A stretch of DNA of 62,688 bases, filler included, from Bipalium vagum (Eukaryota): assembly GCA_037834085.1 (NCBI GenBank). It is 3 parts of 3 records of this genome, joined end to end, with 100 filler letters (N's around TTAATTAATTAA, not from the genome) between each part and the next. Parts side by side here need not be neighbours in the genome. Positions count along the whole stretch, not along the records: positions 46,592 to 62,688 come from JBBMKC010127372.1; 2 more parts are not named here. One strand, 5' to 3'. Below the pieces are notes generated by a model. The model was given only the letters and a program-made list of their open reading frames with translations, searched no databases and was not told the origin of the DNA. A program made the position numbers and the translations under genes. Positions 1-62,688 of this stretch are shown here, in pieces; position 1 is the stretch's first letter; the number at the start of each line of letters is the position of its first letter.

Positions 1-253
1 GAATTTTTTGAACCACTTTTGAGCAGTTCTTATGGACACTGATTTGTCGCCTTCAACTTCACATATTTTCTTTGCAGAATCTATGGCTCTGAAATTCTGC
101 TTCCAGAAATGTTTCAGAAATATACGGATTGCTAATTTATACATGCTTTTTTTCTGAATAAATATATACACACAAACTACATATAACGTAATATAATTAT
201 TTTATTTATTTAGTTTATACAGAAAAAACACACGAACTCATGAATCAACCCAA
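1..253 (-). mobile_element. mariner element, 5' end (TIR plus N-terminal HTH of transposase), continuing off the window edge
   Basis: Minus strand from ATG at 144 reads MYKLAIRIFLKHFWKQNFRAIDSAKKICEVEGDKSVSIRTAQKWFKKF; mariner-type end TA|TTGGGTTGATTCATGAGTTCG at ~253. Confidence 0.8.
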
Positions 254-2655
254 TATTTCATTTTTTTCTTTCTCAGAAAATTTATTTTTGCGATATTTGA
301 TTTGCCTTCTCGATCTTTACACTTTGTTTATTAATTTCTGATCTGAGCCATAATGTTTAAAGACCAGTGTGAGGATGAGGCAACTATTTATTTTCACAAT
401 TGGTAAGAGAAAAGATTTATTTAATTTATGTCTTTGGTGTTTAATATAGTTCCTCTCTAACATTCTTTAAGACACTCTTCCGTGGTATAGGTATTTTCAA
501 AGAATAATATTAGTTTTATAAGGATAACCTCGTCTTTTACAAAGACCTCATTAAAAATTCGGTTTTTATGCATTCTTAAAATTAAGTATCATGCAATAAA
601 TATTAAAATATCATTGCTTAAAAACTTTATTGATTAAATAATGTTTAAATAATAACAATTCGAGAATGTTAAAATATGTTTAAAAAATGCACCATTTGTT
701 AGAAGTCATACTGCATTATTTTATTACCAAGAAAACTTAGCAGAGAAAATATGATTCTGGATTGCAGCAATTTTGGTACTTAGGAGGAAAAACAAACATG
801 ACCAAGAAAAAGATTTTAAAGTAAACTTCCCATTGACTGCCGCATTACAAGTGATATAACAATGTTACAATCTACAAGGTATAAGAATTAAATCAAAAAA
901 TATGATATCGATTCTCAAATGAATTTACAGAAAGAGACATTGAACGATGATGAAAACATTAGAGTTTTTTCTTCAGAGAAAAAGTTTTCCAATGAATTTT
1001 TCAGTGATATAAAAAATTAATTTACTATAAAAAGTAGCTTAATTAAAACTCTTATTGTTGTTGTTACCTTGTTGGATCAGAATTTTGTTGGGTTCACTCT
1101 ATTAACAAAATGCGAAAATACAATTATCATAGAAAAAAATTTTTAAGACAATTAAGGATTTCTGAAATTTTCCGAATAGCAGTACTGAAAATTTATTTTA
1201 ATCTTATTTAAGAACTTTTCACCATCTTTCTATCAAATTTTTAATATATTTATAAATAGTTTATTCACCAAAAAACTGTTCTAATTCCGATTTCATAACA
1301 TCCATATCCGAGATGATTGTCCTGACAAAAGTAGGCGGTGACTTAAGAAATTCAGATAGTAGACAATGTGAGACAGAAGTGCAATTCATTTTAATGGAAA
1401 TGCCACAATCATATAAGGTAACATTTCCATAAATTGTAGAAAAATTTTAGCAACCTTTAACACATTGGAATCGCAATCATTTTCTTATCGATTACAATGC
1501 CGAAAATGTTCCTAATTAGGTAAAAATTTACCATTTCTGTAATATTATAAAAAATTATTTCACTGTATTTGGCTTCAAAATTTTAAAATTAATACATTTT
1601 GATTCATTTAAGCAAGGATTTTGAAATATTGAAATTTTTAAATACCCTTAATTTTATAATTGAATAACATTATATAACCTTTACGAAAATAAATGATATA
1701 AGAGATAGATAACACAGCCCAACCATACACAACCATATCTCAGCAACAGTCTAAATAAGATTTATTAGCATAAAAAATTATAAAAAAGATATAATTCATA
1801 GAGCATATATAAGAATTGGCAGATAGATATAAAGCGTTGTATAATTTCTGGTGGAATAAATCAAAATTCTTTGGCCCGTTTCCGATCACGTCGTTGTGAA
1901 AATGACCAGCAAGACAGATCGGACGTTGAAATACTCAAAACGAGCAAAACAAATATCCTGAATGAAAAAAGATGAAAAAATATTTCAACATTCACAGAAA
2001 ATCTACTTTAAAAAATCATTGTAAAAAGCAAGCTTCGAATATAAAGTTTCAAAATGAATTCAGATAATAAAGTTTGATAAAAGCGGTGCATTCAAAAAGA
2101 TATAATGTGGAAGCAGATATAAAAGAAGAAAAAAGTTTGTAAAAGATAATTAATCATCTGGCGGAATAAAAACATTTTGCTCCTCCAAAACCAAAGCAAG
2201 TTCCTTGCTAATCGCTGATCCAATCGTAGTGAAAATAATGAACATAGATATCGTTTTCAGTACTCCAAATTTAACTTGAAATGGTTTAGGCAAAATTGAA
2301 CCGATATTCTAAACTAAAAAACATACAAATATTTTTTTAATAAAAATAACCAACAGTGTAGGCTCCTTGATAGTCATTGTGGCGCATTCTGATTAGGTAA
2401 GACAGAAAATTTACCTTACTTTTACATTGAGAAATAATCATAATGTTTATTTCTGAAACTAACGCCGCAATGAAATTTAAATATCGGTTAGTATGGTAAA
2501 ACAAACTTGGTTAATTCTAATTATTTTAAAATCATTAGTAATTTAATAATTTAAAGTTTTTTAAGTAAAATATTAAAATAACAACTTTAATTCTGACTAA
2601 CCTGTAATATATATTACATAACTTAAATTCTTTGTTATTTTATACAATAATAATA

Positions 2656-3052
2656 CAGTGCAACTTCTATTTTGGATCACAAAATGTCAAAAGTGGTCCA
2701 AAAATAGAAGTTGGTCCAATATTAGAAGTTAAGACATAAAAAGGCTTTAAAAGATGTTTTATATAAACTTATGTGGATGTAATAATAGAAATTTTTAAAA
2801 ATTATTGCGAAGTTGCTTGGCAATATTATATTTATCTTCATATGATAATTTTTTACTCATTCCTGATTTTGAAAATGTTATACCAAAATATTATTAAAAC
2901 AAATTATTGAAATTTTTGGACCAAGAATTTTATTTTTTATATGAAAATATCGAGAAATATGATAAGTACAAATTATAGGTCAAAATTCAGAGTTTGGTCC
3001 GATTATAGAAGTGGTCCATTTCAGAAATTGGTCCAAAATAGAAGTGGCACTG
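2656..3052. mobile_element. Tc1/pogo-type MITE with subterminal repeats
   Basis: TIR CAGTGC(A/C)ACTTCTATTTTGGA(T/C)CA at both ends, TA on each side, several internal GGTCCAnnnTAGAAGT repeats. Confidence 0.85.
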
Positions 3053-3110
3053 TAATAATAATAATAATAATAAAAGTTGTTAAAATTCTCAAACAGTTTG
3101 TAGCAATTTA

Positions 3111-4365
3111 TTAGGTGATTAAGTATGAAATGCCGAATTTGCAAAATCCGTAGTTTGACATTTGATATATAAATAATTTAACTCGAAAGTTATTTGTTTT
3201 GCTGACTAAATAGGTAATTACTTCTTATAGTGTTTATTTAAATATCTGATAATATTATAAACTGAAATTCTTGGAGAAACTTTTCCAAACAATGGATATT
3301 TAAAAAATTCGTGTAATTTTAGAAAACAATTCCGTGGTAGAACTAATGCAAGGCAAATAATTCGAAAAATGAGTAATGTGTTTGGGAGCAAGGTTGTCAA
3401 TGAACTATTGGTGCAGCGATGGTTTAAGAAGTTCCTTGCAGGAGATTTCTGTCTTCAAAATACGTTGACCTAAGACGAAGATAAATCAAACTTCAGTTAG
3501 TGAAGAAAGATCCATCTCAAAGTACTTAGTAGTGACTTCTGAAATCCATATCTTCATCCGTACAATACTTGACCATTTGGAACAAATTAACAAGGTTTAA
3601 AAGCTTGGCCGATGGGTAAATCATGAATTATGCAAATATCAGAAAACAAGTCGTCTTCAAGCTTGCCTTTCTTTGTTGTTAAGACAGAAACGTATTTCTT
3701 CAACGTATCTTGATGTGTGACGAAAAACGGGTTAGACACGATAATTGCAAGATAACATGTCAATGGTTGAATAAAAATGAAGTGCCCAAACCCTGTCCAA
3801 AGAGGAATGTTCACCAAAAGAAAATCATGATTTCTGTCTGGTGATCCAGTGCTGATATTATCCAACATACATTTTCAAAACCACGAAAATCTTTTATAGC
3901 AGAAACATACTGTAGTCAATTTAGGGATTTGCTGAACTTTCTCGCTATTAATCAGCCAAGCTTTGGCAATCCAGACAAACCAATTCTCTTGCAATTTAAC
4001 ACTGGATCACATATTACTAAAGCAGCGCTCCTCCAATAGCAGAAGTTGGAACTGGAAACACTCTGTCACCAACCGTATTCATCAGACATTTCGCCAACTG
4101 ACTATCATTTCTTCTGACCGTTGGATTATTTTTGAGTTGAAAAAAATCCCATACAGAAGTGGCTGCAAAAAACGCCTTTCGTAATCTCATCACCACTCTA
4201 TCACCAGAATTCTTCTTTTCTGGACTAAATAAGCTACCATTAAGATAAAAGAACTGTATTTATAGTTTTGGTGATTATTTTGTATAAATATATCATTTTT
4301 GCTCCTTATGTTGTTAATCAAAATGAACGAATTGAAAATCTAACACTTCAGACTCAATGACTTAA
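3111..4365 (+). mobile_element. degenerate, roughly full-length mariner
   Basis: TTAGGTGATTAAGTATGAAATG end; disrupted transposase with VQRWFKKF and PYSSDISPTDYHF (YSPDLAP-like) motifs; ~1.25 kb. Confidence 0.8.
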
Positions 4366-7260
4366 TATTATTTTATCAAATTATTAACGTGTGAAGGTTG
4401 CTATGAAAAATGTTTTCAATTATTACTATTAACTAAATTGACTAAAATAACCAGTTAATAAAAAAGAGTGTATAAATTTATGCACAAGATTTTAAAAATA
4501 TATATATCGTCCTTGATAACTTTATTTTTCCGATTAAATATTTTATTTATTTGATTTTAAAAAAGAAAGATTCTCCTCCTTTTAGACTCAGAGATCCTCA
4601 GCAAAAAATAAATTTACGTCACCGCCCTATTTATTATGTGTGACAAAAACATAAAATTAAAAAAGTATAAGAGAAAGAAAATACAAAAAATAAATTTTAA
4701 TGCTCAAATAAAGTCTTTCATCTACTTTACAAGATCGAACAAATCATTGTGTAAATCGTTGAAACCGTCTCTTGTATTGAGTATTATTAATAACAATATC
4801 ACCGATAACATCACATATTGTTCCGTATGATTCTTCGGTAGTCTTACATACCACATAAAAATGTGAATTTCTAATTTTTGGTCATCCATATTTCTTAGCT
4901 TACTTTTCAACTTAAAAGGAATGAAATGAAAGATAATATTAATAAAATATTACAAATAAGACAAATATGCAGAGCAAAATTTAAAATTTGTGTTTTTTGG
5001 AGGTTTATGCAATAGTAAATGTATTGTTTTATACTACCATGAAACCCTTGCACTACTTAGGTCGGGATTTTAATGACACTTCACTTATGTCAATAACGTG
5101 CTTAAATAATTCAATAAAAGTAATCACAATAAAACTTTATATGATCAGACCAAGAGTAAACAGTTCAAATAAACGTCCAAAAGTAAACACGTTCAGCAAG
5201 TGATCACAATAAGTAAATCGATCCCAACTCTCAAATGTCACAAACAATAAAAATGAAATAAATAATCAATAAATATGAAAACCTTAGATTATCACAAAAT
5301 AATTAATCAATGCATTAATAATTAGTTAAGCGTTATTTAATAGCTAAAAAGAAGAAAAATAAACGGATGAAACACTCATTGCTTTGCTGACGATGGGTCG
5401 TCAAGTCGTTAGATGAGATAAATGCCCGAGCCACACAGAATCCATCGTTGACTTCTGTATCTTAATAAAATAATAAATAACAATAAATGTTCATTAACAT
5501 TAGGTTTCTTCTATTACAATAAATCATGACTCAATTTCTGAGAAGTCCATTGAGGACTCCAACGCTCTTTATATTGATCAAACGACTATTCAGTTGTAGA
5601 CCAATATTGTTATCTGAGAACTTCAATTATCTTGTTTGGTGTAAAATACTAAATCAGTACTAGTTGCAGACTTGATATAATCTTGGCAATTCAACATTTG
5701 ACATTGTAAAGATTAGACGATCAAAAATAAAATAATATTTTTAATATTAATATTGTGTAATATTATTAATTATTAATTATTAATTTTAATTATATTATTA
5801 TTATTAAAATTTATTATTATTATAGCCAATCAGGCCCTTTGGCGGTCCTTAATTTGAAGGGAGAAGCCGCTGACCAAGCCAACAATAATTATTCATTTAA
5901 ACTCGTATTTCTAACTTAAAAACTTAATATTACCTGTACAAAATATTAATTTCAACTTACAAATATTATCAAACTTTGTTTCCATTAAAATTTGTCAGTA
6001 TTTCTTCATTAAAAACTAATAGACATTCCTTCTTCATTTCGTGAATGACAGCTTGAGAGAAAATATTCTTTAATACTAAGAATTTATTTTGGTTTCCTAA
6101 ACCAAAAGTAAAAGAAATATTTTAATGAGAAAACGAGTTTTATCATTGTTAAGACAATGAAACCAAAATCATCTTTTAATGAATTTTCTACATATTATTC
6201 ATTCATTAAAACAAACTACATGACCTTTTAAATAAATATTTTTCCAATGTATACCGATTTTAAACTCCACTTTTTCTGTATCGGGATTTCTCCACAAAAT
6301 TAAGCTTCCAAGTGTGATTTTTATACTTTTTCCTAAAGTCAAAATACTTAAGAGAATGGAGATAAAACTAATTTCCCATAAGGAAATTGAATTTTTTAAA
6401 ACAATTGCTTTCAAGATGAGATGAACAGTCAATGAGATATTATTCAAGAGATACCCAATTTCAAAATCTTCATATGTAAAGAATATCATAATTTCCATAT
6501 GTTTCATTACGATACGGAATATCGCAGTCTCATTAAAATAAATAAATAATAAATATTCTTTCGAAAATATATTTACTCGACTTTTGTAAAAATTATACCT
6601 GATTGAGCCAAACTAAAGACTCACTGTCCTTCCGTGAATAAATAGAAAGAATGATTTCAGTATGAAAGTAGCATTTATACAACGCGTTTCAAACAAATAA
6701 TGTTCTGTCCTCAAATTAACAATACAATGTTTGCACATGTGGAAAATTCCGCGACTTAAGGCGTTGATTTATTTTCATATGAAATGCATTAGACAAATCT
6801 CTTATAATTTATTTTCGTTTTTTCTCGAAAATCTCTCAAAAACAAATCTTGAAAATTATCATTGTTGATAAAAAAATTTTCATTTCTTAAATAAGGCTAT
6901 ATTTAGTAAAATGTAATGATTTAATAATTTTAACTATTTGTATAAAATTTAGGTGTATTTTGTAAATTTATAATAATATTTGATTTCGGTGGTTTCACAA
7001 ATGTTGTTTGAATATTAAGATTTGTGATTATGGAAAATTAATTAAGAATTTAGACTTATGAAATATAAATCAATAGACACTAATATCACAACCAATAAAT
7101 GTTAATAATCATTGATTTAATTAAAACCTATTTTTATTTAAATTTAAGAAATAAAAAGTAAGATTATTTTTTACATATATTCATAAAGAAAAATCTACAT
7201 TTTTATAAAATTTATATATTTTCAAGTTTAATGGATAAAAGTTAAATAATCAGTAGTATA

Positions 7261-8170
7261 CAGTGATAAACATTCGTTTAGACGCTCATGAATAATTGCA
7301 TATATTTCATGTCCTCTGTAATTAATAAATATAAATTTGATTTATATTAATTTACCATTAATAAATTAACCCAGAAAACTCATTTTGTAATAAATTACTC
7401 AATATGAATTTATATAGACTTAAAAAGGTAAAAAATTCACAGAAAAGTCGAAACATTCGTTTAGACGCAATGATGTTTTATTAATAAAAAATACAATTAT
7501 CAATACAATTAAAGCCTGTTTAATAAAGTATAGTTTTTCCTTGTGCTTTAATCAAATTAAAAATTCTTTTCGACATTGACATAGCTAAATTTTTCAATGT
7601 TGAATTGTCAATTTCACTCCAGCACTCCTTTATATGTCTTTGGCGATCGAAAATACTCTGAAATTGTCTTCCATTAGCATAAACTTTGGAAGATAATATG
7701 CTCCAAAGATTATCCATTGGGTTTAAATCTGGACTGCAACTTGGCCAGTCAATTAAGTCAATTTCTTTTGGGGAAACCATGACTTTGTTATTTTAGAAAC
7801 ATGGATAGGTAATGGAAACTAATTTCTGAATTCTCTTCCATGTATGGAATCAGAACATCTTCTAACAATTCCGTGTATGAATGTGAAATTGTTCTTGTTG
7901 ATATGAAGCACACGGTTAACTTGCTATAAGTACTAAAAGCACCCCAAATCATAACAGTGCTCCCACCAAAATTTCGTCTCCACCTATAATCTGATTTTCT
8001 ATTTAAGTCTTGCCAATAACAAGAATAGCAGTCAGGGCCATCAAGATTGAACTTTTTTCATCCGAAAAGATGACAGATTGCCATTCAGATTTCCAATTCA
8101 TATAATTTTCGGAAAAGTGTAATCGCTTTTGAATATGGATTGGATTAATTGGATTGTATCTATTCAATTT
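7261..8170 (-). mobile_element. Tc3/Tc1-like transposon, 3' part (DDE domain plus long TIR with inner and outer direct repeats)
   Basis: VIFSDEKKFNLDGPD, GGSTVMIWGAF and WPSCSPDLNPMDNLW motifs; TA|CAGTG end; AAACATTCGTTTAGACGC at 7268 and 7451. Confidence 0.88.
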
Positions 8171-8899
8171 TCCTATAAATTATTTATTTTCAATTTTATA
8201 ATAACTATTGATCCATGGAACATGGCCCAACCATAAGGAGCTTTAACTAATAGATAGTTTTAATATATAAATTTGACAGCATGAATAAATCAAAATCCGT
8301 TCATGGAAAAAGTTTATCCTAATTTAAATGATAAATATTTCTGAGACATTTTATTGTTGGAATAATCTTGAACTCTTTTTGAGTACCATTGAAAACCATG
8401 TGGGTAATATGGCTATTGTTTAAGAAGATTTAATGGGAAGTCTATAGATTGAAGACATCAATAGATTGCACATAAACAATTTGAATATTTCATTTATCTC
8501 TTGAGCTGTAGCCTATTCTCAAAGCTGGACAAAATTGAAGCATAATAATGTAATTAAAATGATCAAGTTTTTATTATATTATAAAATTACGTTAAACTAA
8601 TAATGATGCGGGAAAACACCCGTGTACTGCCTTAGTATCTGTACTGAATTGTTCCATGATCCTGATTTTTTATTTAAAAATATTGAACTAATTATGAAAA
8701 TGAAATATTATCTAGATAATATTAGAAAAGTTAATTAATTCTTGTATAAAATTAAAATAAGCAGTAAAGTTAGTTATAATAAAGTAAAAATAACACTTTT
8801 TTTAAAATCTCCGAATATCTTATATATGTTTTTCTAGGTTAAAAAATAATATTTGTTTAAATAAACACTTAGAAGGCGCAAAATATAAATAAGTCAAAA

Positions 8900-9190
8900 T
8901 TACATTTCAGACATCTAATAATATCTTTGTTCGATATATTAATAGCAGTGGAAGAGCATCAAATGCTTGAAGAAACATATTGATAAGTCTCAATCGTTGT
9001 CAAACTGTAACTTTTGGTTTACTAGACTTAAATCGAGATGTAAAAATGTAAGTTCAGCCAAGAAAGTTTGAATATGGTGAATTGAAGATTTGTTGATTGA
9101 CAATCCCTCTCAAACAGAAAAACAGTTGGCTATGACACTAAACAAACAGGTCAAAATTTGACGGACGGCTACATGGTCTAGGAAAAATGG
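8900..9190 (+). mobile_element. mariner (Mos1-like) N-terminal remnant
   Basis: AVEEHQMLEETY and NPSQTEKQLAMTL...RRLHGLGK resemble Mos1 HTH segments. Confidence 0.55.
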
Positions 9191-9494
9191 TACTCTATAT
9201 ATATACCTCCAACAGAAATTAATTTATAGAAATATTCAAAATTTGGTGTCCAATTGGAATTATGCTAAAGAAATATTATGTTATCATTGTGGAATATCCA
9301 TGGTGCCAGATTTATACGAGAAAGTCATTTTTTACGATGGAAAATACTTCGATTAATTTTAATGTCTATTTAAATGCCATAAAATAAATATTAAAAGTTA
9401 AATTAAATGCACTCTTCTAATAATTAATATAAAAGTAAATTAATTTAATTAAATTAAAAATAATTTAAATTAATTAAAAATCTTCACCAATATA

Positions 9495-10164
9495 CAATGC
9501 GCCCCATATGTTTGGAGCCACCCATGGAATTTGCATAAAATGGTGGAAATATATAATCATAAGTACTTTAATGTAGTCTATATTTAAATATATCAAAAAA
9601 TATGTAAAAGCATCTTTCCACAAAAATATTTTAAAAGTAAAATTTTTTCAATCTTTGGGTATTTTTCGTCTTTTTTTTTCTTACATATTTTCGTACATAT
9701 TTTCCAATGTTTTATGTTTTTTTTAACTTGAGTTGCACTGCATTCCGTAAAATATTAAGCAGAATTGCAATTTTTCTATGCCACCAGCCCTCTTTCAATT
9801 TTTCAATAAGTGGTTTTTTATAACCCATGGATAACCGATCCATATTTAACCAAAATATTTCTGAAATTATAAAAATGTTAACAATCAGTAAAATATTATA
9901 AATATAGTTTTTATTTATTAAATTGAAAACGTGAAAATATTTTATACATTTTAACTATTTACAAATTTTAGAAAACGCATTATATAATAAATGTATTTTA
10001 ACAATTATAAAAAACTCAATATTAATAATTTTTAATGAATTATAAAGCTGACATTAACATGTATGTAAGTTGAAATAATTCAAATCATAAAACTTTTAAT
10101 ATAATTCGTAATGTATATTTATTTGCATTTTTACAGAGTGGTTTCAAACATATGGACGGCACTG
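9495..10164. mobile_element. Tc1-type MITE / non-autonomous element
   Basis: Imperfect TIR CAATGCGCCCCATATGTTTGGAGCCAC vs CAGTGCCGTCCATATGTTTGAAACCAC, TA on both sides, non-coding interior. Confidence 0.75.
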
Positions 10165-10456
10165 TACATTTCCAAATTTCTGGAAAATTCAAATAAGTAT
10201 AATTTGCATATTTTAAATTAAATATAATTTCAACTTAATTTATTATTATTATTAATTATTCACATCACATGATTTTTTAAATTTGTTTAAGAAGTGAAAT
10301 ATACGTTTTGAAGATTTTGTATAAATAAAAAGAATCAAGTGAAACAAAAATAAAATATAAATAAAAAATTTCATGAAAGAAAAATCAATTATTATTATGA
10401 AAGTCTGGCTGAAATAAGTAAATATTTAATGAGAAAATATAAATTATTCAGACGTA

Positions 10457-10896
10457 TCAATACAAAGTAAAAGAGTTTAATGGGAATCTGAATTCATATG
10501 CTGATTTAATCTGTTCCTCTTTCTTCTGTGTTATGGAAAATATGCGACCCTTTGGAATATTGGAATTCTTCATAGGATAAGAATCAAGATATGGAAACAT
10601 TGGTAGATCTAGATAATTGGAATTCTGCTCCTCTTGTTTCGGTTTCATCAAACTGGTTGTTCTCTTTACGGGTACTTTATTTAATTTGATGGTTTTGCTG
10701 TAACCTTGATACATTTCCATTCGACGTTGATCTGATATTACTCTCATTGTGTCTCGAATTCTATCGAACTCCCTAACACTATCAATAACCTTTGAGCTAA
10801 GATATCTGGATTTTATGTTAAAGGGTTTCCGCTGATCTGAAAAAAAACTGATGCGACTATTAGTCTTATGGCCATTATGTGGAATATGATTAAAAA

Positions 10897-10941
<45 letters not shown>

Positions 10942-13768
10942 TGTTATTATTACTGGTACTATTATGTGAAAATAGTCTGACATCAACACCCTTTTCTAAA
11001 AGATCAAGCTCGGATCTCATTTTCCTTAATTTAAATCTTGATTCTTCCTTTTCATCTAATTCACCGGTTTTCAAAGCAGTGTTATCGGGAATACCAAAAT
11101 TACCAAAGTTCTCTGATTCTGACGGTCCATCATACAGATTCTTTCTCACTTCAGTTTCTTTTGGATCCTGAATATGGACTATGTTGCCCGTATTATTTCT
11201 CATCTTGTCCTCAAGATCATTACCATTTCTTTTACTGACACTCGTCTTTAAAATCTGGGAAGGGCTGTCTATCTTGTTACTCACAGTTTTGTTATTGTAT
11301 ATTCCTTTTGGAAACTTTTGAGGTTTTGGCATATTATAACCATTGTGAGATTTTTTAGATTCCCTTTTTGTTTCGCTGTCCCCCGGAACAGTCGACTTCT
11401 TCAAAATGTTATCAAGACGTTTTTCATCTGACTTACCTTGAAAACCATTTTGATTACTTTTCGTTTTACTTTCGTTGAATATATCTCTAAGAAGTACCTT
11501 GCTATATAGGTTTTTGGACTTTTTGATACCATTTGGTATGCTGTTTTTATTATTTCTAGGAGACATGGTCTTGGTGTTGCTGGAAGATTTGGATTGTCCT
11601 GAAATGCTGCTTTCAGGGCTCTTTGTGTTTGGAGAGGATTTTAACGGTGATTCTGAGTTTTCCATATTCTCATTAAATAAATCATGTTGAAATTCTTCAT
11701 TCTCAACCAGGGAACTTGAACCTTCGCTACCTTTCAACAAATTGATCGTCTTAGGATCAGTGGCTAAATCTAAAGGCCTCAGATTTGCTTTCACACCAGT
11801 TCCAGTCACTTTTTCATCTGGTTTTGTCAATAAATTTATGTCAGCTCCATACTCGATTAAGAGTTTGCATATTTTGTAGTGATTATTTTTAGATGCTTTA
11901 TGGAGAGGTGAAAAACCATCACAGTTCAAAGAATTAACAAGATGATTTTCATGACATTCGTCCATTCTTTGCAGGATTAGCTCACAAACATCAAGCTTCC
12001 CAGTCTCGGCAGCCTCGTGCAACGGCAAGTCTCCGTTGTTGTTCTTCAAAGTAAGTAGACCACCACTTTTCCTTATGAGATCTAGTATGTCACAATATCC
12101 TTTCAAGGCAGCACAATGAGCCACACTGCGACCTTTGATATCTTGTTTATTAGGATTGCTTCCCTTTTCAAGAAGGAAATTCACAATGGACACAAATCTA
12201 AGAGTAACGGCATAGAAAAGAGGTGTACAAAGATTGTTATCTTCAACCTCGATGGACACCGACCAATTATTTACAGCCAGATCAACAATATCATAATGAC
12301 CACGACTGGCGGCACAGTGCAATATCGACAGGCCATTATTGTCTGAATGGCCTATGTCCGCTCCGTTTTCCAATAAAATCTGACAGCAACTTGTTAACCC
12401 GAGACTTGCTGCCCAGAGCAAAGGAGTTCGATCATCGTAATCAATACAGTTGATATTACATTTGATTTGTAAAAGTTTTTCCAAGATGATTGGACCTTGA
12501 ACAGACCCCTCGGGACTAAGAAAAGACTGGGTAGCGTAATGTAACGGTGACGCTCCGTAATTGTCGACAATCGCCAGAATCTCAGCGTCGGTTTTCAAAA
12601 AGATCCCAATCAAGTCTAAGGAGCAACAGACGACGGCCCAGTGAAGACAGGTGTGGCCATCATTGTCCTTTTCTTTTATATCACAACCGTTGGCAATTAA
12701 GATTTGTACCAACTTGGTGTTGTTGGATATCGTTGCAAGATGCAAAATCGTGAAACCATTGCGATCCTTTTTGCCAATCAACATGGGTTGCAGCTTAATT
12801 AGCTTTTCTGAACATTTCGTATTGGAATTGTCAGCACAATAATGAAGAGGCGTTCTGCGTTCAGTACCATCTACAAGATCGTTCAGTTTCTTCGATATGT
12901 CGGGATCTTTATCAACAAGATCGGATAGTGAAGAAAAATCATCATTCAAACATGCTAATATAATGGGAGAATGGTCGACCTTGTTGTTGGGATTGTTCAG
13001 CGATGATGACAGTATTTCCGCTCCTGAATAATGGGTTAGGATCCGAAGAAAATTGTCCTTCGGGTGATCGCAAACTCTGTCAATGACGCTTTTATCCGTG
13101 TAGTCCTTTATGTCGGACCTGGCTTTGTTTTTTAACAAAATCGTAAAGATTTCTTCATTTTCCACAAACAAAGCGTAATGCAATGCTGTTCTTTTGTATT
13201 TGTTATTCTCTTGAGCGTCAACATTAACGGATAGTTGGATCAACTTTTTCAATGTGTCCACAGCTCCAATCTGGACTGCATAGATCAACGGAGTGGCTCC
13301 ACTCGTTTCTGACGGCATTTCAAAAACGTCGACATTGTTTCCGTAGAGCTTTATCACTTCTAAAGCCATTTGGTCGTTATATCGGATTGCTAAATGTACA
13401 ATGGTCTCTCCGTCCAAATCTTGAACCAGTGGGCTGCAACCCAAGGCAAGACTGGTTGACAAAAGCTCCGGACAATGCAACATTATGCACCAATGGGAAA
13501 TTGTGCGACCCATGTCGTCTTGTGCATTCAAGTCGCTTCCCATTTCAGTTAAAATCTTCAGACAATGCTTATAATCGTCAAGGGTTTTATCTGAACGACC
13601 GATTCCCAACGATTCAAATTTTCGATATGTCTGTACAAGGATCATCATCAAACTAAGACCGTCATCAAATCTGTGACGGACATTAATCTGTTCACAGTTG
13701 TCCAAGAGAATCTTTTCGAATCTGTGAATATCGCCACTGTCTAAAATCTCTTTGGCTGCTAATTCCAT
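10457..13768 (-). CDS. multi-ankyrin-repeat protein (invertebrate inversin-like type) with a low-complexity C-terminal region containing poly-Asn
   Basis: Uninterrupted 1103-codon ORF, GC above background; many ANK repeats (GHTCLHWAVVC, GASPLHYATQ, RTPLLWAASLG, LHCAASRGH, TPLFYAVTL, GDLPLHEAA). Additional terminal exons cannot be excluded. Confidence 0.92.
10899..10955. repeat. (AAT)n microsatellite encoding poly-Asn inside the ankyrin CDS
   Basis: In-frame (ATT)n tract on the plus strand. Confidence 0.9.
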
Positions 13769-14513
13769 GAATTCTCAGAGTGGGAAAAGTCTGAAATGGA
13801 ACTGTAACAATCAGTGCGGATTGTTTTCCACAAAGCGTCTTTTGTCTGGACTGAGACTAGTGAAACAGATTGACAGGTCTTGACAATTGGTTCATTGAAA
13901 CATTCATCGGATTTCTGGAAACGGTGGAAAACGAGAACAATATCAAAGTAAAATGACAATATAAAAAGAGACAATGGGCCAATTAGAATGAGTCTGTTTT
14001 GCCCCTAGAAACCGTTGTTAAGAAAATGGATAAGTTGTTGAACAAATCAGCAAAAGATATACTTTGTATTTGTTCCCAGTATCGACTATAATAACAATAC
14101 TGTTTTCACAATTGGCGGTTGAGACTGGACATTGCTGCTGATGTTACTGGTGAGTTTGCCAGCAGTCAAAGAGATTAGTAGCAGCTTATTTACCTTTAAT
14201 ATACAGAATAAATTGTCAGGGGATAATTTTCTCTCTTCTGTGAAAAATGTTTTATTGAATAGTGAATAATAAAGGCGTTTCGATGTGGGAACAATGGAGG
14301 GAACTGAGATGTCAAATCTTTGATTTGTTTAAATGGAGAAACGAGAACGTTCAGAAGAGGGTGATGAGTCGAAAACGTTGTCTTTCGGAAAATTTTAATG
14401 ATTAGATTTTATAAAATAAAATTAATGTATTTTTGTAGACAATATACATGGGATATATAGAGCGAGAAAGAATTAATATGGGAGTGAAAAAGAACATTTT
14501 TATTATTATATTA

Positions 14514-15010
14514 TTAGGTTGGTGCAAAAATAATGGCCGTTTTTCAATTTATTAGTTTAAATTTGTTTTGTATCAATATTTTAGAATAAATTTTAAAGTA
14601 CGTTTTCTGCTTAGTGATCAAGTAATTAGTTGTTTAAATGAATTAATTTATTTATATTTGACAGTCAATTTAAAAATGACTTTAAAACCAGAAATTCGGA
14701 TAATTTTGTTTCAAAAATTCAAACTTAGTGGTAATGCTGCGGAAGAGATAAGAAACGTCATCCAGGTTTTGTGTGATCAGGCAGCTTTTGAACGAAGCGG
14801 ATGGTTTGAAAAGTTTAGGTGCCAAAAAAACTATCCTTGATGATTAAAATGGTCGTGAACGTCCATCAAAAGTAGATAACAATCAGTTGAAAACAATGAT
14901 CAAAGTAGAATCAAGAGAAACAACATATGAACATTGTGAAAAACATTAGCGTTCATCAAACAACAGTTCTGATCCACTTGAACACAATTGGAAAGATTAA
15001 GAAGATGTAC
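14514..15010 (+). mobile_element. Hsmar1/cecropia-like mariner, 5' portion
   Basis: TIR TTAGGTTGGTGCAAAAATAATGGCCG closely resembles the Hsmar1 TIR; EIRIILFQKFKL..NAAE..WFEKF..RPSKVDNNQLK. Confidence 0.82.
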
Positions 15011-15459
15011 AATACTCTATTTATATATATCAAAATGATTTTGGTATATCAAGCTTGTCTAGTTCTTTCATCAGACTAGTTAAATATTATATAATTTTAA
15101 TATAAAGTATTAACAATAGAGTGTCATTTCAAGAGGCCTGTCTATCAGGTATTACTTTGAAACCTGAATAAATGGAAAAAGTTCGGGGTTTTATCCCCTT
15201 AAGTGTTTTTTTTTAAAAATATATTATGTTGATGTCACTTTTTTAATAATCAATATTCAGTCAATTAATATATCATTTAAATATATTTAAATCATTTGGT
15301 TGTCTAATTTTATGAAGCTTAATGCTTAGGATCTCATTTAGTCTAAATGCCGTCAATTAGAAATTTGCTTAAAAGTATATATTTAATCTAAAAAAACGAA
15401 ATTTATAAATAAAGTAATAATAATTTCTTTTAATATTAAATTTGAAAATTACTTAATAC

Positions 15460-16290
15460 ATGTTGCCGACAATGATAGAAGTAAATGCAATACTATTTCA
15501 GGAAGATAAATGCGTGGAATTTTTATTTAAAAGTCAAATTTTTTGTGAAAATAATATTTGTTCATCGTGCAATGGAAAAATGAATTTTCAAGTAAATCAG
15601 GATCAATGGAGATGAGGAACAAATGATAGTAGATTATCTGTTTCCATTAGAAAGGGATCATTCTTTGAAGTTCACTCCATGCCATACTCCAAAATAATGC
15701 TTATCGCTTATTTATGGTTGAATAAAGTACCCTCAACTTCAATTATAACCATGGCGGGATGCAATTCGCAAACAATTTGTAATTTTGTTAAAGATTCACT
15801 GCATTTTGAAGATTTCATGATAGGAGGAGAATGAATCACTGTTGAAGTGGATGAAACGAAACTTGGAAAGCGAAGATATAATCGAGAACATAGAGTAGAT
15901 GGAGCATGGGTAGTCGGAGGAGTATAGCGTACTGAAAAGAAAAAAATTTTCCTAGTTGAGGTGACTGATCGAAAATCAGAAACACTGACAAAGATTATTG
16001 AAAAGCACATCAAACCTAGATCAAGAATATTCCAAGCTAGAAGAAAAAGGATTTCAGCATGATACTGTGAATCATTCACAGACATATGAAACCCTATTAC
16101 TAATGTAAGTAATGAAATGTATAGGTAAATCTCATTTATTTATTGGTAAAGGTCCATACGAACAAAATTAAAAGGACCTGGAACGCACTAAAAATTCAAA
16201 TAAAACAACGGAACAGGACGAAAGATGAAGTTGATGAACACTTATTGGAATTCATATGGCGTAGGACAATTAAGGAAGATATTTTAAATA
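15460..16290 (+). mobile_element. Merlin (IS1016/ISXO2-like) transposase pseudogene with a 47-nt intron at 16105-16151
   Basis: CSSC zinc ribbon, SIRKGSFF, VEVDETKLGKRRYNR, WVVGG, TVNHS..NPITN|VHTN..W, LLEFIWRR; stops and frameshifts. Confidence 0.88.
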
Positions 16291-16689
16291 AATGATTTTA
16301 AAAAATGTCTATTTCTGTAAATAACAAAATTATGTAAGTTAAAACAATTTATAAGACAAATTAATAAAAAATTAAAAAACTAAAACGCAATATATTCATA
16401 AACAAAAAGTATATAACAAAATCACTTTCATAGTCAATAAGTTCTCAAAATTACCCCAAAATAATTGTAAAAATAAGCATTGTAAAAAAAATCAACTTTC
16501 AACCAATGCTTATATTTTTTTCAAGAACTACGATCAATGTGAATTAAATTTGTAGAGATGATAGACAAAATTCCGAATACTGTTTGATTTAAGAACTGTA
16601 TCGAAGTAAAGCGACATCAGAGACTCCTAGATCAATTGACAATATCTATTTATATGCTGTTAATATCAAAATATATCTAAGATGTTTTT

Positions 16690-16850
16690 CCAGAATCAAA
16701 GTCAAAATTTTGATTTTACAAACACTCCTGGATCGGGCAGGTCGTTGGTTGTGCATGCTGATGTCATACAGGCAACGATTGAAAAAATCCATTTCAAACA
16801 CAATTTGAAATCAACAGGGAAATAATTTGATAACATTTTGAAAAGATGAG
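16690..16850 (+). mobile_element. short, highly decayed mariner HTH fragment
   Basis: TPGSGRSLVVHADVIQATIEK(N)PFQTQFEI resembles the SGRP..IE.NP.QT..EI motif. Confidence 0.4.
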
Positions 16851-19379
16851 TAAAGGTAGTAATGCGTGAATATGAAGACTTCATAAACTTACCCATAGTG
16901 AAAAATAGAATATTGTTTTAATTTTCAAAACAAGATATTCCTAAACAAGAAAAAGAAGACTTTTTGAATAGTATGATAAGTATTGCCAAGAAATAGTTTG
17001 TGTACGGAAAGTGCAACCATACAATTTATTGGATTCACCTTGCCAAAGTCCTGTAATCATATTCACCAAATGTTCATCAGAAAAAGATAATGTTAATTGT
17101 TCTCTAGTGGTTCTCTAGATGTAGTGATAATCGTCTATGTGTAAATGGAGTGATTACCAGGATAATACACGATCGCATCATACCTCAAAGAAAACAGTCC
17201 AGAAAATTATCGGCTTTCAGATGTATCCAACTAATTTATTTGCCAAAACATATTTTTTAATTGACACATTTCAATTTTATTTTAAAATGGAAAATTAATT
17301 AATTCTTTAATAAGATTTTCCTCTAAAAATTCCAAATGAATCGGACATTTAATATGAAATCACATATGAAAGATGTACTTAATAATTATATCTAATGTAA
17401 AATTGTTTTAAAACGGTATTTCTAAATTTCAGCATTTCATCAATCATTTTAGAGTAACTATTTTTCAGGCCTTTTATTAGAATTCAGACAAAAACTTTCA
17501 TTTTTGAAAATTAAATCATCAATTTAATTTCGGACATTATCAAGAGTTTGGAAAATGTTGGGTTAGCCCAAGACATCATCCGAGTATGGTTAAACATGAA
17601 GGCTATGAACACCTGAGACTGAGCAACACACCATTCATAGAACTTCATTATCAATTGTGGTCAGCTTAAAATTCCTTTGGAATAATTTTTCGCAGTGCCT
17701 CATGGACTTTTTGCTGCTATCTTTGCATTAGACCATTTTTTTGGTATGGAAAAAGAACCCAAATATTTAGTTCTGATAGTCTTTTAGTTAAAAAAAGAAA
17801 CAAAATTTGAAATATTAAATGATGAAATAATAAAAAGATTAATAATTTGTAACCAACATTTGAAAGTTACGCGAAAAGTTCAAATAAACAAATGTTCTAA
17901 ACAATGATATCAATTGCCACGTTGTTAATGAATCGGAAATTTAATATGAAATTACATATGAAAAATAAAATTCATTATTATTTTATCTGAATGAATGTCA
18001 CATGTTCCTGGAATTCGATTTAAGTGAAAATCTTAAACAACTTTACTTATATATAATGTTGTGATTAGGAAAAAAGAATCAATTTTATAACTACTTAAGA
18101 TTTAAAAACTGGTCTCTGAAAGATGCATAATTAACTAAAAATATTATTTAATTTAAATCATAAATTTGTTTAAATATTACCTTTAAATAATAAGATTTTA
18201 AGATTATTTGACGTAGAGGAAATCAGAGGAGATCGTGTTGATTGAATAAAAAATTATTGTGATGTGAAAATCTTCAATTTTATCAATTATAAAATAATTA
18301 TGTTTAAAAAATTATATTTTATTATCAAATTAGTTTTATGTAAATATGATATAGAAAAATAAAAGCATAATAAAATTTTGAAATTATTATTATTATTCCT
18401 GGTAAAGGTAGAACGCTTAATGGATATTTCAAAGCAAGTTCATTGTTGCATAACTTGTAAATTAGAAGTTGTAATAAAATATGAAACAGGAAACAAACTG
18501 AGACCAAAAGGGAAGCAGAGGAAATTAAAATAAATTTATTGTCTCAGTAAAATAACAATTTGGAGATTTTTATGAGGTTTGGTAATGATATTTTGAAAAA
18601 TAAGTGTACACATATGTGGAATTTGATATATTTAATCAGTTGAAGATATTTGAAAGCTTTAATTTAACAAATTTTATATTTATTGAATTTTAATATTTTT
18701 ATATTATATTTTAATAAATCACAAATTACAAATAGAAATAATCGAATATTTTTTCTATATATTTCTGAACAATTTTCTATAAATCTTGAATAGGATTATA
18801 TATATTTTTGCATGGAATTATATATATTTCGAATATTTTTGTATAAATTTCTGCATAAAGCTGTATTGTTATTAATAAAATAATAAACATTGTTTTATCA
18901 TATTAATTCCGAAAAATCTCTATTGCTCTAAACAAAATAAACTTTGATTCGTTTGAATCAAACACAAATTGAGAACATTCTGGATGACATAAACGATAAG
19001 AACGAAATAAAAATAATTAACGTTTATTTTTTCTTTCAATCTCACCTGTTGACTTCTTACCCCATCCTTCTATTTTATTTATTAATTTGCTTTATTACAA
19101 TTATTATTAAAAATCGAAAATAAATGTTGTTGATGATGAGCATTTAAACAAGTTCAATTACAAGATATTTGGCTGGCAGCATTTAATATGAACTTATCTT
19201 ATATATAAAAAGATATGTTTCTTTTTTAATACTAAGCAATTTCGGATAAAAAACTTATTTTTTATATTAATTATTCTGCTTAATTTTTTATTATTTTATT
19301 CGAAACTTTAAATTTTTATCAATTAAAAAAATTTTTTTATAAAATTTAGTGGAGAACCAACGGAGTTTGCAGATTTTAT

Positions 19380-19825
19380 GGCTGAATACAGACAGGTAGC
19401 AGAAGCATTGGGATATGATGAGTGGTTACAGAGTTGACAAAGAAATTGATACCAGAGATATTAGCAGGGTGAGCAGGCAAATGTTTCACCAGAGCCGATG
19501 GGAGAATACGTTTATCAAATTGAGTTGTTAGCACAAAGTGCTTTTGGACCAAAGGGTCAATGCACGGAGACAATAAGGAAAATTGTGGAGGATCAATTTT
19601 TCATAGGATTATTGCATCCTTTGAGAACAGCATTAGAACTAGCTGATTAGAGGGATATGGATGAATTTTTGCAAAAAGGAAAACGAGCAGAGATGAACAT
19701 TAAAGGAAACCCACCGATGATTTGTGAAGTTAGAAGTAATCGAAGAGATAATAGCAGGTCAAGAAACATGAAAAATAAGAGTGATAATCTAGAGCAGGTA
19801 CCAAAAAAGTGTTATAATTTTGCTT
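19380..19825 (+). mobile_element. Ty3/gypsy gag remnant
   Basis: EPMGEYVYQIELLAQSAF...IVEDQFFIGL...KKCYN (capsid-like motif and start of a zinc knuckle); purine-rich; stop codons. Confidence 0.6.
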
Positions 19826-21493
19826 CAGTTTTTCATTAATAATTTATTAATAAAATTTTGATTTTATTTACCACTTCAAATGAGAATGAAGAAAATATTG
19901 ATTTATTAGAATAACAGGAAAAAGGATGAAACATAAACATCGCAAGATGGAAATATGGAAAAATAGCTCAGTCTCTCATAGTGCTAAGGAAGCAGAAAGA
20001 GACAAGCTTCCAAAGATCTTAATAAACTTTTAAGACTCTTATTAATGAAACTTTATGTAAAATTATTAATTTTCTTTAGACTTGTAAAATATATTTTATT
20101 TTTATAATTCATTTAAATAAAATGTAACATTTTATTAAGAAATTAAAATAAAATAATTCCTGACCAGTTAATATTATTACTGTTATTATACTATATTAGA
20201 GAATTTCTATGCTATTTTAAAGAAAATCGTACTATAAAATATAGAAAATTATAATTTAATATAAAATATTATACTAAATTATAAAATATCAGAAAATTGT
20301 CATTTTTATACAAAATTTTAGTTAAATTATTATTTATATAAAATAAATATATTATACAGGATGGCACAGTAGTCATTTTCCTATTTAGAAATTGAGTGAT
20401 AAAGTTTTATTGAATTATTGAATGTGTTTTTAGAGATTTATAAATTATAGTTCTTTTAAATTTAACGCATAGAAATTGTCGAACTATTATGTGATTGTAG
20501 ACGTGATTCTATTTATAAAATGAATAATTTTTAATATTAAACTATTAGTAGAAATTTAAGTTCTGATTCGTTATCTTTCTCCTCACTGATGATTGATCTT
20601 AATGATGAAAGAAAGATAACCAGTTCAACAATAAAAATTATTGATAATAACACAATGATTAACACAAATATTCAGTGTTCCAAAAACAACCAATTCCTCT
20701 TATTTGAAATCAAATAGATCTTAAGCAATGTCAACAAAATATAAGGTAAACACAAAACGAATATCAATAACAATAAAAATGAATTGATAGTTCAATAAAT
20801 AAGTTAAGTCAAACAATGAAATCGAAATATAAATCAGTCACAATAGTTAAAATATGAATATGAAAAGTAAATAGATTTATAAAGAACAAAACAAAAACTC
20901 CTTATCCGAACGTGAGAATTCAACTAATCATTGGATCATCAGTTAAACGACCAAACTCCACAAAGTCCGTTGATTGTCTTTTAATAATAATGCAACAATT
21001 ATACATACTTTAAAATAGTCCTCTTCCAATCTTCCTAATATTCAGAATAATAATTTTCCTCATTTACCACTCTTTAAGTAAAAAACTGCCAAGTGCCTTA
21101 TTATCCGACCAACAGTATCTTGAATGGAAAAACTTTCGCAATCCTGTATTTCCCTGAGTGGCATTACGTTTACCAACATAGTCACCGATCAAGAAATTCA
21201 GTGTGCCAATTAAAACTTAAAATTTTAAAATATTTAATTAATATTCTTATTATTCCCGATCCTTCTTGTGATTCATTTCCCCAATTAAATTCAAAAATAC
21301 CTTTGAACAAACCAAATAAAATTTATAAAGTAGTTCATTAGTATATACATGTGTATGTTGGGTTTTGTATAAAATGATTTATTACTTGATCTGACTCCTT
21401 AGGTGTTTGTGTTTGTGAAGGTAGTTATATGAATCACACGTATAAAGTTTATAAAAAATAAAAATACCAATAACAATGAAATTTCAAATTATA

Positions 21494-22760
21494 TTAAGAG
21501 TACCCATAAGTAATCAATTATTTAAGTGGCAAAACAAAAAAAGAATTTAAATACATTTATTTCTATTTTTAATAGATTATATAATTTCCATCGTTGTCTA
21601 GGACCTTTTGCCATCTTGTTGGTAAAATTTCAATTCCCCGGCTATAAAATTCTGTATCTTATGAAGAGAGATATGATTCTAGGTGAGTTCGAACATCATC
21701 GGCATTTTTGAAATTTTGATTCTTCAGGGAATGTTCCATGGACCGGAATAAATGAAAATCTAATGGCACTATGTCTGAAGGATATGGGGTGTGTGGTGAA
21801 ACTTCCCAGTCTAGCTGCCTTAATATTTTGGTTAATTTTGCTACATGAGGTCTTGCATTATCATGTTGCATATTACACCTTTTCTGTTAACCAAACCTAG
21901 TCGTTTTACGAACAATTGGTTTCGTAATCTATCCAATTGTTGGCAATACAATTCAGCCTTAACTGATTCTACTGATTTCAATAGTTCAAAATGAATTATG
22001 CCAGCACAGTCCTAACAAGCGCACAATAATACCTTCTTTAGAGTGAAGGATTGTTTCGGAATGAGTACGCCTAGTTGATTTGGAGAAAGCTATTGCTTGG
22101 TGCGCTTGTTGTTGTTGTACAAGACCTATTTCTCGTCACCATTAACAATCCTTCTTAAAAACAAATCATTTCTTTGTCTGCGCAAAAGAGATGTGCAAAT
22201 TGTACCCCGTTGATTTTTATTCATCTCCGACAATAGATGTAACCATATACCCTGTCTGTAAACCTTCCCGTTTTCTTTAAGATGTCTTTAAACTGTTGAC
22301 CAAGTAGCTTAAAGAGTTTTTGCTGTTTCCTGGACACTCATTTTGAGATTCGTTTCCACCAGTGGTTTTAGAGCATTTTTATCAAACCCTGCCGGGCGTC
22401 CAATTTGAGCGCTATCAGACAAGCCAAAATTCATTTGAAAATTTTCGAAACCAATGTGGGCACTTATTGACTTTTAATACGTCTCCATACACATCACAAA
22501 TCTTCTTTTTTGCAACGGTTGCATTAACACCCGATCGAAAATGAAACATTATGCAATGTCGTAAATGTTCCTCACTTGGTTGATTCTCCGCCATTTTATA
22601 TCTGAATAATAAAAACGTTTGAATTTAATTATAATCAATATTCAAGGTCAATGATTGTAATTTAACGTAATAAAACACGTGTTTATATATTCAGGGTCTC
22701 AGCTAGAATGAAGCAAACACTGCATTCTAAAAATAATTGATTACCTATGGGTACTCTTAA
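21494..22760 (-). mobile_element. full-length (1267 bp) mariner with inactivated transposase (ATG at 22594)
   Basis: TIR TTAAGAGTACCCATA(A/G)GTAATCAATTATTT at both ends with TA; GDEK, HDNARPH and HTPYPSDIVPLDFHLF motifs; multiple stops. Confidence 0.93.
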
Positions 22761-22884
22761 TATATCTTAATGACAGTTCACAATGTTATAAATAAAACGT
22801 CTGTGATAGAAATAACAATTTCGTTTTTAATTACAAGAACTTAGTCTGTACTAGGGAGAATACAGACGCCTTGATAATCCTGAG

Positions 22885-23065
22885 ATTTATATGTTGGACT
22901 CTATACCGATGGAGCACCATCATTGGTTGGTTCTTTCAAAAGCCTTGCATCTTTAGTGGAAGAACGGAATCCTAACATCGTTCGTACTCATTGTTTTTTA
23001 CACTGAGAAGTATTAGTTTCAAAGATAACACAAATTGAACTAAATGATTTGTTTGATCAAGTAAA
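22885..23065 (+). mobile_element. hAT (Buster/Charlie-like) transposase fragment
   Basis: YVGLYTDGAPSLVG...THCFLH*EVL (TDGA and CxxH motifs). Confidence 0.8.
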
Positions 23066-23585
23066 ACAAAATTGAAGAATATTTCTCCACAATCAGCATT
23101 GTAGAATTTGATTGGATTAATAATTCTTTCCAAGATCTATCGAACATTAATCTATGCAACTTTGAGTAATGTGATGTGGAAAAACTAGCAAGTCCTTCAG
23201 TTGATCGGGGACTGAAATTGAGATTGAGCAGATGAATTGAGATTCAAAATTTTAATTTTTGGTTTAATTAGCTATTTAAATTATTTAAAATTTCAAAGAA
23301 ATTTTAGGAAACTATTTTATTAAGAGTAACAATTATTTATTTAAATATGTTTAGATATATTTTAACATTACAATATGAATTTAGGAACTTCTTAAATAAA
23401 TTTATATTGATTTTACTAATGTTTTCATTAAAAATTATGTATATAGAATTAATTGGTTTTTTGAAGAGTAATTTTGAATGTTTCAGAAATATTTCTCTTT
23501 CAATTAAAATTTGTTTTTGTTTAAATAATATTTTGAAACGTGAAATATTTGAGATTTTCATATTATTTCATTTTAATCAAATAAT

Positions 23586-24303
23586 ATGGATTTTAATAAT
23601 ACTTTTAAAAGCTTTGTCACAAATGAAACAAAATGCTTGATTACTTCCTACGGAGAATCGAGCAGTTGTCAGTTTATTGCCAGTCAAGTATCGAATAATC
23701 CAGATCTAAGTTCCGTTGCGATTGTTTGCTTAGAACAACCATCTTCATATTATAAGGAAGCATTGAAGAGCTTGGGAGTTTTTCGTAACATAGATAAAAT
23801 TACTTTCTGGGAATTAAAGGAATTCAATTTTCAAACATCGAACACTGATCTTTTCAATGATATTATGAATTTCTTAAGCAAAGATCACAACAATTCAAAA
23901 TCAATTTATTTTGATAACATTAGCATTTTGTCCTATCTGGGATTGGAAACTAATCATATAATGAAAATTTTCCAATTAATTCTGCGGTTGCCAGAATTTA
24001 TCATTATTGGATGTCACATAAATGAAGACGAAAATGAATTGAGAAAAGCTTTCACATTGATAAAGTATTACTTTCCTTTCGCAATCGACATTAAACCACT
24101 GAAGAGCGGTTACTCTCGATCCCTTGATGGCGAAGTTATTTTTGTTGATTGAATATTTTCCCTTTATTTATTGTTACTAGGTTACCTTTTATGCTAAAGG
24201 ATCCGCCTTTAATCAAATTGTGCCCAACATATATCATTACAGCCTGCAGTACAAAACAATACAACTGTTTTCTTTGGGTACAAGCAAACTGATCTCCAAC
24301 TGA
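23586..24303 (+). CDS. ELP6: Elongator complex protein 6-like; exons 23586-24134 and 24181-24303, 223 aa
   Basis: VCLEQPSSYY, IYFDNISILSYLG and IKPLKSGYSRSLDGE|VTF..YHY..KTIQLFSLGTS match the ELP6 pattern; a 46-nt GT-AG phase-0 intron restores the C-terminus. Confidence 0.8.
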
Positions 24304-26510
24304 TTTTTCTGAATGAAATATTTGTTCTTTGAAACGTTTGTCTGTCTTTTAATAATTTTAATTGTTTACATTTTCAATTTATTAATTGGTCCTAAATCCG
24401 TTTTTTGATGAGAATCGTCCTCCATATTTTCGTTTAATGTTTTATTATACTTTTCCAATGTACGTTTCTTACTAATCCGGGTCTCTAAAATTACTTGTAG
24501 TCAAGACAACAGTCTCTAAATAGACTTCCCCTTATAATATATGTTCATTTTTATTTTCACGTCAATTTATAAAACAAGGATCAATTGTTTGCTTGCTAAG
24601 TTTAATTGGTATTTTTAAGAAGATTTAATAACGAAAGGCCAACGTTTTACGCTAAATTAAGCTTTTTTCTAGTGGTCAGCAGATTTCATAGTTATAAATC
24701 AATGTCATTTTTGATAAGCATAAAAAATTAATCCTAAACATCATTTCCATAAACTGGTCTCAGTTTCCTGTGATATTTTAACCTTTCAAGATCTCTGAAA
24801 AGATTGTACGATTGGATTAGGGTTTGTCTAGTCAGAAGACAATACAGACTTGTTTTATGACTTTATCAATCGATGAGCTTATGAATATATTAAGCGAATT
24901 AATTTTGAAATCGAGTAATAATAATTTTCTCTTGAACCTTATTCTTTTAAAACAATTTTCACACTAATATTTTTCATATGAATTTGTTTTAATAGATTAA
25001 TTAAATGAAATATGTTTAAATTAAGAGTGAAGTAATTATTTAATGTTCCATTGTTAATTCAACTTTTCATTTGATTTTCTTTTACTTTTATTTTTGTAAT
25101 TTTTCAATCTCCTTTTTAAATATTTTTACCCATTCAAATTTTTTAAAATATAAAATAGATTTTTCACATTTTCACCCGATTTTAATTTGATATGAATAAA
25201 ATTTCTTAATAGTATTCCATACCTTCGTAATTTCTCTGAATATTTTTTCTTTTTACTCGTTAAACCATCAAAAACTGTCTCGCCTATGAAAAAATTAATA
25301 TCCTCCTTAATACCAGTGTCAACAGAAATATATGTAAATTTGTTTTTTTATAATAAATATAAAATATTTTTATGACCCCTAATATTTTTGATTTTATTTC
25401 TTTCTAATAGTTCCGTAAGAGGATTAAAATATCTGACTTCTAAAATCTTAATTTATGTGAGCTTCGCCCCAAATTTGGATAATGATGCTGGATTTTCGCC
25501 GTATAATAATTATAATGTAATAATAGCAAAAATAAAATCGTCATAATAATATTAACTAAAATAAATATTTTTTTTAATAATAAATTTTATACGGATAATT
25601 TAAAACAGTAAGGTTAACAATAATAAAAATTATAATAATATCAATATTTTCCCTGAAGAGACCAAAAAACAAGAGCCGTTTTTTTCCATTAGGCATATAG
25701 TGCTGCTTATCATTAGTAATTAATTGATTTTCCTCAGATAGTATTTGCTATGGATAATCACAGAAGCTGCCAGTTATAGGAGCTTGAATGTTTTGCTAGC
25801 GACCAAATAAAGAGCTCACAGAGATGGTAGCTTTTCGGGAGATTTGAATGAGATAAAGGGATATCTGTTTTCTATATAAAAGAAAAAACGACATTTGACC
25901 AAGATATCAAAGAGATTAAAATTAACAAGATATTTCATAGCGATGACAAAGATGTTTCTCAATGGAGTTCTTCAGAAGCCCTTGACTTCGTTGAGTTTGA
26001 CAGACTACGATAGATAATAGACCACGACGATAATAAAACTCGTACTTGGATCAGGAGATTGGTTAATATTCTCTAATCCGATGATAACTCTATTCTTTGT
26101 TTTATTTTAATCATTGATTAACTGTATTGTTATCTATATTTTTTATTGATTAATATTCTAATTATCTGTATTAGAATTTAATTATTAATGTTATTGCTAT
26201 CATTCCTTTTGGTACTTATTGTATTATATCCGATGCATAATGGTAGAACGTTTGGTTAGCGAACAGTTGAAATTGATATTAGCGGAACTTAATATAATTA
26301 TGAGTACGATCCAGAGTTTGGTTGATTAACTTGTTTCTAGTCGTGGACGTCGAGTTATTAATATTGACATTTCTTGTAGTGATTTGAATTGATGTTTAAT
26401 AAATCTTATTGTTATGTTATTTTGATTTTGTCGTGGGATTATTGTAGAGCCTAGCTATAATAAAAGATTTGGATTGTAGGTAATGAAATTTTCATTTTAT
26501 TTAATATCTA

Positions 26511-27500
26511 CAGTGGTTGGCCAAATAATTATGAATACTTAAAAATTTAGCTGATTTTTATGTTTAAGTATTTTTAAAAGATTCTGTGTAAAATAATTAT
26601 TGTTTAAAGATATGTAATGGTGGTTTAAACTCTACACAATAAAATTGTGGTAATTTTAAATATTGAAATTGAATGAGTACGAAATGGTTTTGAACGTTTA
26701 TGTCATTTTAGGGGAATTAAATAACTTCGAAATTTTAAATTACTAGTGAAAAAATTTAATTTTTGATAATAAATGAAGATAAACCTTTTTAATTTAAGGC
26801 GATTACTAATCTATTTTAATATTAATCTGATTAAAGTATTGTTCCAATATATACATATATATATTGATAGCACACGTTATATTTTTATTTTTAAAAAGAT
26901 ATCAATTTTTGAAATGGGAAAATATAAGGATATCTGTCCAATGAAAATCTCGCAATTCCAACTCTTTAGAATAACATCTCTAATTCTCAGAAGCAAATAA
27001 CATCTATAAAAAGTGTTTCGAAATACTTTGGAAACAGGATAAAAAATGACAATAATTCAACTGTGAAGCATCAGCGAACGGGTATATGTGAACGACAGTG
27101 CATCACTGCCCATAGTTCTGACCGCAAAATCAAGCAAACCTTTCTGCAAAACAGAAAATTAAGTACAACTACACTGACAAACATCTTTAACAATGAAGGA
27201 AGTCCTGTCTCAGAAAGAGTTGTTCGTTGGAGATTAGCTGAAGGAAGAATATTATGTCATAGGCTAGTTATCAAGTCAAACTTGACTGTAGCCATGAAGA
27301 AAAATCGCCTGCAATAGGCTCGAACATATGAAAAATGGACTGTAGACAATTGAAATAAAGTAAGAATGTCTTATATTCTATGGTAAAGTTTAAAATTAGA
27401 AATATTTATGTTTAATAGGATTTCTTTTCTGATGTACAAGTTTTCAAATTCTTTCGGTTAAAAAATATCTTCGTACGACTTCATCCAGAGGAGAAGTAAC
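26511..27500 (+). mobile_element. Tc1-like transposon, 5' portion, with a 59-nt intron at 27360-27418
   Basis: TA|CAGTGGTTGGCCAAAT end; MGKYKDI start; VSERVVRWRL..LTVAMKKNRL..WTVDN*NK|DFFSD; GTAAGA...TAG intron just before the first catalytic D. Confidence 0.8.
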
Positions 27501-28120
27501 ACCCCCATTTCGTCTTAGAAGTCATCTCATTTCTGGTATGATTGTATTCACGGTGACTGTTCTCTTCAGCTGACTTTCTCAAGATTCAGATTGTCGTTCG
27601 CATTGTCATGATATCCATTTGATTATCAGAGGGTCTGAATTAAATACGATGTTGGCATGAAGATCAGCTTTAAACATTTACTTCTACTAATATACCGAAT
27701 TAATCCTATTTTTTACCTGGTACACGCATTTAGGCCACCAAACGTGGAGCAGTGTTAAGATGAAAGCGAATTTCACGACACCACTTTTATTAAGTATTAA
27801 TGAAAAAGTAATTTCGTTTTCTTTTTCTGGAAGAGGGAGAGATTTTACTAGAATTTTCAAATTGAAAAAAAATATAAAATAAAAATTTTCCTAACTGTAA
27901 CTGTAAAACATGTACATTTACAATATATAAAATAATCTCTTGATTATTAAATTATTAAATAATAATTAAAATTAAAACTAAAATAATATTAATTGTAAAT
28001 AAATAAATAATAATAATAATAATAAAATAATAGAAAAATAATTCAATTAATTTAATATTAATTAAATATATAAATATAAATTAAATTAAATTTACTATTC
28101 ATTTATATATATATATAATA

Positions 28121-28720
28121 CACACCTGGACAAAAAAATTGAGGCTTACATAATTTATATTATACATTATGAGAACATTTATTTTAACAATTTTACAGCA
28201 ATTTTATAAAAATTTTCAAGCAATATATCATTAACTAAATAAGAAATATTAATAAGGGATATATTTCCATTTAGCCAATTTAAGCAACTTGAGCCTTTTG
28301 GGTAGGCTATATGATAGTCTCTGACAATGTTCTGTATTATAATGATTTTCCATTCTTTCTCGACTGCTTTCCACAGTTGGTCAGGAGTATTGAAAATCTT
28401 CCCGGCTAGTTTTGCCTTTATGTTTGCCCATATATTCCCAATGGGATTAAGATCTGGCGATTGTCCAGACCTATACATAACCGGTATACCTTTTTTCTTC
28501 AACCATGCTTTTGTTGTTTTTCCGTGCATAACCTCTCGATGCTTGGAAGCAACCAAATATCTAATATCCTTTGGTACTTTTTGGCATTAATTGACCCAGT
28601 ACATCCTATAAGCTCACCAACTCCAGATGCTGGGAATATTCCCCAAACCATAATTCTTTTTACAGAACCTGTTGTCTTGAACTGGTAGCGGACTATAATT
28701 CTCAGTCGACTAAATTTTAT
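28121..28720 (-). mobile_element. Tc1-like transposon, 3' portion
   Basis: IMVWG..SGVG and GQSPDLNPIGNIW motifs; TA|CACACCTGGACAAAAAAATTG end. Confidence 0.85.
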
Positions 28721-53946: not shown

Positions 53947-54086
53947 NNNNNNNNNNNNNNNNNNNNNNNNNNNNNNNNNNNNNNNNNNNNNNNNNNNNNN
54001 NNNNNNNNNNNNNNNNNNNNNNNNNNNNNNNNNNNNNNNNNNNNNNNNNNNNNNNNNNNNNNNNNNNNNNNNNNNNNNNNNNNNNN
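53947..54086. other. assembly gap (140 N)
   Basis: N run. Confidence 0.98.
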
Positions 54087-54813
54087 TATTTCATATTTTA
54101 TATTTTATACTTTATTTTATATTTCATATTTTATTTTACATTTTATATTTTACATTTTGTAATTTCTTTTAATGTTTTCTAGGAAATCACAATTATTTTA
54201 AAAATTAACCTGTTTTGATCAATTTCATTTTTGAAGATGTCTAAGCTTTCTTTTCTCTCCAGGATTCAAAAATTTCCAATACTTCTTCGTTATATATCAA
54301 AATAAATACTAAATTTTTATACCTACTTATATTTAGATTTATACTTGATTTTATTATATATTTGCGAAATATTTAATGTTCATTAAAACAAACAAATAAT
54401 TTAAAAATTTTCTCAGGTTTTACTGGGAAATTTTGTTTAAATTTTATTTTAAAATTTCAAATATTTTATTATTTTAAAAAACGTTGACATAATTTGATTA
54501 TTTTTCGATTTTTGTTTTGATTTCAAAGACCTCAGCTTTCTTTTCCTCCATCGATTCTTCCTCGTGCATCCCAAAAAACATCCAATCCTCCAACCATTGT
54601 GTATCAAATAAAGACCAAATGATAACATATTAACATTTGTCCCAAATTAATTGATATGTGACATAAATATGAAGAGGAAATAGGATATTATTGCATTATT
54701 AAAAATTCCCATTTTCCCCTTTCGTTTTCCGAACAAGACCCGGGAAAAGTCTCAATATAATTGACTTTAAAAACCAAGAACAATGGCCCCAGGTGACGAA
54801 ATCAACAATATTT

Positions 54814-54817
<4 letters not shown>

Positions 54818-54864
<47 letters not shown>

Positions 54865-54880
54865 CTCTCTCTCTGTCTCT
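54818..54880. repeat. (TA)n followed by (CT)n microsatellite
   Basis: Direct inspection. Confidence 0.9.
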
Positions 54881-55984
54881 CTGAATATTGTGACGACGGA
54901 GGTCCGCGAGGAGGTTTGCCAACAGCGACTATTTGTAACGCTCTCCCAAAGGTAAAATTTTCTTGATTAATATTAATTGATTCAAACAAAAAGGAGAAAA
55001 ATTACCGTACAAAATCTCTGCTATCGTAATTATGAAAGTATTAATTGCTCTGAAGTAGGAAGATCAAGGAAAAGGGAATATATTGATGTTAATCAAGTTC
55101 ATTTGTAATATATTTCCAATGCAATACTGTAATATCAATCAATCTCTGCTTTGTAATTGTTTTTCTTTGATAATCTCTTTTGATAAATCGAATTTCGAAT
55201 AAACTTTTTCTTTTTCTCACAGTTCCCTCGCGGCCATTTTGAAGGGGAAAATCCTGTCATCAGTCAATATTGTAAATTGGAAATTGTTTTCTTTCGCTTT
55301 TTTCCTGTTAATATCAAGTTGGTCTTGTCAAAATAGTTATCTGACACAATCTGCTGTTGACACGGTCCATGGGATTCCATCTCAGAGCGCTGCTAGCTGG
55401 ACCTGCTAAACCATTATTGTTATGATTAGAATCAGAACGCTTCGGGCCAAAATTCAATGAGAAAGTAAAAAACCCGGTTACTATGCCACTTGGAGGATAC
55501 GGAGATTTGTTTGGGTTAGAAAAAGCCTTATATCATGCAAATGTCATTGGGGAAATTTTGGATAATAAATGTGCGTTTTCTGGGTCAGATTTCCTTGATT
55601 TCTGCTTATAATGAACACGTTGTATTGACCGACAGTTTCCATTATATATCCACTAAAGTTTTTTTCTATTCCATGTATTTTTAATATTTTATGTACTGGT
55701 ATTTGAACTAAGTTTTGGAGAGTTTTTTTCCTTTTTCTGCTTTTTCTCTATTCATCTTGTTGTTTTTTATTTCATCATAAATGATTGTATAAATAAATTT
55801 ATACATAGATATTATCACATTGCATCGAGATTCGGGGGATGAGAGGCACATGGTGAGGATTTTTTTCAAATCTGGGGAGGACCATGGTCTGAAGACTTCT
55901 TCATGAAAGAGACATTTTATTTCCTTACATTTTCCTGTGTTTTATTATCGTTAGCAAATGACTTAGATTATATAAAAATACATT

Positions 55985-56018
55985 TTCATAATAATAATAA
56001 AAGAAAGAAAATAATAAA

Positions 56019-56052
<34 letters not shown>

Positions 56053-56111
56053 TAAAAGAAAGAAAATAATAAGAGTAATAAAAAATAATAAGAATAATAA
56101 GAATAAGAATA

Positions 56112-56144
<33 letters not shown>

Positions 56145-56395
56145 TTTTTGAAAAATAATTAAAATAGTATTATTAGTAATAATAAAATATTATAATAATA
56201 ATAATAAAATATAATAATAATAATAATATAATAATAATAATAATAATAACATTAAAAAAAGAAATAAATAAGAATAATAATAAAATATAAAATAATAATA
56301 ATAAAATAAATAATAACTTTAAAAATTAATTAAAATAATTAGCAATAATATATTAATAATAAAATAATAATAATAATAAAATAAAATAAATACTG
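55985..56395. repeat. degenerate (AAT)n tract
   Basis: Direct inspection. Confidence 0.85.
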
Positions 56396-57084
56396 TTTTA
56401 ATAATTTTTTAAGTCTTTATGAAAAGTTATAAAATTAATTATTTAATTAAATATTAATCTCAAATAAATTTTAATCAATAAAAATAATAATAATATTTTT
56501 ATGAAAAAATTTCCAATATTAAACATTTAAATCTTAATTAAACAATAATTAAAATCGATAACTATTGTTGAAAAAGTTTCAAGAACAAAAAAAGTCAAAT
56601 GTTGTCTATTTAATAATTAAAATAAGATTATTAAAATTTTAATTATACTATTTAATTTTCTAAATAATTTATGTTCATAATCAAATTATGTTCATTCCTA
56701 CAAAATAAATTTTAATCATAAGTTATATTATTTTCTTAATTGTCTGAAATATTTAGCAAAGAAATAATTAAAATTAAATTACTTAAGTAAAATTTTTCAA
56801 GAAAGCTAAATAAAGTCGGCTAATTATATAATTTTTTGAATTTTTTATTATTATTTTATTTTAAAAATGAGTATAATATTAAATGATTGCAAATTATTTA
56901 TATTTATTTTATTATGTTTATTATTTGATAATACTTTATTTAAGTAGCTGATTTAATTTATTTAAGTAAATAATTTAATTTTAATAAACAAAACAAAACG
57001 TGTAACTCTTCATAAAAACAAAAATTTATTACACAAAACGTAAAAAAGATATGTAAAATAAGAGAAATAAACAAATAAAGTTTA

Positions 57085-57475
57085 TGCGAAGCCATTAAAT
57101 TCTTCCTCGGTTGATCCTCTAAAAGAATCCCTTTTATTTTATTATTTTTATTTTATTTTATTTTTTTAAATGATACAATGTGAGCTTTATAAAAATCGCT
57201 TTTGATGCAGTCAACTGTCACCTCATTCCACGAGTCAACAATCCATTGGCAAATCTCACTAGATGACCTTCTTTTCATTGCTCCACTTTTTGTAAATGAA
57301 TGAGTTTCATCTGACATCCATCTACTCCACCTTCCACGCAATTTTGATTTTTTATAAGAGCGATTCACTGAAATATCCAAAGTATGTAAAACTTTGTTCT
57401 TAACTTCATCAGTTAGATGAACTTTAGCATAATCAAGAATAAGAAAAGACTCAGAGCTAGCCCATTTCGCCTCAT
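57085..57475 (-). mobile_element. pogo/Tigger-type (DDE_1) transposase C-terminal fragment
   Basis: FLILDYAKVHLT..LDISVNRSYK..W..TKSGAMKR..ICQWIVDSWNEV. Confidence 0.82.
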
Positions 57476-58594
57476 GGCATTTATAGATTTAGTATGTCAT
57501 TGTTTTTTAATTTATTTTTAAAATTTTTGTGGTTTAATAAACATTTTTGCGTCACGTTCTTCTTTTGTCTTTCTATACTCTTTTGTTATAAATGCCTCAA
57601 ACCGCCTTTCTTAGTCAAGCTTAGTGATTTTATTTCTTTAGAAGCAAAAACAATATTTTGGAAAGTACTTTTTATTTTGAGCTCTTTCCCTGAGCATTAA
57701 TTCCCTAATTACAACTGGACCCCACACTGATTGAATAGATCTCTGAAAAACTACACCCTAAGATACTTTATTGAAAGACTCTATTCCATATTATTGATAC
57801 TTGTAACGACTAATTTCTCATCGTCTCATTGCAGGAAAATGCAAAGTAGTTTTCATGGTTTTCCATAATGATGGAATTGTGAAGATAAAATACATTTGTC
57901 AACCTTTCAATCAACTCTTGGGTTTTTTAAAGTTTCAACATATTTATATGGTTTCTCAGGTTTGGATAAACTTATAATAATTATAAATGGAAAACTGATA
58001 AAGAAAAAAGTTCAAAAAGACTTGCGTTTTGAACTGTTATAAATTCAGGACATATATTAATTTAAGAAATGCTGAAACAGTCCAAACCTATCAATTTGAT
58101 AGAGTGCTTTTGAACTACAACAGTACGAAAAAAAATTATTCCTGCTCCTTTAATTACACTAATAGTTAAAAGTGTATAAATTTATTTATGGTCCTTGAGC
58201 TTTTTCACAATGTCCAAGATACCTGTTATATAAATATTGATTGTTCTAAATCAGATATTGTAAAATATATTGATATTAGTTTGAATAAATCGGAAATTAA
58301 TTGACAAGAGAGATTATTCCCGCACCACATTTAAATTTCAAATTGTTTAATATACTCATCGTCAAAAGTCTTAGGCAGGTAAAATTTATTAAATAGTGAT
58401 AATAATAAAATATAATATATGATAATAAAGATAATATTTGATGAGTTAATATAATTTCTGTTAAGCACATGAATAAAAAGTAATTTATTTTAGAATAATT
58501 AACCAATTTATATGAAATATATATTTCGTGTGTTTTGGTTTTTTAATTTTTTTTTAGGAGTTTTTTATCTATTACTTTCGGAGACTACAACCAA

Positions 58595-58951
58595 AGAGAA
58601 TGCAAAATCTGGTTCATGGAAACATTTTCGAAAAAGAAATCGATTTTGGATATTATTTTGGAACTGGCATTCTCTTCAAGCAGAATGCAGATGAAAGATT
58701 TGCAACCTTTGAAATTCGAGTCCGTAAGCTGTTGAACAATGTACTGTTTTACAATAGATTCAAATTTATCCAGAGAAGAAATATTGACAGATTGCCTTGC
58801 CAAGTGAGCTAAGAGTCTTTGGCTCAAGAAAGTATTAATCACAAGGCCCAATACTGAAGTGCAGGATATTATGGAATTGGATAAACTGCTTGACCATTTT
58901 AAAATACACTGCCGCTGAAGAATAGACGTCTTATTTTTGGGCAACAAGAGC
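58595..58951 (+). mobile_element. decayed rve-type integrase fragment (continues at 60492-60510), interrupted by composite copy 2
   Basis: PCQ, LDHF and LPLKN pieces; reading across one TSD copy gives LIFGQQEHLFHS (FGxPxxLHSD-like). Confidence 0.45.
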
Positions 58952-58970
58952 TGTTAGTTGAAAATTGATT

Positions 58971-58983
58971 CCGGGATTCGAAC
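58971..58983 (-). pseudogene. 3' part of tRNA-like sequence (B-box/T-arm), copy 2; acceptor strand deleted
   Basis: Minus strand GTTCGAAT-CCCGG. Confidence 0.7.
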
Positions 58984-60410
58984 GTACAAAATTTTATTTT
59001 AAAAACAAGTTTTTCTTTCACGAACTTAATCTTTTTCACATAAGTGTGCACCTATTATGGCTTTGCTTCATCTTCATTTTGGAGCAGATTATCATCGCAG
59101 TCGTTGAGATTTTTAGCAGCATCATCAGAATGGTATTGACTTTGGTCGTTATTGAGATTTCCATCTTCAATTTCGTTGATATCGGAAAAATTTACTGATT
59201 TTTTTCTAACATCTCTGTGAAATTTCCATTGCGCGCACTTCATTTGATATTAGACGCCACGCAGAATTTTGACATTTAGAAAATTGCAGACTTCTCAGAA
59301 TTTCCTCATTTCGCTTTTGCCATGATCCATGGCAGCTGACTGCGAACGTATTTAACGAACAGTCCAATCTGGCAGGGCTTTCTTGGTCTGGTCGAGAAGA
59401 TCTTGGTAGTGGATGAGATTCTTCTCGTGGTTCCAGTATGTGTTTTTCTCTGTATCATACGGACATTTGATGTCAATAAGACACAGGACTTTGCTTTCCG
59501 TGAACTGAATAAGAAGGTCAACACGTTTTGTTGAATTGACGTATTGACTTTCAGCGTTGACAAAGACTTTGGCCTTTGAATTTTCTTTAATTTGTTTGGC
59601 CAGATAATCTTGGATCGAATTATGTCGACAGTTTTGAAATATTTTGAATGGAATGCAATTAACAAGAACATGAGACAACATGACAACATGAAACAACAAC
59701 ATGAGACGATCATTGATCTGAATTGAGTAAGATTGAGCTTGGTGAATGAAATACCAAGATGTGATTGATATTTCATCGTTGAAGATTGGAGTTGTCGATA
59801 ATGTTGATTGGCTAGTTGCCGATGCAAAGCGATCTACACTTGCTTGGCTGTTCCAGCTGTAATTCCAAGCATGATTGATTAGATTGTGAAGCTTTTTCGA
59901 AACAATATTTGCATCAATTGGATTCAAAATTGCTTTATTCTCATAACTTGGATCCAAATGTTGAAAGACTTTCAGACAGATTCGTCTTCATTGCGCTCGA
60001 ATTTGACATTGATCTTGTGTCTGGATTGCATTTGATGATTGCAGATCGAGTCTTCCTCCACCAACAATTTTGAAGACATTGAATGTCACCACGATTAAGC
60101 CATACAAAAGCTTGATCGAGGGAAACTCGATTAGAAAGACCAGGATTTGATGCTGCACCAATTAACGAAGAGATTGCCGTATCTCAAATAATTTCACCTG
60201 GTGAGTTAAAGAGCTGAAATACATTTGTAATTGACTGAACCAGATATTCGTACATGTACTTAATGGAAGAATGACTTTCAAGACCAATTATACTTTTCAA
60301 GAGACGTTGAATATTTAGTTCAATGGCATTGAATCCTTGTGTCATCTCATTGAACGTAATGTAATTATTCCGAAAAGCAAAAATCATTCGCGAATGAATA
60401 AAAGTGTAAT
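58984..60410 (-). mobile_element. 5'-truncated non-LTR retrotransposon (R2/NeSL-type RLE), copy 2, pseudogenised
   Basis: Post-RT segment TFIHSRMIFAFRN, WYFIHQA, SHVLVNC..RHNSIQDYL..KRVDLL..LIDIKCPYD..KNLIHYQDL; ends AATAAAATTTTGTAC. Confidence 0.9.
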
Positions 60411-60461
60411 AGGGACCCTTCACATGCGCATGGACTGTTCTGATCGCTGAGCTACATCCTC
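60411..60461 (-). pseudogene. 5' part of tRNA-Ala(CGC)-like sequence, copy 2
   Basis: Minus strand GAGGATG-TA-GCTC-AGCGATCA-GAAC-A-GTCCA-TGCGCAT-GTGAA-GGGTC-CCT. Confidence 0.78.
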
Positions 60462-60739
60462 TGACTAATTTTCAATTTATCTCACAAGAGCATTTATTCC
60501 ACTCTTGTCATTTGTTGGGAACTACTACTACAACGCGGTTCGGTGATGTGTATACACAAGGAAAAAGATGATACAAACCAACATGAAAGTCATTATGAGG
60601 ATCTTGAGGAAAAAAATCAAATGGGCTCTCTTGCTTTCATTTCGTCTGTGGGGACAAGTCATTGAGCTCTTCAGAAAAACGGAATGCAAAAGATGTGACT
60701 TTTATGAAGGATGCTGAAATTTTCAGGACAGGTGACAAT

Positions 60740-62205
60740 AGATGGAGTTAAGTTCCAGATACTGTGGGACTCAGAGGAGTCAGTCACCTTGCTTAATTAG
60801 ATATGCTGGAAAAGATTAGGTATTCTTTTGTGGGTAGTGAAAGGCCTTTAGGATCATACAAGGCTGGAATTGCGTGGAATCACAAGGTCAAGCAGATTGA
60901 GATTATGATAGTAAGGCGACTTCAGCCAAATTTTATTGGAGGAGTGGATATGATGAGGAAATCTTGGATTGAACTACGTGAAGTGAACAAGATTGAAGAG
61001 AAATTTTGGCAAGAACATTTCAGATACACACAGGAAAAATTATGCAACGCAATTCTTCCAAGATTTACACAATATGTGGTTATAAATATGTTGCACAAAA
61101 CGGGAATATCTTTATGATGCCGACCTTTGACATAGGTTTTACAGATTTGGTCCAATATGAGATCAACGTAAGAGAAAAACTGATTTTGCAACAACCAAAA
61201 AGACAACCCAAACATTTAGATAACAAAATTGACGATATGGTTTTGAATCTGGTTGCGGCTGGGGTGGTATCTAAATGTAAAAGCCCATGGAGTTCACTGT
61301 TAGTAGTGGTTGCTAAAAAAGATGGATCAATTCGACTGTGTGTTGACTTCAGAAACACTGCTTCCCAATACGAGACACACAGACGCTATTGGACTTCCTG
61401 GCTGATTCAAAATATTTTTCTTCATTAGATCAAGTGGATTTCTCAAAAAAAATTTAGATTGATTACTGCTTTCAGCATGAGACAGGACAAGTTCTGTTTC
61501 AACCGCATGCCATTTTGGCTGGCAACGGAGAAAACAACTTTTAGAAGCTGTTGCATGAACTCCTGGATAACGTCTTGTTCAAAGGGGTCTTTGTATACCT
61601 CGATAAAATATTAATTTATAGTCCAAATGAAAAGTAGCACAATGATCTTTTGGAGGAGGTTCTCAGAAGAATATCTAATTCCGGTTTAAAATAAAGTGCA
61701 GATTCGATCAGAACGAACTCGTCTTCTTGGGACACTGTAAGTGCAAGTGGGATTAGAGCCAATCAAAAGAAAGTGGATGAAATTTTGAATGCCAAACCTC
61801 CCGGATGTGCGTCCCACCTGAGAGCTTTCTTAGGACTAACGAATTAATATAGAGGTTTCACTGACAAATTCGCAGTGATAGCAGCACCACTATACGTAAC
61901 TATCTCTGGGGACGAGAAGAAAATACAGTGGACGGAACAATACCAATTTAGTTTTCAGGAATTAAAAAAATTTATGCACAGTACCAATATTGGATTTCCC
62001 TCAGAAGAATAGTATCTTTATTTTGGAAACGAACGCAGGTTTTTGAGTCATTGGCACCGTTCTGAGCCAAACCAAAGAGGAATGCACGGAGACGGTTATT
62101 ACATACGGTTAACGACATTTATCAACCCATGAATTTGGTTATTGCTGGAGAAAGGAGTTGTTGGCGTTATACGAGTTTGTTTTACATTTTAAACAATACT
62201 TACAT
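60740..62205 (+). mobile_element. Ty3/gypsy pol remnant (protease, RT, RNase H)
   Basis: LWDS (protease-like), SPWSS..VVAKKDGSIRLCVDFR, RMPF, VYLDKILIYS, VFLGH, LRAFLGLTN, KELLAL; many stops and frameshifts. Confidence 0.9.
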
Positions 62206-62219
62206 ATAATGAATACATA

Positions 62220-62688
62220 CAGGGTCTTCCAAAAGAAGCTTTACTACTTTTAACATATTAAATACTAAGTAGTTTTTGTTTTAATAAATTAATATTTACC
62301 ATTATTCTAGCTAAACATTTGGAAATTAAATATGGATCGTTATAATATGCAACAACGGGTAGAAATTGTCAAAATATTTAATCAAAGTGGTAGTTCAATT
62401 TCAGTAACCAAAAACTAAATGCAAAATTTTGGAAAAACAATTGTCCATCAAAACCAATAATTTACAGTCTGGTTAATGCTTTTATAGTATTTGGCTCGGC
62501 AGCAGGTAGATCAAAATCTGGACGACTTCGATCTGCGCGTATACCTGAAAATATTGCAAGTACACGAGAAAGCATTGAAGACAATTAATGCACCTCAATC
62601 AGTCATAGACCCACAGGAATTAAACCTCTCAAAATCCAGTTTGTCGCGGATAATGCATGAAGATTTGCATATGAAAGCCTATAAGCTT
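62220..62688 (+). mobile_element. rosa/DD41D-like transposon, 5' portion (ATG at 62332)
   Basis: TA|CAGGGTCTTCC end; MDRYNMQQRVEIVKIF..SGRLRSARIPENIA..DLHMKAYKL. Confidence 0.82.

Follow-up and report, generated by a model that had tools for sequence, protein, structure and literature searches.

Introduction

Helenus elements (TRIMp3) are TRIMs that carry tRNA-like sequence inside LTRs bounded by TG and CA (Kojima 2024, PMC10886601). In the available text of that survey, their LTRs can be as short as 104-125 bp, many copies survive as solo LTRs with duplications, and the duplications measure 4 bp in animal families and 5 bp in fungal and plant families (Table S1). Cassandra and Ajax likewise hold a Pol III promoter derived from a small RNA within the LTR, and Ajax is found in an animal (a nemertean) and makes 5-bp duplications (PMC10886601). 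Among flatworms, ta-TRIM of taeniid cestodes has TG..CA LTRs, many of them solo, and in Taenia it makes 5-bp duplications (8/8 and 2/2; Koziol 2015, PMC4558846). Genes for tRNAs are also targets of RLE-type LINEs, as described for NeSL-1_TV, LIN15_SM, LIN25_SM and LIN26_SM (Kojima and Jurka 2015, PMC4640811, S6 Fig.).

Here we analyze a 62,688-nt stretch of DNA (the window, filler included, about 27% G+C) from Bipalium vagum. An initial annotation had proposed that a LINE in this window entered a target that is itself mobile, a unit of about 116 bp with TGT...ACA ends and a tRNA-like core, spread by an integrase. Two units of about 115 bp were confirmed, and their TG..CA ends and fixed 5-bp duplication bear out integrase-type mobility. 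Like small Helenus LTRs, the unit combines this size and orientation with a sense tRNA-like sequence, conserved A and B boxes and a following T-run, and Helenus sequences, as described, usually give no functional tRNA (PMC10886601). The novelty claimed for a tRNA-bearing analogue of Cassandra was therefore overstated, as such elements had already been published as Helenus.

The unit departs from the described animal Helenus lineages in duplication length, which is 5 bp in this animal element and 4 bp in theirs; furthermore, Table S1 of the survey has no flatworm, its available text reports no LINE targeting of Helenus, and three longer motifs of the unit do not occur among the published consensus sequences (PMC10886601). 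Some rust-fungus Helenus LTRs of about 111 bp begin with the same eight letters as copy 1, a likeness that may be convergence (PMC10886601). Cassandra and Ajax differ in being derived from 5S rRNA and not from tRNA (PMC10886601). The ta-TRIM LTR is longer, at 198 bp, was not found in planarians and is described, in the text available, with no mention of a tRNA-like core (PMC4558846). The literature searched held no flatworm Helenus and no LINE that targets a TRIM; Repbase may already hold the unit.

Results and Discussion

Two tRNA-like units are bounded by exact 5-bp duplications

Both copies of the unit lie on the minus strand and both are interrupted by a LINE, so that each is read as two parts on either side of the insert. 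The features are as follows.

38907-38911, no strand: left TSD of copy 1, AAGAT, 5-bp
38912..38929, minus strand: trailer of copy 1, 18 nt, with the ACA end
38930..38950, minus strand: tRNA-like 3' part of copy 1, with a mutated B box, T-stem and acceptor 3' strand
38951..40131, minus strand: LINE insert of copy 1, 5'-truncated, shorter than that of copy 2 and of the same family
40132..40181, minus strand: tRNA-like 5' part of copy 1, 50 nt
40182..40206, minus strand: leader of copy 1, 25 nt, with the TGT start
40207-40211, no strand: right TSD of copy 1, AAGAT, 5-bp
58947-58951, no strand: left TSD of copy 2, AGAGC, 5-bp
58952..58969, minus strand: trailer of copy 2, 18 nt, with a T4 run and the ACA end (putative LTR 3' end)
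58970..58983, minus strand: tRNA-like 3' remnant of copy 2 (B box / T-arm), with an acceptor 3' strand that is 7 nt short
58984..60411, minus strand: LINE insert of copy 2, R2-superfamily (probably NeSL/LIN-like), 5'-truncated and decayed; in order, the RT end, zinc-knuckle region, restriction-like endonuclease motif and AT-rich 3' tail
60412..60461, minus strand: tRNA-like 5' part of copy 2, with the A-box region, D-arm, imperfect anticodon arm and nt 1-2 of the T-stem
60462..60486, minus strand: leader of copy 2, 25 nt, with the TGT start (putative LTR 5' end)
60487-60491, no strand: right TSD of copy 2, AGAGC, 5-bp
60492..62200 (end approximate), plus strand: decayed Ty3/Gypsy internal region that hosts copy 2

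The layout proposed in the initial annotation, a 25-nt leader from TGT and an 18-nt trailer to ACA, was present in both copies, and each copy had its own perfect and differing duplication. When repeat lengths of 2-10 were tried, the direct repeats around both copies matched at length 5 alone. An exact 5-bp duplication would arise by chance with a probability of 0.0024-0.0028 in a single copy and of about 6e-6 in the two together. The units themselves are similar (62/75 identical positions in the 5' halves and 28/33 in the 3' halves), whereas the two 60-nt flanks, compared between the copies, matched at 20/60 and 16/60 positions, with about 18 expected. Because similarity ends at the termini, the two copies are not a segmental duplication, the outcome that had been named as refuting a mobile unit.

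Copy 2 interrupts the decayed Ty3/Gypsy region, which further marks it as an insertion. The Ty3 RT match (E 1.4e-6) falls in the piece at 60997-61425, and the likely gag-side part split off by copy 2 lies at about 58585-58946. The gag-protease-RT region as a whole (58585-62200, plus strand) has other family members in a public sequencing run, X1. Among the contig joints, two that span the Gypsy flanks (58804-60538 and 58817-60484) were left uncounted, as neither is a precise empty site.

BLAST, fuzzy-motif and nhmmer searches of the window turned up no third unit. An empty unit was likewise absent from the window, where nhmmer recovered just the two 5' halves.

The core is tRNA-like, not a valid tRNA, in the decayed window copies

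ARAGORN gave 0 hits on the raw window. With the LINE excised in trial joints, default settings called a tRNA in 0/780 excisions for copy 1 and 0/840 for copy 2, both of which are decayed; at a 90% threshold, 13/780 excisions of copy 1 were called, all as Ala-CGC, and 0/840 of copy 2. The window had no Rfam match at E<=1, and the tRNA-like halves are split there. By eye, both copies have a G in place of the expected U33, along with a mismatched anticodon stem. The description of the unit as spreading tRNA cassettes was thus too strong, as the core fails to score as a tRNA.

A strict A-box pattern was matched by neither window copy. In contigs of run X1 (described below), the alleles that prevail at 60444 and 60438 bring back the A-box GG and the D-stem; the commonest 60444 allele yields the Helenus A-box motif (TRGCY..YGG), and the B box (GGTTC) is intact in empty units. 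The contig majority therefore has the A and B boxes of Helenus, whereas each window copy is degenerate. Since the A-box alleles are restored and the B box is kept in the empties, the promoter boxes are better kept than the fold, and the same is described for Helenus (PMC10886601, available text).

Contigs reveal a dispersed family with a sharp shared end

Contigs of the single public run X1 were compared with positions 58772-60631 at 80% likeness, which placed 2454 of 1,835,864 records. At least 315 contigs depart from the window sequence at the TG terminus (44 at 60484, 158 at 60486 and 113 at 60487), and beyond it the flank agreement in those three rows is just 0.43-0.46, indicating varied flanks; these loose-end figures come from the 6 of 341 rows listed, none of which is at the CA end. 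On the other side of the LINE target, at least 127 contigs (55 at 60417 and 72 at 60419) enter an intact T-arm and acceptor strand, not the LINE. These contigs would be empty units, apart from any true tRNA genes among them. In one contig an empty unit was complete, with 58969 joined to 60417 via 27 letters, so that 18+27+70 gives 115 nt. Contigs also carry seven letters put in at 58966, as against the acceptor-strand gap of copy 2.

All contig counts come from one run and may include alleles, and true tRNA genes could account for some of the T-arm contigs. The family nevertheless has many dispersed copies that share a sharp end, which answers the copy-number check proposed in the initial annotation, with the TSDs being those read in the window copies. 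Both window units are LINE-filled, although empty units look commoner in the contigs, which counts against the reading proposed below. The summed depth of the tRNA-like half was about 66 times the LINE median, a figure inflated by short overlapping contigs; it was rejected as a copy ratio because of this overlap and because true tRNA genes may add to it.

In the 60417 and 60419 contigs the 3' strand of the acceptor stem varies, and its variants appear complementary to the differing 5' strands of copy 1 and copy 2 (60412-60486), hinting at compensatory change in what may be a hairpin.

The unit is probably a solo LTR of a Helenus-type TRIM

We consider it likely that the unit of about 115 bp is a solo LTR of a Helenus-type TRIM, a very small LTR retrotransposon without coding capacity whose LTRs contain a Pol III promoter derived from tRNA. 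Supporting this is its layout, in which TG, a short leader, a sense tRNA-like core, a T-run and CA follow one another. A further indication comes from the sequence just outside the TG terminus. Past 60486 the majority letters of the contigs are C-rich; read on the tRNA strand, 10 of 12 are purines, five of them G, and the tract abuts TG. This purine tract is read from the majority letters of a single row in one run, and we estimate it to be common to about 20-30% of the 158 contigs that depart exactly at the terminus. The majority letters of two neighboring loose-end rows were pure A/T. When 2000 sets were simulated, each of 158 flanks drawn at random from the window, none had a G/C majority letter at positions 2-12, whereas a simulated flank common to 25-30% of contigs reproduced both the C-rich pattern and the agreement of 0.43. 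Such purine-rich 12-mers make up 548 of 124,720 in the window; the tract itself had no exact match there and two hits with one mismatch, neither at an LTR-like site. A purine tract in this position is as a polypurine tract ahead of a 3' LTR would give, or it could instead flank a single composite that was amplified.

Paired LTRs, an internal region and a PBS were not among the 6 of 341 loose-end rows listed, none of these being at the CA end. Duplication length counts against a Helenus-type TRIM, as published animal Helenus of determined length all have 4-bp duplications in the available text (PMC10886601); a length of 5 bp does fit a flatworm TRIM, given the 5-bp duplications of ta-TRIM in Taenia described in the accessible account (PMC4558846).

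The initial annotation had offered a solo LTR or a Ginger-type MITE; the first option gained from the polypurine-like tract in a subgroup of contigs, and the second fits poorly. We regard it as unlikely that the unit is a MITE, of Ginger2/TDD-like or other integrase-type cut-and-paste origin, that captured a tRNA-like sequence. TGTNR ends are common to Ginger and Gypsy, and within the Ginger2-TDD group, which uses an integrase-type enzyme, TDD-4/5 make 5-bp duplications (Bao 2010, PMC2836005, available text). The leader and trailer are also partly complementary and together with the acceptor stem make up a long hairpin, which leans slightly towards a MITE. This inverted repeat is short, however, with about 19 imperfect bases and a 5-nt bulge, and marginal: with TGT held fixed, 291 and 1346 of 20,000 shuffles reached its score (p 0.015 and 0.07). 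Animal Ginger1 and Ginger2 are described with 4-bp duplications, a preference for CCGG or RTATAY and inverted repeats of 40-270 bp (PMC2836005, available text), and the unit shares none of these: its ends hold no Ginger-type TIR of about 40 bp or more, and its sites, AAGAT and AGAGC, are neither 4 bp long nor of the preferred kind. A purine tract common at one end is also not expected of a MITE.

The unit might instead be a solo LTR left by a longer and possibly autonomous LTR retrotransposon whose LTR is tRNA-derived, but this seems to us improbable. Such an element would be expected to have these termini, this duplication and a PPT-like tract as well. However, none appears in the Helenus survey, as far as its available text extends, and autonomous partners are argued there to need Pol II promoters (PMC10886601), for which a 115-bp LTR full of tRNA-like core leaves little room. 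The purine tract, moreover, is without an exact match in the window.

A restriction-like-endonuclease LINE lies in both units at the same B-box base

The LINE copies in copy 1 and copy 2 are 82% identical. A HMMER search found 45 LINE relatives, and of the seven scanned all had an RT (RVT_1), five a zf-RVT domain and three a Ulp1 protease (Peptidase_C48), which many NeSL/LIN members carry at the N terminus. The endonuclease-motif residues H/C/RH and D..D.K were invariant in eight sequences, and the nearest solved structures (PDB) for one LINE relative, P0123, were R2 proteins. An RT followed by a zinc knuckle and a restriction-like endonuclease is the arrangement of R2-superfamily RLE LINEs, and the insert is the 3' part of such a LINE. 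It is probably NeSL/LIN-like, the window copies being without the 5' part, where Ulp1 would lie. Word-index protein searches with the LINE and with an ELP6-like ORF of the window (see below) returned none. Between the window LINE copies, dN/dS was about 0.5, as compared with 1.01 and 0.83 in shifted frames (Fisher p 0.0003), as calculated without transition correction and with a modest third-position excess (p 0.02-0.04).

The 3' junction of the LINE lies at the same B-box base in both copies, while the 5' truncations differ. In copy 1 the 5' junction has 4-5 nt of microhomology with the tRNA-like part. At least four further junctions were found among the 12 contig rows listed, with truncations at 59014, 59066, 59806 and 59810 joined to 60412-60415; the host site at these four may be this unit or true tRNA genes. 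With the target side fixed and the LINE side variable, the junctions are as repeated target-primed insertion would leave them.

Each ingredient has precedent in the available text on tRNA-targeting LINEs, in which entry into a tRNA T-arm and into a tRNA-like sequence of a Polinton are both described (PMC4640811). The T-arm of tRNA-Pro is the target of NeSL-1_TV, which inserts there at a position close to that of the window LINE and leaves a small deletion. Besides tRNA genes, LIN25_SM targets a tRNA-like sequence that lies within Polinton-4_SM (PMC4640811). LIN15 and LIN25 differ in cutting the D-arm and 5' end of tRNA-Arg and tRNA-Glu, whereas the cut here is in the B box; the 3' tail of the planarian LIN26_SM resembles that of the window LINE, by eye (PMC4640811), which makes a triclad flatworm host likely.

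We also considered that the whole composite of unit and LINE, 1.3-1.5 kb, is mobile, having been made once and then copied, with copy 1 as a deletion derivative. Both window copies are filled, the microhomology of 4-5 nt at the 5' junction of copy 1 is compatible with a deletion, and the LINE and the unit have diverged similarly (82% and 83-85% identity). Empty units exist, however, the four additional LINE truncation points all meet one target position, and there is purifying selection between the LINE copies, which together make a mobile composite very improbable. Two further candidates, an ordinary tRNA gene and a tRNA-SINE, either of them with duplications that arose by chance, are effectively refuted: despite the tRNA-like core and the targeting of true tRNA genes by planarian LINEs (PMC4640811, available text), exact 5-bp duplications occur twice (about 6e-6), at least 315 contigs have a common terminus, the core has no valid tRNA fold, and, as the initial annotation had argued against an ordinary SINE, the unit has a fixed CA end and a fixed 5-bp duplication with no A-rich or repeat tail.

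Proposed history of the unit and its LINE

As a Helenus-type TRIM, the element would be transcribed by Pol III from the A and B boxes of its tRNA-like core across LTR, internal region and LTR (this activity is putative), and RT and integrase would be supplied in trans by an autonomous LTR retrotransposon. The 5-bp length of the duplication suggests an integrase of the Copia, BEL or 5-bp Gypsy kind. Integration left a 5-bp duplication at each of the two sites, and recombination between LTRs may then have left a single LTR between two duplications, the state seen twice in the window. An RLE LINE now sits at the identical B-box base of both copies with different 5' truncations; it would have arrived independently in each by target-primed reverse transcription that deleted a few target bases, presumably because the unit mimics the tRNA T-arm target.

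A Helenus-type identity would extend tRNA-promoter TRIMs to another animal group, probably flatworms, and the 5-bp length would imply a helper integrase unlike that of other animal Helenus. Present in the hundreds, units of this kind can inflate the count of tRNA genes and spread Pol III boxes across a genome. A LINE inside a mobile tRNA mimic also provides a testable case of target-specific retrotransposons escaping a limited and essential target set, with the mimic acting either as a decoy that spares real tRNA genes or as the main LINE target. Tentatively, the LINE may have left host tRNA genes and specialized on the mobile tRNA-like LTR of a Pol III TRIM with a Copia/BEL-type helper, a possibility that we still hold doubtful. 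If this specialization is true, the TRIM would seed hundreds of harmless, fresh landing sites for the LINE, while itself being parasitic on a helper that makes 5-bp duplications in an animal.

Other searches and features of the window

Prokaryote genome contigs gave 0 matches, and among viral contigs 0/67 candidates were LINE relatives. A motif scan of metagenome contigs yielded three loci, but all of them represent a single bacterial tRNA-Thr region; BLAST found no similarity between it and the window, and the loci were set aside as chance. In one of them (L001, 1278-1587) a bacterial tRNA-Thr(CGT) follows tandem repeats of 78 bp, every one of which takes in the first bases of the tRNA; the number of repeats in L001 differs from that in L002 and L003, and the arrangement is unrelated to the unit.

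Identical N runs around a short palindrome, at 29282-29393 and in opposite orientation at 46490-46601, are an assembly artefact. The window also contains decayed DNA-transposon pieces at 26970-28586, 47661-48167 and 57153-57488, which are Tc1-like (HTH_Tnp_Tc3_2, DDE_3), mariner (HTH_48) and pogo-like (DDE_1). An ORF at 29344-30480 (plus strand), which starts in an assembly gap, resembles a seven-transmembrane receptor by eye, and the ELP6-like ORF (Elongator subunit 6) lies at 23577-24152 (plus strand). Together with the ankyrin gene described next, the ELP6-like gene marks the host as an animal. Finally, an intronless ankyrin-repeat ORF of 1105 aa occupies 10457-13774 on the minus strand; its best match was a 1110-aa protein, at 50% over the full length, followed by scallop proteins at 35%.
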